Of a stretch of 64,000 nt of DNA, positions 1 to 64,000 are shown one piece after another. The DNA comes from a virus. Its lineage: Duplodnaviria; Caudoviricetes. The notes below the pieces were generated by a model. It was not told where the DNA came from, made no database searches, and saw only the letters and a list, made by a program, of their open reading frames with translations. How positions within the stretch are numbered: position 1 is the first letter of the stretch; the number at the start of each line of letters is the position of its first letter. A program made the position numbers and the translations under genes. The DNA lies in the IMG/VR virus record IMGVR_UViG_3300035208_002115. The stretch is one strand, 5' to 3'.

Positions 1-1536
1 TATACATCAGTTGTCCCAACTGTTTCTGCTATTAAAAATTCAAAAATTATTGTGACATCTACACCAGATGGTTTTAATTTATTCTGGGAATTACTTAGAG
101 ATGGTGAAAAAGACCACGATGATGCAGATTGGAATCAATTCAATGCTATGCGAGTTTATTGGTGGCAAATAGAAGGCCGTAGAAATACTAAATTATATTT
201 CTTAAAGAATAAATTAGAGAAACATGGTTTAAATAAGGAAACTGTTTTAGAATTTTTAGAAACTAAATATGGTTATGAAATAAAAGAAGATTTCGAAGAA
301 GGTGATAAAGTATATTATCATATAAAACATGATGGTGATATTGAGAATACCGAAATAGACTTTATAAGAAGTATAAGAATAAATGAAAGTGTACCACTGG
401 TAGAAGTTTGTACTATAACTAATTGGAAAGAACAGCAAACTAAGTTAATTGGTGGGGATGAAGCATTTAAACAGGAATATGACATTCAATTTCTGGCTGG
501 CAATAAATTATTAATTGATAATGTTATGCTGGAAAAAATGAAAAGAGATGAAACAAATTTTGAATATGTCGATTTTGAAAAGTTATCAAAAAAATTCGTT
601 TTACCCTACACCGAATTGAAATTTATAAAAGACAGACCAGACTTGTTTGATATTAAAAAAATAAAAGATTATTATATCTTATATGGAATAGATTTGGGTG
701 AGGGGTTATCCCAAGATTATAGTATTATAAATATATTTAGATTAATACCGAAAACAATAGAAAACATTGAAAAACATAAACATAAGTTCGCTGATATATA
801 TGATTACTTTAAGATTGAACAGATTGGAATGTTTAGAAATAATATTTACTCATTAAACGAAGTGGCACATTTGTTTTATCTAATTGCTTTTGAATTATTC
901 GATTCAGAAAAATCCAAGGCCGTTCTTGAATATAATACATATGGTGGTGAATTTTTAGCTCATCTTCCAAATGTATTTAACCAGATGAATAACTATTCAA
1001 ACGGTGTATTCATAAGATTTAAACATAAAAAAGAAGATAAAGCACCAAAGGTTGGATTAAAAGTTACTGGTGGTAATGATGGTAAAAAAATATTAGTTAA
1101 AGAATTTCAAAATACTATAAAAAAAGGTAATTTAATATTACATAATACTATTTGCATAAATGAATTATCTGTTTTTACGAAAAAAGAAACCCCAAGCGGT
1201 GATATTACATACAAATCTGAATCGGGTCATGACGATACTGTCATGAGCGAAGTTAACTTGGCTAATGGATTAAAAACAACAGCTTATAAGAACTTAGTTG
1301 ATTCTGTTATACAGTTTGAATTATCATCAGATATGAGGTTATTGATAGAAAAATATATTAATTCAAACTCCGAATTAACATCAAACCCGAATTTAGATTC
1401 GTTTGGTGCTGGATATAGAAAAATTTATAATAATTCAAACCCAATGTATAAAAAACCAAATATACCAAGAAAAAATTTATTTTTAAATAAAAATAGTAAC
1501 GGAAATCCATTTTATAAAAAAAATTCATTCAACTAA
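1..1536 (+). CDS. terL: Terminase large subunit (T4 gp17-like), 5'-truncated by window edge
   Basis: Frame open from base 1 (YTSVVPTVSAIKNSKIIVTSTPDGFN = ATPase coupling motif C); AFKQEYDIQF; RNase H-like nuclease motifs YGIDLGEGLSQDYS, VLEYN, GHDDTVMS. Confidence 0.9.
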   Translation, partial: YTSVVPTVSAIKNSKIIVTSTPDGFNLFWELLRDGEKDHDDADWNQFNAMRVYWWQIEGRRNTKLYFLKNKLEKHGLNKETVLEFLETKYGYEIKEDFEEGDKVYYHIKHDGDIENTEIDFIRSIRINESVPLVEVCTITNWKEQQTKLIGGDEAFKQEYDIQFLAGNKLLIDNVMLEKMKRDETNFEYVDFEKLSKKFVLPYTELKFIKDRPDLFDIKKIKDYYILYGIDLGEGLSQDYSIINIFRLIPKTIENIEKHKHKFADIYDYFKIEQIGMFRNNIYSLNEVAHLFYLIAFELFDSEKSKAVLEYNTYGGEFLAHLPNVFNQMNNYSNGVFIRFKHKKEDKAPKVGLKVTGGNDGKKILVKEFQNTIKKGNLILHNTICINELSVFTKKETPSGDITYKSESGHDDTVMSEVNLANGLKTTAYKNLVDSVIQFELSSDMRLLIEKYINSNSELTSNPNLDSFGAGYRKIYNNSNPMYKKPNIPRKNLFLNKNSNGNPFYKKNSFN

Positions 1537-1583
1537 AAACTTTTTGTTATTTCTGGAATATACACTTTAAAAGGAATATTTTT

Positions 1584-2435
1584 ATGGCAAAGAGAGAAAC
1601 AAAAAAGTTAGAGTTCGTTGTAACCATCGATAAGTTAGAATTATTAATTAGTAAACTTACTGATTTATCAGCTATTGACGACTTCGTAGTTATGAAACTA
1701 AATAATGAAGATACTATATTATACTCTGCTGCTTATACTGGGAGTAATAATGGTAGTAGAACAAAAGAAAATATTTTAGCTTTTAAAAATTTTATATTTA
1801 AAACTGAAGATGTTTTCACTATCAATACTAAAATTGATAATGAAATAAATTTCATAATAAGAGAGACTAAAAAAACCATAAAGAATATTAGAAACTTTTT
1901 GGATTTAGGGATAGACGAATTAATCAAATGTAGACTTTCATATGATGAATTAAACGGGTTTCAATTTGGTGATTCTTTGATGTTTAAGAATAGTAAACTG
2001 AAACTCGATTTCCCGGGTGGTTCACCCATCGACTCCGATATAAACATATCCAAAGACCTCATCGAAAAAGCTGCGACAAAAAGTCCCATTGAAGTCAAAT
2101 TCATCTTAACCAAAGATGATTATGATAAGGCCAAGAAAATGTCATACATCGAAAAAGATAATGAAATAATTTACTTCACCATTTTTGAAAATGAATTAAG
2201 AGTTGGTGAAAATCGGTGGTCACTTAAACTTCAAGATTATCAATACGTTGATGAAATAAAAGATGTGAATGATGCGATTATAGACACTAAGAATCTCGAA
2301 TTAAGTGCCTCTATTCATAAAAAATATTTCAAAACAATCACATGTGGTGATGAGGGTATAAATGTTGACATCTATGCCACTCACCTTTTACTTAACAACA
2401 ACGAATCAACATTATTAATATCAAGGCAAATGTAA
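1584..2435 (+). CDS. Probable DNA polymerase sliding clamp (gp45/PCNA-like)
   Basis: 283 aa with a two-domain helix/beta pattern resembling gp45 (LISKLTDLSAIDDFVVMKL...FILTKDDYDKAKKMS); clamp loader present in window; no diagnostic motif. Confidence 0.5.
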   Translation: MAKRETKKLEFVVTIDKLELLISKLTDLSAIDDFVVMKLNNEDTILYSAAYTGSNNGSRTKENILAFKNFIFKTEDVFTINTKIDNEINFIIRETKKTIKNIRNFLDLGIDELIKCRLSYDELNGFQFGDSLMFKNSKLKLDFPGGSPIDSDINISKDLIEKAATKSPIEVKFILTKDDYDKAKKMSYIEKDNEIIYFTIFENELRVGENRWSLKLQDYQYVDEIKDVNDAIIDTKNLELSASIHKKYFKTITCGDEGINVDIYATHLLLNNNESTLLISRQM

Positions 2436-2451
2436 AAATTATTATTTTAAA

Positions 2452-3636
2452 GTGAAAGAAAGAAAACCAAAAGGTTATTGGACGTTTGAAAGATGTAAAG
2501 AAGAAGCACTTAAATATAATAAAAAAATAAATTTTAGAATAAATAATTGTGGATGTTATACTTACGCTTATCGTAGAGGGTGGTTAGATGATATTTGTCT
2601 ACATATGATTAAAAATACTTATTGGAATTATGAAAAATGTAAAGAAGAAGCTTTAAAATTTAAAACCAGAGCTGAATTTAGTAAGAAATCAGGTGGTGCT
2701 TATAATATGACATTTAAAATGAAATGGTTAGATGAAGTATGTTCTCATATGACTATTGAACATTTACCAAAAGGTTATTGGACTTACGATAAATGTAAAG
2801 TAGAAGCATTAAAATATAAAACCAAAAAAGAATTTGAAGAATATAATGCTTCAGCACTCACTATCGCAAGACGTAATGGTTGGTTAAAAGAGATTTGTGA
2901 ACATATGGTTAGTGTTGGAAATAAATATAAAAGGTGTATTTATTCTTATGAATTTTCAGATAATTATGTATATGTAGGTTTAACATATAATTTAACTGAA
3001 CGACACAATAATAGATTTTCTAAAAAAATAGATATTGTATATAAACATTATAATAAAACAGGTATTAATCCGATATTAAAACAATTAACAGAATACATAA
3101 CTGTGAAAGAAGCACGAGTATTAGAAGGTGTTTTTGTTGAGAAATATAAGTCAGATGGTTGGAACATTTTAAATATATATGATACTGGAGGAATTGGTGG
3201 TAATATTTTACACTGGTCTAAAGAAAAATGTATAGAAGCTATATTAAAATGTTCATCGAGAACTGAATTTAAAAATAAATATAGAGGCGCACAAAATTCC
3301 GCTTTTAAAAATAAATGGTATAAAGAGATAATTGAATTAATACCAAAAAATAAAAATATAAAATATACTAAAACAATTTGTTTAGAAAAAGCCATATTAT
3401 GTAATACTCGACAAGAATTTAAAAAACGATTTATCCACGAATTTAGCGTATCATATACAAATAAATGGTTAGATGATATATGTATACATATGGTAAGTGG
3501 TAGATTAAAATGGACTTACGATAAATGTAAAGAAGTATCATTATTATGTAAAAATAAACATGAATTAGAATTAAAATATAAAGGTGCGTATTGTTCAGCC
3601 CTCAGAAACAATTGGATAAATGAATTTTTTAAATGA
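2452..3636 (+). mobile_element. Free-standing GIY-YIG homing endonuclease with multiple (Y/K)WTxxKCKEEALK helical repeats
   Basis: CIYSYEFSDNYVYVGLTYNLTERH..LE = GIY-YIG core, flanked by ~6 repeats of WTYDKCKxEALKY...WLDxICxHM. Confidence 0.8.
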
Positions 3637-3642
3637 AAATAT

Positions 3643-4080
3643 ATGGATAAATGGAATTTTAGATTTATGGAACTTGCTAAAAATGTGAGTGGATGGTCAA
3701 AGGATAAAAGAACCAAAGTTGGTGCAGTTATAGTTTCTGGTAGAAATCCCATATCTTTGGGTTTTAATGGGTTTCCTGTTAGATGTGACGATAATATAGA
3801 AGAACGATACGACCCAAAAAATAAGTACTTCTGGACTCTCCATGCTGAATCCAATGCTTTAATCCAAGCTTGCAAGAATGGTCAAAAAACAGACGGATGT
3901 GATATATACGTTAATCTATTCCCCTGTGCTAATTGTGCAGGTTTGATTGTAAATGCTGGAATAAAAAGAGTATTTTGTGAAAAAGAACCAGATTTTAATC
4001 ACGAAAGATGGGGAGAAAGTTGGAAGATAGCGCACACTATTTTTACCGAAGCTAAAGTAGAAATCATTTATTTAGATTAA
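3643..4080 (+). CDS. cd: dCMP deaminase
   Basis: SKD..TKVGAVIV, GFNGFP, HAESNAL, PCANCAGLIVNAGIKRV zinc-deaminase motifs. Confidence 0.93.
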   Translation: MDKWNFRFMELAKNVSGWSKDKRTKVGAVIVSGRNPISLGFNGFPVRCDDNIEERYDPKNKYFWTLHAESNALIQACKNGQKTDGCDIYVNLFPCANCAGLIVNAGIKRVFCEKEPDFNHERWGESWKIAHTIFTEAKVEIIYLD

Positions 4081-4150
4081 AATATATAACTTTACAAAAA
4101 TAAAAATCATTTATTTAGATTAAAATATATAACTTTACAAAAATAAAAAT
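4061..4150 (+). repeat. Perfect 43-bp tandem duplication covering the dCMP deaminase 3' end
   Basis: aaatcatttatttagattaaaatatataactttacaaaaataa at 4061-4103 and 4104-4146. Confidence 0.9.
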
Positions 4151-4158
4151 ATAAAATT

Positions 4159-4425
4159 ATGACTTCTAAAGAACATCCAGAAATATTCATATGTGAATGC
4201 CATTCAACAGAACATCAATTAGTATTTAGACATGACCCAGATGACGAATATCATGAGTTATTTATTGATGTTCATCTAAGAACATATAAAAATGTTTTTA
4301 AAAGAATATGGGTATCTTTAAAATATATTTTTGGTTATAAATGTCGTTATGGTCACTGGGACGAATTCATATTCAATAAAGATGATGCTCAACGGTTAAT
4401 TGGTATTTTAAATAAATTGAAATAA
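4159..4425 (+). CDS. Hypothetical protein (CxCH..H putative Zn site)
   Basis: ORF track; ICECHSTEH. Confidence 0.6.
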   Translation: MTSKEHPEIFICECHSTEHQLVFRHDPDDEYHELFIDVHLRTYKNVFKRIWVSLKYIFGYKCRYGHWDEFIFNKDDAQRLIGILNKLK

Positions 4426-5188
4426 TGTACATCTCATTAATATCAATTGGTGTGTGGCTTTTCCTTGGAGTATCGGCTTTATTGATAAATTATAAATATT
4501 ATTCCAAAAGATTTCCACCAAGAACAGATTGTATAAATGTTATATTATTCGGACTTATAACTTTAATAGTAGTACTGGGAGTTATTTATGAATATAAGAT
4601 AAGGTATAAAAAACAAAACAATGAATATTAAACAGGAACTTAATCAAAAGGATATTTCCCTTCCATCTCAAAAAATAGTTAGACGAGGATTTATTCAAGC
4701 AATGAACGGAAATGAACTATGGGTAAATACTGAAACAGATGAAATGGTAAAGTTTATCGTACATGATGAAAGTCTTTTAATGAAATTATACTGTACTCAC
4801 GTTAGAATAATTATCGAATCATTAGATGATGAATGAATCTAAATATAAAATAGTCGTTTGGTTAGATGAAAATTATACTAAATCAGAAGATTTTGAATGT
4901 TCAATTATATTAACAAAAGAACAAATTACAGAAGAAGTTAATAAAAAATATCCATTGTGGTATTATTATGATATATGGTAAAAATAAAATAATATTATGC
5001 CAAGGTTAATAGAAATTCTTAAAGATTGTGAAAAAATAGTTGTTCACAATGATTGTGGAGCAAAAATTGGTTATTACCAAACCGAAGTTAGAAGTTATGT
5101 GGCACACGATTACGGTGGTGGGAGTGAAACAATTTATTTTATAATTTGTCCCAATTGTGGAAAACAAGTAGAAGTGAAGGGTTATTAA
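4425..5188 (+). CDS. Run of small hypothetical ORFs (4425-4631 membrane; 4621-4836; 4829-4981; 4997-5188 Zn-ribbon)
   Basis: Overlapping start/stop packing; HNDCG...CPNCG in the last; 4829-4981 read manually (MNESKYKIVVW...YDIW). Confidence 0.55.
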
Positions 5189-5359
5189 AAATGAAAATAT
5201 AAAATATATGATAAAACATATTACAATTATAATGAATGATGAGAATGTATATTATTTCGATGATTGCTTTTCCAATTATAATGAATCACACTATTCTGTA
5301 ATAATAAATGTAGATGGTAAAACAAAACAAATCGAACGATTCCCATTCATACAAATATA

Positions 5360-5704
5360 TCACATTGTAGAAGAATTTTGATATACTATATCAACAATCT
5401 TTATACAATCAGCCAGATATACATTATGTGGAGAATGTTCTTTCCTTCTTAAAAATTTAGCATGACAGGTAATAATCCCCTTAGTTTTTTTATTCTTAAA
5501 TTTCTGGAGATATTTAATACATTCATCATAGGATAACATAATATGCAATCCAGATAAATAACTTGTTCCATCACCATCATTAACAAATTTCTTGTCAGCA
5601 GCTATCCACACATCTTTTTTCAATACCCTTGAATGATTAATACCATGAAATAAAGTCTTTATCTGGTCATTCTCGATTTCAACTATTTTATAATAAATTT
5701 CCAT
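5360..5704 (-). CDS. Hypothetical phage protein
   Basis: ORF track; part of a tightly packed minus-strand operon. Confidence 0.6.
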   Translation of the reverse strand: MEIYYKIVEIENDQIKTLFHGINHSRVLKKDVWIAADKKFVNDGDGTSYLSGLHIMLSYDECIKYLQKFKNKKTKGIITCHAKFLRRKEHSPHNVYLADCIKIVDIVYQNSSTM

Positions 5705-5707
5705 TAT

Positions 5708-6868
5708 TTATTTTTTATAGTGTGCTTTTATTTTCCGAATCTTTTCTTCAATTGGGAACTGTGAACTTATTATAGAAGCTAAAACTTCATCTTCAGTAAC
5801 AGGTTGCACATTATTAATTTCCACTTTGTTTATATCATGGGCTGGAATATCCTTAATTTTATTTTGAAATTCCAGTTTTTTAGCTACCATTTCTTCGTTT
5901 TTATTATTTATTGTAGTCATAATCCTCTCATAATTATTTTCATTAATAAGAGGGAAAATGTTAAACGGATTTTTGTGAAATTCTCTCTTTTGATTCTCAT
6001 TGGTGCATAGAATAACACCATCTTTTGTGTTACCGTCCTCACAAACAAATAAAACTTTACTATCTTCACCTTCCCCCTCAAAAACATAACAAGCATCACC
6101 AGCTTTATAAAATTCTGGGTTTGTTATCAATTTTAATTCATCGTTTAATTTCTGAATATTTTTATACCAGTTATAATAGTTTTCTTTTTTATCAAAAAGA
6201 CAATTGGCAAGATTGGCAGCATTTTTAATACCTTCAATATCACCATCTTTAATAGATATGATAGAGTTTATAAAGTTCAACATTTTTAGTTTTTCTGGAA
6301 AATAACCATCGAGATTAAATTTTTTAACAATTTCAAATGATTCGATTATGATAGAAGAAAATTCAGTTAATTTTCCTAAAAATTTGTCAATTTTCTCTAT
6401 TTCCATATTAGATATATCCATTTCATATTCTTCTTTTGAAAGTTTTTGAGTTTTATTGAAATTTATTTCGTATATCCGAATAAATTTACCATTTGAACCA
6501 CAAACCTTTATATTAAATCCCCCGTAAACGCCAAATGATTCTATAACACCCACGAATGATTCAAATTTGATATAATCGTTAATATTTATATCTAATTTAT
6601 TATCATACACAATTATAAAAGAAAATTCTGGTACAACTATTTCATCAAGCGAATTATGAGGCTCTGTTATTATATTATTAACAATAAATTTTTTTCTATC
6701 GGATGATATACCAGTTATTCTGTAAATCAACGATTCCTCACCCCAACAACAAGATGGTAAATGAGAATTTTTATGAAATTTACTTCCATGAAAAAAATTA
6801 TCTTGGAGCATAATAAAATCTCCAACTTTTGCTTTTTCAGTGCTTTCCCTGATTCCGAATGGTTTCAT
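5708..6868 (-). CDS. Hypothetical protein (SH3/KOW-like segments, coiled coil)
   Basis: 386-aa ORF; KVGDFI and KAGDAC beta-barrel-like starts. Confidence 0.6.
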   Translation of the reverse strand: MKPFGIRESTEKAKVGDFIMLQDNFFHGSKFHKNSHLPSCCWGEESLIYRITGISSDRKKFIVNNIITEPHNSLDEIVVPEFSFIIVYDNKLDININDYIKFESFVGVIESFGVYGGFNIKVCGSNGKFIRIYEINFNKTQKLSKEEYEMDISNMEIEKIDKFLGKLTEFSSIIIESFEIVKKFNLDGYFPEKLKMLNFINSIISIKDGDIEGIKNAANLANCLFDKKENYYNWYKNIQKLNDELKLITNPEFYKAGDACYVFEGEGEDSKVLFVCEDGNTKDGVILCTNENQKREFHKNPFNIFPLINENNYERIMTTINNKNEEMVAKKLEFQNKIKDIPAHDINKVEINNVQPVTEDEVLASIISSQFPIEEKIRKIKAHYKK

Positions 6869-6870
6869 AA

Positions 6871-7152
6871 TTATAATAATTTTAGTTTTTTAATTTTATA
6901 TTTTCGTTTTTCTATAACAGACATCTCCGAATATAATTTTTCTTTTTTATTTAACCATGCTTTAAATTTCTTACTAAACATTTCTGATATGTAAAGAGTA
7001 AACCATATAAATAAAAAGAAAACATATGGTACAATACTTTCAATTTCTCCAATATCAGATTTAAACCAAGCTAAAATATAACCAGAAATTATACCTATAA
7101 TACTTATAAAGTATATAATAAACCTTCTTTTATATCTTATATTATTTAACAT
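6871..7152 (-). CDS. Small 2-TM membrane protein with C-terminal RxxK[IL] tag
   Basis: Two hydrophobic segments; ends KRKYKIKKLKLL. Confidence 0.6.
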   Translation of the reverse strand: MLNNIRYKRRFIIYFISIIGIISGYILAWFKSDIGEIESIVPYVFFLFIWFTLYISEMFSKKFKAWLNKKEKLYSEMSVIEKRKYKIKKLKLL

Positions 7153-7703
7153 TTTTTTTCTTCTACATATTTCTTTATCCGTTCATGTCTTATCATCCAA
7201 TCTGGTTTTAAATCCTCTGGAATCTGTGTAGAATGTTCTTCACAATACCAATCCTTATTTATATCATGTGTAAAACATGTGGGAATATTACAAATCTTAC
7301 AATTGTGAGCAGGTGGGAACACATTACTCTTAAACATACCACAATGCTTACATATACCACCACCATTATCATATCCACGCCTTTCGAACTCATGTTCTTG
7401 GCAATTTTTATATTTTTGAAACTGATTCCAAGCTGATTGTTCAGCTTCCTCAACCGATTTACCTTCACCCCTTATAAATGTTGAAGGTTCTTTCGGGAAT
7501 GCTTCAAAAAAAGCTGTAATATACGATTTCTTATCACTGGCAGCTTCACTCAATGCTTCAAGTGGATTTTCAGCATCAAAAACTTCTTGTAAAGAACCTT
7601 TACCAAGAACAATACCCGATTCTCCACATTGTACAAAACAATCTTCGTCCCAATCACATTTACATACATAATCTTCACCAAAACTTTTTCGAGCAGTTTT
7701 CAT
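7146..7703 (-). CDS. Hypothetical Cys-rich (Zn-finger) phage protein
   Basis: AFFEAFP..FIRGEG; CxxH, CKHC, CKIC, CEEH ligands. Confidence 0.65.
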   Translation of the reverse strand: MKTARKSFGEDYVCKCDWDEDCFVQCGESGIVLGKGSLQEVFDAENPLEALSEAASDKKSYITAFFEAFPKEPSTFIRGEGKSVEEAEQSAWNQFQKYKNCQEHEFERRGYDNGGGICKHCGMFKSNVFPPAHNCKICNIPTCFTHDINKDWYCEEHSTQIPEDLKPDWMIRHERIKKYVEEKKC

Positions 7704-8369
7704 AATCCAAATATTTCTTCAATTTTAAGTTTGCGTATGATATTCTTACTCTGATTTTCTTCTGAAATAGTTAAATCATTTGCAATAGCATAGGAACATA
7801 TTAAATCTTCAGCGAATTTAAAACTATCAACGTAAAAAATTGTATTATCTATACTCAAAATACATCGGTTTACATCTAATCTAACTTTTGTCCAGTTGTT
7901 TTTAAAGTTGATAGTATAATCAACATCATAGTGTGAATATGGGTTTGAGTATATAATTTCCCAATAAAGATTATGACCTTCCACTTTGTCTTTATCTTTA
8001 TTCATTAATATTTTATCGATAAATCTACTCATCTTCATCAAGATTTTCAGACATCATATCATCAATTTTTTCTTTTCTAACATCATTTATATGTTTGAAA
8101 AGAGGTGGAATTTCAGAACCATTAGCGTATATGAAAGCTTTTATTATTTTTTCGGCTTTTACTATATCTGTAAAGTGAAATTTTAATTCTCCTATTTGGA
8201 ATGTATTGGAATTTGGATAGTAAGTAAAATGTACACTATGACTATCAATATCATCTAACCAAATCATATAAGCTTCAGGTAATAACTGTGAATAATAAAT
8301 TGGTTCTACTAACCAATTAAAATATTTACCTTGGTATAAAGTTCTACCATTTTTGGATTTAATCATCAT
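7700..8369 (-). CDS. Two small hypothetical proteins (7700-8041, 8025-8369) with C-terminal RxxKI tag
   Basis: End in IRKLKIEEIF and VRKEKIDDMM. Confidence 0.6.
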
Positions 8370-8385
8370 TTTTATAAAAAATTAG

Positions 8386-8458
8386 CGAGCCAGACAGGAC
8401 TCGAACCTGCGACCAATGAATTTAAAGTCCATTGCTCTACCAACTGAGCTACTGGTTC
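8386..8458 (-). tRNA. tRNA with UUA anticodon (ochre suppressor), tRNA-Lys-like body, no encoded CCA
   Basis: GAACCAG TA GCTC AGTTGGTA GAGC A ATGGA CT-TTA-AA TTCAT TGGTC GCAGG TTCGAGT CCTGT CTGGCTC G; full cloverleaf with one A3.C70 mismatch; anticodon at 8425-8423. Confidence 0.92.
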
Positions 8459-8467
8459 ATAATTGAA

Positions 8468-8497
8468 CAAAAATAAATAAAAGATTAAATATAAAAA
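8468..8497 (-). promoter_or_regulatory. Bacteroidota-type promoter (TATTTTTG -7 box plus upstream TTTTTATAT) driving the tRNA and downstream minus-strand operon
   Basis: CAAAAATA at 8468-8475 on + = TAnnTTTG on -, 9 nt upstream of the tRNA 5' end. Confidence 0.6.
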
Positions 8498-8502
8498 AAT
8501 AA

Positions 8503-8991
8503 TTAAGAATTTATTTGAAAAATTTTATTGTTAATTATAGAAGCAGATTCGTAATCTTCTTCTCTTATGGCCTCTTGAAGACCTTCATTTAGCATATTAA
8601 TAAAAATATTTTTGACTAAAATATTATTTTTGTAGGTCGTATCCAACATATCATAATATAATTTATTATACAATTCAAATGAATCTGAAATTTCTTTTTC
8701 TCCAACATTCGTATCTTCAATATCTTCTATGAATTCATCATACTCATCATCTATATTATCCAATAAACTTGAAGCTATTATAATACATTGTTCTAAAGAT
8801 ATTTTATTATCAATATCAACACTTTTCATTCTAAGGGTTTCGATATTCAATTCATCTTCTGATAAAGGATAATTAAGTTCTTCATTATAACCAAACCTAT
8901 ATGTTAACAATAGTGTTAAAAGTTTAAAATAAATTATTTCAGTGTGTACTGAAATGTAGTTTTCAACATATATAGAATCAATTTGACTCAT
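8503..8991 (-). CDS. Acidic protein with C-terminal UVR (UvrB/C coiled-coil) motif
   Basis: LQEAIREEDYESASIINNKI. Confidence 0.6.
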   Translation of the reverse strand: MSQIDSIYVENYISVHTEIIYFKLLTLLLTYRFGYNEELNYPLSEDELNIETLRMKSVDIDNKISLEQCIIIASSLLDNIDDEYDEFIEDIEDTNVGEKEISDSFELYNKLYYDMLDTTYKNNILVKNIFINMLNEGLQEAIREEDYESASIINNKIFQINS

Positions 8992-9001
8992 ACATTAAAA
9001 A

Positions 9002-9523
9002 TTATTTTTTTGTATAAACATTGGTTAAACTGTCTGTTTTTCTAATAAATGTTTTATAATCTTTATATAAATTTTCTGCTTTTACCTCTTTTTTTTCTGG
9101 AACAGGTTCACCATCTAATACACTTTTTAAGTTTTTTTCCACAATCTTCTTATTTCCTTCAGTTCCTCGTTCACCTTCTTTAGTTTTAGCCCTATTTTTA
9201 TCTTTATGGCCTTCTGTGATACTTTTATGTTCTAATTTCAACTTACTTCTATCAATATCGGATTTACCAGTTAAACCTCTATTTCCAAGTTTAATTATAC
9301 TTCTATCAATATCAGGTTTACCAGTTAAACTTCTGTCTCCAAGATTTTCTGAGTTGTTATTATCTACTTTACCAGTACTATTAACCACTGCCAAATCTTC
9401 CTTTCTATCTTTTGATTTGGATGTGTTATTATTATTAACATCAGTCTTAGCTTTATTTTTACTAAAACGGATATTCAAACTTTCTATCTCCTTTTTTAAT
9501 TTACCTCTAAATGGATTTGGCAT
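9002..9523 (-). CDS. Basic low-complexity protein with 18-aa internal repeats
   Basis: LGDRSLTGKPDIDRS / LGNRGLTGKSDIDRS (54-bp DNA repeat). Confidence 0.55.
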   Translation of the reverse strand: MPNPFRGKLKKEIESLNIRFSKNKAKTDVNNNNTSKSKDRKEDLAVVNSTGKVDNNNSENLGDRSLTGKPDIDRSIIKLGNRGLTGKSDIDRSKLKLEHKSITEGHKDKNRAKTKEGERGTEGNKKIVEKNLKSVLDGEPVPEKKEVKAENLYKDYKTFIRKTDSLTNVYTKK

Positions 9524-9533
9524 AATAATATTT

Positions 9534-10121
9534 TTATTTTAAATTGTATTCTATTTTTAATTTATCAATCAATAATTGGGTTATTAAATCCTGTACTAAT
9601 AACTGGTCTAAATAGTTGAGGTCAACTTTTAACATTCTCGATTTTTTTTCGCTTTCTGAACCATCATTTTTAGGTTTAGTTATTCGATAATCATTATATC
9701 TTAATTCCATAAGACAAGGAAAATATTTAGCTGTATTTCCTTTATTAAGAAATAGTCCCTTCCCAACTTCAATTTGATATAGACTACTAAGAACTATACC
9801 AGATTCTTCATATAACTCACGTCTAACTGTTTGTTCTGGTGTCTCTCCAGCTTCTATTGTCCCAGATATAATAGTTAAAAAATTGGTATATTTATTCCAA
9901 TTTGCATTATTTCGATAACGATAAGCATAAGTTGGGATATATTCACTTCTTAAATATATATATCCTTCATCTTTAAAATATGGTAATATTGCAACCATAT
10001 CTGATTCTCTAACAAAAGTAAAATTGTCATATTCTATAACTTTAATATATTTGCTGTCTAAAAGACATTTTTCTCCAGATTCTTCTTTAACTTTTTGATT
10101 TAAATTACTAAATTTGTCCAT
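9534..10121 (-). CDS. Nudix hydrolase (ADP-ribose pyrophosphatase-like)
   Basis: Nudix box GTIEAGETPEQTVRRELYEESG. Confidence 0.88.
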   Translation of the reverse strand: MDKFSNLNQKVKEESGEKCLLDSKYIKVIEYDNFTFVRESDMVAILPYFKDEGYIYLRSEYIPTYAYRYRNNANWNKYTNFLTIISGTIEAGETPEQTVRRELYEESGIVLSSLYQIEVGKGLFLNKGNTAKYFPCLMELRYNDYRITKPKNDGSESEKKSRMLKVDLNYLDQLLVQDLITQLLIDKLKIEYNLK

Positions 10122-10162
10122 ATGATAAAAATTACTTTTTATTTATATATAAAAAATCTAAA

Positions 10163-10468
10163 ATGAAAGATTTAATAATTAGATGTTCAAAATGTAATGT
10201 TGAAGATGCAAGTTACGGTACTGTTGAAGTTGAACTAATTAATATTAAATCTATCGATGGTTTAAATCTAAAAGAATTATTAAAAGATAGATATATCCTC
10301 GAAGATGAAATTCTCGAAGAAATGGATAATAGAATTTTATTCGAAAAAATTGATATTGATGAATTTATTGATTATTTTGGAGTTGATAAAATTTTCAAAC
10401 AAATCGATAATACTGTAATAGAAAGATATATAAGAAAGAAAAAAATTGACGAATTAGAAATAAACTAA
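10163..10468 (+). CDS. Hypothetical protein with C-terminal RxxKI tag
   Basis: Ends YIRKKKIDELEIN. Confidence 0.6.
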   Translation: MKDLIIRCSKCNVEDASYGTVEVELINIKSIDGLNLKELLKDRYILEDEILEEMDNRILFEKIDIDEFIDYFGVDKIFKQIDNTVIERYIRKKKIDELEIN

Positions 10469-10474
10469 ACTACT

Positions 10475-11212
10475 ATGGACAGGGATACATTTCTCAAAAG
10501 TTTACGTAACATTACGAATATTATAGAGAAGAATGAGATAAGTTATGACATTCCATTTGATTACAGAAATAAAAATAAATTCGATAATATAAAGATATTA
10601 GTCAGGGATGATTTGGACTTGAAAGTTTTAGAAAATGAACTTGGTAGTTCTATAATAGAAGAAAGCGGTGTGTTTACCAAAATGTTATATGAAAACGAAT
10701 CTATAATTTTCATAAAATCACCAGAGTTATATTGGGTGAATAATTTTTATTATTATTCAGGAGAAATCATATCCGAGGCCATAAATAAATTAGCAAGTAA
10801 ATTTAATCTTATCTATACACCAACTGGTTTATATTATCAAATAAAAGATTTAAAAATTTTAGTTACCAATAAAGTATTCGAGATATTCGGATTTTTTGGT
10901 GTTAATACTGAGAAACTATTGGAAGGGTTCAATGACCTTATTGACATATACGATTTTATAATTAAATCGGACTACTTTAATTGCGAGTTATTTAATATGT
11001 CAGATATCAGTAGTGATAATTATTTTAAAGATGAAAAAATACCTATTTATGAAGATTTTGTAGATACTTTAACATTATTCAAGGGTCGCAAAAATGTTAA
11101 TTTCGAATTCGAAGAACCAGAAAAATATTTTCAACTTATAATAGATTATTTCCCTGATGCATTTCTATATGAAAAAGCATCAGAATACTATAATAAAAAC
11201 AAAAAGATATGA
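10475..11212 (+). CDS. Degenerate Pol-beta-like nucleotidyltransferase homologue
   Basis: IPFDYRNKNKFDNIKILV aligns by eye to the phage NTase motif (Y.NK..FGDxDILV) but lacks the catalytic Asp pair. Confidence 0.4.
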   Translation: MDRDTFLKSLRNITNIIEKNEISYDIPFDYRNKNKFDNIKILVRDDLDLKVLENELGSSIIEESGVFTKMLYENESIIFIKSPELYWVNNFYYYSGEIISEAINKLASKFNLIYTPTGLYYQIKDLKILVTNKVFEIFGFFGVNTEKLLEGFNDLIDIYDFIIKSDYFNCELFNMSDISSDNYFKDEKIPIYEDFVDTLTLFKGRKNVNFEFEEPEKYFQLIIDYFPDAFLYEKASEYYNKNKKI

Positions 11213-11478
11213 AAGTGAGTTTTAAAAATATATTAAAGAAATCATTTTATGCTTCTTTAATTTGTATGTGTACTTTATTTTTTAGTAGTATAATAGTAAT
11301 CATATTAATAGCCTTCTATTCTGTTATTAAAAAAATGATATATAATAATATTATATCGGATTCACACACCGTTATTATATCTTCATTAATTATTTTAGGT
11401 TTTTTTTTGATTACAATAATATTCTACAATTCTCCAAAAATAATAGCTTGGGCTTTCAAAAAATTCAAAAACATTTAA
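11209..11478 (+). CDS. Small 2-TM membrane protein
   Basis: Two long hydrophobic stretches. Confidence 0.55.
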   Translation: MKVSFKNILKKSFYASLICMCTLFFSSIIVIILIAFYSVIKKMIYNNIISDSHTVIISSLIILGFFLITIIFYNSPKIIAWAFKKFKNI

Positions 11479-11496
11479 AACTTTTTTTTCTTCAAT

Positions 11497-11506
11497 TTAA
11501 TATATA
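11497..11506 (+). promoter_or_regulatory. Putative late promoter TTAATATATA (representative copy)
   Basis: Exact copies upstream of genes at 11497(+), 24459(+), 17841(-), 24414(-), 28890(-), 29292(-), 40774(-), 61155(-); analogous to T4 TATAAATA. Confidence 0.6.
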
Positions 11507-11523
11507 GAAGATAAAAATTTTGA

Positions 11524-12945
11524 ATGAATAGGACTATCAAATTAAAAAGGGGTCAGAAAGAACGTTGGATGTGTCTCGGTATAATATTGGAAAATGGTGA
11601 ACCGGGTGTTTGTTTTGATGGTGATGATATAATATTTAAAATAGGCAACGGAATCAATAATTGGTGTGATTTACCTACGCTAAGTTTTTCTAAACATGCC
11701 GTAAATGATTTAATTTATGAATATTTAAGTGGTAATACCATAGACTCAACTAAAATAATAAGTTTCGGTAATATTTCTGATAGTGGTAATATGGACTACC
11801 CAGTTACCGAAAATTCCACAATAGGTGATGGTAAATATCAAAGATATTATCCTGATTTATATAATAATTTTAATTCAGTATACAAAGATTTCTTATGGGA
11901 TATCGTTTGGTCAGATGGTAGTTCAGGATTAACACAAAGAAAATATAATAACCGAGTTGAATTGGTCGCTGATATAGGTAATAATACTCCCAACAATTCA
12001 TCTATCAGAACTGCTTATTATAACATAGAATGTTACGCAAAACAATCTAATAGTGTTGGTAGAATAAATAAAGTTTATGGTATGAATAAATTTCTTTCTA
12101 TGTTAAAGGGGAGAGGTAATTATAAATCCAGAATTGGACATTTGGGTAATGTTTATTCTTCTTTAAGATGGTCAAATAAAGATTCTTTTATAAGTACTAT
12201 ATGGGATTATTTCACATTTAATGGATTTACAAATAGTAATAATTTAGCAAATATCACATCTTCAACTTGGATAGCATCTAATTATCATACTATGTATGGT
12301 CTTTTACAAAATGGAAATACTATAACTTTTAATTCTGGGGATGCTAAAAATAGAAAAGTTTTTTCATGGGGGGATTCTGATTTTTATACTCATAATGTAG
12401 AAAATATGACGGTAACTGATTCAGTATTTGTGGGTTTAAATCTAAATGCAACATCTTTCACACTATTATCAAATACAACATTAGATAATATTTATTATTC
12501 ATACGATAGTTTAATAAAAGTTTATAAATTAAATGGTATAAGTCAATATGGTGATAATATATCAGCATTATATATAAAACCAGTTGGAATGGATACATTC
12601 CGATTAAATTACATACCAAATTCTACAAGTAAATCATTATATATGTATGTTTATTCTGGTTGGAATGATGACCAACCACTTATAAGAAAATTAAATGATG
12701 TTAATGTGTCGGTGGATGAAGGAAGTAAATTATTAGGAGATTTATCATATATGGTTTCTAAATTCCAATGGCAACCAAATATTTTATATAGTAATTCTCG
12801 AAATCATATTGGTGAAACAAAACAAAAAAGATTTAGATTTTTCATTGGAGATAATAATGGTAATATTTCTAATTTTAGTTCAGAAATCGCACCTTATGTA
12901 TACGGTACGGGGACTAAAGTTAGAACTGTTATAAAAGGAGTTTAA
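11524..12945 (+). CDS. Tail/receptor-binding-type protein with Mtd-N/hyaluronidase-like N-terminal domain
   Basis: IKLKRG..W....ILENGEPG.......FKIGNGINNWCDLP; N/S/G-rich beta body; late-type promoter. Confidence 0.65.
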   Translation: MNRTIKLKRGQKERWMCLGIILENGEPGVCFDGDDIIFKIGNGINNWCDLPTLSFSKHAVNDLIYEYLSGNTIDSTKIISFGNISDSGNMDYPVTENSTIGDGKYQRYYPDLYNNFNSVYKDFLWDIVWSDGSSGLTQRKYNNRVELVADIGNNTPNNSSIRTAYYNIECYAKQSNSVGRINKVYGMNKFLSMLKGRGNYKSRIGHLGNVYSSLRWSNKDSFISTIWDYFTFNGFTNSNNLANITSSTWIASNYHTMYGLLQNGNTITFNSGDAKNRKVFSWGDSDFYTHNVENMTVTDSVFVGLNLNATSFTLLSNTTLDNIYYSYDSLIKVYKLNGISQYGDNISALYIKPVGMDTFRLNYIPNSTSKSLYMYVYSGWNDDQPLIRKLNDVNVSVDEGSKLLGDLSYMVSKFQWQPNILYSNSRNHIGETKQKRFRFFIGDNNGNISNFSSEIAPYVYGTGTKVRTVIKGV

Positions 12946-13039
12946 AATATTAGTGCTGTATTAATAAAATAATAGCACACCAAATCCATTACTGATAAAA
13001 TAAATGGATACTAAAGGCTGAATTAATAAAAGGACAGCC
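12912..13039 (+). repeat. Array of four phased hairpins with conserved ATAAAA loops
   Basis: ATAAAA at 12931, 12964, 12995, 13026, closed by AACT/AGTT, GTGCT/AGCAC, ATCCATT/AATGGAT, GGCTG/CAGCC; AC(C/T)AA-like linkers. Confidence 0.6.
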
Positions 13040-13047
13040 CTAAACGG

Positions 13048-13078
13048 GCAACCATAGAGAAATTTATGGTTGCTTTTT
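13048..13078 (+). terminator. Intrinsic terminator
   Basis: GCAACCATA-gagaaatt-TATGGTTGC followed by TTTTT. Confidence 0.75.
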
Positions 13079-13094
13079 AAAAACAGTTTTATTT

Positions 13095-13568
13095 ATGAGA
13101 CTTAAAGGTAAACAAATAGCAGATTCAACTATCACACAAAGAAATCTTAATTTAACAACACCATCTGGTAATACCGATGCAGCTACGAAAGAATACGTTG
13201 ATAGTATGATTTCAGTTGAACATTTATCACTGGCTAATAAAAATATGTCAGCTTTATCCACCTCTGGTATAACAGGAATTACACTGGCTTGTAGTACCCC
13301 TATATTAGAACCCCCTATTACTAATTCACAGACTGATGTTTATATAAATAATCTTTTGATTGATAGTGGCCCGAATAAAGCAGCTTTCTTTTCGGGAAAT
13401 AGTGGTATCACAGCGAGAGGGGTGGGTGAAACACAACTTGGTGATTATTTATATTGGAATATGCTTATAGCAGAATATGAACTCGAAATATCAGATAGTA
13501 TTGACTTTAGCTATCTTATTCATGGTGCATCTTCTGAGACTGGCGTAATAGATGGTGGAGTTATTTAA
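13095..13568 (+). CDS. Probable virion structural (tail-associated) protein
   Basis: TPSGNTDAATKEYVD fibre-type motif; C-terminal IDGG; several SGxT motifs. Confidence 0.55.
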   Translation: MRLKGKQIADSTITQRNLNLTTPSGNTDAATKEYVDSMISVEHLSLANKNMSALSTSGITGITLACSTPILEPPITNSQTDVYINNLLIDSGPNKAAFFSGNSGITARGVGETQLGDYLYWNMLIAEYELEISDSIDFSYLIHGASSETGVIDGGVI

Positions 13569-14563
13569 ATTGAAACAGAATTTTCCATATTATGTAAAAG
13601 TTCCTCTGGTGCATAAAAATCGTTCAATACAATAAGCTTTAAGTTTCTTTTTATTCTACTATCCATTAGATTTTTAATGTTAGTCACATTAATAGGGTCA
13701 ACCTTCTTAAAGGAACAAACAACATCTTTTATTCGTTCAACGATTTCTTTTGAATTGAAATCTATATCCTCTGGGTATATCTCTTTATATAAATCATATA
13801 AAGATTTTGCCCCATCAGTTCCAATACCTCTAGGTTTACCAGTAGTGGTCATAGATTCATAAACAGATGTAATATTATCACCTTTATCTCCCGATATTAT
13901 TTTAATAAACAATTCAGCCTCTTTATTTTTTTCAACAATATGACCCTTATGAGTAATATTTTTCAAAAAATCAACCATCTCAACATCATCTGACATATTG
14001 AATAGTGTAGTTGGTTCATCAGAATTATTAACAGCAAAATCCAAAAAGACTTTATAATTCTCTGGAAGATGAATTCTATCATCAGACATCTTATGTCCAA
14101 GCATTATATTAATAAACCCTTTATTTATATCATAATCTAACAATTGGTACAAGTCACCATCAACTGATATTATTAGATTACTAAATCCCTTCTCGTTTGA
14201 TTTTCGTACAACATATGCAATTAAATCATCTCCTTCTGCATTTACAACTTGTAATTGCTTAATACCTCGGAAATTGATAATATTCTTTTTAAAATTTTCA
14301 TAAGTTTCATATACAAAAGGCCAATCTATTTCACTGTCTTTGCTTCTTTTAGCTTTATAATCAGTATAAAACTTTTTTCTCCAGTTGTTTTTATCATCCG
14401 ATATGAAATAAATATTATCAAACGCATACATATCAGATAAATTCTTAATTTCTTTGACCATTATAGTTTCAAGCTCCGAATACAATATTTTATTTTTATG
14501 AGCTATAAAAGCGTTTTTAGTCAACAAAAAATTACCATCTATTATTAAATTAATTTTATCCAT
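13565..14563 (-). CDS. rnh: RNase H / 5'-3' exonuclease (T4 rnh, FEN-like)
   Basis: LIIDGN, WRKKFYTDYKAKR, EGDDLIA, SVDGDLYQL, KIISGDKGDNI, GIG. Confidence 0.9.
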   Translation of the reverse strand: MDKINLIIDGNFLLTKNAFIAHKNKILYSELETIMVKEIKNLSDMYAFDNIYFISDDKNNWRKKFYTDYKAKRSKDSEIDWPFVYETYENFKKNIINFRGIKQLQVVNAEGDDLIAYVVRKSNEKGFSNLIISVDGDLYQLLDYDINKGFINIMLGHKMSDDRIHLPENYKVFLDFAVNNSDEPTTLFNMSDDVEMVDFLKNITHKGHIVEKNKEAELFIKIISGDKGDNITSVYESMTTTGKPRGIGTDGAKSLYDLYKEIYPEDIDFNSKEIVERIKDVVCSFKKVDPINVTNIKNLMDSRIKRNLKLIVLNDFYAPEELLHNMENSVSI

Positions 14564-14577
14564 TTTATATTTTTATT

Positions 14578-15055
14578 TTAAAGACCTGAAATTTCTGGTA
14601 TTTTCACTTCTTTCGTTGTTCCTTCTTCACCCCTTATCCACGCTTTACCTTCTTTAGTATTAACAATAATCTTTACAACACCAGTGTCTATCATATGCAA
14701 TAAAGTTATATTCATCTTATCAGATGATTCAAAATAACCATTATTGTAATAAATGAAAAATGCGTTCATATTATAATAATTTATAAGTGACTTTATTAAA
14801 TTTTATACCCGTCTGTGTTATGATAGTATAATAAACATTTATAATTTCAAGTTTAGATACTTTTTTATTATCTGTTCCGTCTTCATTTAAAGTGTTAGAT
14901 TCTTCATATTTAAATTCAACTGCTGGTCTTTCACCCAACGCCTGTGCCAGTTCCGATTCAATTTTTTTATAATCAAGTTTTTCTGGGTTTTTTAAATCAA
15001 CCAATGACATATAATCATTTATAACTTTTTCTTTAAATATTGCTGTACCATCCAT
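14578..15055 (-). CDS. Two small hypothetical proteins (14578-14769, 14771-15055)
   Basis: ORF track; tight operon packing. Confidence 0.55.
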
Positions 15056-15084
15056 ATTTATATTTATATTTTTATTATATATTT

Positions 15085-15498
15085 TTATTTACACGTAGCA
15101 TATCCACCAATATGATATTCATCTAAAACCATTGGGATTAACCACCGTAAATTAGGAATTACGTCCAATGAAAATAAATTATCAACATCATGAATTTCAA
15201 CTATTTCATCAGTCAATGACTGAACTCTACTATAATCTTCGGATGAATACCAGAAAAAATGAACATAAGCAAATTCATTTTCAATTGTGAAAAAATCTTC
15301 CCAACCATTTAAATAAACTCCAGTTTCTTCAACAAATTCTCTTGACATAGCATCACATGGAAATTCACCAACTTCAACATGACCACCGACTCCGTTTAAT
15401 TTACCAACCTGCCATTGTGGTCTATTTTTTCTTATAAGAACTACTTTTTTATAGTCTGGAGAAAAAAGAAACCCCACCACATATATTTGTTGTTCCAT
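15085..15498 (-). CDS. Nudix hydrolase (MutT-like)
   Basis: GKLNGVGGHVEVGEFPCDAMSREFVEETG. Confidence 0.88.
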   Translation of the reverse strand: MEQQIYVVGFLFSPDYKKVVLIRKNRPQWQVGKLNGVGGHVEVGEFPCDAMSREFVEETGVYLNGWEDFFTIENEFAYVHFFWYSSEDYSRVQSLTDEIVEIHDVDNLFSLDVIPNLRWLIPMVLDEYHIGGYATCK

Positions 15499-15513
15499 TT
15501 TATATTTTTATTT

Positions 15514-16464
15514 TTAATTAATACATCTTTTCAAATCCTGAATATAACATATCAAATGAATTATCGGGTCAATAGTATTAGCCAATGTAGCGTTATAATT
15601 TTTTTGAATTTCAAATATTTGTGTTGCATTTTTAACAGCTAAATCTAATTTGAACTCCATTATATAATTAAAAAATGGTCGTCCTAATAATTCAAAAGCT
15701 TTTTCATAACTATCTTGATAATTACCCATAACATATTTGAATGTTTCTATTGAATCCGAATTTTTATCAAATAAAAAATTATATAAATCAATCTGGTGGG
15801 AACTGGCTGATGATGTTTCAAGACGATTACCATTTCTCGATATCTGAATTTCCTGAACCATTTGTACTGCCGAGCGTAAATCTGGGAAAAATTTATTAAT
15901 AATTTTGGTGATAATTTCACCAGAAACTAATTCTTCTTCTTTAATAGCTTTAACTAAAGCAGTTAAATATTTCCTATAATTACTTTTTAAAAAATCTACT
16001 TCTGATTGACTGAGTGGGTCAAAATTTATCTTATTATACCGAGAACCCATCTCAGTTATTTTATTGATGTGATTAGTAGTAATAATAAACCGAGCTTGTT
16101 TATGATAAGTCTCAATGAAACCTTTCAACGCATCCTGAAAAGAAGATGATGCTTTATCAAACTCATCTAATATAATTACTTTATGTTCTTCTGGTGAATA
16201 CTGGAAATTTAATGTGGTTATATGGTCTAAAATTTTAGTTCTAACTATCTCAACACTGGTATCCAGTGATGTATTTATTTCCAATGTATGACGGTCAGCA
16301 GCTAAGATTCGAGCTAAACTGGTTTTACCAGTACCAGCACCACCATGAAATATTAAATTAGTCTGGATACCTTTATCAACGAATTCCCGTATACGTGGTA
16401 ATAATATGATATTGTTCAGATTGTTTGGGCGATATTTCTCCCATAGTAAATAATTCTTGTTCAT
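15514..16464 (-). CDS. Clamp loader AAA+ subunit (T4 gp44 / RFC-like)
   Basis: LWEKYRP, Walker A GGAGTGKTS, VIILDEFD, QDALKGFIE, FIITTN, FPDLR. Confidence 0.92.
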   Translation of the reverse strand: MNKNYLLWEKYRPNNLNNIILLPRIREFVDKGIQTNLIFHGGAGTGKTSLARILAADRHTLEINTSLDTSVEIVRTKILDHITTLNFQYSPEEHKVIILDEFDKASSSFQDALKGFIETYHKQARFIITTNHINKITEMGSRYNKINFDPLSQSEVDFLKSNYRKYLTALVKAIKEEELVSGEIITKIINKFFPDLRSAVQMVQEIQISRNGNRLETSSASSHQIDLYNFLFDKNSDSIETFKYVMGNYQDSYEKAFELLGRPFFNYIMEFKLDLAVKNATQIFEIQKNYNATLANTIDPIIHLICYIQDLKRCIN

Positions 16465-16564
16465 ATTCTCTTTTTTAATTACTATTTATAGTCTGATTAA
16501 TGATTATAGTTTAATTTTTTTTATATAAACTAAATATTTATTTTTGTTTTAAATAATATAATAA

Positions 16565-17367
16565 ATGATTGATATAAATATATTGTTAAGTAAATTAGAT
16601 ACGTTAGCTGCCAATCCAGTTGATTATAATTTAATGCTGGATGTAACAATACTTATGTATCAAGAAAATTGTGTATGCGATGGAAAAATAGACCTTTGTA
16701 AAAAAATTAAAAATGATGCAAACACTAGATTACAATATGCTAAATATTTTATAGATATCTTTATTGAAATAAACGTGTTTTATGTGGACAATAAAAAAAG
16801 TACCCATATAAATAATATGAATATGTTTCGTCCATATTATACACGTAAAATAATAAAAGAATATTTTAAAATAAATGATTTATATTATATTATTAATAAT
16901 AATCTGGATTATTATACCTATCAAAAAATGCATAGGAAAGAAAAATTAGATGAGATATTTGGTAACAGTTTAATAGGGAAAATGATATGATTGATTATGA
17001 TTATCTGGCTGCAAATCCTAAAGATTACAATTCTGTATTAGATACACTTATTAAAATGCAACAAAATGATTATATCGCATTTGGTAAATTACAATTTGTA
17101 AAAGAATTAAAAGAGAGAGCCTTAATTGAATTAAAATATACTAAGCTTACTTTTGATATATTTTGTTTTTTAGAAATAATTTATGAAGTTGTAAATTACC
17201 CATCAAATAATGGTTATACAGAATATCATATAAATAAAATTATAAAAAATTATTTTAGATTAAGTGATATATCGTATATGTTAAAAAATGGGATAAAATA
17301 TTCCACGTATGATAAAATGCACAGGAAAGAAAAATTGGAACAAATATTTGGAAATGAATTGAAATAA
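16565..17367 (+). CDS. Tandem paralogous hypothetical proteins (16565-16990, 16987-17367)
   Basis: Both have LAANPxDYN and end YxKMHRKEKLxxIFGN. Confidence 0.7.
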
Positions 17368-17395
17368 AAAAAGTGGACTTTTGAACCACTTTTTT
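17367..17395. terminator. Bidirectional intrinsic terminator
   Basis: AAAAAAGTGG-acttttgaa-CCACTTTTTT between convergent genes. Confidence 0.7.
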
Positions 17396-17415
17396 ATTTC
17401 AATGCTTTATATTTT

Positions 17416-17820
17416 TTATTCGTTTTTTTTACTTTCATTGACACGTAGGTCAGTCACCAAATCTTGAATTTTAAATTCGAGGTCTGCTGCACCTTCAACA
17501 ACTGCATTCAAATCTGTTTCTGCTAATTTTATATCACCATCAATCCAATTGAAATTATGATTTTTAAAAGATTTAAGCTTTACATTTTCCAATAATTTCA
17601 CTCTTTCTTTTAATACAGTAACTTTAATAAGTTTACCAACTAATTTAAGAAATTCATCTTTACCTGCTATTGATATGACATTCTGACTAAGTGATTCAGC
17701 TATCTGGCCTTCTACTTTTATTGACAACGTTTCATTAAAGAAACCTTCTAATATTTCTGGAAAAGTTTTAGGTTCGCCATCATTAATATCAATCTTATCT
17801 AAATTGCTAAATTTTTTCAT
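17416..17820 (-). CDS. Hypothetical late protein
   Basis: N-terminus MKKFSNL shared with Nudix 9534-10121; TTAATATATA upstream. Confidence 0.55.
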   Translation of the reverse strand: MKKFSNLDKIDINDGEPKTFPEILEGFFNETLSIKVEGQIAESLSQNVISIAGKDEFLKLVGKLIKVTVLKERVKLLENVKLKSFKNHNFNWIDGDIKLAETDLNAVVEGAADLEFKIQDLVTDLRVNESKKNE

Positions 17821-17853
17821 GTTCTAATAATTTTTTATTCTATATATTAAATT

Positions 17854-18540
17854 TTATCTTCGATTTTTGTAAATCCAAGAATTAGAAAAATATTCATTCT
17901 TATTTAATTCATTCATATAAACTTTTGCTTCATCCAAGGAATAGAACCCACATATATAAACAAAGTATAGATTATTATCATAAAACATTCCAGCGTTTTC
18001 ATTTTTCAATTCAGATATATAATTAACAGCATTATTTTCTTCTCTGAATACACCTGTTATCACATAATATGATGTAATATCATCTTTCATTATATTTTGA
18101 TATTCATATAAACTATCAACAATATATTTATATCTATTAAATAAAGAATCATATTTATAACTGAGACCAAGTTTTTTGCACATATTTCTTGTATAGTTAT
18201 TAAAATCGGTGAGAGTGGCTAAATAAGTATTATATGATTTTTCATCCAGTGATATACCAACTGATAAAATGCTATCAACTGTCGTATAATAATCTTTAAC
18301 AAACAAATCAATAGTATTAAGAACAATAGTAGTATCATCCCCTATTAATTGAACTTCAGGTATAATGTTTTCATCGGTGTATGGTATTTCTTCAACTTTA
18401 CTTACCTGTTCCTGTTTACAAGCCTCTTTAAATTTAGAGAAACTAAATCCAAACTTATCAACAATAACTGGTTTATACAACAACACTATTAAAAGAGCAA
18501 TAATAGTAAATCCTAAAAATAATTTTGCCCAGAAATTCAT
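17854..18540 (-). CDS. Membrane-anchored SPOR-domain (peptidoglycan-binding) protein
   Basis: N-terminal TM; C-terminal YYVITGVFREENNA...LYFVYICGFYSLDEAK...SWIY. Confidence 0.7.
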   Translation of the reverse strand: MNFWAKLFLGFTIIALLIVLLYKPVIVDKFGFSFSKFKEACKQEQVSKVEEIPYTDENIIPEVQLIGDDTTIVLNTIDLFVKDYYTTVDSILSVGISLDEKSYNTYLATLTDFNNYTRNMCKKLGLSYKYDSLFNRYKYIVDSLYEYQNIMKDDITSYYVITGVFREENNAVNYISELKNENAGMFYDNNLYFVYICGFYSLDEAKVYMNELNKNEYFSNSWIYKNRR

Positions 18541-18551
18541 TTAATTATATT

Positions 18552-19881
18552 TTATTTTAAATCAGCAATAAATGGGATAATTTGCTGTTTTATTTCATCT
18601 ATTGTTATTGACGGATACTTTTCAATTATCAAGTTTTTAAGTTTTAATGAATCTTCGTTCAATTTCTTAATCTTGATATAATACGGTTGAATCTGACTTT
18701 CGATTTTATCTACGTTTTTAATCAGCTCATCCATTTTCTCTATATATAATTTTTCTTTTATAGAATTTTTTTCTTCACCCTCATATAGTTCATCTATTTC
18801 ATCTCTATATCGCTCAATTTCTTTACGATATCTATTGATACTTGGCTGTTTCTTTTTAATATTAGAAAGTGCCAGTAAGTATTCTTCACGAATTCTTCTG
18901 GCCTCATTTAAATAAAATAAATCCAATTTTACTTTCATATTATACTATAACGGGTTTTAATTTTTTCTTTTCTGCCGATTCTGGTAACAATTCTACTTCT
19001 TTACCATTTTCATCAAAATAGAAAAACTTTTGTTTTCCACTTTTTGTTTGTTTTCCAGCTTTGTGTATACCTTTTTTAGTTTCCACTGCTTTGATAGTTA
19101 CTTTGTCAGTTTTAAACTTATTAGCCTCATCTTCACCATAAATTTCTTTAATGATTTGATATTCAACCTCACTTTCAACATCAGAAACTTTACTCATAAT
19201 ATTATCCATTATAAGATTTTTATAATAACCAATAATATCACCTTCAATATTTTCTAACATCATTTTAACAAAATCTGGGCTACCGATTTTATCTTTAAAC
19301 TCGATATTTATGGTTATATCATGATTTCTTTTGAAAGATTTAAAAATCATTTCACTTGGATTGATGGGTTGCTGATAAGTCGGTTGTTGAGTTTGTATTG
19401 ACTCATTTGGAATAGCACTATTAGTAGGTAATGGTTGTCTTTTCATTCTAATTCTTCTCCTATTGTTAGCTTCAGTTAATCCAAACATGGCTACCTCATC
19501 TCTATATAAATCTTCTTCAGCATTAACAGTATTTTTTGTGTTGTCTATTTTGGTAACGACTGGTTCTTGAATAGTACCAATATTCATTTTATCCCCAGTT
19601 GTTTTATCAACCACTGAAATACTTGGTTGGTCTGTTATTTTACTGGTATCAACTTTTTTTAAGTTTTCTTCAAATTCACCAGCTAATTTACCATAACTCC
19701 CACTTTTTAAAAAAGATTTTGGGTCAACGACATCTGTCATTATTTCTTCATATAGAAAATTAAATCTATCAGCCAAAACATTATCACCATTTGATAACGA
19801 TATAAAATTATCATTTTCATTTAATATAATGACTGGTTGTGAATTTGGACTATCTTTTTTACGAAATTGTTTCTTTTCCAT
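18552..19881 (-). CDS. Two hypothetical proteins (18552-18938 coiled coil; 18940-19881)
   Basis: ORF track; 1-nt spacing. Confidence 0.6.
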
Positions 19882-19973
19882 TTTTATATGGTTTTATTTT
19901 TTATATATGAAAATTTTGTTTTTGTTTATTTTAAAATATAAATATATATAGTAAAAAAGATTGGGTTCGTTTT

Positions 19974-20561
19974 ATGTTTAATTACAAAAATTTCATTATT
20001 TCTAAAACTAAGCAACTATTTGAGAATGAATTAACAGAATATCTTGGATATGATATTCCAGAGAAGGAAATATCAGGAACATTTTATCATGGGTCTATTA
20101 TACAAGATTTAGATGATTTAATAAATGAATTTAACCCATCCATATATAGTGATTATACAGCTACTTGGATAACAGACGATGAATATATAGCCAATGAATA
20201 TTCTACATACAAACAATCTGAAAATGAATTGAGATGTGTTTATAAAGTTGAAATACAGAAACCAATAAAAATTTTAGAATTTAATGGTGAAATTGCCAGA
20301 GATATTATAGAATATTTTGGTGAAGATGATTTGCGAAATACCATTGGTTTTTTAGAACGACTTGGGTATAAAGGTTGGCGTACCAACGGCTCAATAAATT
20401 ATCACGAATATGAAGATATAGCAATTTTTGATAGTAAATTTTTATATATATATAGTGTGAAATTCATCATCGATGATATTGAAACAGATTACATGTCATT
20501 GAATGATGCAAAAAATTATATTTTAAAAAACAAATTGATACAAGATGAAAACGAAATTTGA
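19974..20561 (+). CDS. ADP-ribosyltransferase-fold protein
   Basis: FYHGS ... WITDDEYIANEYS ... VYKVEI ... GYKG ... EDIAIFD pattern typical of phage ART-like domains. Confidence 0.55.
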   Translation: MFNYKNFIISKTKQLFENELTEYLGYDIPEKEISGTFYHGSIIQDLDDLINEFNPSIYSDYTATWITDDEYIANEYSTYKQSENELRCVYKVEIQKPIKILEFNGEIARDIIEYFGEDDLRNTIGFLERLGYKGWRTNGSINYHEYEDIAIFDSKFLYIYSVKFIIDDIETDYMSLNDAKNYILKNKLIQDENEI

Positions 20562-20796
20562 AGATTTTCTAAATGAGTACAAAGAAGCTTTTAATGTAGA
20601 AAAAGCACTTAAAGAGGTTATTGGAAAAGCCTTTGGTGAAGAAAAATGTGATTGTAAAACAATTATAAATAAAATTTACAAAGAAAGTGAAAATGGTACA
20701 TTACCGACTGCCATTAAGAAAGTTGTAAAAGAATATCCAGAACTGAAAGATTTTGAAAAAGAGCTTATTGCAGTACTGGAAGACCAAATCGATTAA
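20545..20796 (+). CDS. Small putative internal head protein
   Basis: N-terminus MKTKFEDFLNE resembles the T4 capsid targeting sequence. Confidence 0.5.
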   Translation: MKTKFEDFLNEYKEAFNVEKALKEVIGKAFGEEKCDCKTIINKIYKESENGTLPTAIKKVVKEYPELKDFEKELIAVLEDQID

Positions 20797-20820
20797 ATAT
20801 AGATTTTTATTTCTATAATG

Positions 20821-20852
20821 AAAAAAGGAGATTATATATAATCTCCTTTTTT
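20821..20852. terminator. Perfect 32-bp palindrome / terminator-like hairpin before the HEG
   Basis: AAAAAAGGAGATTATATATAATCTCCTTTTTT. Confidence 0.65.
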
Positions 20853-20871
20853 AAAATACTACCAATACTTA

Positions 20872-21957
20872 ATGTCTAATTTAACAACAGAAAAATTTAT
20901 AGAAAAAGCAAAATTGAAACATGGGGACAAATATAATTATAGTTTAGTTAATTATATAGATACTCATACTATAATTAGAATAATATGTTCGATTCATGGT
21001 GTTTTTGAACAAAAACCCTGTAATCATTTAGCTGGTTGTGGTTGTCAAATATGTTATAAAAATATACAAAATATTGATAAAAAATATACAAAAAACATTT
21101 TTATTGAAAAATCTAATATATTACATAATAATAAGTATGATTATAGTAAAGTTATTTATATCAACAGCAAAACTAAAGTAAAAATAATTTGTAAAGAACA
21201 CGGGGAATTCGAACAAACACCTAAACATCATTTAAAGGGTTGTGGGTGTAAAAAATGTAGTATATTATATAATAAAGAAATATTTGAAACAAAAGCTAAC
21301 CTAAAACATAATAATAAATATGATTATTCTTTAGTTAATTATAATAATTGTAGGAATAAAATAAAAATAATTTGTTCTGAACATGGTGTATTTGAACAAA
21401 TACCATATTATCATTTAGCTGGTAATGGATGTCCAAAATGTTCTAAAAGTTATAATAAAACAACTGAATATTTTATTAATAAAGCTAAAGAAATTCATGG
21501 CGATAAATATGATTACTCTTTAGTTGAATATAAAAAAGCTAAAAATAAAGTCGAGATTATCTGTTCAAAACATGGGTCATTTTTTCAAAGACCACAAGAC
21601 CATTTAAGCGGTAATGGTTGTCCAACATGTAATAATTCAAAAGGTGAGATAGAAATAAGAAAATTATTATCAAAAAATAACATCATATTTAAAGAACAAT
21701 ATATATTTGATAATTGTAAATTTAAAAATAAATTAAAATTTGATTTTTATTTAATAGAGAATGAATTATGTATAGAGTTTGATGGAAAACAACACTATGA
21801 AGAAGTTCGGCATTTTGGGGGTAAAAAAACATTAAATGAACAAAAAATTAGAGATGAAATAAAAAATAATTATTGTAAAGAAAATAATATATACTTATTA
21901 AGAATAAAATATAGTGAAGATATTGAACATAAATTAAAAGAGTATAATATCATATGA
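20872..21957 (+). mobile_element. Homing-endonuclease-like protein: four Zn-ribbon repeats plus C-terminal PD-(D/E)xK (Vsr/DUF559-like) nuclease
   Basis: 4x KYDYSLV.Y...K..IIC..HG.F.Q.P..HL.G.GC..C; SKGE...FDFYL...IEFDGKQHY...RDEIKN.YC....LLRIKY. Confidence 0.82.
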
Positions 21958-22370
21958 GATATAAAGAATTAAAATATCAGGGAAAAACTTATACGGAAAA
22001 ATATCAGATAGACGAAATTCTTTCTGAAAATAAATTTCTTTGGGTTTTAGAAGCTGAATTATCAACTCTTCGTATGGAGATTATGAAAAACACATTTATA
22101 ATTAATGGTGGTATTTGGTATTCTGGAACATTTAAATTTGGGGTAGTGAGAAATGTTGAAATGAGATTTTGTAATTGGGAAAATGGCGTTTGGTATAACG
22201 GATATTGGTGGGACGGTATATTTAAGTCTGGACTTATTTATAATGGCACTTTTTATAAAGGTCAATTCTTAAATGGTATAGCAAAAAATATGATGCCAAA
22301 CTCTGAGTATAAAACCAAACACGATTTTATAGATTGTGATATATCACCAAATTTCAAAATTGAAGAATAA
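21954..22370 (+). CDS. Protein with G-x-[WF]-x-x pentapeptide repeats
   Basis: GIWYSGTFKFG...NWENGVWYNGYWWDGIFKSGLIYNGTFYKGQF. Confidence 0.6.
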   Translation: MRYKELKYQGKTYTEKYQIDEILSENKFLWVLEAELSTLRMEIMKNTFIINGGIWYSGTFKFGVVRNVEMRFCNWENGVWYNGYWWDGIFKSGLIYNGTFYKGQFLNGIAKNMMPNSEYKTKHDFIDCDISPNFKIEE

Positions 22371-22373
22371 AAA

Positions 22374-23981
22374 ATGGAAACAACACACTTCTTAGAACAA
22401 CTTGATAATATTATAAACCGATATAACAGAACTTCTTTAAATGAGACTTCTTTTTTTGATAATATTAAAAATATAATAAAAACTTTTTTATCTGATAACA
22501 AAGATAGAATTGAATCTATATTACCAAAAGTTATAGATTTTATTAATAAAAAAAATATGAATGCTTTGTATAAAAAATCTATTCTTACATTCATTCTTAT
22601 GACAGTTATAGGTTTTGGACTTAATATTTCTAAAGCATCAGAAATTTTTCAAGATAAAGGTGTTTATGACAAAGTTGAATGGTCAGAAATTAAAATAGGA
22701 AAAAATTTAAATGTTGATGGACTTGATTCACATTTTGAATTAGGACAATATAATATGAAATATCTGCAAATTCAAGAATGGTATGATTCTATCACAAATC
22801 AATTACCATCTTATCCTGTATCAATAAAAGCTACATTCGTTGTAACTATAAGTAAAGACCCATCAAACCCAACAAATAAAAATTTCGCAAATGATGATAC
22901 AGAAGCAGATAAAGCAACTGGTGGTAAATTATTAGAAAAGAGAAAAAAAACAGCCGTTAAATTGTTAACAATGTTGAAAGATAAATTGAAAGCTGATAAT
23001 ATATCTTTTGATTTTGATGTTCTAACTAAAGTTGAAAATGAAAAAATTGGTTATTTTTCAGAAATAGTATACGAAGGAATACCAGTTGTAGCAAGTGGCG
23101 ATTTAGATGACGAAGCATATTATAACCAAGGTGAAGACCAACAAGACAATGATGGTAATTTTATTAGACCTAATATAACAGGTGGTAGAATGGATATTTC
23201 ATCTTTAAGTAGAAATTATCAATTTGTTGAACTTTTAAAGCTCGGAGATATAAATTCTAAGCGTTTTAATGGGGATAAGATTGATAGTGGTGATGAGTAT
23301 TCAAAATGGATAGTAAACACCAGAAAACACATTAAAGAGTTCTTAACGAGACTTCAAAAAGAATACCCTGAAAAAGGAATACAATTTGATAAATCTGCGA
23401 AAGCTATAAATCCAATAACTGGTTCTGTTGCTGGTATGTCAAATGTTGGTAAACAGTTTCAATATGTTCAAGAAAATAAATATATTAAATGTTTTGAAAG
23501 ATTTGAAAAGGAATTAAACCCTTTATATAGTAAATGGAAAAAAATATTAGGTCAATTTTTCCCAAAACTTACCGTTGGTCAAGCCGAAAAACTGGATAGA
23601 AACATCGATAGGATTCTTAATTATCTGGAACAAATGTATGGTAGTTCAATTTTAAATTTCACTTATGCTAAAACAATTGATATAAAAGAAAATGTTGATT
23701 TCAGTGTAGCAAATGAAATACTTCATCAGATTGGTAAGAGAGCTTTATATATGATGGGAGCGTGTAACTATATGGGTGAAGATAATGGTGTAACTTTTAA
23801 AATAAAAGGGAGTAAAAATTACAATTTTATAAAAATACTGTTAAATAATATGGATACATATGATATAACTTTTATAAAATTATCTCTCACTAAAAGAACC
23901 GAAAAGAAAATTGATGGTGTGTATAATGATAACTTACACGAAATTATCTCTAAAGAAACAGGTTTAGCACTAAATATATAA
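22374..23981 (+). CDS. Multi-domain hypothetical protein, possibly a processed internal head polyprotein
   Basis: LNE and IKE sites; internal KYIKCFERFE motif; C-terminal ANEILHQIG...DTYDITF...GVYNDNLHEII..TGL module recalled from phages/MGEs. Confidence 0.5.
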   Translation: METTHFLEQLDNIINRYNRTSLNETSFFDNIKNIIKTFLSDNKDRIESILPKVIDFINKKNMNALYKKSILTFILMTVIGFGLNISKASEIFQDKGVYDKVEWSEIKIGKNLNVDGLDSHFELGQYNMKYLQIQEWYDSITNQLPSYPVSIKATFVVTISKDPSNPTNKNFANDDTEADKATGGKLLEKRKKTAVKLLTMLKDKLKADNISFDFDVLTKVENEKIGYFSEIVYEGIPVVASGDLDDEAYYNQGEDQQDNDGNFIRPNITGGRMDISSLSRNYQFVELLKLGDINSKRFNGDKIDSGDEYSKWIVNTRKHIKEFLTRLQKEYPEKGIQFDKSAKAINPITGSVAGMSNVGKQFQYVQENKYIKCFERFEKELNPLYSKWKKILGQFFPKLTVGQAEKLDRNIDRILNYLEQMYGSSILNFTYAKTIDIKENVDFSVANEILHQIGKRALYMMGACNYMGEDNGVTFKIKGSKNYNFIKILLNNMDTYDITFIKLSLTKRTEKKIDGVYNDNLHEIISKETGLALNI

Positions 23982-23984
23982 TAT

Positions 23985-24392
23985 TTAATTATTCTTTTCC
24001 TCTGATTTAGAAATTAATCGATTAACTAAAAGATTAAGATTTTTATCATTTAAAATCTCCATCATTATATCTTGGTTGATTTTACTAATAGAACCAGATT
24101 TTTCTTTTAATTTTCTATGAGCATCCGAATTGTGATAAATTATCATATCTGCCAATTCACTTTCAGTGAAGTCCATATAAAATTCAAAATGTTTTTTTCT
24201 TCTTTTATTAATAAATTTTTTGAAATTATCTTTACAAAATATTTTAACAATGTCTATCGCCTTTGGTTTTAAAACATTTTCTAATTGCATATCTAAAATA
24301 TGATTAACATTTTTATAGAATTCATCATCAATATTCATAATATCCAATAATTTATTAACTAACTGTTCTTTATCATCATTATGTTCTTTCAT
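23985..24392 (-). CDS. Hypothetical protein (DUF2059-like)
   Basis: FYMDFTESELADMIIYHNSDAHRKL. Confidence 0.45.
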   Translation of the reverse strand: MKEHNDDKEQLVNKLLDIMNIDDEFYKNVNHILDMQLENVLKPKAIDIVKIFCKDNFKKFINKRRKKHFEFYMDFTESELADMIIYHNSDAHRKLKEKSGSISKINQDIMMEILNDKNLNLLVNRLISKSEEKNN

Positions 24393-24490
24393 AAACAGAA
24401 TACTCGTTTTGATTATATATTAAAGAATGTGAGTCCAATATTAAATACATTTTTATTTTTAATATATAGAATAAAATAAAATATCTTAAT

Positions 24491-24985
24491 ATGAAATATG
24501 TAAAAGCATTTGAAAGCTACGGAAAACCTGATAAAGATGTAGAAAATATGTACAATAAATTTGGAAAAGAATTTCCACTGGCTGCTGATTTGATAGCATA
24601 TTACATATTTAACTATAAAGAAACTGATAATAACATATTGAAAGTTATTAAAAAACATGCACATGAATTAAGTGAATTAGCTATGGGTTATGAAAATAGT
24701 TGGGAAGATAATATGGAAAATATTGAAACTGAAATTAAAAAAATTATTTATCCAACAGAATCTAACGAATCTGTGAAAAATAGTGAAAAAAACGTTATAG
24801 ATATACTTATCGCTATTGGTAAGATTGAAAAAATATTTGATGAAGAATATATACCAAATTTAAAATCTTTAATTGAGAACGGTTTAATAGATAAAAGATT
24901 ACTTGACCATGCAGAAGTTACTACAAATGATTTTGCAGCATTAAAAAGTTGGGCTAATCAAGATTTTAACAAACAAACTAAATAA
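24491..24985 (+). CDS. Putative internal head protein
   Basis: MKYVKAFESY N-terminus; TTAATATATA upstream. Confidence 0.5.
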   Translation: MKYVKAFESYGKPDKDVENMYNKFGKEFPLAADLIAYYIFNYKETDNNILKVIKKHAHELSELAMGYENSWEDNMENIETEIKKIIYPTESNESVKNSEKNVIDILIAIGKIEKIFDEEYIPNLKSLIENGLIDKRLLDHAEVTTNDFAALKSWANQDFNKQTK

Positions 24986-26298
24986 GGTAAAATTTTATCA
25001 GAATACGGAGAGCGTTTATTATAACCATATTTTTCAACATCCTTGGTCTCATTTTCAGTAACAAATAAATAATGTTTGTTATCGATGGCATCCCACAGGT
25101 CATGATTAGATACATCTTCAAATTCTGGTTCACAACCGCCACAAAATTCATCGCAAATAACATCTTTAATAATTTCAAAGTATTCCTGTGGTATAGGATT
25201 AATTCTTGGAACACCAGCATTATTAAAAACAGTACCAATGATACCAACAAGTTGTTTAACATAAAAATATTTAATGTTTTTACATTCTTCAATTGTATGA
25301 TATTTTATTTTTTCTTCGATGTTCATTTTTTACGTTTTGTAGAAGCAATTAAATCTCCTTTATAATACAATTTTCGCTCTTTAATAGTTGTGATTAATAT
25401 CAAGCCGTCAAAATTATAAGTATAACCAGAATTAATTTTATCATTGAAATTTATTATATCACAACCTTTTTCAATCGGTGGACACGCTATATAAGTTATA
25501 ATCTTACCATCTTTTCGGATAATAATCATATTTGAATTTTTAATATCAAAAGATATATCGTATTCCATAATTTTTTAATTAAACTGTCATAAATACTCGA
25601 CAAAATTCCTCTGATATAAATTGACCAGCACCAGCATTTCCACAGTTATTACCATAAATGTTGGTTAAATATTCAACACTAAAACCACCATTAGATGAAA
25701 CAGCTATAAAATAGTTATCTATGAATTTGTTCCACCAAGAACCTTTAGTTCCTTTTTTTGTTATATGAATTATTTTTTTATTCTTTTTCATGACTTAAAA
25801 TTTATCAGTTCTGATTCGAAATAATATCTCAATTTCAATGGCACGGGACACATTACTAAATTTATCACTCCATGTATAGAATTCGTGATTTTCAGCATCA
25901 AACAACGATTTCATCAATTTTGACTTCTTGAAATATGCTGGAGCTTCCTCTGAAGATATGAGATGACTTTCTTTTAAAATTTTTCTCAGTTCTTCGTTAC
26001 TCAGCGTTCTTGCTATATCATAACAACTTGGGGTTTTAATATCTTGCATATATTATGATTTTTGATTTGTAATACGAGTAACACACTCATCCAATATTAA
26101 ATCGGACATTGCATCCAAATTGGTAGAAATACCAGATTCATTTTCAACTACTATACCAAATTTTTTAAAAAGCGATTCTTTGGATAATTCAAGAGTAGTA
26201 TACAATCCACGAAATTCTAAAAGAAGATTTTTAAAATCTTCGTCTGACATTTTCTGTAAATAATCTTTAGAAGTCTGTAAATTTTTTCTGTAAACCAT
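24958..26298 (-). CDS. Operon of five small hypothetical proteins (24958-25326, 25323-25568, 25579-25791, 25795-26049, 26053-26298)
   Basis: Tight packing; TAnnTTTG promoter at 26323-26330 (-). Confidence 0.6.
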
Positions 26299-26369
26299 AA
26301 TTGTATGTTTTAGTTTGTCTTACAAAAATATACAGAAAAATAATATAAAAAAAATCGTAGTAAATTTAC

Positions 26370-26822
26370 TTATACACTTTTAAATTCGATAAATTCTAAA
26401 ATATTTTCATATATTAAAGAACTTCCAAATATTCCAACCAACGCAGAAAAAGTATCACATATAATATCATTCTTATCTTCCTCGGATATTTCATCCAAAG
26501 TATTTAATACAAATTCTATCTCATCATCATCAATGGAAGTAAAATCGGTAGGTAACTCTACATCTTCTATAATTTCTTCGGTTTCAATCTTACTAAAATA
26601 TTTATCCAAAAAATAATCATCTATTGTATTTTTTGCTATTTTGACTCTTATCAATACCAAATTGTTATCAACAACATCAGTTTCAATTATACCACCAAAA
26701 TAATCATCTATAAAATCGGTGATAATTTGATTAGAAAGACAGGAATTTCCAATCCCATTAATTGAATCTGACAATATACTAATTGAATTCTTTTTAAGAT
26801 AATCGGTATTTAATGTAATCAT
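26370..26822 (-). CDS. Acidic hypothetical protein
   Basis: ORF track; D/E-rich. Confidence 0.55.
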   Translation of the reverse strand: MITLNTDYLKKNSISILSDSINGIGNSCLSNQIITDFIDDYFGGIIETDVVDNNLVLIRVKIAKNTIDDYFLDKYFSKIETEEIIEDVELPTDFTSIDDDEIEFVLNTLDEISEEDKNDIICDTFSALVGIFGSSLIYENILEFIEFKSV

Positions 26823-26869
26823 AATTTAAATATAATTTTTAATAAATCATTTTTATATATAAATTAAAT

Positions 26870-27277
26870 ATGAGTTTAAATATGTCATTTATTAAAAATT
26901 ATAACATTTTTATAAACGAAAATATATCTGATGTTAAATTTATCAAACAATATATAGAAAAAACAAATCCACATACTGGTTCAAGAGATGCGTTTCAGGG
27001 AATAGGTCGTTTATCGGATTTTACTTGGAATGTTAAACAAACTTTAATTCAACCAGATGATAAAAAAATAGATTTGGATGATTTATATCCAGCATCTAAA
27101 TTAGATGTTAAGCGATATAAAAAAGCCTATTTAAAGGGGAGTGAATTTCCACCAATAGTACTGGTTGACAAAGGAAATAAATATACTATTTTAGATGGCG
27201 CACATAGATTGAAAGCTGCTATTGAATTGGATGTTCCAATAAGGGCATACATTGGTTATGAAATAAAAAATAAATAA
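26870..27277 (+). CDS. ParB/sulfiredoxin-like N-terminal domain protein
   Basis: FPPIVLV....YTILDGAHRLKAA. Confidence 0.75.
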   Translation: MSLNMSFIKNYNIFINENISDVKFIKQYIEKTNPHTGSRDAFQGIGRLSDFTWNVKQTLIQPDDKKIDLDDLYPASKLDVKRYKKAYLKGSEFPPIVLVDKGNKYTILDGAHRLKAAIELDVPIRAYIGYEIKNK

Positions 27278-27296
27278 TTTACATTTTTTAACATTT

Positions 27297-27372
27297 TTTG
27301 TCATTATGTCAGAAAAAGGTTTTATATTTGTCACGATTTATTAATTAAAACATTTTGGTACGAAATTCGTAC
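27297..27372 (+). promoter_or_regulatory. Bacteroidota-type promoter (TTTG...TATATTTG) plus palindrome GTACGAAATTCGTAC upstream of pth2
   Basis: TTTG 27297-27300; TATATTTG 27323-27330; palindrome 27358-27372. Confidence 0.55.
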
Positions 27373-27401
27373 ACAATAAAAACAAACAAAATTATTGCAT
27401 T

Positions 27402-27761
27402 ATGAAAGAAACATAAATTTACAACAGACTTTACGTAATCACTCGAAGTGATTTACATCCTTCTACTCAGGCGGTTCAAGCCATACATGCTGGTATTCAA
27501 TTTCAGCATGAACACCCAGAAATTTCAAAATCATGGAATGAATTATCTAATTATTTAGTCTTTTTGTCAGTTAATGACGAAAGGGAACTCCTATCTATTC
27601 ATTCTAAAGCAACTCAACAAGGTATTAAAGCGAGTGTTTTTCAAGAACCCGATTTGAATAATCAGGTTACTGCTATTACATTAGAACCAAGTTCTGATAC
27701 GAGAAAACTATGCTCTAATTTACCCTTGGCATTAAAAAACGTAAGTTTTAACAAAAATTAA
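27402..27761 (+). CDS. pth2: Pth2-family peptidyl-tRNA hydrolase with in-frame UAA at codon 5 (readthrough or AUU start required)
   Basis: MKET*IYNRLYVITRSDLHPSTQAVQAIHAGIQF...W...NYLVFLSV...FQEPDLNNQVTAITLEP...LPL; the ORF track captured only the C-terminal 65 aa. Confidence 0.8.
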
Positions 27762-27771
27762 TTTTAAAGTT

Positions 27772-27816
27772 ATGAAAGACACATAAATTTTCACACGAGG
27801 TTCACCAAGTCCATAG
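27772..27816 (+). promoter_or_regulatory. Leader minigene MKDT-UAA-IFTRGSPSP-UAG, in frame with the downstream gene
   Basis: TATGAAAGACACATAAATTT versus TATGAAAGAAACATAAATTT at the pth2 start (19/20 identical). Confidence 0.65.
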
Positions 27817-27888
27817 TTAAAAATTAGGATTTTGAACAAAAATTATTTAAACAAAAATTATTTAAAAACAAAAAACAAAAATTTAATT

Positions 27889-28350
27889 ATGGAAACATTA
27901 GTAAAAAATGACGTAAGATATTCAGTAAGTGCTGAATCTTTAACAGAAAGAATCAAAGAAAATGTTAATACAATCGATAGCTTTGTAAAGAAAAACGGTT
28001 ATCAGTTAACAAACATAACCGAATACAATAATAAATTAAAAGATAATAATTATCTTTTGGGTATTCAAGTATTAATTTCTAAATTATCTCTGAATCAGAG
28101 AAAAAAATTAAGGAATGCTATCAATAGGATTTTCAACAATCCAACTTTAAAAAATGTAAATTACTTTTTACATATTTTATATAGCAGAGTCTTAAAATCT
28201 GACCAGAGAGTTAAGATTAAAAAGAGCGAACAAGAATTAGCCATCGAAAAGGCCAGAAAGGATTGGAAACTATATAGAGATGAGGCCGAGAGATTGAGAT
28301 TAGCTTATAAAGAATTGAAAGGTGATTTCTACAAAAACAAAGTAAAATAA
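27889..28350 (+). CDS. Basic helical hypothetical protein downstream of pth2
   Basis: ATG 27889 (METLVKN); K/R-rich C-terminal helix. Confidence 0.65.
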   Translation: METLVKNDVRYSVSAESLTERIKENVNTIDSFVKKNGYQLTNITEYNNKLKDNNYLLGIQVLISKLSLNQRKKLRNAINRIFNNPTLKNVNYFLHILYSRVLKSDQRVKIKKSEQELAIEKARKDWKLYRDEAERLRLAYKELKGDFYKNKVK

Positions 28351-28449
28351 AATATTTATGCGTTGTAGAACCTATAAACACTATTTATCGATTGTAATAT
28401 CGATAAATAGCGTGATAAATAGAATTATCACCGAAATACGTGATAAAAT

Positions 28450-28477
28450 AAAAAGAGGGTTTTTGACCCTCTTTTTT
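28450..28477. terminator. Bidirectional intrinsic terminator
   Basis: AAAAAGAGGGT-ttttg-ACCCTCTTTTT. Confidence 0.75.
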
Positions 28478-28868
28478 ATTTCACTATTGTAAATTTACTT
28501 TTAATAGCTGAATCTATACCATCTAAAGAATTTTCACCACCAATAAGAATAAAAATTTTATTTTTCTTATTTATAATTTCAAGAGCATCATTTCTAACTT
28601 CAATATCTGCTTTATCAAATTCTTCGAATACATTAATATCATATTTTTTATAAACTCTTTCCAATTCTCCACCCATCAGCATACTAAGCCTTATGACACT
28701 ATATTTTTTTCCTAAATCTGATAATTTTTTATCCAACTTTGTTATAAGTCCAGTTCCAATTTTATTATAAACAAAAATAGGACTGGTTTTTTTATCTATC
28801 AAATTAATAATATCGTTTATTTTATTATCAGTTTTACTAAAGTCCTCAAAAAGTTTTAAATGTTCCAT
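28476..28868 (-). CDS. Degenerate AAA+-like domain protein with CTS-like N-terminus
   Basis: MEHLKLFEDF; broken Walker A (YNKIGTGLIT), FEEFDKAD Walker-B-like, DSAIKSKF. Confidence 0.45.
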   Translation of the reverse strand: MEHLKLFEDFSKTDNKINDIINLIDKKTSPIFVYNKIGTGLITKLDKKLSDLGKKYSVIRLSMLMGGELERVYKKYDINVFEEFDKADIEVRNDALEIINKKNKIFILIGGENSLDGIDSAIKSKFTIVK

Positions 28869-28899
28869 AATTATTTATTATTTTTTTTTTATATATTAA

Positions 28900-29271
28900 T
28901 TATTGAAAAATAAATTTCACATTATAATCTTTAATTGTAGTTGTTATATACATTATATCCTGAATAGTTCCTTCAAAAATTTCTATACTAATATCATATT
29001 CCATTTGTGTTAGTTCTGGTATATATATTACTATTTGGTCAGTAATTATTTTTTTAATTTGTTTGGCTGGTACTTTAGTTTTCCATAGATAATATTCTAT
29101 ATCACATCCCATATTCGGGTCACCCAATACCTCACCTTTTCTTGAAAATAATAACATTTCCAACTTTTGAATAATAACATTGATAACATTATCTTCAATT
29201 ATATATTCTGAATTATATTTAGGATGACCTTCATATATTATATAAATATCTTTGAAATCACGAATAGCCAT
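28900..29271 (-). CDS. Baseplate wedge / sheath-initiator protein (T4 gp25-like)
   Basis: LLFSRKGEVLGDPNMGCDIEYYLW. Confidence 0.8.
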   Translation of the reverse strand: MAIRDFKDIYIIYEGHPKYNSEYIIEDNVINVIIQKLEMLLFSRKGEVLGDPNMGCDIEYYLWKTKVPAKQIKKIITDQIVIYIPELTQMEYDISIEIFEGTIQDIMYITTTIKDYNVKFIFQ

Positions 29272-29325
29272 ATGAAACTATATTTTTTTAATATATATTA
29301 AAAATTAAATATCTTAATTAAATAA

Positions 29326-30469
29326 ATGACACCCGAAATTTCTATTTCAATTACGGACATAATAGGTAAGATTGAAAACGGACTCGCCCTATTATTATCT
29401 TTAGTTATTAAAGAAAAACAATATGATTTGATTTATTGGATAGACAAAAATAATAACTATCGATTAGAAGCTGATATTAATTTTCTGACGGATTTTAAAT
29501 TAACAAATATATATGACTATAAAAACCTAGATTCATTGGTAGTGTTTATAGAAAAAAATATTCCAAATAAAAGTCAACTTTTAGATGAGTATATTATATA
29601 AAAATAAAAAACGAAACAATATGTCTAAAACAAAAAGAAGTAAAGAAAGTAAAAAGAAAGCCAGACATCACGGTTTAATGGTGAAACATGCCAAAAAGAG
29701 CAATGATAAAAAACGAATGGAATTCTTTAGACAGTTAATTGAAGAAAAAAGAAAAATAGAAACTCAGTCTGAAAATATTGTAAATGCTGATGAGGTGGGT
29801 GTTGATGTGGATATTGATGTAGATGTTGACAGTATTAATCAAATTATGACTGATTCAGTTACGGATGCCGTTGAAGAAACAGAACCAGTGATAGAAAAAT
29901 TTCCTGAAACTAATTCTTCAATTGAAGAATAAAAACAAATATAAAAATATGTATATATTAAATTTTGATAGAGTTATAGAACTTGAAAAAGCTTATAGAG
30001 ACTCAGATATAGCATCATCTTCGTTTCATAATATGGTTTCAGTTATGTCTAATAATGAAGACACTCCAGAATCTGGCGTTATTATAAATACACTTATACA
30101 TTTGGGGGTTTTAATTGGAAAGAAATAAATTTTGGTATAAAAATGTTTATAAGTTATAATAATATGATTAAATATATTCGAATGTATAGTGGATAGTTCA
30201 TAGTACTTGATACTATGAATAATTTCCATAAATTATGGAAGGTAGTGACTACCAGTAAGACTGGTTCACAAGCCCCTTCATATTTCGTTGAAACGGAATA
30301 TGTAATCGTAAAATCGAAATCTACCAGCGAAAATAAAGAGGTGGAATATTTGATGGCTTTGGAAGAAGCTAAAAAAAGAAGCCGTTTGGCTGATTTTCCA
30401 GATGTCTGGAAAATTGATGTTATAGACACTAAAAAAGTCTATGATTCAAAAAGACACAAATGGTTTTAA
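29326..30469 (+). CDS. Four small hypothetical proteins (29326-29601, ~29621-29932, ~29949-30128, 30215-30469)
   Basis: ORF track; second has a basic N-half and acidic C-half. Confidence 0.5.
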
Positions 30470-30475
30470 AAAAGA

Positions 30476-30503
30476 AATCCGACTTTAGAAGTCGGATTTT
30501 TTT
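30476..30503. terminator. Bidirectional intrinsic terminator
   Basis: AATCCGACTT-tag-AAGTCGGATT followed by a T-run. Confidence 0.75.
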
Positions 30504-30554
30504 ATTTGGACATATATCGGGACATAAATAATGATAAAATGTCCTGATATAATT

Positions 30555-31169
30555 TTATAAGTTTATTAAATTCCAATTACCGCCATAATCCTCAATAGTG
30601 GCTGTTTTATGTCCTACCCAATCACCAGAATTTATATAAAGTAACCCATCTTTATCATCAACAACTGGATAATGTGTATGTCCACATAGTAATATATCAC
30701 ATTTTCTAATTTTCCCATATGTCCTGTAATCTCTATCGTCTTTATCATCACTACCCACAACTACAATTTTTTTATTAAAAATTTTCAAGAATTTCAATAT
30801 TGGAACATTCCAGTCTCCGTGTGTAGCATGAATTTTAATACCATTAGATTTAAAGTTGTAAAATTTTTTTATTTTTATTTTTAAAAATGGTTGTATAAAT
30901 TTAAGTAAATAATAATGATAATCATGATTACCTATAATATATATAACTTCGGTTTTTCTATCTCTCATTAATCTTAAAAAATCCTTTATAATATATTTAT
31001 GTTTCTTATAATTACCTTCTTTTCTCAATAAAGCAAATACATCAAATATATCACCGTTTAAAATTAATTTGTCACATGGGTTATTTTTTAAGAATTCAAA
31101 ACAATCTTTAAATAATGAATCGTTTCTGAATATGTGTATATCTGATATTGAAATTGTTTTATATTTCAT
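30555..31169 (-). CDS. Calcineurin-like metallophosphoesterase (LpxH-like)
   Basis: SDIH, NGDIFD, GNHD, HGD, CGHTH, YINSGDW. Confidence 0.85.
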   Translation of the reverse strand: MKYKTISISDIHIFRNDSLFKDCFEFLKNNPCDKLILNGDIFDVFALLRKEGNYKKHKYIIKDFLRLMRDRKTEVIYIIGNHDYHYYLLKFIQPFLKIKIKKFYNFKSNGIKIHATHGDWNVPILKFLKIFNKKIVVVGSDDKDDRDYRTYGKIRKCDILLCGHTHYPVVDDKDGLLYINSGDWVGHKTATIEDYGGNWNLINL

Positions 31170-31173
31170 AAAT

Positions 31174-31821
31174 TTATATATCTATTTTTTTATATAATTT
31201 TAGAGCTTCTTTTGGTATAGGTTCATATGTCATTATAAATTTATTATAATTTTTATTTGCATATTTGTTTAGATTCAAATCTAAATACCAAAGATTCTTT
31301 AAGTTTGTTGTGTCAATTTGCCATACATCTTTACCATATGATGAAAATAATTCATTTTTATCGATAGATGCGAATATTGCAGGTTTATATTTTAAATCAG
31401 TTCCCCAATCACCAATTGTAGGCATTAAACCATTTTCTAAAATAGATTCTCGTTTTTGAGGTGATGTAGTGTGATAAATATATTTGGGTGGTTTTATTCG
31501 TTCTATTTTTTCTTCTTTTACATAAATATAATAACTATAAGAAAAAGTATTATCTGGTGAATATGCACCTCTTTTTTCTTCATATGTAAATATAAGTCCT
31601 TCTTTATCAAATATTTTTTGATATTTTTTTAATATGTTTTCTACTTCTTTAGTTTGAAAAGGTTTTACATAAAAAAAATTCTTACGAAATGTTCTATTTT
31701 TATCTAAATCCTCTGTTGCTACTATATGTGGGAAATGTGATAATATTTCATTTGTCATCTTATTAATAAGATATTCGGTGTTTTTAACATTTTTAATATA
31801 TTCATTTAATTTTAAAAACAT
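31174..31821 (-). CDS. ART-fold (Tpt1/KptA-like) domain protein
   Basis: YIYHTT...ESILENGLMP...AIFAS...VWQID...IPKEAL. Confidence 0.55.
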   Translation of the reverse strand: MFLKLNEYIKNVKNTEYLINKMTNEILSHFPHIVATEDLDKNRTFRKNFFYVKPFQTKEVENILKKYQKIFDKEGLIFTYEEKRGAYSPDNTFSYSYYIYVKEEKIERIKPPKYIYHTTSPQKRESILENGLMPTIGDWGTDLKYKPAIFASIDKNELFSSYGKDVWQIDTTNLKNLWYLDLNLNKYANKNYNKFIMTYEPIPKEALKLYKKIDI

Positions 31822-31826
31822 TTTAA

Positions 31827-32084
31827 TTATTTTTTTTTGTTTTTTAATTTACCTTGGTTAGGTTCAATACGATTTGTTATTTCGAATGGTAGTTCAAAAT
31901 CATAATTAGCGTCCATAGACAGTTTAAAACCTCGTTTCCCACTTTTAATATAAATTTCTCTAATCAATGGTTGATAATTTATATCATCTATTCTTATTTT
32001 TTCACCCTCATCAGTATACATATCATTGCCAATCATAATTTTTTTCAATAATATTTCCATAATATTAGTTCTAATTTTAGTCAT
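31827..32084 (-). CDS. Hypothetical protein
   Basis: ORF track. Confidence 0.5.
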   Translation of the reverse strand: MTKIRTNIMEILLKKIMIGNDMYTDEGEKIRIDDINYQPLIREIYIKSGKRGFKLSMDANYDFELPFEITNRIEPNQGKLKNKKK

Positions 32085-32102
32085 GTTTAATTTTTTTTTA
32101 AT

Positions 32103-32840
32103 TTATTTATATTTGTTATATATTCCTTCAACGAATACATTTTTCATTGCATTAATAAAAATTTCCCATGTACCAGCTACTAGGGTATAATTATTTTCTT
32201 TCAATCCTTGAACCATAAAGGAATTAGTAGATTCTATATAGTCCATAATACCATCTTTTTTATCACCATAATTAATTCCAAGTCTACCCATATCATTATA
32301 TGCAAATACTAATGGTTCTACTGTATTTAATAAATCTTCTGAATCTGTGAAATTTAAATACATTGGTACAACTAATTTAGCATAATACCATCTTTGTTTA
32401 CAAGCTTCTATTAAATTACCATGATGCTTATGCCATTGTTCCAAAATAAAAAATTGAGCTTGTTGTTGAGTATAACCTTTTGTTGTCATTAAATATATGA
32501 CAGCACTGGTAGCATCTGGATAAGAATAATATTGAATGGCTAAATCTTTTTCTTCATTTGTCAAATTAGACCATCCAATTTCTTCTACTATTTCTTTTAT
32601 ACAATTTTTGTAAACTAAATAATCATTAGCTATTACCCCCCCATATAAATTCCAATTCGTAATAGAACTGATATCAACATAATTTGTCGGTATAGTTTGA
32701 CCACTATAAATTATTTTAAATGCACTATTCCCACTTAAATCTATATTAGACCAAGAAGTTAAATCAACACCAACAGTTTGTGATATAGTAGACCCACTTA
32801 TTATTGCGCTTATTTGATATGCTAAAAGATATTTTTTCAT
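32103..32840 (-). CDS. Probable virion/tail-fibre-associated protein
   Basis: Directly follows the giant fibre gene; SGxT/S motifs. Confidence 0.5.
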   Translation of the reverse strand: MKKYLLAYQISAIISGSTISQTVGVDLTSWSNIDLSGNSAFKIIYSGQTIPTNYVDISSITNWNLYGGVIANDYLVYKNCIKEIVEEIGWSNLTNEEKDLAIQYYSYPDATSAVIYLMTTKGYTQQQAQFFILEQWHKHHGNLIEACKQRWYYAKLVVPMYLNFTDSEDLLNTVEPLVFAYNDMGRLGINYGDKKDGIMDYIESTNSFMVQGLKENNYTLVAGTWEIFINAMKNVFVEGIYNKYK

Positions 32841-32855
32841 TTTAAATAATTTTTT

Positions 32856-35800
32856 TTAAGAAACTCTAAATATTTCTAAAGAACAATCTCTTATATTTAA
32901 TGTACCAGTAGCTTCTTGGGAAAACTCTAATGTTATTGTATGTGTAACAGTTGTACTGAAAGTTATAAACATAGTTCTTGTTGTATAAAGCCAAGTAGTA
33001 GTATCCGATAATTCATGATTATGAACATTACCCAACATTGTACCATCAACTCGAATTCTTGATAATATATCACTGCTAGTGATATTTTTATTCATACCAT
33101 AACTTCCAGTTATTTTATATAATCCAATCGGTAATACACCAGTTGTAATAGTTAATTTAGTTGAATATGTTGGTGTTACTGATGTTGTAGTAGTTTGTGT
33201 TAAATCTTGTGCATAATTAAATTGACTACCATAAATAGTCGGTTGAATTTTAGTATTTATTATTTTTTTATTATTATCGATTGATAATAAAGTATATCCG
33301 CTATATGACGGTGGTACATAAGTACTTGGAGTATTTGATAAATAAATAGCAAATCCACCTGTTTTAGATACAAGAACAAAATCACCACCTATTTTATTAA
33401 CCCAATAATCACCATTAAAATTTGCAATACCAACACCAGTGAAGGTTAAGGCTGGACTTGTTTGGTTAAATGTTTGTGTTGTATTTGGTAATAAATCAAC
33501 ATAATATGATGGTATACCATCATTTGTATTGAAAGAAAATGTATATAATCCATTATTTGTTAAATTCCAGTTTATAGTCCAATAAGCTAAATTTGTTAAA
33601 TCTGGGCCGTCTGTCCCTGTTACTGTGATATAATAATATGTAGTGTTTGTTGTTGGTATAGCGGTTGGTGCTGGTGTATTATAAGTGTATGTACTTTGTA
33701 CTATTCCTGTTATACCACTTAAAAAAGTAGAACCACTTATACCCAGATTATTATATAAATTTGTTGACCCAGTGACTTTTAATGTACCAATTACAGCTTC
33801 ATTTCCTAAAATATTCGAACTATTAGCCGTTAATGAATTACTTATGATTGTAACACCATTTACTGTTAAAGTATTATATAAGTTTGTAGCACCAGTAACT
33901 TTTAATGTACCAGTTACAGTTTCATTACCTGAAACATTTATACTATTAGCTGTTAATGTGTTATTTATTATTGTAGCACCATTTATTGTTAAAGTATTAT
34001 ATAAGTTTGTAGCACCAGTAACTTTTAATGTACCAGTTATAGTTTCATTACCTAAAATACTCGAACTATTAGCTGTTAATGTGTTATTTATAACAGTTGC
34101 ACCGTTTATAGTTAAAGTGGAATTTAAATTTGTTGCCCCAGTAACTTTTAACGTACCAGTTACAGTTTCATTTCCCAATATATTCGAACTATTAGCTGTT
34201 AATGTGTTATTTATTATTGTAGCACCATTTATTGTTAAAGTAGAATTTAAATTTGTTGCCCCAGTGACTTTTAACGTACCAGTTATAGTTTCATTTCCCA
34301 ATAATGTTATACCACTTAGAGTTAAATTTTTTTGCATTATAATGTTACCAGTAGAATCAATTCGCATTTTTTCATCTGCTGCTGTTGTACCATTTGTAAA
34401 AAATTTCAAAATTTTAGTTGGAGTGGAAGTTCCTATTGCTAAATGACCACCATTAGCTATTAAATATGAATCATCACCATCAACAATTGAATAACTTGGG
34501 TCATTATAGGTAGAAGAATTTATACCTAAATCTACATACATATCGGTTTCGCTTCCGTTATCTGCTGTTGCTACAATATCAGAAGAAGCATAATTACCAT
34601 TGCTACTATTATGGATATTTAATTGAATATAGGTATCTGCATCTGCATATGCACTTATTATATTTTTCGATTCAGTATAACTTTGAACAAGAAAACGTTC
34701 AGGATTTAATACATCAAATATAGGATTACCAATGGCTACATTACCACCACCAGTTGCTAAGTATACATTATCAGACGAATATGTATTAATTTCAAATGTA
34801 CCACCAGTGCTATCTAAATATAGAGAATTATTTCCATTATCACCACCAGAAATTATACTTGATGCACCTATTTGTGTGTGTATGATAAGTCTATCTGTTG
34901 TTAAATTAATAGAATTTGTATTAATATTACCTACATGATAAATCGTATTATTACCAACTGCATCTAAGTAGGTTTTGTTTGTATGTGTGTGGGTATTTGT
35001 ATAAGCAGAATCCCAATTAGTTTTATTATAACCACTGATAGATGTTGTACCACTGAAGAAACTATCAATATTTGTTTTTAAATAATAGGATGTAAACCCA
35101 TTATATGATGTTAAATTTGATATATCAGTTGATGTGTGAGTATGTGCTGAATTAGCTTTTAATAACAAATTATCATCAACATATTTCTTATCTATTAAAT
35201 CAGTATTTGATGTAAATGTTGGGTGACTATTGTATTTTTGAATACCAGTTATATTTCTTGTTCCGTCAGTTTTAAGATATTGTAAATGGTCATCTGAATC
35301 TAAACCACTTAATGAACTGTGTTTAGTAATACTCCCCCCACCAGAACCAGTTTGTCCACCAATACGATAATGAAAAGGTAAAGGTCTAATATCATATATA
35401 GAATCTGAAAAAGATGTTGTACCCCCTGAGTAAACTATATAGGCCATGTTTATTGTCGTAGTATCAAATGGTGCTATTTTAGCAGGTAATCCAGCATTAA
35501 TAGCATCTTCTTTAGATTCATAATAAGCCTGTGCTAAATAAAATGATAACTGACCCTGTGCTGTTCTTAATATCAACGATTTTACCCATTTTCCAGAAGG
35601 TATTTTCACCATTGAAAAATTGGCAATACAGGTCAAATCAATTCCACCTGTACCTAAGTACGGAGAATCTAAACTTATTATAGTTTGCGAACCTGTCCAT
35701 GTAATACCAGTGGCTAAGACCTCATTAATATATGACGTTGTATATCCATCTTCATATGCATAAATTTTAAAGAAATCATCTGATGGAAATTGATTTGTTA

Positions 35801-38800
35801 CATTTGAATCACAAGTTACAATTGTACTATATTGGGTAAAAGTAAAAGTACCACCTGTTATTATTACAAAAGAATTTTTTGTGATATCATTATAGACATT
35901 TGTTGGTATACTATAATTGTTCAAATAAACTGCTTTGTTTATATATGAAAAGTCTAACCCAACACCTTGGTCGGGAGTTATATAATTAATCATAGTAGTT
36001 AACCCAGTGACATCACTTTCTGTTGTACCAACTTCTTGGAGATTAACTGTGGTCAGACCCATTTGAATTTTACAAGCAGAACTTACAATAAGTGTTGTAT
36101 CACCACTTAATAATTGAATATTTCCACCATTATCATAAATAAATATTCCCAACCTTTTAAAATATTCCGATGTTCTTGAAAGTGAATTATTTATAACACA
36201 CCCATCTTGTCTAATTGACCCGATTTGAGCTGCCCAATAAAATGAACCTAATCTAATAAAATGAATGTTATCAGTTTCTGTTGTAGATAAATGGATGATA
36301 CCATCGGTGTCAATATAAACATAATATGTACCAATATTATCTGGAATTATATAATCGTTTGTGTCTATTGTATCACCAGACCAACTTATCAATTTGTGAA
36401 ACCCATCATATATAATATATCCACTACCACCAACAATATATAATTCGTTGATGTCGGTTTGAATTAAAACGACTTCTGGTTCTAATCTACCCGAAATTTG
36501 AGTATCTTCAATATAATGTGCAACTTTTTGATTAAAATCATCAACATTTGTGCTACTCCATTCTGGTACATTTATATTTATGTCAATTGCATTTCTATTT
36601 TCAATATCTGCTAATGTTGAACCACTAAAATTTATATCATTCCATGCGATAGTTTCACCAGTATTCATCTTACCATTCAATAATGAATCAATTAATGTTG
36701 ATTGATAATAATTAGTCAATCCAGTATATGATGATAAATCCGAAATTTCATTAGCAGTGTGGGTATGACCTGTTATCGTGTACCCGTTAAGTATATTATT
36801 TATATTTGTTTTTGTATAATAGTATGTATTTATATCAGTTATACTTGATACAACATGACTATGACCAATTAAAGTGTACCCACTTAATAACGATATTGTT
36901 TCACTCTTAGAATAATAATAAGTAGAAATATTATCAATATCACTAACTAAATGAGTATGCCCCGTGTCCGACTTAGAATCCAATGTGGATTGTAAATCAT
37001 TAATATCACTTATTTCATGTGTATGCCCTGTAAGTGAGAACGAATTTGGGTCAATAGTAGTATCAAATCTAAATGATGTGGCATTCCAAATTGCCAGATT
37101 ACCATCTGTTGGTGTATCTTCTCTTGTTGCAACTGGTAATAAATCCCCAATTTGTCCTATTTTAAAAGTTTCACCTGTTTCATCAAATAAAAACCGATAA
37201 TTTGTTGATTGTCCTCTATCTATTTCAATTCCAGCAAATCCTTTAGTTACACCAGTTCCAGTTTCACCACTATTAATATAAATCATATTATCGAATACAT
37301 TTAAATCCTCTGTGTTTATAAATGTAGTAGTACCAGAAACAGTTAAATCACCTGTTATTATTAAATCATTATTGATGATATTATGAGTGTGTCCACTATC
37401 CGATTTTAATGCTAAATTATCATCTGCATATTTTTTTGATATAAGATTTGTATCAGATGTAAATGTTTTATTATTATTATAAGAAATAACATCAGTTATA
37501 TTTCTTGTTCCATCAGTTTTAAGGTATTGTAAATGGTCATCAGCATTTAAACCAGACAAATTACCATGAACTGTCACACCAGCACCACCGCCACCAGATG
37601 TCGTATAAGAAAATGGTAATGGTCTTAAATCTATTAAATTTCCTTGTAGTGTTGTCATATCTGGTGTTACTATAATAGCACAGACTTTAATACTTGATTC
37701 AAGTCCGTGTGTATCAGGTAATGAACCTTTTTCTGCATCATCATATGAATCGAATAATTGTGTGCCATATATCATATTAGCTAATCCAATATTAGCATTA
37801 AAATCTCTTATGACTAAATGTTTTACATATTTACCATTTGGTATATCTACTAATGATTTATTAACAACTGCTATTCCAGTATCACTTGAACCGAGATAAG
37901 TGTTTGATAATGTAATAGTAGTTCCTAAAATAGAATCTACTCTAATCATATTTAAATCCGTGTCACCACTTAAATATACAAAATCCCCAACCTTTACTTC
38001 AGCCGAGAAGTCAATAGATGTTGTAACTGATGTACTACCATTAGTAAAGGTAAATGTACCCCCTGTTAATAATGTGTAATTGGGTAAATTTGGGTTGTTA
38101 TATGATATGTAATTTATTATTCCATTATGATTAAATTGGGAATCAAAATCTCCACCCCAACCACTTGGTGAATAATACCAATTAAAAAATTTAGTTCCAA
38201 CATCTGTTGATAAAATTTCTTGTAAAGTAACACTATCTAATGTAGACTGAACATTTATTTCTGGTAATTTTAATTGCATAGCTGTTGTTCCACTACCACT
38301 GCCAATCGTTGTGGCTAATCCACTATTATCATAAACGAATCCACCAAGACGTGATAAGAAATCATGCACTCTGGTTACAAATGAATCAATTCTTCTCTTA
38401 GATGAATTAACAGTTCCTATACCAGCAGCACCTGAATTTAATACGAAAAAACCCAGATAAATATGAGTGTAATTACTTAATAAATCAGTTGTTAATATTA
38501 TAGTTGAACCAGTTGTAATATAAACGTTCCAAAGATTTGGTTCATATTCTGTTACATCAAAAATAGTATTATCCCATCTTATTTCATCGAAAAAGTTTTC
38601 ATATGCAATATATCCATTACCAGCAAGTACTGTCAATTCTAATGTTCCAGATTTAGATAATAATAATGGATGTGCATAACCTGTGCCTGTTATTAATTCA
38701 ACATTATTAGATAATTTATCTAAAAATCCTTTAACGTTTTGTTGTGTTCCAGTCCAACCTGTATTTACATGTGATATCACATTTTCACCATTTTGGACAA

Positions 38801-40157
38801 ATTGATTAATACCATGCTCAGTTATTAGAGCTGATGCGCTATCACCCGATAACACATTTAAAACAGTATCAATATAATTACTATTATCACTACCAATTAA
38901 TAATGTGTTTGTTAATAATCTATTATTTTCGTAAAACGTTCCATCACCATTAAAAATAGAATAATATGTAAATCCAGAATTACCATCAATTATATAAGTA
39001 GTTGGTAATGTGCTACTGAATGAATTAAAAACGGTGTTTAGTACATTAATATTATCGTTTATCGTTATAGCAGCACCAATAAAGATATTTTCATCATCAA
39101 TATTAGTATTCCATGATATGTTACCTGATAATAATGATATCGATGAATAATCAACAGATTCTTTATTATACACTGTAATAAAATTTAATGTACTTGAATT
39201 AAGACTTACACATTCAAATGATGAATTGTTGATTAATGTGGCAGATGTCGAACCACTATGATAAACATTATAAACAAAATTATTCGGGCTTAATCCATTA
39301 AAATTATATCTAACAATTGAATTTTCAATTTTAATAATAGTTGCTGTATTCGTATTATTGTTATATAAACATCCCATATAATTACTATCATTATAGGTAT
39401 AATTTAGAATAGTAGAACCATTAGTTAATATATTAATATCATTCGAACCATGAACATAAAATGTGAAACTGTTATTATTAACACTTAATATTTCAGAATT
39501 AACTAAATATAAATATGTTTTCCCTTTTATATCTAATGTTCCATCGCTTATGTCTATAACACATTTTATATCATTATCAATATCCCAGAAACTTTCAAAT
39601 ATAACATCTGAAAAAGATACGTTAGTATTTTTATCTAATATACATGTTGGTCTATTAGTTGTGGTGAATTGGATATCTTTTAATTTTACAAATCCAAGTG
39701 TTTCACCACTCATTGTCAAATTACCTATAACTTTAACCACCGATGATGCAATACCTTGTATATAAACATAATTTTTCATGATTATGTCTTCGGTATAAAT
39801 ACCCGAACCAACTGATATAAAATATGGATTTTCACTTGAAGCATCTGTGATTGAATTTATAGCTGATTGTATTGTATCATACGTTGCACCAGATTTAGCA
39901 ACATACAACTCATTCAACACATTATCATAATAATTAGGGATAGCATTACTATATGCATTTGCATAGTCTACAATATTTCCATCGACTACTCTAACTAATG
40001 TATTTCCACTTAAATAATAATCCAGTTCATTTGATAAAATAGCTTTATCAAAGTTTTGTAATTCAATAGTTGACCCAGATGATATTATCAACCCAAAATC
40101 TTTTAGTTCAACGTCTGATGCCGTTATATTTTTTATTAAAAAAACTTCTTTATTCAT
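32856..40157 (-). CDS. Giant tail fibre/spike-like protein (2433 aa)
   Basis: YDTIQSAINSI pectin-lyase-like start; GDLTVSGTTTFINT..L.V.DN fibre motif; many HTH/HSH His pairs; duplicated DDHLQYLKTDGTR modules; 41-aa tandem repeats. Confidence 0.8.
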   Translation of the reverse strand: MNKEVFLIKNITASDVELKDFGLIISSGSTIELQNFDKAILSNELDYYLSGNTLVRVVDGNIVDYANAYSNAIPNYYDNVLNELYVAKSGATYDTIQSAINSITDASSENPYFISVGSGIYTEDIIMKNYVYIQGIASSVVKVIGNLTMSGETLGFVKLKDIQFTTTNRPTCILDKNTNVSFSDVIFESFWDIDNDIKCVIDISDGTLDIKGKTYLYLVNSEILSVNNNSFTFYVHGSNDINILTNGSTILNYTYNDSNYMGCLYNNNTNTATIIKIENSIVRYNFNGLSPNNFVYNVYHSGSTSATLINNSSFECVSLNSSTLNFITVYNKESVDYSSISLLSGNISWNTNIDDENIFIGAAITINDNINVLNTVFNSFSSTLPTTYIIDGNSGFTYYSIFNGDGTFYENNRLLTNTLLIGSDNSNYIDTVLNVLSGDSASALITEHGINQFVQNGENVISHVNTGWTGTQQNVKGFLDKLSNNVELITGTGYAHPLLLSKSGTLELTVLAGNGYIAYENFFDEIRWDNTIFDVTEYEPNLWNVYITTGSTIILTTDLLSNYTHIYLGFFVLNSGAAGIGTVNSSKRRIDSFVTRVHDFLSRLGGFVYDNSGLATTIGSGSGTTAMQLKLPEINVQSTLDSVTLQEILSTDVGTKFFNWYYSPSGWGGDFDSQFNHNGIINYISYNNPNLPNYTLLTGGTFTFTNGSTSVTTSIDFSAEVKVGDFVYLSGDTDLNMIRVDSILGTTITLSNTYLGSSDTGIAVVNKSLVDIPNGKYVKHLVIRDFNANIGLANMIYGTQLFDSYDDAEKGSLPDTHGLESSIKVCAIIVTPDMTTLQGNLIDLRPLPFSYTTSGGGGAGVTVHGNLSGLNADDHLQYLKTDGTRNITDVISYNNNKTFTSDTNLISKKYADDNLALKSDSGHTHNIINNDLIITGDLTVSGTTTFINTEDLNVFDNMIYINSGETGTGVTKGFAGIEIDRGQSTNYRFLFDETGETFKIGQIGDLLPVATREDTPTDGNLAIWNATSFRFDTTIDPNSFSLTGHTHEISDINDLQSTLDSKSDTGHTHLVSDIDNISTYYYSKSETISLLSGYTLIGHSHVVSSITDINTYYYTKTNINNILNGYTITGHTHTANEISDLSSYTGLTNYYQSTLIDSLLNGKMNTGETIAWNDINFSGSTLADIENRNAIDININVPEWSSTNVDDFNQKVAHYIEDTQISGRLEPEVVLIQTDINELYIVGGSGYIIYDGFHKLISWSGDTIDTNDYIIPDNIGTYYVYIDTDGIIHLSTTETDNIHFIRLGSFYWAAQIGSIRQDGCVINNSLSRTSEYFKRLGIFIYDNGGNIQLLSGDTTLIVSSACKIQMGLTTVNLQEVGTTESDVTGLTTMINYITPDQGVGLDFSYINKAVYLNNYSIPTNVYNDITKNSFVIITGGTFTFTQYSTIVTCDSNVTNQFPSDDFFKIYAYEDGYTTSYINEVLATGITWTGSQTIISLDSPYLGTGGIDLTCIANFSMVKIPSGKWVKSLILRTAQGQLSFYLAQAYYESKEDAINAGLPAKIAPFDTTTINMAYIVYSGGTTSFSDSIYDIRPLPFHYRIGGQTGSGGGSITKHSSLSGLDSDDHLQYLKTDGTRNITGIQKYNSHPTFTSNTDLIDKKYVDDNLLLKANSAHTHTSTDISNLTSYNGFTSYYLKTNIDSFFSGTTSISGYNKTNWDSAYTNTHTHTNKTYLDAVGNNTIYHVGNINTNSINLTTDRLIIHTQIGASSIISGGDNGNNSLYLDSTGGTFEINTYSSDNVYLATGGGNVAIGNPIFDVLNPERFLVQSYTESKNIISAYADADTYIQLNIHNSSNGNYASSDIVATADNGSETDMYVDLGINSSTYNDPSYSIVDGDDSYLIANGGHLAIGTSTPTKILKFFTNGTTAADEKMRIDSTGNIIMQKNLTLSGITLLGNETITGTLKVTGATNLNSTLTINGATIINNTLTANSSNILGNETVTGTLKVTGATNLNSTLTINGATVINNTLTANSSSILGNETITGTLKVTGATNLYNTLTINGATIINNTLTANSINVSGNETVTGTLKVTGATNLYNTLTVNGVTIISNSLTANSSNILGNEAVIGTLKVTGSTNLYNNLGISGSTFLSGITGIVQSTYTYNTPAPTAIPTTNTTYYYITVTGTDGPDLTNLAYWTINWNLTNNGLYTFSFNTNDGIPSYYVDLLPNTTQTFNQTSPALTFTGVGIANFNGDYWVNKIGGDFVLVSKTGGFAIYLSNTPSTYVPPSYSGYTLLSIDNNKKIINTKIQPTIYGSQFNYAQDLTQTTTTSVTPTYSTKLTITTGVLPIGLYKITGSYGMNKNITSSDILSRIRVDGTMLGNVHNHELSDTTTWLYTTRTMFITFSTTVTHTITLEFSQEATGTLNIRDCSLEIFRVS
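33745..34314 (-). repeat. 123-bp (41-aa) tandem repeat, ~4.6 copies, inside the fibre gene
   Basis: NSSNILGNETVTGTLKVTGATNLNSTLTINGATVINNTLTA units; DNA period 123 (ctattagc at 33943, 34066, 34189). Confidence 0.9.
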
Positions 40158-40166
40158 TGTTTAAAT

Positions 40167-40751
40167 TTAATTTCTCCATGCAATCTCTACTAAAGTTGTT
40201 ATATTACTCAATTCTGGACTTGTGTTATTAGCAATTGCGATAACGTTTATAAAATCATTCGTGTTAAAATCTATATTACCATTTGTTACACTTGCTAATT
40301 TATTACCTGATAATATTGTTACAGTTACTTTATTTGTATTACTATCATTAACTCGTACTTCCACATTTCTATTTGCACCCATTATATATGCATTATCCAC
40401 TGTTGCGCTGAGTATTGTTCCGTTTCTTGACATTAAAATACCAGTTGTACTTGAATGGACAGCATCTGCCACACCTAAATAAGCTGATGTATTTTGATTA
40501 ATATAACTTCTCCCAAGAGATAGACTTGTGGTTTTGACCGACAACCACTTACTTCTAACAGAATCGTATTGATATACAATATTATCTGTTAAATAATAAA
40601 ACAAATCACCATTTACAGGGGTTGCTGGAAAAGTTAAACCTTTTTCAATTTGTGGATATTTGTATAAAAAACCACCAGAACCATCTGATATAATTGTTTT
40701 CCCACTTAGTTCGCTACCAGAAGTTATTTGTTTTACTTTAACTCTATACAT
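40167..40751 (-). CDS. Probable tail-associated structural protein
   Basis: FPATPVNGDLFY....VYQYD....W motif; late promoter at 40774. Confidence 0.6.
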   Translation of the reverse strand: MYRVKVKQITSGSELSGKTIISDGSGGFLYKYPQIEKGLTFPATPVNGDLFYYLTDNIVYQYDSVRSKWLSVKTTSLSLGRSYINQNTSAYLGVADAVHSSTTGILMSRNGTILSATVDNAYIMGANRNVEVRVNDSNTNKVTVTILSGNKLASVTNGNIDFNTNDFINVIAIANNTSPELSNITTLVEIAWRN

Positions 40752-40822
40752 CTATTTACATTATACTTTTTTTTATATATTAAAATCTTAAAAAAAAATA
40801 CTACTAATAAAAAGTATAGGTT

Positions 40823-42166
40823 TTAAATGAATTTTTGACTTTTAACCTTTTCTGGTGGTAATTCACCAACCTCTTTCTTTTTATCTTTCTTAGATGTATC
40901 TTGGGATTCCTTATCTTTTAATTCTTTATCATCTAAATAAATTCGGCCAGTTGTATCTACTATATTTTTAGTATCAAAGAAATCACTAAAATTTAATAAA
41001 TTATTTTGTTGAGAAAGATATTCTTTGTTAGCTTGTAATAATATGTCCAAAATTTTATCAATCTTATCCACAAGATTATTAAAAGCTATCAAACTTTCTT
41101 CCGAGAATATACCGATTGCTTTTTTCTTCTTTTTATTGAAAGAATTTAATATTATTTTGAAAACATACTCAATCTTAGGATGAGATTTTATATTCTTCAG
41201 TGTGGTCTTATTATTTAAAAGATTATAATTTATTTTGAACTTATCTTCTCTAAAAAATGATGGAATCACAAAGTCCCATGCAATAATATCTTCCTTCATG
41301 TTTTCAATATAGTCATTAAATAATAATGATATAAAATCCACATATAACTTATCTTTTGTGATATTTGATGGATTATATTTTCGAATATCTTTTAATTGAC
41401 AGAATTCTAAAAAATTAGTCAGTATTAAAGTATAAATTTGTAAATGTTCAGTTGTATTGTCTTTAACAATTTTTTGATAAAGAGGATTTAAAATTTCAAA
41501 GGTGTAATTAGTGTCACCTTCAATTTTCATGATAATCTTTTCAAGATTTTCATTATAATTTCCATTCTTCATAAGAAATGAAGCTCTGGTGAGAGGATTT
41601 AAAATTTTATAAAAGAACTGGGCGAAATTAGTTTCACCGAATACAAACTTCAAATCTTCTTCCGATGTGGAAAGAAAAAGAGATATAACTTCTATTTGTT
41701 TCGGACTTAACGTACCTTTAAATAGAATAGGTAGTGGCTCAACATCAAATAATTTAGCGTATTCGAATATTTCATCTATATTATAAAAATATCTTGACCC
41801 CTTAACTATACAAGTTAATATCATATTATTTTTTGGTAATCTGTTGTATGTTATATGAGCTGGTTGTTTATCGGGAAAATATTCAAAACAGAACCACCAG
41901 CTTGGACTTAGTAGATTAGTAACATAGTCTGGGAGTGAGTGTAAATACAGATATGCAAAATTATAATACTTCTGTACAGCCAAATCCACAAAGTTTAAAT
42001 CTTCATTTTTAATGGACTTGGGTCGTATATTAAATTTTTCACCATTCCAGTTGACGTATATTCTACTACCTTGGACATCCTCGTAAACTATTAAGTTTTT
42101 ATTGCTAATTTTTTTAAGAAAATGATTCCTTTCCGATTCCTCGTTTAATCTTATTAACTTTGTCAT
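40823..42166 (-). CDS. RNA-ligase (Rnl2-like) fold protein lacking the catalytic lysine
   Basis: VYEDVQGSRIYV where motif I EKxDG is expected; FCFEYF; VEPLPILFKG; LEKIIMK. Confidence 0.5.
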   Translation of the reverse strand: MTKLIRLNEESERNHFLKKISNKNLIVYEDVQGSRIYVNWNGEKFNIRPKSIKNEDLNFVDLAVQKYYNFAYLYLHSLPDYVTNLLSPSWWFCFEYFPDKQPAHITYNRLPKNNMILTCIVKGSRYFYNIDEIFEYAKLFDVEPLPILFKGTLSPKQIEVISLFLSTSEEDLKFVFGETNFAQFFYKILNPLTRASFLMKNGNYNENLEKIIMKIEGDTNYTFEILNPLYQKIVKDNTTEHLQIYTLILTNFLEFCQLKDIRKYNPSNITKDKLYVDFISLLFNDYIENMKEDIIAWDFVIPSFFREDKFKINYNLLNNKTTLKNIKSHPKIEYVFKIILNSFNKKKKKAIGIFSEESLIAFNNLVDKIDKILDILLQANKEYLSQQNNLLNFSDFFDTKNIVDTTGRIYLDDKELKDKESQDTSKKDKKKEVGELPPEKVKSQKFI

Positions 42167-42282
42167 AATTAAATATTTTTGTTTTTATATTTACTTTATA
42201 TATTTAATTATTAAAGGCTCAATTTTTTTATTTAATTTTTTTAATATATTTTTGACTGTTATAATGTGGAAATTTATAGATT

Positions 42283-44242
42283 ATGATTAACAGAATCATA
42301 TTACACACTAAAGAATTTGGTAAAATTGAAGTACCTGATGGTAATTGGGCTAATATATCATTAAATGGTATAACGTTACATTCTACTAATGAACCAGCCG
42401 TTCAAGAATATTATGATAAACATGTGAGGTGTCTTTGGTATTATAATGGTAAACATCATTCTTGGTTATCACCAGCTATTTATACAGCTCATGATGATTT
42501 AGTATTGTTAGAAAGTCAACAGTTTGATGTCTATACAGATTATACTTCATATTTCTTGAATAATCAACATAAGTATACGACTGTTTATTATATGATACAT
42601 GGCGTAAATATATCATATAATGAATGGTTTAAAAAAAGAATGTGTGATTGGAGAAAAGAAAAAATAGAATCCTTTCTAAATGAAGACTATTAAATCTATA
42701 TTATTTTATATCTTATTATTTGTTATATCATTTTCATTTATAAATGTTGTAAACGTATTAATATGTATTTATTTGAATGAATATATCAAAAACGCACATG
42801 TGGTGTCTACTTTATTCATAGTTATGTACTTTGGGTGTTTTTTATTAGTTTATGGGCCAACGTACAAATCTTTATATTATAATTCTGGTGAAATAAATAA
42901 AGAAATGTTAATGCTTATACGTAGAAACTTTTTTTCATTTGATTATACCATAGATGTTATTGATAAGGAAGATGCTTCGAATATTATACAAAAGGTGTTA
43001 CGTAATAAAAAGTATATAAAAATAGAAACGTCCAATAAACGTCATATTAATTGTATTTATTTCATATATAAGATGAAAAAAATGCCATATCTCTTAAAAA
43101 ATGAAGATTTCATTAATATTTTGAGAATAATAAGAAGTGATGTTATCTTAGAAAAGTATTTTATATCTGACCTTCGTGCAGAGAAACTTAAAAAATTATT
43201 TGATGAGCAAGTTTTATAACATATTGTCATTTATTGGAAATATTATCATATATATAATATTAACTCAGATAAGTAATGTAATAAGTAAAGATATTTCACA
43301 TAGTTTAGTTGAAAATAGTAACTGGGGACTGGTTTTATATATTATTATTAATTTAACAATATTATTTTTTTTAGCTATTTTTCTATTTAACATTTATGAT
43401 AAAAATATAAGATATGAACTCGGTGTCGGTAAGGTAGACCTTCTTATAAATTTAAGAAAACAACCATTATCACCGAAAGTTGAAATAACAATTAGAGGTA
43501 ATATAAATCAATCTTTATTTAATAATCCAACTATTAATCTTTCTTCATTTGAATTACGAACAAGAAAAGTATTTATTAATTCATTTGTTTTTGTCTATAA
43601 GATGAAAAAATTACCTATTTTTATAGGTAAGAAGGATTTTGTTAAGTTGCTTATCATAGCAAATGAGGATGAATTGTTAAAAAAATATTTTCCAATAGAA
43701 TTACGAAAAGAGAAAATAAAGAATATTTTATGATTAAATATTTTTGGTATAGGATAATTTTCACTCCCGCCACATTTGTATTTTTTCACGTTTTGGTTAG
43801 TGGTTTGGTATTTGGTATAGGTTTTAGAAATATTTCAACAATCGGATTTATAATAATATTATGCCTGTTTATTATCTGGTCATTGTGTGTTATAAAACCA
43901 ATTAGAAAGAAAATATTTTATTTATTTTTTCAGAACTTTCATATCAATCATATGATTGGCGAAATGAAGACCAGATATAATAAGATTGTGATTAACAAAT
44001 TTCCAAACACTTTAGATTTAATAGTTGATATACAAACTAACGTCTATCAAGGGAGTGAATGTAAAAAATTTGATTATTTAAAATATTCAAAAGATATTGA
44101 TAAAATATGGAAATCAAAAAATAAAGAACGAGACATTCTCTTATTCGTTCAAAAATTAGATATGACAAAAGCCTTGAACCAAGAAGTTATAGATAAAATT
44201 AATATTTATAATCGAAAAGAAAAAATAAAAAGTATTCTATAA
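42283..44242 (+). CDS. Four early hypothetical proteins (42283-42693; membrane paralogues 42680-43219, ~43203-43733, 43730-44242), all with C-terminal RxEK[IL] tag
   Basis: Ends WRKEKIESFL, LRAEKLKKLF, LRKEKIKNIL, NRKEKIKSIL; shared FxYKMKKxP in two. Confidence 0.65.
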
Positions 44243-44290
44243 TTTTTAAATTAATTTAAATCAATTATTTTTGCTTAAAATCTATATACT

Positions 44291-45541
44291 ATGATAAAAT
44301 CAGCAATCGATAACGACCTTTACAAATTCACAATGATGTATGCAATTCTGGTGAATCCAGAACTGATGAATTTGAGAGTTAGGTATGGTTTTTTCAACCG
44401 AAATGATATACAATTCCCAGATGGATTTGATAAAATTTTACAAGGTGAAGTGAATAGAATGGGTTCTTTGCGATTAACTCGTCAAGAAAAACGTTTTATT
44501 ATTAAAAAATTATATTTTTTACCACTTTGGTTTTTCGATTTTCTTGAAGGATATCAATTTGACCCCTCGGAAGTTATTATCAAACAGGAAGGTGGTAATC
44601 TAATGATTGACATCGATGGAAGTTGGTTTCATACAATTCCTTGGGAAGTGCCTCTATTAGCATTAGTATCTGAATTATACCATGAAGTCAATACTGATTA
44701 TGACTTTGATTCACCTGAAAACAGAAAGAAACGTCTGGAAAATAATCGTTGGAAAGCAGACCTGATGGTTAAACATGGTCTTTCAGTTTCTGAGTTCGGT
44801 ACACGCAGACGTTTTTCATTCGATAATCAAAACGAAGTTATTGAAGATTTAAAAAAATATGCAACATCTTCACTTACAGGTACAAGTAATATGTATTTGG
44901 GTTACATTCATGACCTTCCAATACATGGAACAAATGCTCATGAATGGTATATGATTCACGCAGCTTTGTACGGTTATATAATGGCTAACAAGAAAGCTAT
45001 TGATAATTGGATGTGGGCATTCCGAGGAAGTCTTGGTACAGCATTACCCGATACATTCACTACTGATGTTTTTCTCAGAACTTTCGATTTACAGTCTGCT
45101 AAGTTGTATGACAGCACCAGACAAGATAGCGGTGACCCATATAAATTCACGGATAAAATAGTTAATCATTATAATGATTTAAGGATTGACACTGCCTCTA
45201 AAGGTATTATTTATAGTGATGGTATTAATATACCATATGCTATTAAACTAAAAGAATACGCTAAAAATAAAAATATAAAAGATGCCGATGGTATTGGCAC
45301 AGACTTAACCTGTAATTTAGAAGGTGTCAAACCTTTAAATATTGTGATAAAAGTTACACAGGTATATTATCAAGACCATTGGATTGATTGTGTTAAATTA
45401 TCTGATAATATGGGTAAACATACTGGTAAAGCCGAAGAAATTAAAAGATGTAAAGATACCCTCAATATCGGAGATGTAACATATGATAAACAACCATCTG
45501 GTAATGAAGGTGATGTTGCACACGTTAATCTTATAAAATAA
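44291..45541 (+). CDS. pncB: Nicotinate phosphoribosyltransferase
   Basis: NDLYKFTM, EFGTRRRFS, GTSN, GTNAHEW, RQDSGDP, YSDG, GIGT, KLSDNMGKHTG; TATTTTTG promoter at 44266-44273. Confidence 0.95.
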   Translation: MIKSAIDNDLYKFTMMYAILVNPELMNLRVRYGFFNRNDIQFPDGFDKILQGEVNRMGSLRLTRQEKRFIIKKLYFLPLWFFDFLEGYQFDPSEVIIKQEGGNLMIDIDGSWFHTIPWEVPLLALVSELYHEVNTDYDFDSPENRKKRLENNRWKADLMVKHGLSVSEFGTRRRFSFDNQNEVIEDLKKYATSSLTGTSNMYLGYIHDLPIHGTNAHEWYMIHAALYGYIMANKKAIDNWMWAFRGSLGTALPDTFTTDVFLRTFDLQSAKLYDSTRQDSGDPYKFTDKIVNHYNDLRIDTASKGIIYSDGINIPYAIKLKEYAKNKNIKDADGIGTDLTCNLEGVKPLNIVIKVTQVYYQDHWIDCVKLSDNMGKHTGKAEEIKRCKDTLNIGDVTYDKQPSGNEGDVAHVNLIK

Positions 45542-46752
45542 TGGGGAATATTTATGTGTTTGCAAAATTATCAATAGATAATAAATCTTATACTGGTGCA
45601 GCTATCGGTTATTCTAATGACTTAGGACTAACAGAAAGAAATGCAATAAAAAATTTGTTAAGTAAAATGAGAAGAAAGGGAGATAATATATGACAGACAG
45701 GATAAAAGGTTTCGTGGTAACTTTGGATAAAGATATCCGAATTGATGATGTTCAACCAATAATGGATGCCATCAAAATGATAAAGGGTGTGATTGATGTA
45801 TCTCCCAGTGTTGCCGATTCAGACGACCACATGAATCGTGAACGTGTTGCACATGAGTTTCGCTCTAAATTCTGGAATTTTATGAATAATGAATTAAAAT
45901 AATGAATCCAGAAACAAGATATCTAATTTTCGAGAATGGTATTTATTTCGGGTATCCACTTTGTTGTATAAAAGAATTTATAAAAGATATTGAAGAAGGT
46001 GGTGAAGCACCATCTAAAAGAGTTAGAAACATTAAAGGAATTGATGGTTCTTTTTGCCCTTGTAGAAAACACACACAGGAAATAGAAGAAGGTAAGATAA
46101 CGCAAGAAGATTTAATTGATGGTAGAGTTTGTCCACATCCATTTCCGATAAGAAACGAAAATGATATTATTGAATCAAAATAATTCATGAAAGAAAATAA
46201 AAAATATATTTTTGAAGTCGATTTTTCTAATATATTTCCTATATTCCACACTTTCAGACTTATCTATGATATTAAAAATTTTTTAAAATTTTGTCATTTT
46301 TTAATATGTTATAAAAATACACCAGTTAAAGGGTTTGAGGGACGGTGCATAAATTGTGCTATTAAGGATACATATTGTGGTAAATTGGATATAGTAAGAT
46401 GTCCAAATAGGTTTGACCGTCATTATGAATTAAGATACTTATTTAAATGGATAAAAAAATTATCATAAAAAATTATATATTGTATTTATCTGAAATATCT
46501 GAATTTTTATCAATCGATAATAAAAAGAAGGTGGCAGATAAAATTAATACTATAAATAATAGTGACTGGACTGTTGAAAAATTGGGTAAACATGATACAT
46601 TAGTACCAATTAGACTTCAGCTTTTTTTGCTTTATCAAGAAATGGAAGTTATGTTTACAATAGAAAATATTAATGAAAAAATAATATGGTTGAAAGATTA
46701 TGAAATTCAATATATTAGAAAATTAAAAATTAATGATATTTTATCAGAGTGA
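45541..46752 (+). CDS. Five small hypothetical proteins (45541-45693, 45690-45902, 45902-46183, 46187-46468, 46447-46752)
   Basis: Overlapping starts/stops; GYPLCCI..FCPC..H in 45902; 46447 ends YIRKLKINDIL. Confidence 0.55.
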
Positions 46753-46774
46753 TAAAGAATATATATTTGTAATT

Positions 46775-46980
46775 AATTAAACACAGAGGAATCATCGCTC
46801 TACGGAGAGGAAATTCTGGACACATGGGGAGAACGCAGAAGGACTAATAAACCGCTATACTGCATAAGAGTGTGCAACGAAAATTGAACTTGGGTCTTGT
46901 TTCCCACCTATAAGTTCTGGTTTCGGCCTTTAGACAAATGATGATATAAAACGGAATCCAGATTACGCTCATGTTTAATT
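46775..46980 (+). ncRNA. rnpB: Minimal RNase P RNA (rnpB-like)
   Basis: P4 halves GAGGAAATTCTGGAC (46807) and ACGGAATCCAGATTA (46951); P1 AATTAAACA/TGTTTAATT; P2 ATCATC/AAATGATGAT; P3 CTC-TACG-GAG; P5, P6, P15/16 pairings; TATATTTG promoter at 46762. Confidence 0.85.
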
Positions 46981-47039
46981 CTAATTTTTTTTATATTTAA
47001 AATGTTTTTATTTTTGTATAATAAACATTTTTAATCATT

Positions 47040-47785
47040 ATGAATGATAATTTTTTAAAGGCACTTGTAAATATTATCAATACTATGGTTGATATGCGGT
47101 CTCATTTATCTAAACCAGAAATAGTTGGTATGTTTTATAAAGACACCAAAGATATTGTCATATATGATGAATTCATGAAAGAATCTAATCTCATTGTAAA
47201 CCATCTGATGAATATCAAATTGGATATTGAGCTAAATCCACATATGAATGATATGATAAATAATCTTTTATTTTCTAATCAGATTTTAATGGTCAAACCT
47301 GATATAATTATACACATTAATGACAGTTTAAAAAGAGACAATAATAAGGAAAAATGGTTGTCTTTTTTCAGATTGATATTAAGTAATAAAAGAACACCAA
47401 ATAAACAAAAAGAATGACAATAGAAATAGGTAATAAAAGTTTTTCGGATTTAACAGCCGATGATATCAAACAAATTATTTTGATAGAAGGTTGTTCGCCA
47501 GTCCCTGAACATTGGAGCGAACCTGTCATAATGGATTTCAACAACACTATGTTCAGTGATACTGTTGTTGCTGATTTTGTGAGTTATAGAAAATCCGATA
47601 ATATGAAAAGTTGCGAATATACCTTTTTCTTCAATTTTAAGGATTTTCATATTCATTACGTGAGGGATTTGTATGTGAGAGATTTGGAAAAAAACAACCC
47701 AGTCTATCGACCGAAGGGGAAGTCCATAAAGTTGGAGACCCTTAAATATCTGATTAAACAAGGCTTTGATGTACCTATTTATTGA
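47040..47785 (+). CDS. Two hypothetical proteins (47040-47417, 47414-47785)
   Basis: ORF track; promoter TATTTTTG 47009-47016. Confidence 0.55.
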
Positions 47786-47807
47786 TTTAAAAATCAAAAA
47801 ATACAAT

Positions 47808-48761
47808 ATGAAAATACAAAGTTTATCAATTCACGTACCAACTGGTAAATGTTTTAATAATTGTAAACCATGTGTGTCTCAAATGCACGATTCCCCATAT
47901 CTAAATAGAATTGGTAATGCAATAGACGATGACATCGATTTCACATCAGCTACCAGACGTGCAAAAGAAGAATATATCAGAAGGTTACAATTTGCTAAAG
48001 ATAACGGAGTAAATACCATTATTTTAACTGGCATTGGTGAAGCTATCCAGAATAAAAAATTCCTAAAATGGCTTGGTGAAGTTATGAAACAAATAGGTTT
48101 CCATTGGATTGAACTCCAGACAGCAGGGAATCTTTTATTGTATAAAGAAAAGTCAGATGTAAAAACTGGTGATGATTTTGATTTTTATAGCAATATTGCG
48201 TTTATGAGAGCCATCGGTGTTTCAACCGTGTCATTATCATTGTTTGATATGTTTTCTTCTGATATTAATGCTGAAATAACCGAAATGCCAAAAGCACATC
48301 GTTTTGAAATTGATGAGCTATGCCACAAAATAAAACAGTTTAATTTAAACCTTCGACTTTCTTTGAATATATATCGTGGATATAAAGACCATAGTATATC
48401 TGAAATCTTCGAACGAGCAAATGAATTAGAAGCTGACCAGATTACTTTTCGTAAGTTATACGAATCCGATGATAAATCTCTAAAACAAAATCAATGGATA
48501 CGTTTACAAAATACTGATGGTTTCTTAGACCGTTTCTTTGATGATTTAAATGCTTATATTAAAGAGAATGGTGTATTCTTAGGTAAACTACCATTCGGGG
48601 GGATGAAGTACTCTGTAAATGATATATCTGTGGTTATTGATGATAATTGTATGGATAACGCTGAAGAACGTGTTGACCTTGATGTTTATAAATACCTAAT
48701 ACTACGCCCTAATTGTAAACTTTATTCCGATTGGACATACAAAGCCAGTTTAATATTTTGA
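47808..48761 (+). CDS. Radical SAM enzyme
   Basis: CFNNCKPC (CxxxCxxC), ILTGIGEA, ELQTAG, YLILRPNCKLYSDW; probable start ATG 47808. Confidence 0.85.
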   Translation: MKIQSLSIHVPTGKCFNNCKPCVSQMHDSPYLNRIGNAIDDDIDFTSATRRAKEEYIRRLQFAKDNGVNTIILTGIGEAIQNKKFLKWLGEVMKQIGFHWIELQTAGNLLLYKEKSDVKTGDDFDFYSNIAFMRAIGVSTVSLSLFDMFSSDINAEITEMPKAHRFEIDELCHKIKQFNLNLRLSLNIYRGYKDHSISEIFERANELEADQITFRKLYESDDKSLKQNQWIRLQNTDGFLDRFFDDLNAYIKENGVFLGKLPFGGMKYSVNDISVVIDDNCMDNAEERVDLDVYKYLILRPNCKLYSDWTYKASLIF

Positions 48762-48966
48762 GTTATGATATTACGAGAATATAATATGCCAAACCCCATG
48801 TGGTTGTGTAACGAGCTTGAATGTGAGAAAAGCGGTGTGAAACTCCAAAAACTAACTAAAACTTTAGGTAAGCCTGATGTTATTTACAATATAATTGATG
48901 GTGAAAATTCATATAACATCATGGAAGACGTATTTGAAATTGTAAAAAAATTATTAAAATAATATT

Positions 48967-49578
48967 ATGAAAACATTTATTCTTAAACTAAAATTATTTT
49001 TCCTTCTTACTATTGTTATTTTTTTTAAAAAAATAAATCGTTCTTATAATAAAAATTTTCAAGTGACTGCACTTGAAGATGGTAAGAAGTATTGGATTTC
49101 AAGAAGCGTAGCTGTTGACGCTATGATTTTTATTTATAACCGTCTCGACAGAAAATATTATGTTTTGATGGTTAAACGTGGTAAGGGAGTTAGTTATAGT
49201 GGTTATTATTCGTTGCCGTGTGGTTTCATGGATTTTAATGAGAATGGGTTGCAAGCATTGATGAGAGAACTCTGGGAAGAAACCAATCTAAAATTAGCAG
49301 ACTTACTGAAATTCGAAATCTCAGCTAAGTATATTGATATTCCATATTTCGTAAACACCGAACCATTAAAAATTGATAATCAAAATGTGTCATTATATTA
49401 TGGTTTGGTTTTGGTTGTAAATTCATTACCATCAGTGTCAAATATTAATTGTGAACCAAATGAAATAGATGAAGTAAAATGGGTCGAGATATTTGAAGAA
49501 CTTCCAAAGCTGAGTAAGATTGCTTTTAATCACGAAAGACGTGTTGAAGACTTTTGTAAATTAAATAACATTGGGTGA
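48967..49578 (+). CDS. Nudix hydrolase (ADP-ribose pyrophosphatase-like)
   Basis: SVAVD...LPCGFMDFNENGLQALMRELWEETNL...IAFNH. Confidence 0.85.
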   Translation: MKTFILKLKLFFLLTIVIFFKKINRSYNKNFQVTALEDGKKYWISRSVAVDAMIFIYNRLDRKYYVLMVKRGKGVSYSGYYSLPCGFMDFNENGLQALMRELWEETNLKLADLLKFEISAKYIDIPYFVNTEPLKIDNQNVSLYYGLVLVVNSLPSVSNINCEPNEIDEVKWVEIFEELPKLSKIAFNHERRVEDFCKLNNIG

Positions 49579-52187
49579 ATAAAAAAATTGAAATATTAAG
49601 TTTAAATAATGACGATGAAGTCGTTTTTTTAAGATATTTGAATGAAAGATATTTCAAATTCTCTATTGGTGATAGATTTATGTATATACCATCATCTAAT
49701 GAGTTGTTAATTAACTTAATGAAAGATACAATTAATTTTAACGAAATCGGTTTTGTGAATCATTCTTTAGTTTTATTAAACGGTAAGTTGAATATTATAA
49801 AATACGGTAATAAAATAAAAACAATTCTTTCTGAACATGAGGGAAGACTTCTTGATATCAATTTTCCAAATATATTAGTAGTTAAGATTGACGATATACA
49901 AGGTGGTTTAAAATCATTTGATAGGTCATATGTGACGTTATCCAACTTTAATATGATACATTTTTATAGTGATGAATTTTTTTATATTCAGAACATTGTA
50001 TTTAATTTGATGAATAAGTACGATGAATTCATTAGGAAATCTTTATTAATGAATAATTTTGATTTATTTTTAGCTGAAATTAATAAAAAGGGCGATGATA
50101 GAGATAGAATAAACGATATATTAAATAGTGATAAATACGCACCCCTGATTAGGCAATATAAATTGAAAAGTCTTGGTTTTGATGAGTAAAGAAAAATTTA
50201 TAGTAGAAAAATTTCAGGTTAATGAAGATTGCCAATTAATTGTAGATGATAATGGCGAAATCACTATCTGTAATACTTCTAAAACTCTATATTTATTGAA
50301 CGGTGCATTAATTTTTATGAATGCTACTTATAATAGTGTTTGGTTGCCTGATGATTTATATGAGGATAAATCATTTGAATTGATTTCAAAATATGCCTCA
50401 GTTCGTAAAGAGTATAAAGATGAAATGATAAAAAATAATAAAAGAGTCCAGACTAATTATATTAATAATGATGATAATAAGATATTATTTTATTTGTTTA
50501 ATTGGTATACCAATGATGGTAGATTGTTATCAGTAAAAGAAAATATTAATTTGGAGAATATGTATCTAAGGAGATTGAAAATAAAAAGTATATTATAATG
50601 GATGCTCATACAATAAAACATATTGTTAAGTACGAAGTGATAAAGGATGTATATTTGGACACTTATACTGGTTTAATTGAACTGAAAAAAAACGTTATAT
50701 GTTTTATTTTAAATGATATATTATTTATAGAACAACACTACATAGCATGTATCGTGGATGATACAGAATTAAATAACGGGCGTTTATCTGAATATTTTAA
50801 AAAAATAAAAACTTTTGATGATGTTAAAGTTGAGATAACTAAGATAACCGTAAATAAGAATATTCGGGTAGGACATATATATCTTGATAAATATGGTAAA
50901 CATATTACGGAATATAGTAAATGGTATAAAGACCAATATTATTTAGAAGATTTAGTGGAAATGACTATTGGTGAAATACTATTAGATGACGACCATTATT
51001 GTGATTATTTGGAAACCACAAGATTGGAACGTTACCACATTCGCAAAATGAAATTAAAAGAAATTATTACAGGTGAGTAGATTACTATATCATAAGGTAT
51101 TGGAACATGAAGATAAAGTCGTATTTTTACCATTCCCAAATACGAAAGTATATCAAAAAAAATTTTATACCTTATATTTCAATAAAAATTTTATTTTAGT
51201 TAATCCTAAGAGTATTTATTTTAATCTTGTGAGTGACATCATTCGTAGTACTAAAAATAAACTTTTCAGTGGGGGTTATAAGTTTTATTCATTGGTTATT
51301 CTAAACGATGAACTTTGTTATATAAATTATGGCACTGTTATTAATAATATCATTGAACAGTGGAAAGATAAAGTATTAGATGATACTAATCCAGCCACAT
51401 TGTATATAGTCAAAATAAATAAATATGGATTTCCAGATTTTTCTAAATCTCATATCATAGATAAAACAATATGTATCCAAGAGTATTTAAATGAATATAA
51501 TGTACATAGTCATATGAATAATGTGGTGGATGAGTTAAATTCACTTATTAATATTAATATTATTGATAATACTTTTGAAAATTTTTACAATTGTTTGTTG
51601 AATTTAAACGATGGTGATATAAATAGAGTTATTAACAGTTTAAATTATGTGTCACTCATTAGAAGATATAAATTGAACAAACTCGGTTTTAATGATTAAA
51701 TTATTTTAAAATGAAAAGTATTCATGATGTATGTAATATTACTAAGTTAAAAGCGACTAAAGATATATCATTACCCCATCGCTTTTTTTATAATATTACA
51801 ATAAATACGGGTACTAATGTTGTATTATTAAATAACGTTTTATTTTCAAAAACATTTTATTTTCCGATATTTGAGAATTCGGCTTTTCAAGAAGACTTAA
51901 TAAATAGTTCATTTGAAATAATTGAAAAATTTAATAATATACATGCAATAGCCACTAAGATTGCATACGATAAATACGTTCGTGTTAATCATTGTTATTA
52001 CACAAATGATAATTTATTAATCACAAATTTTAGTAAATGGCATTTTATTGAACAATTAAATAATATAGACGAAAATTCAATTCAAAACAATCTAATAGGC
52101 TTTTTTGATGATTTAAATATCTATGAACAAGTTGAATTAGAAACAAATTACATAAGAAAATTAAAAATAGAAGAAATATTATCATAA
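49575..52187 (+). CDS. Five hypothetical proteins in two interleaved paralogue families (49575 and 51073; 50173, 50598, 51711) with C-terminal RxxK[IL] tag
   Basis: LIRxYKLxxLGFxD ends; YxRxxK[IL]xxI ends; shared RVxxxY and W. Confidence 0.65.
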
Positions 52188-52235
52188 TTTTTTTATATTA
52201 ATTAAATAAATTATTTTTGGATAATATTTTTATTT

Positions 52236-52655
52236 ATGGATAAATTAAAAGTCATCTTAATTATTGGTCTACCTTGTTCTGGTAAAACAATGTTTGCAAA
52301 AAGGTTATTGGAAAAGAATAAAGGCTGGACGCTAATTGATGACCCTAAATATTTTAAAAAAGTAGAAGATGTAATCTGGACTGCTACTGAACCAGTTATT
52401 ATATCTGACCCTAATTTTTGTTTAAAAGAAATTAGATTATCAGCTATTCGGAAACTTAAAGATATAAGAAATGTTGATATAGACTTTGTTTATTTTGAGA
52501 ATAATCCTCAGAAATGTTTACGAAATTTCAGATGTAGAGAGCTGAGTGGAGATGATAGAAATGTTTTAAATACAATATTATTATACTCAAAAAAATATAC
52601 TATTCCTGAAGGAATGGAAATAATGTATATTTGGCAAGATGACAAACGAGGATAA
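52236..52655 (+). CDS. Small P-loop kinase (AAA_33/PNK-kinase-like)
   Basis: ILIIGLPCSGKT; CLRN..R lid. Confidence 0.7.
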   Translation: MDKLKVILIIGLPCSGKTMFAKRLLEKNKGWTLIDDPKYFKKVEDVIWTATEPVIISDPNFCLKEIRLSAIRKLKDIRNVDIDFVYFENNPQKCLRNFRCRELSGDDRNVLNTILLYSKKYTIPEGMEIMYIWQDDKRG

Positions 52656-53070
52656 AATATATAAAAAATTTTTAGATTTATTGACTAAGAATAAAATCTA
52701 TTACAGTATTGATTCTGATTTATTGCCAGATATCGAAACAGTTGTTGATGAATATATCACAGGTGGTGTTGGTGGTAATACCTGTTGGGAAACTGAACAA
52801 TATACAATATACGGTGAATCACCATCATATGAAAATATTTATAGAGTATTTACTTTATTTTTTGGTCAGTCTGATGAAACTTATAATAAGATATTGGAGA
52901 ATAAAATGAATTTTATAGGTGAATATGAAGTAAAGGATACTCCAGATTATTATGGAAATTATATTGATAAATGTTATTTATTTTTAAATTTGAAGGAATT
53001 TTTTAAAATAATACCTGCACATATATTACGTAAATTAAAAATAGAAGATGTTTTTGAAAACGAAATTTAA
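52639..53070 (+). CDS. Hypothetical protein with C-terminal RxxKI tag
   Basis: TGGVGGNTCW, DYYGN; ends LRKLKIEDVF. Confidence 0.6.
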   Translation: MTNEDKIYKKFLDLLTKNKIYYSIDSDLLPDIETVVDEYITGGVGGNTCWETEQYTIYGESPSYENIYRVFTLFFGQSDETYNKILENKMNFIGEYEVKDTPDYYGNYIDKCYLFLNLKEFFKIIPAHILRKLKIEDVFENEI

Positions 53071-54796
53071 AGATTTGAGCGTATCCATTCACCAGATTAA
53101 CACAGTTACTGGTGATTTAAGAGGTAACACGGCTAAAATAATAAAAGCAATTCTTATTGACCAAGAAAGGGATATAACTATATCTGCATTTCCTGAGACA
53201 GCAATAACTGGGTATATGTGTGGTTCATTATGGGACACACCGAAGTTTCTTAAAGACCAAATGGATTGTTTGGAGACAATTAAGAAATCTTGTTTACCAT
53301 ATCAGATTGTTACTTTAGGGTTTATATCTTATCATGGTAAGAAAAGAAATGGTTACCCTAAATTAAAGAATTCAGTGGCAATCATTCATGCTGAAAAAAT
53401 ATTTGTTTATGATAAACAATTACTGGCTGACGCTGACCACCATGAAGATAAAAAATATTTCATTGCTGGTAATGAATCGAAAGTATTTGAAGTAACTATT
53501 GGTTCAGCTATGGGTCTTAAAATTGGTTGCCCGATTTGTGAAGACATTTGGTATAAAGACCATAGCAGAAATATAGCACAAGAAATGGTTGAACAGGGTG
53601 CTAATATTTTAATTGTACCAAATCAATCATATTTTTACTATGATAAACAAGAATATCGTTACGACTTACTTTCAAGTATTTCAAGTAATACAAACGTTCC
53701 TGTTATTTATGTAAATTCGGTTGGAGTTGGTGATATTGTAAAAAATATTTTGATTTTTGACGGTGGTTCTCTTGCATATAATAATGAAGGTAGATTGATT
53801 CGTGAAGCTGAAAGATTTAAGGAACAATCTATCAAAGTTAAACCCTTTAGTGATTCACCTATAAAACCCAAAGTAACTGAAAAATACGAAGAAATAACTG
53901 ATGCGTTATTATTCGAACAAAAAGAGTTTTTCCATTTATGTGGCCTGAATAAAGCCCAAGTTCATTTATCTGGTGGGGTGGATAGTGCATTAACCGCAGT
54001 TTTAGTCGCTAAAGCAATGGGTAAAGAAAACACTATTTTCATTACTAATCCATCTGAGTTAAATACTGAAAGTATTAAGTATGCCGAATACACAGCTAAT
54101 AAATTGGGGGTTAAATTATGGGTGAATCCAATTGTTGATATTGTTAGTAAATTAATTGATGTTGACAAAGAATCCTTCAAAGAAAGTAATTTAAAATTAG
54201 AAGGTGCTGGATTGGCTTCGGCTCATGCTGTTTTAAGAACAGTTCAGGGATTAATGGCCTCTCATCGTTTTGGTTCTGGTATCGTGTCAACTGGAAACCA
54301 CACCGAGAATATACTTTCATGGTTTAGTTTTCATGATATTGGTAGCATTGGTGTACATGCTCTAATCGGTGATTTAACTAAAATGGAAATATTTGCCATG
54401 TGTGTTTATCTTAATAAACGATTTGGTGATGTTATACCAGAAGAATTATTGAATGGTATTTTTGTTCCATCGGCTGAACTACCAGATTCAAAAGAAGACC
54501 CGTTTGATTATAAAGTTCAGTCAGGTATATGTGCCGAGGTTATTCGTTTCAGGAAGTCTAAAGAAGATTTAATGTACGAATTTGAGAATAAAATATTATC
54601 AGTCGATTTATTTCCTCATCAGGAACATGTTTATTCTTATTCAAAAGATGAATTCATGAAGCAAATAAATCTCACATTTAAATTGATGAAACGGTCACCA
54701 TACAAGACGGGTCAAGCAGCACCCCCAGTCAACATATCTCCGAGAACAAGAGGGTTTAGTACACGGGAAACCCTGATTAATAAATATGATTATTGA
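53048..54796 (+). CDS. nadE: Glutamine-dependent NAD+ synthetase
   Basis: Nitrilase domain FPETAITGY / YDKQLL / ICEDIW; synthetase PP-loop LSGGVDSA, STGNHTE, IGDLTK, PSAEL. Confidence 0.93.
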   Translation: MFLKTKFKDLSVSIHQINTVTGDLRGNTAKIIKAILIDQERDITISAFPETAITGYMCGSLWDTPKFLKDQMDCLETIKKSCLPYQIVTLGFISYHGKKRNGYPKLKNSVAIIHAEKIFVYDKQLLADADHHEDKKYFIAGNESKVFEVTIGSAMGLKIGCPICEDIWYKDHSRNIAQEMVEQGANILIVPNQSYFYYDKQEYRYDLLSSISSNTNVPVIYVNSVGVGDIVKNILIFDGGSLAYNNEGRLIREAERFKEQSIKVKPFSDSPIKPKVTEKYEEITDALLFEQKEFFHLCGLNKAQVHLSGGVDSALTAVLVAKAMGKENTIFITNPSELNTESIKYAEYTANKLGVKLWVNPIVDIVSKLIDVDKESFKESNLKLEGAGLASAHAVLRTVQGLMASHRFGSGIVSTGNHTENILSWFSFHDIGSIGVHALIGDLTKMEIFAMCVYLNKRFGDVIPEELLNGIFVPSAELPDSKEDPFDYKVQSGICAEVIRFRKSKEDLMYEFENKILSVDLFPHQEHVYSYSKDEFMKQINLTFKLMKRSPYKTGQAAPPVNISPRTRGFSTRETLINKYDY

Positions 54797-54819
54797 TTTT
54801 CATATCCAAATAAACAAGT

Positions 54820-54851
54820 CAAAAAGTGGTTAAGAAATTGACCACTTTTTG
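54820..54851 (+). terminator. Intrinsic terminator after nadE
   Basis: CAAAAAGTGGT...ACCACTTTTTG. Confidence 0.7.
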
Positions 54852-54905
54852 TTTTATACAAATAGAACCATCTTTTAATAATATATAAAAAGAAAACATT
54901 GTATA

Positions 54906-57900
54906 ATGAAAATTGATATTGATAAGTACTTTGACGCATTAGATTATTTAACAGAAGTGAATGGGAAAGATTTTGAAGAATTGGATTTATCAGAATTATT
55001 TACCCCGTCTCCAGATAAAGAACTACTTTTAAAGATTAAAGAAAAATATACCAAACTTAATAACTTTAATAGGATATATGTATTGGTAGCATATCAACAT
55101 GAGCGTGAATATTTTAAAATTGAACTTAATAAAGAAAATAAGAAATAAGGTATGTTTAAGAAATTATCAATAATAAACACAACATTGTTTTTCTATAAAC
55201 AATATATTTATTTTGATTTTGACGAACTAAATAAAGTAGGTAAACTGGTTGTAACCCCAGCATGGTTTGTTAGAGCAATATTGTTATGGGTGATATTTGT
55301 TTTTATTTATCCACTATTTTACTATCGTTACAAGTATGATAAACAAATAACTAAATTTCATAAAATAGCTGGTACAATCAGACATGATTTGTATATGGCC
55401 TATTATAAGAATAAAGTATTCTAAAATGTTTTTAATATTATTTATAACTGTTGTTGTTATATCTCTTTTATCTCTTTTATTAGAATCTTTGTGTACAGCC
55501 AAGATTAAAGAGTATTTTATTTCTTTGATTAATGGGGGCGAGAAGAAAGAAACTGATAGAAAATATCGATTATTTTTATTTATATACCATTTTAAATTTT
55601 TATTTTTATTAGTCACTGGTGTTATGGGTTGTTTTACAACATTTTATATACATTCTATATTTTTATTTTTACTTTTAATATTCGAAAATTTAATTAGAAA
55701 AAAAATATATAATAATAAGCGAATAATATTGTTTGGTGTACTTTCAGTGACTTCTTATTCTATACTCTTAATTCTTGGGAGTATCTTATTGCACCAAATT
55801 ATATAAAAAATACATTGTATGTTATGAAACTTAAAATATATATTCAGGAAGATGATTTAGAAAGTCTAAATAAATTTCTTAAAGATAATAATACAACTAC
55901 TAAACCTAAATTTGAATACTGGACTGATTATGCCGAGTTTGAAAAATTAACATTCATCGGAAGAATGGTTGAGGTAATCATAGATTATGATGACTATTTA
56001 AAAATTCAATACATTTAAAATGAAAGGTGCATTACACAAACTCGTTTATTTAAAACTTAAAGAGAAGGTTGAAAGTGGTGAAATTCAATTTGGGTTTAAC
56101 ACTCCAATAAAAGAATTTACATTAGAGTCTTATGAAGAAAAACATGGAGATGTGATATATTGTATATGTAAATATATTGAAAACGGTGAAGTTTTTCAAA
56201 AATATTGTGAATTGGTAATTTAATACTTTTTTAAATAATATATTTAATGTATTTTTGTTCCTATGAAAAAGGAACAGATATATAATTTAATGTACTTCAC
56301 TTTCATATTCAGTACAGATGGAACTATATTAGAAAAGTGTACACCTGATTATATACTTGAAAAATATAACATCTTTGTTTCATCTCCTTCAACTATGGTG
56401 TATGAGAAATCAAAAAAGTTTAATAAATTTTTAAAATCGTATTATAATAAATGGTGTATATACAATTCAAAAAACTATAAAAAAAACTCCAAACTATATT
56501 ATACTACATGGTGTACTGAATCAGTAGAGTTTATTAATGTATTATATTTTCTTTTCGAAACCACTTATGAGACATATGTATGGGATACTACACCAAATTT
56601 TGTATTAGAAAAATTTAAAAAATATATAGGTGACCCAGAAATAATAAAAGACGGTGTAGATTTGTGTAGTACAGTTCATATTTTAATAAGAAGAAAATTC
56701 GAAGAATCTTATTTAACTGATGTTATTAACGAAAGGCAGATAAAAATATTAACTATCCTATGAAAAAATTAGCAGATGGAACACAAGTTTCAGCAAGAAC
56801 GTATTATTATTTGCTTGATTTTAATGATAGATACAACTGGGAGTTTATGTATAACACCTTTAATAAAAAAAGGCTTTGTGACTTAACAATAGAAGAATAC
56901 AGAGTTTTATTTGAACATGCGACAGAAGTGGATAAATCATCATTAATTTTATAAAACTATGAATATCAAAGAAAAAGCCAGAATATATGACGCTCAACAA
57001 TTAGTTGATAAATTTAACCAATTATATCCAATAGGGAGTAAAGTTATGGTTAAAAGAAATTCTACAAAAAACTGCCCGTTAGAAGAAGTAACCGTCAAAA
57101 GTGAAGCTTTTCTATCTTATAGTAATGCACCAGTATGTTTTTTTAATGAAATATCTGGATATTTTTCGATTGATAAAAAATTTATTAAATATCCAAAAGA
57201 ATAATTATGGAAACAGAAGAAAAAGATTATAGTAGAATGACCATAATAGCTGGGTACTGTGGTCTTGTACCATATATTGACCGTTACGGGAAAATTAAGG
57301 ATGGTGTGTATACTATGGTTGGATATCACGCACCAGTTGATTTATCTGCCTGTGCCGAGGATGAAAAGTCTATTTTTAAAACAGCATTGAAACAATTATC
57401 CGAACAAATAGATGAATCGTATCATAATGCTATTGAGAGAGATTTGTTAGACTGATGGATATAAATCAATTTAAAAATATTATACAGTTCTACTGGTTGA
57501 ATACTAATTATTTGGGGTATATATTTGAAAATCCAACGTATACACTTGAAATATATTTTCATTATATTGGTGGAATACCATCTGTACACAAAACCTTAAA
57601 TGAAAGATATCAAGAGGGATTTGATAGGTATGTATCCAGATATGAATTAACAAACATAGTAGAAAAGGAGATAATAGAATGTATAATTAATTTTACAGTT
57701 GACGTTAATTGTTCATATCTTAAACCAATATTAAAGACTTTTAGACCAGCATTTGAAGAAAATATTGGTGATATCAGTATTGTGAAAAACACTGAACTTT
57801 GTTATTCTGATGCTGTACTTGATTTTATCAATGATAATGAACGTTTATTTAAATTATTAACTTTAATGTAATTTGATTTTATTTTTCAGATATTTTTTAT

Positions 57901-58339
57901 TAATATTGTAGAAATATTATAAACGGTAATTATTAATTACAATATGACAACAAATCAATTAGCCAATTTATTAGAGTTTTATCTTTTCCTAAAAGATAAT
58001 ATAAGAGATGGTGGAGCAAAAAAAAATTTATCGGCTTATTTCCGTTATATTGGATTAGCTCCTGATGCGAATAAAGCATTAGTGTCAGATTCTGATACCT
58101 TGAAATATGTTAAAATGTGTAAGATGGGTACAATTGAAACTGACGTTTACTGCTCAATATTATCTTTTTATAAAGATGTTAAAATTGTTGATATAACCGA
58201 AATTGTTGGTTCATTTGTAAAAAATATCGGTAATTTAGAAATGATAAAAAATAACAAATTTGATATGTCGGTTAAAGCCCAAGAATTAATCGATAAAAAC
58301 CCAAAAATGATTGAACTATTCACTAACCTAAACAATTAA
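54906..58339 (+). CDS. Run of ~11 small hypothetical proteins including paralogues 56263-56763, 57455-57871, 57944-58339
   Basis: ORF track; three share Q..N[LI]..FY/F at the start and F...IGD/N...IK. Confidence 0.55.
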
Positions 58340-58341
58340 TT

Positions 58342-58986
58342 ATGGAAGAATATATTCTTTATAAAGAATCCACTGCGTCTTTGGATGTAGATTCACAAAA
58401 AGGGTTCACCCCGCTTTGTCCAAATGAATTACCAGTTCCAGAAGGTGATGAAATTGTTGATGAACAAAACACACAAGCTAAAAAAGCTAAATATCGTCTT
58501 GGTTCAAAAGATGCCCACCATAGAAAAGCTATTTGGGTGGCAACTGCAAACGAACCCCAATTAACCCCTATTGTTGGTACAAATGTTGACGTTCGATGGA
58601 ACTCTCATTGTAATATCGGTGAATATGGATTCGAATTACTTGATGGTCTTCCACCTGTAAGTGAATACGATTTCTTTGTTTACAAAGGAATTGAACTCGA
58701 TATGCACCCGTATTCTGCTTGTTATCATGACTTAGCAAAAACAAAATCGACTGGACTTATTGAATGGTTACTACAACATGATATATCAGACGTTATTGTC
58801 GGTGGACTTGCAACTAATTATTGTGTTTTCGAAACAGTAGTCGATTTGGTAAATGCTGGATTCCAAGTAATATTGAATCTTGGTGCATGTCGTGGTCTCG
58901 GTGATATCAATCCATCAATTGAAAAAATGAAAGCTATGGGTGTAATCATCGTCAACAATGCTTCCGAAATTGTTGTACATGACTAA
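58342..58986 (+). CDS. pncA: Nicotinamidase / pyrazinamidase
   Basis: VDSQKGF, KDAH, WNSHC, KG, YSA, GGLATNYCV (Asp-Lys-Cys triad). Confidence 0.93.
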   Translation: MEEYILYKESTASLDVDSQKGFTPLCPNELPVPEGDEIVDEQNTQAKKAKYRLGSKDAHHRKAIWVATANEPQLTPIVGTNVDVRWNSHCNIGEYGFELLDGLPPVSEYDFFVYKGIELDMHPYSACYHDLAKTKSTGLIEWLLQHDISDVIVGGLATNYCVFETVVDLVNAGFQVILNLGACRGLGDINPSIEKMKAMGVIIVNNASEIVVHD

Positions 58987-59034
58987 TTAATGATAAATAT
59001 TAGTTTTTGAAGTTTTATAGTATTACAGATTTTG

Positions 59035-59062
59035 AAATGGCATTGAAAATAATGCCATTTTT
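59035..59062 (+). terminator. Intrinsic terminator after pncA
   Basis: AAATGGCATT-gaaaat-AATGCCATTT followed by a T-run. Confidence 0.65.
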
Positions 59063-59125
59063 TATTGATTTTTTTTATATTTTTATTCTTCATATATTTG
59101 TTGTGAAAACCAGAAAATACAACAT

Positions 59126-60226
59126 ATGAAAGCAAAGACAATAAAAAAAATAAGGCTTAAAATGAAACCATATTTGGTTCAAAGGAGTTATGCTATATGT
59201 GGTAATTTTTATTCTATCAAAAGTATGGAAGACGTTGTTTTAGCACGGAATGAAAAAGAAGCAGTTAAACGTTATTGTAAAAGGACACATGCAACTGCTG
59301 ATTTAAACGCTTTCGATAAAGAGCCTTATACTATTTGTAAAATGTTTGGTGTATGGATGGTAGTTCCTTTTGATAGACCGTTCGAACGTTTTGTAACATA
59401 CTGGAAATAAAAAATTATGGTACATAAAATTAAAATACAACTTGCTAATAAAGATTTAAACGGTTGGGAATATTTTTATTTAAATGTCACCCAAGATGAT
59501 ATTAGTGAAGATACAGTTAATGTGTTTTATCATATCACTATACCGAAACACATTTTTGATGCCGTTAAAGATACTCAGGATAAATATATTACTGATTTGA
59601 GCGATAAAAAAGATGTTGTTGGTTTTAGTACCCGCAAACCTTTTATAAATAAAATAAAATCCATTTCCCTGAATGATTTAAGGGAGAAACTTTCTACATT
59701 ATCATCCGATGCACTGGCAACAAAAGAATTAAAAGAATCAATCGGAGATAAAATGATTTGTATTAAATTCAGTCATTCTTATAAGAAAGAGGCCGAGGGG
59801 ATACATGGTGGATATATGGGGAAAAGTAATTCATCGTATTTCCAATGGTTTGTCGCTTTTAAAAAAGAAATTAAGAAACATTTGCATATGTTTGGGGAAT
59901 CAAATCCAGAACCATTTGTAACGGTTTATATGACTAATAGAGCTTATAAAAGAGGTTCTATGGCAAAATGGGATACTTCTGATTTACCAGATAATGAAGC
60001 TTTTGATTGGCATCCCCTTCACGACCAAGGTAGAGTTAAGGAATTTGAATCCAAATGGCAAATTATAAAATGGTCAGAAGAACGAGAAGTGTTTTTTAAA
60101 AGCATTGAAGAAAAGTTCAACCAAATAAATACCGAATTGGATGGTTTTCTTGGAAATATCACTGAAGAAAATGTAGAGGCTTTAATGAGTAAAAGTATAT
60201 TATCTTTAAAAGAAAAGAATTCTTAG
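59126..60226 (+). CDS. Two hypothetical proteins (59126-59410, 59417-60226)
   Basis: ORF track; promoter TATATTTG 59093-59100. Confidence 0.6.
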
Positions 60227-61131
60227 ACTTTTTCAAACCAATCATCCAAACTTCCATTATTATAATCTTTTATAAAAGATTCAACTGTTACGCCTGATTT
60301 CTTCGCCCACGTTTCGATTGTTGAATTATCACCAATTTTTAAATTGGTGTATGGAGATTTCCATTCTTTTTTCAATTTTAATCGGGTATCAGAATTAATA
60401 TTTGATTGTGAGTGTTGTTCAAAAGTTTTTATCATATTAATTTATTTTCATTGTAATTTCTAACACTATTTGTTGGCGTTGACCGTTATAATAATCGTGT
60501 TTACCTGTTTTTAAAATGGGTTTCAAATTTTCGTGAACCTTCATAAAATCATAAATATAAAAAATATAATCGGATGTTATTTCATTCCAATAAAATTCAT
60601 ATGTGATTTCTGGGTCATCAAATTCTCCGAAATATTGCCAATCAAAGAAACCATTTATTTTATTAGCTTTAAGTTCTCTTTTTAATTTATTACCAATATT
60701 CATTATTTCATTGGTTTTATCATTAGAATTGATATTTTCGAACCTTTTTAAATGTTTCATTATTTTCCAAAATATTTTCTGTTTAACATATACTTATCAA
60801 AGCTAAAATTATCCATTGTATATTCTTTGTCTATTTTACCATTGTGTATAGAACCAATTTGTTGTTTAAAACCTCTATTATCTTGAAAATAAATATCCAT
60901 ATCATATCCATCGGACATATTTCTTGCCCAAACTAAATTGGTGGTGGATAAAATAACATTTTTCCATTTTCTTTCACCTTCTTTTATAGCCAATGTTTTT
61001 TTCTCAATAGCTTTTAATATAACATCTTTTAAATAATCGGTAGCCAGTTCAATACCATCGGATGATAATTCTTCAGGGTCGTATTTTAATTTAACTGATT
61101 CATTGTATTTTTCAAAATTTAAAATTTTCAT
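60223..61131 (-). CDS. Three small putative internal head proteins (60223-60435, 60437-60760, 60760-61131)
   Basis: N-termini MIKTFEQH, MKHLKRFEN, MKILNFEKYNES; late motif at 61155. Confidence 0.55.
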
Positions 61132-61203
61132 ATTTTGAATGTTTATTTTTTATGTATATATTAATTTTTATTTATATATTTGGAGTCCAATAAATATATT
61201 TTT

Positions 61204-64000
61204 ATGAAAATAAATGATAATTTAGCCTATGCTATTATAGCTGTCGCTGTTTGTACATTATTCGCTGTAATGCTTATAACTAATTCTAAAGAAACTGCGA
61301 ATAATTTTGATAAAATTTCAGTAAAATGTGTTGTTAGCGATATTAAAAAAAATAGTGGCAGATATTATCATTATTATAAAATAATAGGTGTATCTTCAAC
61401 CGATTCTGTTGTAATAAATAATGTGGTTGGAACTAAATCTTATGTCACGTTATCAGAAGAAACATATGAGGTCAATGATACCATTAATCAGATAATTGAA
61501 ATCCCAAAAATAAAATAAATGGACAAGATGAATCTTACCATAGGGAATTCTTATATTATTGACGAGGGCTTCAGTAATTCTGGTGAAGTTGTATTAATTC
61601 AGATATATGGTAAATTCTTTTGTAGAGTTAAAGACCCAGATACTGGTGGAGAATGGGATACTATGATAAATCGTTTATCTGAACTAAAATAAAATAAATT
61701 AAAATGAAACGTGAAGATATTAAAGAAAATCAATTGGTATTACACAATGAAAAGGGGGTAAATGGCATTGCATTAATAATAAATGTCAGAAAAGCGAATA
61801 GGGGTGATGATAAGGAACTTATGTTCGATTTAAAATATTTGATTAGTAGTAAGGAAAATCATGAAAATATTTGTGAACATAGTGGAATGACCAGTACTTT
61901 TCTTGAAGTTATCTCAAAAGAAGATGCTATAAATATGGCATTATCAAAAGAATATGACCTTGATATTAGAATAGGGAAACTAAACAAAAAGAAATTAAAT
62001 GTGATTAAAGGAAAATCTGTTTTAAATACACTATAAAATGTTTACATCAATAAAACATCCTGTAATATTGTTGCCGTGTAACGCTTCACCACTTGGGTAT
62101 AATGATGAAAATAAGTTAGATTTATCAACTAATTATGGTTTTGATGCTTTTAACACAAAAAATAATTTTCGCCACAAACCAATCCAAATATTAATTGTAA
62201 CGAAAACAGACGATGTATTTCCTGATGATTACGTTTTAAACTTTAATAGTATAGAAAAGGTTCAGGGTGTTGATGATGATGATTATTATGTTAATAATAA
62301 ATCGGTTAAATATTCGAAGAATGATATTCAAAAGATATTAGCCATATACCCTAAATATGAGGATTTACCATCTATATCAATTTCTTTTATTAAAAGATGG
62401 ATTAAAAATACTTCGACAGAAATTTATGTTAATTATTCCCAATTATATCATCCCATAAATATGAATAATATTAGAGAAATAAAATGGGGTGTGATATTTG
62501 ACCAGAAAAATGAGATTAGTTGTCGGTTGTTAGATGATGATGAGTATAACCCAATGGTTATTAATATTCGTCCAATCGATGAATTAGTTAGAGATTATTG
62601 TTTCAATATACACGAATTTACAGGTACAACTAATTATGATATAGAAGATATGATATCTGCATGTTTAGATTTTGCTATGTCTGATGATGTGAAAGAATAT
62701 TGGTTCAGAGAATTTAATAAAAGAAAGCAATGTTAAAGAGAGAAGACTTACCGTTGGGTTGTAATTGTCCTGTTTGTTTTGATTTGTCAAGATTACAAAA
62801 TTTAACACCAAATAGTGTTGTTGTTTCGGCTATGCAAGATATAAATGATAGTATAGAATTATATGATAGTTACATAGCACCGTATAAATGTCCTAAAGGA
62901 CACATATTTTACATATCATACCAGAAATCATGAAAGAACTTACAAGAATAATAGATATGTTCAAAAAGAGTGTCTATAAAGATGTTGTGGATAATTCAGT
63001 GACAGAATATATAGACTACAAAATAAAAAGAAGTCGGATTTGGAAATATGTGTACCTGATATTATTGTTAATTTCATTTGTAGTAATAGTTATAGATTAT
63101 AAAACATCGCTTGATATTCCATTTTGGAGTGTGCTATTAAGTGTATTAAGTTTTTTAGTTGGAATTACACTATCCATAGTTTTTACTATGAAAGAAATAT
63201 TCTATATCATTATGAAGAAGGATTATAAGAAATATTTGATGAATAAAAATGAACCAATTAAATCAGAATTTTTATGAGAGACTTCAGAAGATTTTATGGT
63301 ACTTCAATATTTCCAAATACTAAAAAGAAAAGTAAACTACAATGGTTCTGGGAAGATTTCATGAAATGGTATAATTGCAGACGAAAAAAACATGATTTTA
63401 TCAGATGTTATATTGATAATATAGAATATAGATATTGTGCTAACTGCCCTCACACAGAAAGAAGTGTAATTGGAGCTTGGATTCGTGTTGAAAGACCACA
63501 TGTTGAGAATTTGGAAGACTTAAAAATATTATAAACTCAAAACTAAATGTTATGAAAAAGACGAATCGAGAAATTTTTACACTTAGAATTAAATTATTTA
63601 GAATAATAGGTATTACATTTTTATGTATTTCATTTCTACTTGCAGTATTTTTTATATTTCTAAAAGAAACAAATGTTATACCTTGGTATATTAACCAAGA
63701 TACCGTATTTGTTATAATACTTTCAATTTTTGGTATTGCTTATATTACTACACTATTTCTAAGAAAGAACCAAAATTTATTAAACTTGGAAGATTATAAC
63801 GATGAAAAAAAAGTTGTTAAAACTATTTTGAAACAACTAAAAAATAGGCATTATCCAGATGCTATTAAAACTTATAATGAAAGTATAAAATTCAATAAGA
63901 ACAGAAAATTTTTAACACCTTTTATACTGAGTGAACTTCTTAATTCTCGAAATATTGTTTATATTGGATATGCTGAAGAAATTATTTCTCAGTATTTTGA
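61204..64000 (+). CDS. Early operon of small hypothetical/membrane proteins (61204-61518, 61519-61692, 61704-62036, 62038-62736, 62730-62933, 62930-63277, 63274-63534, 63552->64000 partial)
   Basis: ORF track plus manual reading; promoter TATATTTG 61175-61182. Confidence 0.55.

Follow-up and report, generated by a model that had tools for sequence, protein, structure and literature searches.

In Lak megaphages, a UUA tRNA is present in 51 of 51 genomes, and TAA is not recoded (Crisci et al. 2021, PMC8346664). A Sup:UUA tRNA has also been reported from phage G (10.1101/2024.12.16.628780), and none of the jumbo phages surveyed recodes TAA (PMC13037316). Phages XacN1 and Summit use the standard code and carry suppressor tRNAs whose targets were not found by the authors (PMC5852040, PMC9022506). 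The published UAA-suppressor tRNAs, those of the Lak phages and phage G, are unexplained. A text search of the literature returned no link between suppressor tRNAs and pth2, a result that does not prove that such a link is absent from it. The ochre suppressors of Escherichia coli include supG/supL (tRNA-Lys with UUA), supB (tRNA-Gln with UUA) and supC (tRNA-Tyr with UUA). These tRNAs read UAG as well as UAA, and they are tolerated because they are weak.

The window analyzed here is a 64,000-nt stretch of another very large phage, G000, an IMG/VR record of 675,678 bp with 27% GC (CheckV 98%). The window contains a tRNA gene with the anticodon UUA and a pth2 cassette with two early UAA codons. 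Sequence comparison suggests that the tRNA is a functional ochre suppressor and that its selected targets are these two codons, and we consider this reading likely to be correct. The tRNA gene and its flanks comprise the following features.

8386..8458, minus strand: tRNA with anticodon UUA (ARAGORN and Rfam RF00005)
8376..8385, minus strand: T-run CTAATTTTTT directly 3' of G73 (terminator scan)
8475-8468, minus strand: candidate -7 promoter box TATTTTTG, of the Bacteroidota type TAnnTTTG (read from the sequence)

In the 64-kb window, ARAGORN detected one tRNA only; it spans 8385-8458 of the minus strand and has the anticodon tta. The Rfam model RF00005, which has a gathering threshold of 29 bits, matched 8458-8386 over model positions 1-71 of 71 with 68.3 bits (E 9e-13). 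The match is full length and above gathering, with one non-standard pair, and the 68-bit covariance score is within the range of the other tRNAs in the phage genome. Both programs thus confirmed the canonical cloverleaf and the UUA anticodon loop that had been proposed in a sequence-only reading of this DNA. The anticodon loop is C32-U33-U34-U35-A36-A37-A38, a 7-nt loop with U33 and a stop-complementary anticodon, as in nonsense suppressors. This anticodon reads UAA, and probably UAG too by wobble. The acceptor stem consists of G1-C72, A2-U71, A3.C70, C4-G69, C5-G68, A6-U67 and G7-C66, with A3.C70 as the sole non-standard pair in the molecule. The variable loop is UGGUC, and the discriminator is G73. 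The CCA end is not encoded, because the 3' flank is CTAATTTTTT. These details had all been read correctly; the strand, which had been omitted, is minus.

The tRNA gene had also been credited with its own promoter, a claim that holds in part. The tRNA begins 9 nt beyond the end of the -7 box TATTTTTG, and the sister phage G006 has retained the promoter-like stretch that includes this box. A -33 TTTG is missing upstream of the tRNA, and a sigma-70 scan of this region gave no site at the right position. On the 3' side, the T-run together with the T-arm/acceptor hairpin resembles an intrinsic terminator (1 site found, against 0.1 expected from shuffles). When IMG/VR was searched by exact pattern for orthologues of the tRNA, allowing any anticodon, 0 matches were obtained. 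An origin from a paralogue inside the phage genome was considered and rejected, as no close paralogue is present and the best real match is about 70%.

The D-arm, variable-loop end and T-stem of the UUA tRNA recur unchanged in a sample of 140 bacterial tRNAs, which comprises 104 Lys (UUU/CUU), 27 Asn, 5 Trp and 4 Thr tRNAs. Among the sampled Lys tRNAs, all 103 with a readable discriminator have A73. The 27 sampled Asn tRNAs all have G73 and the T-arm TTCGAGTCCTG, as in the UUA tRNA. The best matches of the UUA tRNA in a BLAST search of the phage database were tRNA-Asn, and the phage's own tRNA-Lys(UUU) is only about 70% identical to it. The body is therefore assigned to a Lys/Asn type, because G73 and TTCGAGTCCTG are as in Asn, the body is common in Lys and the best matches are tRNA-Asn. 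The proposed derivation from tRNA-Lys by a U36A change is borne out with regard to the Lys-type body but not with regard to the discriminator, which is G73 instead of A73, and close similarity to a tRNA-Lys was not found either.

In terms of the known identity rules, U34 and U35 favor LysRS, and U35 with G73 favors GlnRS. AsnRS needs G34 and U36, both of which are missing from the UUA tRNA. The residue charged on this tRNA is most likely Lys or Gln. Its identity probably does not matter, because the stop lies in a non-conserved N-terminal tail of the target and because the suppressor tRNA bodies of other phages are unrelated to that of the UUA tRNA (51-73% identity). The loop C-U-NUA-A-A, in which A36-A37-A38 form the motif of MiaA substrates, is common to nearly all of the phage suppressors compared.

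The phage genome encodes 40 tRNAs, among which the UUA tRNA is the only suppressor. Under code 11, ORFs with 100 aa or more account for 85% of the genome, and little extra coding coverage is gained when TAG or TGA is made sense. Among 618 confident genes, 82% end with TAA, 7% with TAG and 11.5% with TGA, in agreement with the earlier statement that UAA is the main stop. The closest relative, G006, has no suppressor and serves as a reference. In conserved segments, 224 in-frame TAAs were counted in G000 and 235 in G006, and most of them are located in shadow frames. The two phages also agree in stop usage, in the base that follows TAA and in how far away the next in-frame stop lies. TAA is therefore not recoded in G000, since its in-frame TAA counts and stop usage equal those of the suppressor-less relative. 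Genome-wide TAA recoding, which the sequence-only reading had also dismissed, is ruled out by the 85% code 11 coverage, the equal counts in G006 and the predominance of TAA at gene ends. Phages with an alternative code have many conserved genes interrupted by stops and a coding density that is restored upon recoding, a pattern that is not seen in this genome. Compared with G006, no adaptation to an ochre suppressor was detected in stop usage, the +4 base or tandem and back-up stops. Beyond ordinary UAA stops, the next in-frame stop follows at a median of 7 codons. No release-factor gene was found in G000.

The proposed targets of the tRNA are located in a short plus-strand segment.

27402..27416, plus strand: pth2 leader ATG-AAA-GAA-ACA-TAA (M-K-E-T-stop), followed by ATT-T; proposed suppression site (sequence)
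27417..27761, plus strand: Pth2-family domain, 114 aa plus stop (Pfam PF01981)
27772..27816, plus strand: mini-ORF M-K-D-T-TAA-I-F-T-R-G-S-P-S-P-TAG; second proposed suppression site (sequence)
27889..28350, plus strand: basic ORF of 153 aa directly after the mini-ORF (ORF list)

The pth2 frame matches Pfam PF01981 with 36.9 bits (cutoff 23, E 4.8e-9). A start-codon scan found no ATG in this frame, and the first GTG/TTG is 49 codons in, beyond the conserved Q..HA motif. The 676-kb genome contains exactly two copies of the 19-nt leader motif, and the mini-ORF leader, ATG-AAA-GAC-ACA-TAA-ATT, starts ten bases past the pth2 stop. All frames of the genome were scanned for a short ATG leader followed by a stop and a long open frame without a nearby ATG. 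The other 22 early-TAA candidates were rejected, as they have an ATG within 12-41 codons or are junk, and a start-less frame at genome positions 584411-584746 was discarded as low-complexity, non-coding sequence. The genome-wide search for further early in-frame TAAs that had been recommended thus produced just one convincing early-TAA-gated gene in the 676 kb, namely, pth2.

If read through, the mini-ORF would end in a putative R-G/A-P-type sequence that resembles the end of an arrest peptide. Known arrest motifs are RAGP (SecM) and RAPP (ApdA/ApdP). The pattern M-[KR]-x-T-stop-I-x-I-R-[GAHY]-P-x-stop, with [TPD] as the last variable residue before the stop, follows pth2 in at least 14 further loci. 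Examples from other phages are MKKT*IRIRYPP*, MRDT*ISIRAPT* and MR*IIRGPT*, and the sequence in G000 is MKDT*IFTRGSPSP*. The 153-aa ORF that follows has no Pfam match and is possibly under the control of the mini-ORF. The ORF that follows the mini-ORF showed no homology to Summit CDS069.

The arrangement was compared across 53 pth2 loci from IMG/VR, JGI and other metagenomes and GenBank phages. A locus was classified as gated when an ATG leader of 1-9 codons was followed by a stop, with the conserved N-terminus no more than 14 codons further on and no ATG between. This applied to 42 of the 53 loci, including G000, in which the PF01981 domain follows a short leader and a stop as it does in the 41 others. 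The stop is TAG in 40 of the gated loci and TAA in two, namely, G000 and the metagenome contig L149. The dominance of TAG in the pth2 leaders is not due to chance, because TAG is the rarest stop in G000 and G006, where it ends 7% of ordinary genes. The gated module is also present in phages of 462-735 kb described by Al-Shayeb et al. (LR756500, LR756501, LR756502, LR756504 and LR745206). No Bacillus phage records were among the pth2 matches.

A suppressor tRNA was visible in the fetched DNA of 26 of the 42 gated loci, and its anticodon matches the stop in all 26 (24 CUA/TAG and 2 UUA/TAA), without a mismatch. The probability of a perfect match at fixed margins is 1 in 325, a figure that ignores the relatedness of the loci. 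The Pth2 tree does not show separate origins for the two TAA/UUA cases. They may share one origin, and the switch from TAG to TAA together with the anticodon may have been a single event. The suppressor tRNA is usually located within 0.5 kb of pth2 and often on both sides of it. The 19 kb between pth2 and the UUA tRNA in G000 is unusually far, compared with at most 5 kb in the other loci. L035, a GC-rich pth2 homologue without the stop, is surrounded by 32 tRNAs, none of which is a suppressor.

Some loci do not conform to this pattern. In LR745206, which is complete and has a TAG-gated pth2, no canonical CUA tRNA was found with a narrow pattern and ARAGORN. The only CUA-type tRNA of LR756504, also complete and TAG gated, has an 8-nt anticodon loop (UCUA). 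Near the GC-rich, TGA-type pth2 loci L082-L085, no UCA tRNA was found, only tRNAs with odd anticodon loops; the leader of this TGA group is not consistently in frame.

The codon that follows the stop bears on whether any suppressor is needed. The M-K-E-T-stop leader could be an ordinary upstream mini-ORF, with Pth2 produced by termination-reinitiation at AUU and the tRNA unrelated to it. AUU is known as a possible weak start codon (infC), and ATT or ATA follows the stop in most loci. However, the codon after the stop is GUA, GUU, GAC, AAU or AAC in at least eight gated loci, including the TAA-gated L149. Reinitiation at AUU is therefore excluded as a general mechanism, because the codon in these loci is not an initiator. 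Under this explanation the identity of the stop should also vary freely, yet it is TAG in 40 of 42 loci and every visible suppressor matches it. We regard reinitiation as improbable.

The same co-variation bears on the suggestion that the tRNA is a decoy or spare part, that is, a Lys-like tRNA with an altered loop that soaks up or escapes anticodon nucleases of the PrrC or PARIS type. Phage tRNAs that evade anticodon nucleases exist, and the Lys/Asn-type body would be compatible with such a role. A decoy gives no reason for the anticodon to follow the pth2 stop, and the equivalent tRNAs in other phages carry CUA on bodies that are unrelated to this one. In addition, G73 is not Lys-like. The decoy function raised in the sequence-only reading is thus highly improbable, whereas programmed readthrough of pth2, which that reading had also put forward, is the interpretation favored here. 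It is supported by the 26 matching pairs of stop and anticodon and by the sister phage, which has lost the tRNA along with the cassette.

G006 is complete (639,979 bp with terminal repeats), and its flanking proteins are 74-85% identical to those of G000. The genome encodes 27 tRNAs. The segment from 26746 to 28897 of the window, which contains pth2, the mini-ORF and the 153-aa ORF, has no counterpart in G006. The mini-ORF is absent from it. A distant 192-aa paralogue is kept in G006 and is present in G000 too. The syntenic tRNA of G006 scored 35 bits, versus 68 for the intact copy, and was rejected by ARAGORN. Three of its five anticodon-stem pairs are broken, and its T-loop is one base short and lacks the TTCGA motif. 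The anticodon of this degraded copy is still UUA and not TTT, the alternative that had been named for a check of relatives. The UUA anticodon in G000 is therefore not a private error. The decay fits a tRNA that lost its purpose once the cassette was gone. The search for synteny by flanking proteins gave G006 as the one informative relative; the G007 contig stops before the site, and no tRNA is present at the syntenic gene of LR756500.

Decay in the sister phage might also mean that the tRNA in G000 is itself an inactive relic, neither matured nor charged, and that pth2 is a pseudogene. The A3.C70 mismatch, which is absent from the other UUA suppressor (L149), and the lack of an encoded CCA would be consistent with this. 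The minimum free energy fold of the bare tRNA sequence is also not a cloverleaf (z = -0.9), a result that is common for tRNAs and uninformative. Against a relic, the covariance score is typical of the tRNAs in this genome, and 42 loci retain the early stop in front of Pth2 domains that are intact at 43-60% identity. The leader, including its TAA, is also repeated next to pth2. A relic is very improbable in view of these data.

A broader explanation, which we consider unlikely, is that the readthrough is general. The tRNA would then be a low-level tool directed mainly at UAA (and UAG) stops in general, used either to extend or disturb host proteins during takeover or as a first step towards TAA reassignment, and the pth2 stop would be an add-on by which Pth2 is dosed to the resulting load of stalled or dropped-off peptidyl-tRNA. 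General readthrough would accommodate the UUA tRNA that all 51 Lak genomes carry without recoded TAA (PMC8346664), the Sup:UUA tRNA of phage G (10.1101/2024.12.16.628780) and the gain of a suppressor before the code change in a standard-code phage (Borges et al. 10.1101/2021.08.26.457843). It would also suit Lak-A1 and Lak-B1, in which an ungated pth2-like gene, with an ATG of its own, is located 0.5-0.6 kb downstream of the UUA tRNA. The association of tRNA and pth2 is wider than the gate, because the pair in Lak-A1 and Lak-B1 is ungated. On the other hand, in-frame TAAs are the same in G000 and G006, stop usage and back-up stops are unchanged, there is no release-factor gene, and recoding of TAA is not known from any jumbo phage (PMC13037316). 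General readthrough also leaves unexplained why the tRNA decayed exactly where the pth2 cassette is missing.

Under programmed readthrough of the pth2 cassette, the tRNA would be transcribed from its own promoter, trimmed, provided with CCA by a CCA-adding enzyme and charged by a host synthetase, LysRS or GlnRS. The sequences show the tRNA, the two gated frames, the co-variation among phages and the joint loss in G006, whereas we infer the expression, charging and efficiency of the tRNA, as well as the reason for the gate. The matched in-frame stops are the indirect evidence that the tRNA is expressed and charged and that it inserts a residue at the stop. The A36-A37-A38 sequence suits the MiaA (i6A37) motif, a modification that would strengthen the suppressor. 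The targets would be codon 5 of pth2 (M-K-E-T-UAA-I...) and codon 5 of the mini-ORF (M-K-D-T-UAA-I...). At UAA-A, the charged tRNA would compete with RF1/RF2; success would give full-length Pth2, and failure would give a tetrapeptide only. Pth2 output and readthrough of the mini-ORF into R-G-S-P-S-P would then track the level of active suppressor, so that the tRNA would act as the key to a translational gate. The ordinary UAA stops, which end 82% of the phage genes, would be read through at low frequency only. The gate might tie the removal of peptidyl-tRNA to how much suppression takes place or to the supply of phage tRNA, although this is a guess.

The matched early stop in pth2 and the mini-ORF would provide a concrete target for the orphan suppressors of standard-code phages. 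The odds are about even, in our judgment, that these suppressors form a widespread undescribed circuit, in which a tRNA is the key to a cassette of Pth2 and mini-ORF, or sometimes to the mini-ORF alone, and the cassette is translated only during, and in proportion to, tRNA activity. The ochre version would then show that such a circuit can move from UAG to the main stop, UAA, when codon and anticodon change together, and the circuit may explain the universal UUA tRNA of the Lak phages. If the proposal is true, pth2 is a natural instance of gene activation through an orthogonal pair of tRNA and codon. Ochre suppression is the hardest form of such a switch, since UAA also terminates four in five of the phage's genes. 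There is also a consequence for annotation, since gene callers miss or truncate gated pth2 genes, as in Tenacibaculum phage pT24. The idea could be tested directly in cultured carriers such as pT24 and, perhaps, mycobacteriophages of cluster C.

Among the standard-code phages with suppressors, pT24 has M-K-TAG before the Pth2 domain and an annotated tRNA-Sup 2.5 kb away, and the annotated CDS start of its pth2 is 42 codons inside the frame. Summit has a mini-ORF, ATG-AAG-TAG-GTC-TAC-AAG-CCG-CCG-TAA, with a good ribosome-binding site. This mini-ORF lies directly in front of the gene that is followed by the amber tRNA. No Pth2 homologue was found in the half of Summit that was searched. The case of XacN1 is ambiguous because an ATG follows 4 codons after the TAG. 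The suppressors of XacN1, Summit and pT24 are amber, whereas that of G000 is ochre.

The phages that use code 15 (TAG = Gln) or code 4 (TGA = Trp) resemble G000 in that a suppressor of their own overrides a host stop, and regulation of a subset of genes has been proposed for them (10.1101/2021.08.26.457843; PMC6784885). Recoded phages have hundreds of in-frame stops across their late genes and a low coding density under code 11 (Borges et al. 10.1101/2021.08.26.457843; Devoto et al. PMC6784885). In G000, by contrast, the code 11 coverage is 85%, and the stop concerned is UAA, in one gene and one mini-ORF. G000 is like the Lak phages and phage G in having a UUA tRNA in a very large, AT-rich phage that keeps TAA as a stop. 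It differs from the Lak phages in that it has a specific UAA-gated target and does not recode TAG, which the Lak phages do. The UUA tRNA sequences of Lak and G000 are only 68% alike.

The autoregulation of prfB (RF2) and the leaders that encode arrest peptides are known cases in which an early stop or a short ORF senses the state of translation. In the bar minigenes of phage lambda, ORFs of a few codons are tied to peptidyl-tRNA drop-off and Pth. Unlike in prfB and SecM, the factor sensed in G000 would be a phage tRNA and not a release factor or the state of secretion, and no frameshift would be involved. With supG/supL, the G000 tRNA shares the UUA anticodon and a Lys-type body. The E. coli suppressors, however, are laboratory mutants of cellular tRNAs without a dedicated target, whereas the G000 tRNA is a maintained phage gene with G73 and a matched target.

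The genome of the phage carrying the window (G000) contains further features, one of them close to the gated pth2 gene.

Window 27336-27352: near-perfect palindrome GTACGAAATTCGTAC, about 50 nt 5' of the pth2 leader
Genome 132102-132367, 607905-608088 and 646967-647053: over-long tRNAs (Met, Pro, Gln and Trp)

The palindrome could serve as an operator or fold into an RNA hairpin. Several tRNAs of the phage, for Met, Pro, Gln and Trp, are 86 to 89 nt long though they are not class II types, a length that suggests introns or insertions.

A second, distant Pth2-like ORF is present in this genome and in that of the sister phage, G006.

G000 genome 94487-95074: Pth2-like ORF of about 190 aa, about 1.1 kb past the window end
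G006 429030-429605: its counterpart

The two ORFs share 53% identity and begin with an ordinary ATG. Their identity to the gated Pth2 is 25 to 27%, and no Pfam match was obtained for them.

Regions holding pth2 or a candidate suppressor tRNA were also noted in other phages.

L184:9344-9416 (Lak-B1) and L336:3233-3305 (Lak-A1): UUA tRNA, the "TAA suppressor" universal in Lak
L083:10365-10514, also L082, L084 and L085 (GC-rich 190-kb phages): pth2 region with TGA
L322:246-321 (LR756504.1, about 281045-281120): tRNA called by ARAGORN as "tcta"; its anticodon loop has 8 nt (A-U-U-C-U-A-A-C)
L181:2977-3537 (Myrna) and L185:2977-3678 (Catera): pth2 and downstream tRNA
L339:2440-2942 (Stenotrophomonas phage Summit, MZ326862, about 49440-49942): mini-ORF, CDS069 and amber tRNA
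L183:4950-5900 (Tenacibaculum phage pT24): Pth2 frame, BPT24_235

In both Lak megaphages, a pth2-like gene with its own ATG start and no stop-codon gate lies 0.5 to 0.6 kb downstream of the UUA tRNA, with a single ORF in between.

In the GC-rich phages, TGA stands in front of the pth2 homologue, as M-C-P-TGA or M-G-A-TGA in two of the four contigs. Immediately 3' of pth2 are two tRNAs whose anticodon loops, which include UUUA and GUAAUG, are abnormal in having 6 or 8 nt. Near pth2 in these contigs, no UCA tRNA was found. The pth2 gene of the 636-kb phage LR756504.1 is TAG gated, with the stop context UAG-A, and the tRNA with the 8-nt loop is the sole CUA-containing tRNA found there.

In the cluster C mycobacteriophages Myrna and Catera, an in-frame TAG is followed immediately by the GTG start of pth2. 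ARAGORN places a CUA tRNA 130 to 250 nt 3' of the gene, labeled tRNA-Ser or tRNA-Arg(tct) in GenBank.

In Summit, a mini-ORF (ATG-AAG-TAG-GTC-TAC-AAG-CCG-CCG-TAA; M-K-stop-V-Y-K-P-P-stop) preceded by an AAGGAGA ribosome-binding site is followed by CDS069 and, after 7 nt, by the amber suppressor tRNA, whose target was not found according to a published note (PMC9022506). In pT24, the annotated start of BPT24_235 is 42 codons into the Pth2 frame, an in-frame ATG-AAA-TAG lies upstream of that start, and a CUA tRNA annotated as "tRNA-Sup" is located 2.5 kb upstream of the gene. pT24 is a cultured phage and a possible test system for the pth2 gate.

What the first reader, a model, noticed from the sequence alone, without database searches (positions are those of the whole stretch)
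27402..27816. Candidate stop-codon-gated translation-rescue system: pth2 interrupted by UAA at codon 5, a cloned leader on the next gene, and a phage ochre suppressor tRNA
Seen: ATG AAA GAA ACA TAA ATT TAC... reads MKET*IYNRLYVITRSDL..QAIHA..EPDL..TAI..LPL, an otherwise intact Pth2-type peptidyl-tRNA hydrolase. No in-frame ATG/GTG/TTG lies between the UAA and the conserved N-terminal strand. The same 20-nt cassette (one change) recurs 370 nt later before the next gene, which argues against a random nonsense mutation. The same window encodes a UUA-anticodon tRNA (8386-8458), and both loci have host-sigma-type promoters. Established: Pth recycles dropped-off peptidyl-tRNAs, very short minigenes provoke peptidyl-tRNA drop-off, and early in-frame stops are used as sensors (prfB). 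Inference: Pth2 is made only when UAA is read through, i.e. when the suppressor is charged or release factors are limiting or attacked. This would be a feedback sensor of termination/tRNA status, possibly countering a translation-targeting host defence. Alternative: reinitiation at the AUU directly after the UAA, present in both cassettes.
Basis: partly seen in the sequence, partly recalled or inferred. Interest (0 to 1): 0.92.

Follow-up and report, generated by a model that had tools for sequence, protein, structure and literature searches.

The report
Suppressor-tRNA-gated Pth2 module in phages
A giant phage keeps a stop codon at the fifth codon of its peptidyl-tRNA-hydrolase-like gene that only its own stop-reading tRNA should get past, and the same locked gene, its matching tRNA and a similarly locked mini-gene recur in over a hundred other phage lineages, which points to a long-sought target for such tRNAs.

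Summary
pth2 (27402-27761) reads MKET-TAA-IYNRLYVITRSDL with no canonical start after the stop. A 21-nt cassette recurs at 27770 with one change, and a tRNA with anticodon UUA lies at 8385-8458 (minus strand).

The TAA is not an accident. Of 118 clusters of this Pth2 subfamily from phage and metagenome contigs, 115 carry an early in-frame stop: ATG, 0-9 further codons, the stop, then usually 3-7 codons before the conserved domain. The stop is TAG in 110 clusters and TAA in 5. The next base is A or G in 114 of 115.

A suppressor tRNA lies within 2.3 kb on the same strand in 82 clusters, and its anticodon matches the stop. CUA goes with TAG in 78 clusters. UUA goes with TAA in both cases where the tRNA is in view. 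No TAA gate sits next to a CUA tRNA.

Four complete huge-phage genomes, including this 675-kb one, otherwise use the standard code.

The second cassette starts a stop-gated micro-ORF (27772-27816) that ends in Pro-stop. Its 3' end pairs with the start codon of the next gene, like a leader-peptide attenuator. Thirty-one other lineages have such a micro-ORF.

No paper in the searchable library describes this. The biological purpose, the residue inserted and the enzyme's activity remain untested.

The parts
27402..27416 (+). Gate of pth2: ATG AAA GAA ACA followed by in-frame TAA (27414-27416). The next codon is ATT, so the base after the stop is A.
   Evidence: The same ATG + few codons + stop layout occurs in 115 of 118 homologue clusters.
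27402..27761 (+). pth2: a Pth2-fold gene readable in full only if TAA 27414-27416 is decoded. The terminal TAA is at 27759-27761, and a second in-frame TAA follows one codon later.
   Evidence: Pfam PF01981 36.9 bits. phrog_1866 E 1.9e-14. Profile match to PDB 1rzw and 2zv3 at E about 7e-8 over the whole length.
27772..27816 (+). Stop-gated leader micro-ORF MKDT-TAA(27784-27786)-IFTRGSPSP-TAG(27814-27816). Its first 15 nt are the repeated cassette.
   Evidence: Thirty-one other distinct loci have an equivalent micro-ORF, gated by the same stop type as their pth2 and ending in [RK]..P(P/T) before a stop.
27810..27821 (+). 5' arm of the predicted helix: UCCAUAGUUAAA, which is the last Pro codon, the terminal stop and 5 further nt of the micro-ORF region.
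   Evidence: MFE fold. Duplex -12.1 kcal/mol against -3.2 for a shuffled partner.
27882..27893 (+). 3' arm of the predicted helix: UUUAAUUAUGGA, which contains the AUG (27889-27891) of the downstream gene.
   Evidence: The matched-versus-mismatched duplex test gave p=3e-8.
27889..28350 (+). Downstream gene (153 aa, METLVKNDVR...) of unknown function, the presumed target of the gated leader. Its family has a conserved C-terminal EYKxEKGDFYK.
   Evidence: The family was found behind pth2 in 16 loci and aligned. No Pfam or PHROG match. The all-helical model has pLDDT 82 and no PDB fold match.
8385..8458 (-). Ochre suppressor tRNA with anticodon UUA, the only suppressor among the genome's 40 tRNAs. 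It lies 19 kb from pth2 on the opposite strand.
   Evidence: ARAGORN. Rfam RF00005 68.3 bits. The anticodon loop CUUUAAA was read.

Best explanation
The TAA at codon 5 of pth2 is a selected, programmed stop-codon gate. Full-length Pth2-like protein is made only when the phage's own ochre suppressor tRNA (anticodon UUA, 8385-8458) decodes that TAA. Otherwise ribosomes release the tetrapeptide MKET.

This copy belongs to a widespread phage module with three parts: (i) a suppressor tRNA, (ii) a Pth2-fold gene with an early stop cognate to that tRNA, and (iii) often a micro-ORF gated by the same stop type. The micro-ORF ends in Pro(-Pro)-stop, and its 3' end base-pairs with the start region of the next gene. 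A ribosome reaches that helix, and probably lingers there, only after read-through. That would free the downstream start codon, as in leader-peptide translational attenuation.

On this reading the suppressor tRNA acts as a trans-acting inducer of a few genes in an otherwise standard-code genome, not as a genome-wide recoder.

Shown here: the conservation of the gate, the match between stop type and anticodon, the linkage to the tRNA, the standard code of the genomes, and the predicted helix. Inferred: actual read-through, a pause at Pro-stop, and unmasking of the start codon. Most speculative: that the point of the gate is to scale a rescue or recycling activity to how active the suppressor is.
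For: 1. The stop is conserved. Of 178 loci (118 clusters at about 90% identity) of this Pth2 subfamily, 115 clusters have ATG, 0-9 further codons, an in-frame stop, and usually 3-7 codons before the conserved KLxVITRRDL. The stop is TAG in 110 and TAA in 5. Only 7 of 115 have any other in-frame stop in the gene body.

2. The context fits read-through. The base after the stop is A in 90 clusters, G in 24, C in 1 and T in none. This matches what I recall about contexts that favour nonsense suppression.

3. The tRNA is linked. A suppressor tRNA lies within 2.3 kb in 82 clusters, always on the same strand, at a median offset of +682 nt.

4. Stop type follows the anticodon. TAG goes with CUA in 78 clusters. 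TAA goes with UUA in L285 and in this genome. One TAG gate sits next to a UUA tRNA (L277), which wobble would allow. No TAA gate sits next to CUA. L285 (TAA, UUA) and its sister L250 (TAG, CUA) have similar tRNAs at similar positions. The TAA lineages are scattered among TAG ones in a quick tree: 5 changes on the tree, and well-supported branches force at least 2.

5. The genomes use the standard code. Greedy code-11 ORFs cover 93.0% of G000, 92.0% of LR756500, 94.2% of LR756501 and 92.9% of LR756504. Reading any stop as sense does not improve this. In G000, TAA ends 868 of 1131 ORFs. Cross-genome tblastn finds almost no other in-frame stops in conserved genes.

6. pth2 is the only G000 gene with a long start-less in-frame extension behind a mini-ORF.

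7. The leader is supported. Thirty-two distinct loci have the gated micro-ORF. The duplex between its 3' end and the next gene's start region averages -10.2 kcal/mol. Mismatched locus pairs average -5.5, shuffled partners -4.0 and random 25-mers from the same locus -4.9 (Mann-Whitney p=3e-8). On an alignment, 74.5% of helix cells pair against 35-53% for slid controls, and 7 pairs show changes on both sides. In G000 this micro-ORF is the best genome-wide candidate for such an element.
Against: In this genome the tRNA is 19 kb away on the other strand, unlike the usual tight linkage. An ochre suppressor should also read through the TAA that ends 77% of this phage's genes, so it must be weak or tolerated, and that cost is unexplained. 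ATT follows the stop in 75 of 115 clusters, so reinitiation at AUU cannot be excluded for those. The residue aligned with the catalytic Lys of archaeal Pth2 is Thr here and Tyr in the family consensus, so the 'rescue' role of the protein is uncertain. The helix evidence is computational only. RNAalifold on a MAFFT alignment found no consensus structure, single folds have weak z-scores (-1.6), and related loci are not independent. The TAA-UUA match rests on two lineages, because the other three TAA contigs are too short to show a tRNA. Some relatives keep the tRNA adjacency without any gate (L305/L309, L014, Lak-B1), so the gate is not obligatory.
Confidence: 0.75

Rival explanations
1. Termination-reinitiation. 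The 2-5 codon mini-ORF is translated and terminated, and the ribosome restarts at the adjacent AUU (or AUA). Pth2 would then begin at that codon, independent of any suppressor tRNA. The tRNA linkage would reflect shared tRNA-related function only.
For: ATT follows the stop in 75 of 115 clusters, and ATA or ATC in 5 more. Both window cassettes have TAA-ATT. The hosts may lack Shine-Dalgarno-dependent initiation, since the leaders are A-rich.
Against: Thirty-five of 115 clusters have codons after the stop that are not known start codons: GTA 15, GTT 8, AAC 3, AGC 2, ACT 2, and AAT, ACG, ACA, CTT and GGC once each. This model does not explain why the stop type tracks the anticodon of the neighbouring tRNA. 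It does not explain why TGA is never used as the gate, or why the micro-ORF uses the same stop type as pth2.
Confidence: 0.1
2. The stop is merely tolerated. Because a suppressor tRNA sits next door, a nonsense codon in a dispensable N-terminal tail drifted in and persists, perhaps acting as a genetic lock that keeps tRNA and gene together. It would have no regulatory meaning.
For: The gate lies in a variable, probably unstructured N-terminal tail whose length and sequence differ between clusters. Ungated copies next to suppressor tRNAs exist (L305/L309, L014, Lak-B1).
Against: Drift should give a mix of sense and stop codons. Instead 115 of 118 clusters keep a stop across proteins only 45-65% identical, always early and followed by A or G in 114 of 115. 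A second, independent gated element, the micro-ORF with its conserved helix, accompanies it in 32 lineages.
Confidence: 0.1
3. Pseudogene or assembly error. The TAA is a random nonsense mutation (CAA to TAA) or a sequencing error in this genome.
For: The whole pth2 region (window 26746-28897) is absent from the two closest genomes, G003 and G004, so the gene is accessory. rtcB in the same genome has a TAG that its relatives lack.
Against: The stop position is conserved in over 100 lineages. The other 114 codons are intact and keep every invariant family residue. The same TAA recurs in the second cassette. Four other lineages also use TAA.
Confidence: 0.03
4. Genome-wide recoding. The phage reads TAA (or TAG) as an amino acid in many genes, like code-15 or code-4 phages, and pth2 is just one of them.
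For: A suppressor tRNA is present. Low GC (27%) is typical of recoded phages and their relatives (bioRxiv 10.1101/2021.08.26.457843).
Against: Code-11 coverage is 93.0% and does not rise with TAA, TAG or TGA read as sense. TAA terminates 868 of 1131 ORFs. tblastn against three related genomes finds a single other conserved in-frame stop, in rtcB. There is no RF-1 domain gene.
Confidence: 0.02

Closest known systems
Stop-codon recoding by phage suppressor tRNAs (code 15 TAG=Gln, code 4 TGA=Trp; Lak, crAss-like and other gut phages; bioRxiv 10.1101/2021.08.26.457843)
   Same: A phage-encoded suppressor tRNA decodes in-frame stops in phage genes, the genomes are low in GC, and in-frame stops are proposed to hold back expression until the tRNA acts.
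   Different: Here the genomes are standard-code overall. The in-frame stops are confined to pth2, a leader micro-ORF and at most a few other genes. The gate sits at a fixed N-terminal position and the tRNA is physically linked to it. An ochre (TAA/UUA) version exists. That paper does not contain the word 'hydrolase'.
Leader-peptide translational attenuation (ermC, cat, secM-secA, tnaC type; recalled from the literature, not tested here)
   Same: A short upstream ORF is followed by a helix that sequesters the start region of the downstream gene. One arm of the helix lies at the leader's 3' end, and a Pro-stop ending is the kind known to slow termination.
   Different: Access to the stall or unmasking site is controlled by an internal stop codon in the leader. 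The presumed inducer is therefore a suppressor tRNA rather than an antibiotic, an amino acid or secretion status. I know of no described leader of that kind.
Lambda bar minigenes and Pth (2-3 codon ORFs whose peptidyl-tRNA drop-off is toxic when Pth is limiting; recalled). Early drop-off is recycled by Pth (PMC10192219, abstract seen).
   Same: Very short ORFs (M-K-stop, M-T-stop, MKET-stop) are tied to peptidyl-tRNA hydrolase biology.
   Different: Here the mini-ORF is in frame with, and fused to, the hydrolase gene itself, and it is paired with a cognate suppressor tRNA. No toxicity or drop-off was tested.
prfB (RF2) autoregulation by an early in-frame UGA
   Same: An early in-frame stop in a translation-factor gene acts as a sensor of decoding capacity.
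   Different: prfB uses a +1 frameshift. Here the domain continues in the zero frame, and the escape route is a dedicated tRNA.
Jumbo-phage Pth2 genes and orphan suppressor tRNAs (Iyer et al. PMC7824862; XacN1 PMC5852040; Atu_ph07 PMC6102473)
   Same: Pth2 and suppressor tRNAs are both recorded in large phages.
   Different: Those papers list them separately. The XacN1 authors state that they could not identify genes targeted by its amber suppressors. XacN1's own Pth2-like domain is not gated.

Membership tests
Pth2 peptidyl-tRNA hydrolase (Pfam PF01981) | Sequence match to the family model above the curated cut-off | tested here: met
   36.9 bits against a cut-off of 23, covering residues 5-94 of the protein and positions 3-102 of the 115-position profile.
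Pth2 peptidyl-tRNA hydrolase (Pfam PF01981) | Full-length likeness to solved Pth2 structures | tested here: met
   The family profile A1 matches 1rzw, 2zv3, 1q7s and 24bt at E 7e-8 to 5e-7 over nearly the whole chain. This is by sequence only; no fold comparison was run.
Pth2 peptidyl-tRNA hydrolase (Pfam PF01981) | Catalytic Lys in the G-K motif after strand 1 (role recalled from work on archaeal Pth2) | tested here: not met
   The aligned residue is Tyr in the subfamily consensus (PGYQAVQ against RGKLAVQ) and Thr in the window protein (PSTQAVQ).
Pth2 peptidyl-tRNA hydrolase (Pfam PF01981) | Catalytic Asp in the D-A-G motif (role recalled) | tested here: inconclusive
   It aligns with Glu77 of an invariant E-P-D motif. 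An acidic residue is kept, but it is not Asp.
Pth2 peptidyl-tRNA hydrolase (Pfam PF01981) | Hydrolysis of peptidyl-tRNA | not testable with these tools
   Needs an enzyme assay.
Alternatively coded (stop-recoded) phages | Low coding density under code 11 that is restored by reading one stop as sense | tested here: not met
   G000 coverage is 0.930 under code 11, 0.928 with TAG as sense, 0.920 with TGA and 0.918 with TAA. Three relatives behave the same way.
Alternatively coded (stop-recoded) phages | Phage-encoded suppressor tRNA cognate to the recoded stop | tested here: met
   tRNA(UUA) at 8385-8458. tRNA(CUA) sits next to TAG-gated pth2 in 78 clusters.
Alternatively coded (stop-recoded) phages | Many in-frame stops, enriched in structural and lysis genes | tested here: not met
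   Only pth2, the micro-ORF and rtcB were found in G000.
Leader-peptide translational attenuator | Short ORF just upstream of the regulated gene | tested here: met
   The micro-ORF at 27772-27816 ends 72 nt before AUG 27889. The distance is 46-117 nt in 27 of 30 loci where a downstream start was assigned.
Leader-peptide translational attenuator | Helix between the leader's 3' end and the downstream start region, conserved with compensating changes | tested here: met
   Matched and mismatched duplex energies differ at p=3e-8. 74.5% of helix cells pair against 35-53% for slid controls, and 7 pairs changed on both sides. RNAalifold found no consensus on the MAFFT alignment.
Leader-peptide translational attenuator | Ribosome pause at a defined leader codon that opens the helix | not testable with these tools
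   Inferred only, from the conserved Pro(-Pro/-Thr)-stop ending in 32 of 32 loci. This needs toeprinting or ribosome profiling.
prfB-type frameshift autoregulation | The functional product requires a +1 shift at the early stop | tested here: not met
   The conserved domain is in the same frame as the ATG.

The most novel reading that the evidence does not exclude
In standard-code phages, suppressor tRNAs are not relics or precursors of recoding but dedicated trans-acting translational inducers. Each switches on a small, physically linked 'suppressor regulon'. One member is a Pth2-fold enzyme gated by an early cognate stop. Another is a further gene controlled by a new kind of leader-peptide attenuator, whose internal stop codon makes it sense the suppressor tRNA. 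Ribosome arrival, and perhaps a pause at Pro-stop, would then unmask the downstream start codon. The ochre (TAA/UUA) form in this 675-kb phage would be a natural, repeatedly evolved switch of the module's codon specificity.
Probability: 0.5. Interest if true: 0.9.

Novelty: new variant of a known kind. Interest (0 to 1): 0.85.

Why it matters
Suppressor tRNAs are common in large phages that otherwise use the standard code, and their targets have been an open question. The XacN1 authors searched for targets and found none (PMC5852040). This analysis names a conserved target, the Pth2-like gene. It also names a second one, a gene behind a stop-gated leader ORF. The stop type changes together with the tRNA anticodon across more than a hundred lineages.

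If read-through is confirmed, several things follow:
- It would show a tRNA used as a gene-specific inducer.
- It would add a new input (a suppressor tRNA) to leader-peptide attenuation.
- It would suggest how genome-wide recoding could begin, from a small gated regulon.
- It would correct systematic mis-annotation. Gene callers truncate these genes or read them with code 15; examples are pT24 BPT24_235 and database proteins flagged 'with_TAG=Q'.

The module could also serve as a compact, orthogonal translational switch. A cultured phage, Tenacibaculum phage pT24, carries the TAG form, so the idea can be tested directly.

Tried and rejected
- Genome-wide TAA, TAG or TGA recoding: rejected from ORF coverage and stop usage.
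- A genome-wide cassette or promoter motif: the 21-nt cassette occurs only twice in the window and in the genome. Looser ATG-NNN-TAR-ATT matches are mostly out-of-frame hits inside genes.
- Other start-less genes behind mini-ORFs in G000: none convincing.
- A release-factor gene in G000: none (PF00472).
- Known RNA families around pth2: only a sub-threshold snoRNA hit.
- RNAalifold on a MAFFT alignment of 20 leaders: no consensus structure. The helix register differs between lineages, so I used per-locus duplex energies and a named helix instead.
- Function of the downstream gene: no Pfam or PHROG match, no ESM Atlas hit, and no PDB fold match at E<=0.001.
- rtcB as a second conserved gate: rejected. 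The TAG at G000 196138 is GAA in the two closest genomes.
- Common ancestry of all module suppressor tRNAs: their bodies are heterogeneous. The window tRNA resembles bacterial tRNA-Lys only from my memory. It is about 70% identical to several of the phage's own tRNAs (Tyr, Lys, Asn, Thr), so the inserted residue is unknown.
- The careful maximum-likelihood tree did not finish, so a quick tree was used.
Full report
**What is in the window**

From 27402 the plus strand reads ATG AAA GAA ACA TAA ATT TAC AAC AGA CTT TAC GTA ATC ACT CGA, which is MKET*IYNRLYVITRSDL. The frame stays open to TAA at 27759-27761. The first canonical start after the stop is TTG at 27564, which would leave only a 65-residue C-terminal fragment.

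The 114 residues after the stop match Pfam PTH2 at 36.9 bits against a cut-off of 23. They also match phrog_1866 and solved archaeal and human Pth2 chains.

The 21-nt cassette TTATGAAAGAAACATAAATTT (27400) recurs at 27770 with one change. Chance predicts 0.06 matches.

A tRNA with anticodon UUA lies at 8385-8458 on the minus strand (ARAGORN; Rfam 68.3 bits). The promoter claim was not confirmed.

**The genome**

The window lies in a single 675,678-bp virus contig with 27.4% GC and 40 tRNA genes. Only one of these is a suppressor.

The genome uses the standard code. A greedy set of code-11 ORFs covers 93.0% of it, and reading TAG, TGA or TAA as sense does not help. TAA ends 868 of 1131 ORFs.

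pth2 is the only gene with a long start-less in-frame extension behind a mini-ORF. No RF-1 domain gene is present.

**Relatives carry the same gate**

The closest GenBank hits are huge uncultured phages: LR756500, LR756501/503 and LR756504. All carry ATG, one codon, TAG, then ATT at the start of pth2.

Proteins from the large database read 'MKQI...' only because they were translated with TAG as Gln. Others were truncated to an internal start.

I then collected 160 more loci from IMG/VR and JGI metagenomes. At least 367 and 374 confirmed stretches exist in those two collections.

Of 118 clusters at about 90% identity, 115 share one layout:
- ATG plus 0-9 further sense codons, most often one.
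- An in-frame stop.
- Usually 3-7 codons, then the conserved KLxVITRRDL.

The stop is TAG in 110 clusters and TAA in 5: this window, L285, L291, L263 and L296. Only 7 of the 115 have any other in-frame stop in the gene body. A TAG used merely as a Gln synonym would not give that pattern.

The base after the stop is A in 90 clusters, G in 24, C in 1 and T in none. This is the order I recall for contexts that favour nonsense suppression. The codon after the stop is ATT in 75 clusters. In 35 it is not a known start codon.

**Link to the suppressor tRNA**

A suppressor tRNA lies within 2.3 kb of pth2 in 82 clusters. It is on the same strand in all 82, at a median offset of +682 nt. Most clusters without one are on short contigs.

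The anticodon follows the gate:

| Gate | Linked anticodon | Cases |
|---|---|---|
| TAG | CUA | 78 clusters |
| TAA | UUA | L285 (+1792 nt) and this genome (19 kb away) |
| TAG | UUA | 1 (L277; wobble would allow this) |
| TAA | CUA | none |

The five TAA lineages are scattered among TAG lineages in a quick tree. The tree needs five changes, and well-supported branches force at least two. L285 (TAA, UUA) is sister to L250 (TAG, CUA), and their tRNAs are similar and similarly placed.

**Complete relatives also use the standard code**

I fetched three complete relatives whole.

| Genome | Size | Code-11 ORF coverage | Suppressor tRNA |
|---|---|---|---|
| LR756500 | 462 kb | 0.920 | one CUA, about 0.8 kb downstream of pth2 |
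| LR756501 | 735 kb | 0.942 | two tandem CUA, 2.1 kb downstream |
| LR756504 | 636 kb | 0.929 | one odd tRNA whose loop contains CUA |

Reading a stop as sense gives no gain in any of them. Cross-genome tblastn finds almost no other in-frame stops in conserved genes. These tRNAs therefore serve very few codons.

**The second cassette is a gated leader ORF**

The second cassette is the start of a micro-ORF at 27772-27816, MKDT-TAA-IFTRGSPSP-TAG. Thirty-one other distinct loci have an equivalent just after pth2. In each:
- The gate is the same stop type as in that locus's pth2.
- Three to fourteen codons follow, ending in [RK]..P(P/T). Examples are MK*IYRPP*, MKH*INRPP*, MN*IIRGPT* and MKET*IHIRPP*.
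- A terminal stop follows, which is TAA in 30 of the 32.

In the window's lowest-energy fold, 27810-27821 pairs with 27882-27893. The first arm holds the last Pro codon, the terminal UAG and five more bases. The second arm holds the AUG at 27889 of the next gene.

The same arrangement appears in most other loci, with different helix sequences. Duplex energies between the leader's 3' end and the next gene's start region were compared in 30 distinct loci:

| Pairing | Mean energy (kcal/mol) |
|---|---|
| Same locus | -10.2 |
| Mismatched loci | -5.5 |
| Shuffled partner | -4.0 |
| Random 25-mers, same locus | -4.9 |

The same-locus and mismatched sets differ at Mann-Whitney p=3e-8.

On an alignment, a named 14-pair helix has 74.5% of cells paired, against 35-53% when the partner is slid. 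Seven pairs changed on both sides. RNAalifold on the same alignment found nothing, so this evidence is moderate. Within G000 this micro-ORF is the top genome-wide candidate for such an element.

A ribosome that stops at the gate should not reach the helix. One that reads through ends on Pro-stop, on top of the 5' arm. That is the logic of leader-peptide attenuation, with a suppressor tRNA as the inducer. This step is inferred, not shown.

The gene behind the leader (27889-28350) belongs to a family found behind pth2 in 16 loci. It has no known family or fold match.

**What the protein is**

By sequence it is a member of the Pth2 fold family. However, the position aligned with the Lys of the G-K motif in archaeal Pth2 is Tyr in the subfamily and Thr here. 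The Asp position is an invariant Glu. The catalytic roles of these residues are from my memory. The name 'peptidyl-tRNA hydrolase' is therefore provisional. The enzyme might act on another blocked or charged tRNA, possibly the suppressor itself.

Ungated copies still sit next to suppressor tRNAs:
- L305/L309, GC 57%, with UUA.
- L014, GC 41%, with UCA.
- Lak-B1, with UUA.

The protein-tRNA link is therefore older or broader than the gate.

**How it most likely works**

- Shown by comparison: the gate is selected, and it is coupled to a cognate, linked suppressor tRNA in genomes that otherwise use the standard code.
- Inferred: translation of Pth2 and of the leader's distal part is proportional to suppressor activity. 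The distal leader then opens the start site of the next gene.
- Speculative: the purpose is to scale a recycling or rescue activity to the amount of read-through. tmRNA genes lie in or near the module in LR756500, L004 and L316/L318, which fits this loosely.

The cost of an ochre suppressor in a genome that ends most genes in TAA is unexplained.

**Rivals**

- Reinitiation at AUU explains two thirds of the lineages at best, and it does not explain the match between stop type and anticodon.
- Neutral tolerance does not explain the near-universal retention, the fixed position and the sequence context.
- A pseudogene or sequencing error is excluded by the conservation, although reads could not be checked.
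- Genome-wide recoding is excluded by coding density.

**Novelty**

Searches of about 8.4 million papers and preprints found no description of a gated Pth2 or of its link to suppressor tRNAs. The main recoding paper does not mention a hydrolase. Jumbo-phage surveys list Pth2 and suppressor tRNAs separately. The XacN1 authors report that they could not find targets for its suppressors. Subscription journals are not covered, so prior description cannot be ruled out.

I class this as a new variant of a known kind: phage suppressor-tRNA recoding combined with leader-peptide attenuation. A cultured phage, Tenacibaculum phage pT24, has the TAG form. Its annotation truncates the gene, which makes the idea directly testable.

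Noticed in passing
G000 196069-197454 (outside the window; locus L334:1582-2955, TAG at L334:1639-1641): The phage's RtcB RNA-ligase gene has an in-frame TAG at codon 20. It is 58% identical over 458 aa to the LR756501 homologue. The two closest genomes (G003, G004) have GAA at that codon, so the stop is specific to this lineage. It could be a fresh nonsense mutation, an error, or a stop tolerated through wobble reading by the UUA tRNA.
   Followed up: partly
L331 (Tenacibaculum phage pT24, LC168164.1) 2947-3900; tRNA at 384-458: This cultured phage has the TAG-gated form (MK*ITKNSN...KFRIITRSDL). The Pth2 domain is fused to a C-terminal extension of about 170 aa. The annotated CDS BPT24_235 starts downstream of the gate. 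tRNA-Sup(CUA) lies 2.6 kb upstream on the same strand.
   Followed up: partly
W01 = LR756500.1 94511-94921 (minus); L004 1286-1646; L316/L318 about 2.1 kb upstream of pth2: Phage-encoded tmRNA genes lie in or near the pth2/suppressor neighbourhood in several relatives. ARAGORN found none in G000.
   Followed up: no
L305/L309, L014, L333 (Lak-B1): Ungated pth2-like genes still sit beside suppressor tRNAs. The tRNA is UUA immediately after pth2 in a GC-57% phage, UCA (opal) 0.8 kb downstream in L014, and UUA 0.6 kb upstream in Prevotella phage Lak-B1.
   Followed up: partly
window 26746-28897: The block holding the 135-aa gene at 26870-27277, pth2, the micro-ORF, the downstream gene and the minus-strand ORF at 28476-28868 has no counterpart in the two closest huge-phage genomes. 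Their matches to the two flanks are not collinear. G004 nevertheless has a homologous tRNA(UUA) at its contig start.
   Followed up: partly
window 27358-27372 and 27323-27330: A perfect hairpin, GUACGA-AAU-UCGUAC, lies in the presumed pth2 5' leader. A TAnnTTTG-like box (TATATTTG) lies about 70 nt upstream of the ATG. Neither was tested.
   Followed up: no
loop between leader micro-ORF and next gene in L313, L270, L308, L290, L265, L320, L325, L204: Many leaders carry an internal hairpin with a recurring GACA...UGUC core inside the long-range helix. The window copy lacks it.
   Followed up: no
W01 = LR756500.1 about 112684 (minus), 0.85 kb upstream of its pth2: A small conserved gene has an in-frame TAG aligned with Trp in its LR756504 homologue. 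It may be another member of the gated set in that phage.
   Followed up: no
LR756501.1 688258 (L002 1594-1596): The pth2 of the 735-kb phage has a second in-frame TAG, again followed by ATT, inside the conserved EHPE region. It aligns with Glu in the window protein.
   Followed up: no

Follow-up and report, generated by a model that had tools for sequence, protein, structure and literature searches.

A putative readthrough-gated leader as sensor of nonsense suppression upstream of ORF153 in megaphages

The short leader at positions 27772-27816 of the 64,000-nucleotide stretch analysed here (the window) is probably a translated sensor of nonsense suppression that controls the translation of the next gene, ORF153. 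It has two parts in one frame: MKDT followed by a first stop codon (stop1, UAA), and IFTRGSPSP followed by a second stop codon (stop2, UAG). This reading, MKDT-UAA-IFTRGSPSP-UAG, had been given in an earlier note and was confirmed on the sequence. The core idea of that note, that readthrough exposes an arrest-like peptide ending in Pro and that this peptide controls the next gene, is strongly backed by the comparative evidence presented below. We infer that the leader is translated and that its effect on ORF153 is activating. The elements of the unit, and the tRNA gene presumed to act on it, are as follows.

8385-8458, minus strand: tRNA(UUA), an ochre suppressor with a Lys-like body, the presumed input of the switch.
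27402-27761, plus strand: Pth2-family gene (PF01981), read as MKET-TAA(27414-27416)-IYNRLYVITR..., ending 10 nt before the leader ATG.
27772-27786, plus strand: leader part 1, ATG AAA GAC ACA (MKDT) and stop1 TAA (27784-27786), the sensor stop, by direct reading.
27787-27816, plus strand: leader part 2, IFTRGSPSP (27787-27813) and stop2 TAG (27814-27816), a readthrough-dependent, diverged copy of the family motif.
27810-27821, plus strand: anti-start strand UCCAUAGUUAAA, comprising the last Pro codon, stop2 and 5 nt, from the RNAfold MFE and centroid structures.
27822-27881, plus strand: A-rich spacer (10% GC) within the long-range helix, with a tandem repeat of 2 x 15 nt at 27835-27864.
27882-27893, plus strand: start strand UUUAAUUAUGGA, which holds the ORF153 AUG (27889-27891) and forms 12 bp with 27810-27821.
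27889-28350, plus strand: ORF153 (153 aa), the candidate regulated gene, defined by HMMER and an AF2 model.
28450-28476, no strand assigned: terminator-like hairpin in the window sequence, closing the Pth2-leader-ORF153 unit.

The virus record comprises 675,678 bp; among named relatives, the uncultured huge-phage assemblies LR756500, LR756501 and LR756504 (462-735 kb) are closest to it. The GC content of the window is 26-27%. Among the 40 tRNA genes of the genome there is one suppressor, with the anticodon UUA. TAA terminates 53 of the 73 long ORFs within the window, and stop-to-stop ORFs under the standard code span 94% of the genome; global recoding of TAA in this genome is therefore ruled out. 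Because so many genes of the window end with TAA, an efficient ochre suppressor would be costly. Origin of the UUA tRNA from an amber tRNA via a C34U change found no support, the UUA tRNAs being Lys-like and the CUA tRNAs diverse.

The codons downstream of stop1 are ATT TTC ACA CGA GGT TCA CCA AGT CCA, with Pro (CCA) as the last residue before TAG. Fractional GC content is 0.50 at 27793-27816, compared with 0.10 in the spacer (27817-27888) and 0.27 window-wide. The patch is thus richer in GC than its surroundings, as had been remarked before, owing to its Arg, Gly, Ser and Pro codons. Two contigs from other samples match the region 27278-27900 at 100% identity; the leader stops are therefore not assembly errors. 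Leader and ORF153 are co-oriented and 72 nt apart, the short ORF lying directly upstream of the gene. In the window, the leader frame also runs without further stop as far as the ATG at 27889. This in-frame continuity, to which the earlier note drew attention, is real in the window but looks like chance, since the leaders of relatives occur in all three frames relative to the gene. A readthrough fusion of leader and ORF153 as a conserved feature is ruled out by these random frames and by other stops that intervene in relatives. By scanning both strands of the 676-kb genome for the pattern, we found the window leader to be the sole instance of its type. No known RNA family in Rfam matched the region 27200-28550.

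The gene upstream of the leader carries an early stop of the same kind. Once the TAA at codon 5 was read through, the product matched the Pth2 profile PF01981 (E=5.6e-9; 36.7 bits vs a cut-off of 23). Its AF2 model (pLDDT 94.9) was matched by Foldseek to the archaeal and human Pth2 structures 2zv3, 3erj, 1q7s and 1xty, with E=1e-8 to 1e-5 and TM 0.72-0.76. By profile and fold, the neighbour is predicted to belong to the PTH2 peptidyl-tRNA hydrolase family. We counted a gene as TAA-gated if it was a kept ORF with a recognisable product, had a mini-ORF plus TAA upstream and had no in-frame ATG; Pth2 was the only convincing gene of this kind found in the genome. In relatives, a stop gate at codon 3-10 of Pth2 was present in all 24 genes with a readable 5' end.

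The start of Pth2 and the start of the leader are nearly the same sequence. The 19-nt cassette ATGAAAGAMACATAAATTT has two sites in the window, at 27402 (the Pth2 start) and 27772, and no other in the 675,678-bp genome; the first 19 nt of the leader differ from the Pth2 start by one change (18/19 nt shared). The two copies had been described as a cloned cassette. The copies are there, but they are better read as two members of one gating design, and Pth2 starts and leaders are alike in several genomes.

To place the leader in a comparative frame, homologues of ORF153 were gathered from 44 loci by an alignment-driven scan of IMG/VR and from three more in GenBank records, and the 230 nt 5' of each homologue were inspected. 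About 40 megaphage loci carry a leader of the general form M-x(1-6)-stop1-x(1-6)-[K/R]-[P/G/S/A]-P-stop2. Examples, with a slash for stop1 and with stop2 after the last residue, are MF/IKPP, MS/SRPP, MKKL/IIERPP, MKDT/IINRPP, MKDT/VRQRGP and MK/IIRGPT. The ATG is present in every leader, at least four codons always separate stop1 from stop2, and the peptides are 7-15 residues long. M plus one codon precedes stop1 in 25 of the 39 unique leaders. In most relatives, the spacer between leader and gene is 52-155 nt.

The strict pattern was matched in 38 of 48 loci, at most 260 nt 5' of the ORF153 homologue. Its density was 3.34/kb in the upstream zone of about 240 nt vs 0.012/kb elsewhere in the loci on both strands, an enrichment of about 280-fold; the outside figure comes from three matches, two of which are genuine leaders before mis-set gene starts. 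With a relaxed motif, a leader was recognised in 45 of the 48 loci, giving 39 unique sequences. In 109 kb from two relatives plus the contig of locus L027, there were no leader matches beyond those before ORF153. Two loci (L003 and L009) have no leader; there, the start of ORF153 overlaps the end of a TAG-gated Pth2 gene by 22 nt, an arrangement that would impose the same dependence on suppression via a different route.

Given the 18 of 19 nucleotides shared with the Pth2 start, the window leader could be viewed as a decayed, functionless duplicate of the Pth2 5' end, or as a chance ORF. This origin has next to no probability: a leader lies before ORF153 in about 40 loci, many of which lack Pth2 or have it at a distance of 350-850 nt, and both the enrichment and the conservation contradict it.

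The conservation of the device does not extend to the exact peptide of the window. Leader and stop positions are kept in about 40 loci, but RGSPSP-stop itself is the most deviant member of the family and lies outside [K/R]-[P/G/S/A]-P-stop. Amber-type leaders such as those of L018 and L010 end more cleanly, in KPP-stop, and their helix is stronger. A locus search with the single protein found no close relatives of the window leader in IMG/VR or in the JGI metagenomes; a scan with its exact pattern returned one chance match within another gene and none in metagenomes. A homologue at 76% identity (P0002) came up when conservation of RGSPSP was sought.

We then compared the last three residues of the motif in the 39 unique leaders. 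Arg (AGA, AGG, CGA or CGC) or Lys (AAG or AAA) occupies position -3. At position -2 there is Gly, Ala, Ser from either the TCN or the AGY family, or Pro from any of its four codons, and at position -1 Pro, again encoded in all four ways. The codon families for Arg and Ser switch while the residue stays, which argues for selection on the peptide. A stop directly follows the Pro of the motif in 32 of 38 unique relatives, and Thr-stop does so in three. Upstream of the start, a GGAG-type Shine-Dalgarno-like run was found at a distance of 4-18 nt in 19 of 39 leaders vs 1 of 39 ORF153 starts. Taken as sequence evidence, these features favour a leader that acts as a translated peptide over one that acts as RNA alone. 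An untranslated RNA element, in which only the anti-start helix and hairpins are conserved and the mini-ORF is incidental, would suit the conserved and covarying pairing described below. We regard it as very unlikely, given that synonymous and family-switching codon changes retain Arg/Lys, Ser and Pro, that the ATG and the Shine-Dalgarno-like runs belong to the leader, that both stops change along with the tRNA anticodon, and that Rfam holds no match.

The end of the peptide resembles known arrest sequences without being identical to them. A C-terminal proline slows termination (Hayes, Bose and Sauer 2002, as cited in PMC12856214). Cores of the Arg-x-Pro-Pro type arrest ribosomes with few upstream requirements (PMC12992588) and are not relieved by EF-P (PMC12992588; PMC10951233). 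By analogy, the ribosome would be expected to pause at the Pro-stop of the leader. The window peptide, R-G-S-P-S-P, has no RAPP-like core (R-A/G-P-P or R-A-G-P), in which Arg stands three residues ahead of the final Pro. In relatives, the cores are mostly [K/R]-P-P, R-G-P or R-S-P, so that the basic residue precedes the final Pro by two positions, and R-x-P-P fits only two of them, REPP in L017 and RNPP in L040. The context of RAPP-like leaders, a localisation gene downstream and an N-terminal signal or TM segment, is not seen here either, ORF153 being soluble and all-helical by model. Judged by its sequences, the leader family lies outside the RAPP family in the strict sense. Its peptides of 7-15 residues are also much shorter than classical arrest peptides.

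The identity of stop1 follows the anticodon of the suppressor tRNA. Of 39 unique relatives, 37 have TAG at this position, and TAA occurs solely in combination with a linked suppressor of anticodon UUA; the sensor codon thus matches a specific tRNA, TAG with CUA and TAA with UUA, as would be required of a tRNA-sensing leader. Stop1 and stop2 are TAG and TAA in 35 unique leaders (amber-type), and TAA and TAG only in the window and in L027 (ochre-type); the exceptions are L038, with TAG at both stops, and L047, with TGA as stop2. A tRNA(CUA) gene lies on the same strand inside about 30 of the 2.8-kb loci, usually just past ORF153 and sometimes before Pth2 or the leader. A complete relative with no tRNA(CUA) nearby encodes one elsewhere in its genome. 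In L027, tRNA(UUA) is located directly downstream, Pth2 is gated by TAA and the leader has the sequence MT-TAA-VNKPP-TAG, an arrangement as in the window.

The two ochre-type loci belong to separate lineages. When 40 ORF153 proteins were placed in a maximum-likelihood tree, L027 came out, deep among amber loci, as the sister of the amber-type L018 (support 100/91), and the ORF153 of the window fell in another part of the tree. Joining both ochre lineages in one clade cost 44.8 log-likelihood units (AU p=1.6e-4). Apparently, the anticodon, the Pth2 gate, leader stop1 and leader stop2 changed jointly, and did so twice. Such a twofold joint change is hard to explain unless the phage tRNA decodes stop1 and poorly decodes stop2. 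The base 3' of stop1 is a purine in 38 of 39 leaders, and a purine directly after a stop codon is a context that favours suppression. In addition, the Pth2 genes of L024 and L034 contain a second in-frame TAG at a conserved Glu/Gln position, which argues that TAG is truly decoded in amber relatives.

The same comparison bears on a suggestion that the UUA tRNA also reads the UAG of the leader. This found no support, both ochre lineages having moved stop2 to the codon that is non-cognate for their suppressor. Reading of UAG by wobble may still blur the two-stop logic in the ochre lineages, and in the window it would produce ORF153 with an N-terminal extension.

Since both decision points of the leader are stop codons and the neighbouring gene encodes a predicted peptidyl-tRNA hydrolase, the switch could instead, or besides, report release-factor activity or termination stress. 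Stop1 would then weigh release factor against tRNA, hydrolysis at Pro-stop2 would be limited by release factor, and ORF153 and Pth2 would answer termination failure. The many minimal ORFs of M plus one codon resemble minigenes that cause peptidyl-tRNA drop-off, of which lambda bar is an example. We consider release factor unlikely as the signal, because the tight match between stop1 and anticodon indicates the tRNA as input.

The second conserved component is an RNA helix that masks the start of ORF153. In the window, 27810-27821 and 27882-27893 form 12 bp with one G-U, created by the TAA-to-TAG change. The energy of this duplex, -12.7 kcal/mol, was equalled by none of 200 shuffles; the overall fold of the window is unexceptional (z=-1.47). 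In many loci, the bases past stop2 are GTTTCCATAA, the reverse complement of the ORF153 start TTATGGAAAC. MFE folds paired the start region with the segment at or just past stop2 in 26 of 35 unique loci. No Shine-Dalgarno sequence is present at the start of ORF153, the gene to be regulated.

For each locus, the 33 nt surrounding stop2 were paired with the 24 nt surrounding the AUG, and the duplex energies were compared with those of shuffles. The median energy was -11.4 kcal/mol vs a shuffle mean of -4.1, and the native duplex was in the best 5% of shuffles in 31 of 36 loci and in the best 1% in 23 of 36. The segment at stop2 was stronger than every other spacer window in 24 of 27 loci. Start and anti-start from one locus also paired more stably than those combined across loci (-10.6 vs -8.0 kcal/mol; permutation p=2e-4), and compensatory pairs (A-U, U-A, G-C and C-G) occur at positions -1, -2, -4, -5 and -7. 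Four loci that form a subgroup (L002, L024, L032 and L034) have no anti-start pairing, though the leader is kept. A local hairpin in which the Pro codons pair with a GGUG further downstream was also considered, but it is confined to one subgroup and not conserved.

The position of the helix relative to stop2 follows two layouts, in which the base opposite the A of AUG is at offset 0 or at +9 to +13 from stop2. The offset-0 layout, in which the A of AUG is paired to the U of stop2, occurs in ten loci, the window among them; in SD-type loci, the anti-start sequence lies 4-17 nt past stop2. As modelled, both layouts are within reach of a ribosome with stop2 in its A site. We further estimated the cost of opening the start with the footprint of a ribosome forced single-stranded. 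A ribosome on stop1 raised the median cost from the 4.8 kcal/mol of the free RNA to 5.8, and one on stop2 lowered it to 1.6 (Wilcoxon p=3e-10). For the window leader, the three values were 4.4, 4.7 and 2.8 kcal/mol, a modest unmasking. By computation, the start-occluding structure overlaps the footprint of a ribosome at the putative arrest codon. With the minimum of four codons between the stops, a ribosome on stop1 stays only just clear of the helix.

The same RNA architecture would also serve translation-driven unmasking or reinitiation with no true arrest, in which a ribosome at stop2 melts the helix in passing or hands over to the AUG. The helix would then bring the AUG beside stop2, with which it pairs directly in 10 loci, and the basic-Pro-Pro end would have another purpose or tune the dwell time. 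The long-range pairing between the coat and replicase genes of MS2 works by translation-driven unmasking. We think this account rather unlikely, because it leaves the amino-acid conservation of the last three residues in some 39 leaders unexplained, and because the anti-start of the SD-type loci could be covered only by a ribosome parked on the stop.

With arrest at stop2 as the preferred reading, the proposed switch would work as follows. When no active suppressor tRNA is present, translation from the leader AUG would yield MKDT and end at the UAA at 27784, where the ribosome is too far upstream to touch the helix. The AUG of ORF153 would remain buried and ORF153 would be off. In relatives, the leader would under this condition be a minigene of two to seven codons ending at stop1. 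When tRNA(UUA) is present, some ribosomes would read stop1 as sense (probably Lys), translate IFTRGSPSP and arrive at stop2 (UAG) inside the helix. Termination after the C-terminal Pro would be slow, and the ribosome on stop2 would hold the anti-start strand unwound. In this proposal, ORF153 is translated because that ribosome frees its A-rich start region. Since Pth2 is gated at codon 5 by the same stop, Pth2 and ORF153 would both be expressed only under active suppression.

For ORF153 itself, a HMMER search against 1.84 billion representatives gave relatives in 191 clusters. It has no family match in Pfam or PHROG. The AF2 model (pLDDT 94.2) is all-helical with a long basic C-terminal helix, in agreement with the K/R-rich C-terminal helix described in the earlier note. 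There was no sequence relative in the PDB below E=0.004 and no Foldseek match to the PDB at E<=0.001. A wide VIA-align comparison returned generic long-helix matches only (Z<=5.5); in the ESM Atlas, structural matches did not exceed TM 0.40 and features gave no usable match. The idea that ORF153 is a partner of Pth2 was not borne out: what links the two is synteny, a Pth2 homologue lying upstream in 28 of 44 loci, and ORF153 is tied more closely to the leader and the suppressor tRNA. A complex prediction for Pth2 and ORF153 gave a score of 0.00, which carries no weight either way.

The arrangement shares parts with several known systems. As in ermC/ermB, secM-secA and mifM-yidC2, there is a short upstream ORF and, by our proposal, a parked ribosome melting a structure that hides a start. 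The signal here, however, would be readthrough of an early leader stop by a suppressor tRNA, not a drug or secretion force, and the arrest-like segment of the short leader would be translated only after readthrough. The helix also differs, being a long-range closing stem (with a 50-155 nt loop) that pairs with the AUG itself at a gene that has no Shine-Dalgarno sequence. In trp, his and pheST attenuation, the sensor codons of a leader likewise report one charged tRNA via alternative RNA pairing; here a stop serves as sensor codon, the tRNA reported is a phage suppressor, and its lack would lead to termination instead of a stall. Most likely, the output is at the level of translation, not a transcription terminator.

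At the peptide level, ApdA, ApdP, ApcA and SecM (RAGP) are similar in that a small upstream ORF ends in a basic residue followed by a small one and Pro, and TnaC (Pro24-UGA) and YbeL-PP share a P-site proline next to a stop, known to slow release. Unlike the RAPP-like leaders, those described here lack exact RAPP, RGPP and RAGP cores, reach a stop directly after [K/R]-[P/G/S/A]-P, have no signal peptide and have no Sec or YidC gene downstream. An early in-frame stop that senses termination against alternative decoding is known from prfB (RF2), but prfB uses a +1 frameshift in its own gene to sense RF2, whereas the leader would use tRNA readthrough in a separate ORF to control another gene.

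Lak, crAss-like and other recoded phages (code 15 or code 4) are alike in phage type and in carrying suppressor tRNAs. Shared too is the idea that an in-frame stop holds back expression of a gene until its suppressor tRNA has been produced; the survey of these phages describes such stops within late genes (Borges et al., preprint, 10.1101/2021.08.26.457843). Unlike the phages of that survey, the phage of the window has an ochre rather than an amber suppressor and still uses TAA as its main terminator. The survey (10.1101/2021.08.26.457843) makes no mention of a leader, attenuation or a peptidyl-tRNA hydrolase, and a full-text search of the literature found no description of stop-codon suppression in a leader as the input of attenuation.

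A wider and more tentative reading, which we put forward as a possibility of low probability, is that Pth2, the leader, ORF153 and the suppressor tRNA form the control unit of a genetic-code switch, with ORF153 as effector and Pth2 for clearance. The leader would detect the first suppression events, and ORF153 would reinforce suppression; it might, for instance, counteract the release factor in its competition at stop1, or help the suppressor tRNA. Such positive feedback would make the change in stop-codon reading sharp and irreversible, and Pth2 would clear peptidyl-tRNAs released on failed termination. If this is true, the circuit can be redirected to a different stop codon, as the two independent amber-to-ochre conversions would demonstrate. 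The machinery nominated for such a switch consists of a Pth2-type hydrolase and the ORF153 family with its 191 cluster representatives.

Phages that reassign a stop codon in hosts using the standard code must time the change, and no dedicated control element for this has been described. If the proposed function holds, the leader would be a natural sensor of nonsense suppression, composed of a stop read by a phage tRNA, a pause at Pro-stop and a helix that masks a start, and the circuit would have been converted to UAA on two occasions, in genomes where TAA remains the terminator of most genes. As a compact part that detects suppressor tRNA activity, it may be of use in synthetic biology. For the phages themselves, it would show how they could time the change in the reading of a stop codon.

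Every Pth2 (peptidyl-tRNA hydrolase-family) homologue with a readable 5' end opens with ATG, one to eight codons, an in-frame stop and then Ile or Val; this covers window 27402-27416 and, among the megaphage loci that carry ORF153 homologues, L001, L003, L009-L050 and L052. The gate stop is TAG, or TAA in the window and in L027. Within one genome, the starts of Pth2 and of the leader (the two-stop mini-ORF upstream of ORF153) are often near-identical, matching at 18 of 19 nt in the window and 14 of 14 nt in L027. Two weak matches near this region of the window are:

26870-27277, gene 5' of Pth2, weakly matching a ParB-like N-terminal domain (phrog_1033, E=3e-5)
28900-29271, minus strand, baseplate wedge protein gp25-like, weak match (PF04965, E=0.002, under the curated cut-off)

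A second in-frame TAG lies within the Pth2 domain itself (…EFP*IY…) in L024 (231-608) and L034 (175-546), where relatives have Glu or Gln. This internal codon is direct evidence of TAG decoding in these phages.

About 30 loci (among L008-L051, L001 and L002) carry tRNA genes with the anticodon CUA (amber suppressor) on the same strand, either directly 3' of ORF153 or 5' of Pth2 or the leader, and some have two in tandem. Examples are:

L010:1680-1753, amber suppressor tRNA (CUA)
L018:1733-1804, amber suppressor tRNA (CUA)
L023:1688-1840, amber suppressor tRNA (CUA)

The window differs in that its suppressor tRNA is 19 kb away on the opposite strand. The tRNA follows a TAnnTTTG-type promoter motif, at least in L002, and co-transcription is therefore not established.

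Two leaders have unusual stops. Both are TAG in L038 (MQ-TAG-INSNRSP-TAG). In L047, stop2, at the proline-rich end of the leader, is TGA, and the ORF153 homologue is apparently broken by TGA; this pattern could reflect opal recoding or a pseudogene.

L002, L024, L032 and L034 form a subgroup with a conserved spacer, in which GGUG directly 3' of stop2 is followed by a conserved stem, AAUCAYUAUC…GAUARUGA. Pairing of RNA at or just after stop2 with the ORF153 start was absent in these four loci, where the same leader may be read out in another way. The spacer loop of the window contains a perfect tandem repeat of two 15-nt units (AACAAAAATTATTTA, 27835-27864); words like AACAAAAATTA also occur 5' of the Pth2 start and of the leader.

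At the leader start, a small hairpin (window 27770-27786; 5 bp, 7-nt loop) pairs UUAUG with ACA plus stop1 (CAUAA). The same hairpin could also fold at the Pth2 start (27400-27416) and in the L036 and L049 leaders, which are of the MKDT/MKDS type. Strong Shine-Dalgarno-like runs (GAAAGGAGG) lie 15-20 nt 5' of the leader ATG in L008, L010, L013, L016, L018, L020, L022-L024, L032, L034, L037, L041, L044 and L048. A Shine-Dalgarno-like run precedes 19 of 39 leaders but only 1 of 39 ORF153 starts. Shine-Dalgarno pairing is generally not used in Bacteroidota; if these are the hosts, such runs before the leader are striking.

Follow-up and report, generated by a model that had tools for sequence, protein, structure and literature searches.

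We found that a 206-nucleotide stretch of a large phage genome, at positions 46775-46980 (+) of the 64,000-nucleotide piece of DNA that was analysed (the window), is, on the strength of its sequence, almost certainly homologous to the RNA of RNase P, the RNA enzyme that trims new tRNAs and one of the few universal ribozymes. The window comprises bases 29370-93369 of the virus record, a phage of 675,678 bp. We take the stretch to be a real gene for a 206-nucleotide RNase P RNA of bacterial class-A ancestry, one of a family of RNAs of about 190-235 nucleotides in large phages, and consider it probable that this RNA acts catalytically on phage pre-tRNAs. With slightly less confidence, we favour the broader reading that large phages carry their own bacterial-type, catalytic-domain-only RNase P, which would mature phage tRNAs with host RnpA or with no protein and would be encoded here by an independently transcribed accessory gene.

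A sequence-only reading of this DNA had described an RNA of about 206 nucleotides with P1, P2, a 3-bp P3, P4, P5, P6, P15-P16 and a GGU, and a check of the pairs by script found all of these elements present and every helix named there to consist of standard pairs (47 of 47 pairs in the whole RNA). The gene is bounded at both ends by P1, a helix of 9 + 3 bp (46775-46783/46972-46980 and 46786-46788/46968-46970), which encloses P2 (AUCAUC/GAUGAU, 46791-46796/46940-46945) and P3, a minimal 3-bp hairpin with a cUACGg loop (46798-46807). The ability to form P4, which had been named as a check on this reading, came out in its favour, AAU.CUGGA pairing with UCCAGAUU (46812-46820/46957-46964) in 8 standard pairs, with U46815 bulged out. 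They are followed by P5 (46821-46824/46871-46874), by P6, a 7-bp pseudoknot of UGGGGAG with UUUCCCA (46825-46831/46900-46906), and by P15 (46878-46881/46922-46925) and P16 (46886-46891/46912-46917). The proposed layout of helices needed a single correction, in that P2 and P4 cross and P4 is a pseudoknot, as it is in all RNase P RNAs. As had been claimed, the specificity domain is nearly deleted: in its place, between P6 and the 3' strand of P5, there are only 40 nucleotides (46831-46870; about 39 had been counted) with one 4-bp stem, GCAG/CUGC (46835-46838/46860-46863), closing a loop of 21 nucleotides. The absence of P18 was likewise borne out, only 14 nucleotides lying at its position between P15 and P2.

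To compare the joining regions with those of a known enzyme, E. coli rnpB (M1 RNA) was taken from the annotated genome; the unpaired signature bases occupy equivalent positions in both RNAs. J3/4 together with the 5' strand of P4 (CR-I, 46807-46820) reads GAGGAAAUUCUGGA in the window RNA and GAGGAAAGUCCGGG in E. coli. Across the 3' strand of P5, J5/15 and P15, the window RNA has UGUG-CAA-CGAA where E. coli has GGAG-CAA-GGCC, so that the CAA of J5/15 (46875-46877), which in the E. coli RNA is the site of A248, is matched. The loop beside P15 is UGGU in the window RNA and GGGUA in E. coli; its GGU (46919-46921), which stands in the P15-P16 internal loop, is presumably the element that pairs with the tRNA 3' end. 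The joiner before P2, J15/2 (46931-46940), which is equivalent to J18/2 (CR-IV), reads UAGACAAAUG against UAGAUGAAUG in E. coli, and J2/4 with the 3' strand of P4 (CR-V, 46949-46967) reads AAACGGAA-UCCAGAUU-ACG against GACAGAA-CCCGGCUU-AUC (ACGGAA-UCCAGAUU-A against ACAGAA-CCCGGCUU-A). Within P4 itself, three pairs differ from their E. coli counterparts in both bases, with U-A in place of G-C, U-A in place of C-G and A-U in place of G-C. The window RNA hence carries P4 with its bulged U between the bases of CR-I (GAGGAAA) and CR-V (ACnGAA...UUA) at 46807-46820/46949-46965, together with the substrate-contact elements of the C-domain, namely the CAA of J5/15, the GGU loop and the A-rich CR-IV joiner, and it is devoid of the specificity domain (P7-P14, CR-II and CR-III) and of P18. 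Folding of the single sequence was no better than that of shuffles (z = 0.01); the minimum-energy fold recovered 18 of the 39 nested pairs, and the nested RNase P structure had -22.8 kcal/mol versus -40.5 for the minimum.

A covariance-model match to Rfam RNase P, which the sequence-only reading had put forward as a check, did not appear for the window copy, even at E<=10. At Rfam gathering scores the window gave no RNase P match, the curated cut-offs being 84 bits for RF00373 and 100 bits for RF00010, neither of which was reached by the window RNA; a scan of a 551-nucleotide slice against all Rfam families at E<=10, RF02357 included, and a search of the whole 675-kb genome with RF00010 gave no RNase P match either. 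Nor did BLAST of the RNA find a match in the GenBank phage collection, a window-specific pattern scan found nothing in metagenome contigs, and a protein search with the ORF downstream of the RNA returned the same phage only. Scanning IMG/VR for an exact 15-mer yielded 117 matches, all at chance level, which were dropped. We do not count the lack of an Rfam match as a refutation, because relatives of the window RNA do match RNase P models, as described below.

Relatives were collected by a pattern scan of IMG/VR for three conserved joiners at the spacing of a miniature RNase P, which returned 35 loci. With the window sequence as its only input, a covariance model matched 27 of these, 24 of them at full length, with 16-62 bits and E values down to 5e-14, and the RNAs of the 27 matched relatives are 190-235 nucleotides long. 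A profile HMM (nhmmer) was then made from the 27 relatives with the window left out, and it found a single match in the genome (1.35 Mb searched), at 46777-46979 of the window, with 96.7 bits and an E value of 1.8e-28. This match to a profile built without the query is full length, covering profile positions 3-212 of 213, and at such an E value the site lies far beyond chance. Over 153 well-aligned columns the window RNA is 53-71% identical to the relatives, which average 61.5% among themselves, and its branch length is typical for the family; by these measures it is an ordinary family member rather than an outlier.

When eleven of the relatives were searched against Rfam with relaxed thresholds, nine of them matched RF00010 or RF00373 along the entire model, with 25-72 bits and E values down to 3e-22; RF00373 is the archaeal RNase P model, in one clan with RF00010. 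The scores were 72.1 bits for L138 (E 3e-22), 67.2 for L146, 67.1 for L161, 63.8 for L163, 63.5 for L151, 61.3 for L136, 52.5-61 for L135, 47.2 for L169 and 25.3 for L162. The best model was RF00373 for L136, L169 and L162 and RF00010 for the rest of the matching relatives, which scored 52-72 bits on it over model positions 1 to 367. The Rfam alignments of the relatives skip the S-domain block and P18, passing over about 140 model positions. For L141 and L152, which are A+T-rich, no Rfam RNase P match was obtained, as was the case for the window. Since the scores of the relatives all lie under the curated cut-offs, routine annotation misses these genes.

In the family alignment, from which the window was left out, 90.5% of the pair cells were paired and 42 of the 47 pairs had changed on both sides among the relatives, so that the covariation across phage homologues which had been proposed as a check was found. 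The covariation score was 0.64; shuffles gave 0.157, and slid partners no more than 0.097. All 12 pairs of P1 covary, with 95.4% of cells paired, as do the four pairs of P5 (99%) and all pairs of P15 (82.1%) and P16 (82.6%), while P3 is 98.3% paired and its hairpin is equally short in several relatives. The six pairs of P2 have all changed on both sides and are about 80% paired, and P4, for which covariation had been claimed, is 92.3% paired with five of its eight pairs covarying. The support for P2 (80%) and P4 (92%) does not come from fitting, because the alignment model did not hold the true pairs of these two helices and carried wrong ones instead. The stem of the S-domain remnant is 96.2% paired, three of its four pairs covary, and it occurs as GCAG/CUGC, GAAG/CUUC, GUGG/CCAC, UUGG/CCAA, GUAG/CUAC and ACAG/CUGU; its loop holds a motif, ACUAAUAA..CGCUAUA, common to the window RNA and the relatives. 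In 17 of 20 relatives a duplex of 5-8 bp forms in the same two places as the P6 of the window RNA, mostly UUGCUUA/UGAGCAA with compensated variants, and the P6 of the window RNA differs from that of the family on both strands with complementarity kept. The helices shared with the family, the remnant stem and P6 among them, are hence maintained by compensatory change. The GGU beside P15 is invariant; the conservation of the J15/2 motif among the relatives is by construction, since this motif was partly in the search pattern. Taken together, homology, covariation and the matches of the relatives to RF00010 and RF00373 support the identity that the sequence-only reading had assigned, that of a miniature RNase P RNA of bacterial type, devoid of the S-domain and P18.

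Of the 45 columns that are conserved in at least 90% of the relatives, about half of them fixed by the search pattern and the remainder independent of it, the window RNA matches 44. The sole departure is G46953, which is A in all the others. Its 47 pairs are all intact; 12 of them differ on both sides from the commonest pair of the family, and one differs on one side. Intact and compensated pairs of this kind are a mark of selection for the fold and not of decay.

The RNA gene lies in an ORF-free gap of 287 nucleotides (46753-47039) amid tightly packed genes on the + strand, and the G+C content is 0.36-0.45 at this gap versus about 0.25 on both flanks. A minus-strand ORF of 42 amino acids (46844-46972) overlaps the gene; the covariation in the family supports an RNA that would be read from the + strand at 46775-46980. 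Logan SRR6484787 and JGI 3300037067, two further assemblies, hold an identical RNA sequence, with 0 differences; they therefore exclude an assembly artefact and, for the same reason, contribute no covariation. Upstream, a TATATTTG box (46762-46769, +), read from the sequence 6 nucleotides before P1, may on weak evidence be a Bacteroidota-type -7 promoter element. The TANNTTTG motif (TAnnTTTG box) occurs 110 times in the window where 125 are expected and shows no enrichment, no sigma-70-like site upstream of the gene is better placed than the TATATTTG box, and an upstream stretch of 18 nucleotides that resembles a promoter recurs in the genome no more often than in shuffles. A run of eight T (46984-46991, +), 4 nucleotides after P1, is a candidate transcript end; a standard intrinsic terminator was sought after the gene and none was found. 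The putative transcription signals around the RNA gene are thus weak.

The neighbourhood consists of small ORFs of unassigned function between a nicotinate phosphoribosyltransferase gene (PF17767/PF04095, 44291-45541) and a Nudix hydrolase gene (48967-49578), and ORFs near the RNA gene read normally under table 11. Elsewhere in the window, at positions 33749-34295, a unit of 123 nucleotides is repeated in tandem 4.4 times with 87% matches, and TAAATTTG/TAAGTTTG recurs in it every 123 nucleotides. The closest relative of the phage (G001, IMGVR_UViG_3300037067_007156), a complete genome of 640 kb that is about 80% identical in the flanking genes, is missing the whole 2.1-kb stretch equivalent to 45678-47800 of the window, and no copy of the RNase P RNA was found elsewhere in it by BLAST (best E 0.128, chance level), by the window model or by RF00010. 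Weak matches of the window model in this genome and in that of the phage itself (E 0.2-0.3) had no RNase P motifs and were rejected. At the syntenic place (L122:5185-5420), the closest relative has three to four direct repeats of 36 nucleotides (GGTGAGTGAGCATTTCAAAATACAGGTAGTCACAAC) spaced by 66 nucleotides, the first of which overlaps the end of a 107-amino-acid ORF; this looks like a CRISPR-like mini-array. Since the closest relative is without the gene, the RNA gene lies in a variable island and is accessory and dispensable for the lineage.

Its loss or absence in so close a relative, its place in a variable island between conserved genes, and the A-to-G change at 46953 are what would be expected of a non-functional relic, that is, of a horizontally acquired copy that is unused and heading for loss. 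We regard this as very improbable, because none of the 47 pairs is broken although 12 have changed on both sides, P6 has been re-coded on both strands, the conserved columns are kept but for one, the branch length is typical for the family, and the G+C content stands well above that of the flanks.

We then considered the relation of the RNA to tRNA genes. The 675-kb genome has 40 of them, 39 in three dense arrays (131509-140981, 605885-608458 and 641904-647053 of the phage genome) with spacers of 1-13 nucleotides, and one lone suppressor, which at a distance of 38 kb is the tRNA nearest to the RNA gene; the first array is 55 kb off. This suppressor tRNA, with the anticodon UUA reading UAA, is at 8385-8458 (-) and reaches 68.3 bits with the tRNA model; the window contains no other tRNA. 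Several tRNA genes, among them those for Met, Pro, Gln and Trp, are 85-91 nucleotides long, which suggests extra arms or introns. In the relatives, the fetched locus has tRNA genes in 21 of 27 cases, all but one on the strand of the RNA, and none in the other 6; the RNA lies within 100 nucleotides of a tRNA in 11 of the 27, often at 3-9 nucleotides. A site inside or beside a same-strand tRNA array, which is typical of the family but not universal, is therefore absent for the window RNA, and its gene stands by itself in an accessory island, apart from any tRNA array. As to other RNAs in the tRNA arrays that carry the miniature RNase P in relatives, those of L169 (3688-3790), L151 (1850-1948), L136 (426-1037) and L135 (6-363) showed sub-threshold matches to YrlA (Y RNA-like) of 36-41 bits; the same arrays also contain tmRNA genes, and the tmRNA of L136 has a group I intron beside it.

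The separation of the window copy from tRNA genes raises the possibility that the RNA is an active ribozyme whose main substrates are others, such as the precursor of tmRNA, RNAs of the host, or parts of phage or host mRNAs that are folded like a tRNA. We think this unlikely, given that linkage to tRNA arrays is family-wide, that the GGU pairing with the tRNA 3' end is invariant and that no alternative substrate was identified, even though an enzyme without an S-domain should take hairpin-like substrates more freely and the C-domain is able to cleave model hairpins (PMC5839562). The same lines of evidence lead us to prefer, as the more probable reading, a catalytic role of the window RNA on phage pre-tRNAs.

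No homologue of RnpA (PF00825) was found in the phage genome, and the RNA would need host RnpA, or no protein, because the phage encodes none. This absence also fits an RNA that sequesters the RnpA of the host or takes the place of the host's own RNase P RNA and in this way throttles or re-programmes host tRNA maturation, as do the stand-alone position of the gene among early-type metabolic genes far from tRNAs and the lack of the S-domain that gives full efficiency (PMC5839562). A decoy or competitor of this sort, however, needs no catalytic or substrate-contact bases, whereas the bulged U, the A-rich joiners, the CAA and the GGU are kept in the window RNA and throughout the family; moreover, most relatives lie within same-strand tRNA arrays, as befits an enzyme made together with its substrates. 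We therefore hold this explanation to be improbable, if somewhat less so than the other two. In sum, the conserved substrate-contact bases, the linkage of the family to tRNA genes and the compensated fold argue against a decoy, against other targets and against a relic.

As we picture the enzymatic reading, an RNA that has retained the catalytic domain whole (P1-P6, P15-P16, the bulged U of P4, the CR-I and CR-V bases, CAA, GGU and the A-rich joiner), with the specificity domain swapped for a 40-nucleotide hairpin and P18 gone, would fold into a catalytic core. This core would bind the host RnpA protein, or act alone, and would cut the 5' leaders off the 40 pre-tRNAs that the phage itself encodes, with no recognition of the tRNA elbow. 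Of the 40 tRNA genes, 35 do not encode CCA and 5 do, and for the 35 the conserved GGU could therefore pair only once CCA has been added. A protein of the CCA-adding-enzyme family is encoded by the phage: a PF01743 (PolyA_pol) match of 112 bits at 398507-398896 (-) of the genome (locus L174) falls within an open frame of 843 amino acids, and the phage may thus add CCA to its own tRNAs. The absence of an RnpA gene, the tRNA spacers of 1-13 nucleotides and the CCA-adding-enzyme family protein are compatible with the ideas that the sequence-only reading had offered, namely use of host RnpA, relaxed specificity, or an RnpA sponge.

If the enzymatic reading is true, no active RNase P from a virus would precede this one, and nature would have supplied a minimal ribozyme from which it can be seen what RNase P does without an S-domain. 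A bacterial-type RNase P RNA of about 200 nucleotides in large phages would add a ribozyme to the translation-related functions of these phages, would help explain how their densely packed tRNA arrays are processed, and would offer a natural minimal scaffold for studying C-domain catalysis and substrate choice. It would also mean that an entire class of RNase P genes goes unseen under the curated thresholds, and the window copy indicates that such a gene can be a stand-alone accessory unit, diverged beyond every Rfam RNase P model. A full-text search of the literature turned up no description of a phage RNase P RNA or of this family. The sole viral precedent found is the RNase P-like RNA of orthopoxviruses, which is inactive in vitro (PMC3001073), and one study notes tRNAs and a tmRNA as all that Rfam detected in megaphages (PMC8172020).

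Compared with known RNase P RNAs, the window RNA is alike to the E. coli class A RNA (RF00010) in the order and pairing of P1-P6, P15 and P16 and in the bulged U of P4, but it has 206 nucleotides versus 377, its P3 is cut to 3 bp, P18 is absent, and a 40-nucleotide hairpin stands where E. coli has its S-domain (P7-P14, CR-II and CR-III). RNase P RNAs below the Rfam thresholds that lack P12, P13, P14 or P18 have been described in CPR bacteria and Mycoplasma fermentans (PMC8172020); these keep the S-domain core P7-P11, whereas the phage RNA does not. In the literature searchable here, natural forms without the specificity domain are described for one archaeal family only. This archaeal type T RNA (Thermoproteaceae, RF02357; PMC3579882) is, like the window RNA, natural, about 200 nucleotides long and short of most of the S-domain, and it is missed by general RNase P models (PMC3579882). 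Type T, however, belongs to an archaeal lineage and works with several archaeal proteins, while the phage RNAs have the bacterial P15-P16 GGU loop and their best matches are to RF00010; the window RNA itself gave no RF02357 match at E<=10 and has the bacterial P15-P16 with its GGU, and so is not a member of type T. The two look like independent reductions. A further parallel comes from the Eco CP RPR constructs (Mao et al. 2018, PMC5839562), which like the phage RNA consist of the catalytic domain only and which established that the E. coli C-domain alone is catalytic, needing a P6-like pairing but not P18. The features that these constructs need or spare are those that the phage family keeps (P6) or drops (P18), which by analogy fits an active catalytic-domain-only enzyme. 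The Eco CP RPR molecules are laboratory deletions of reduced efficiency, whereas the phage RNAs are natural genes under selection, with a conserved 4-bp stem and loop in the place of the specificity domain.
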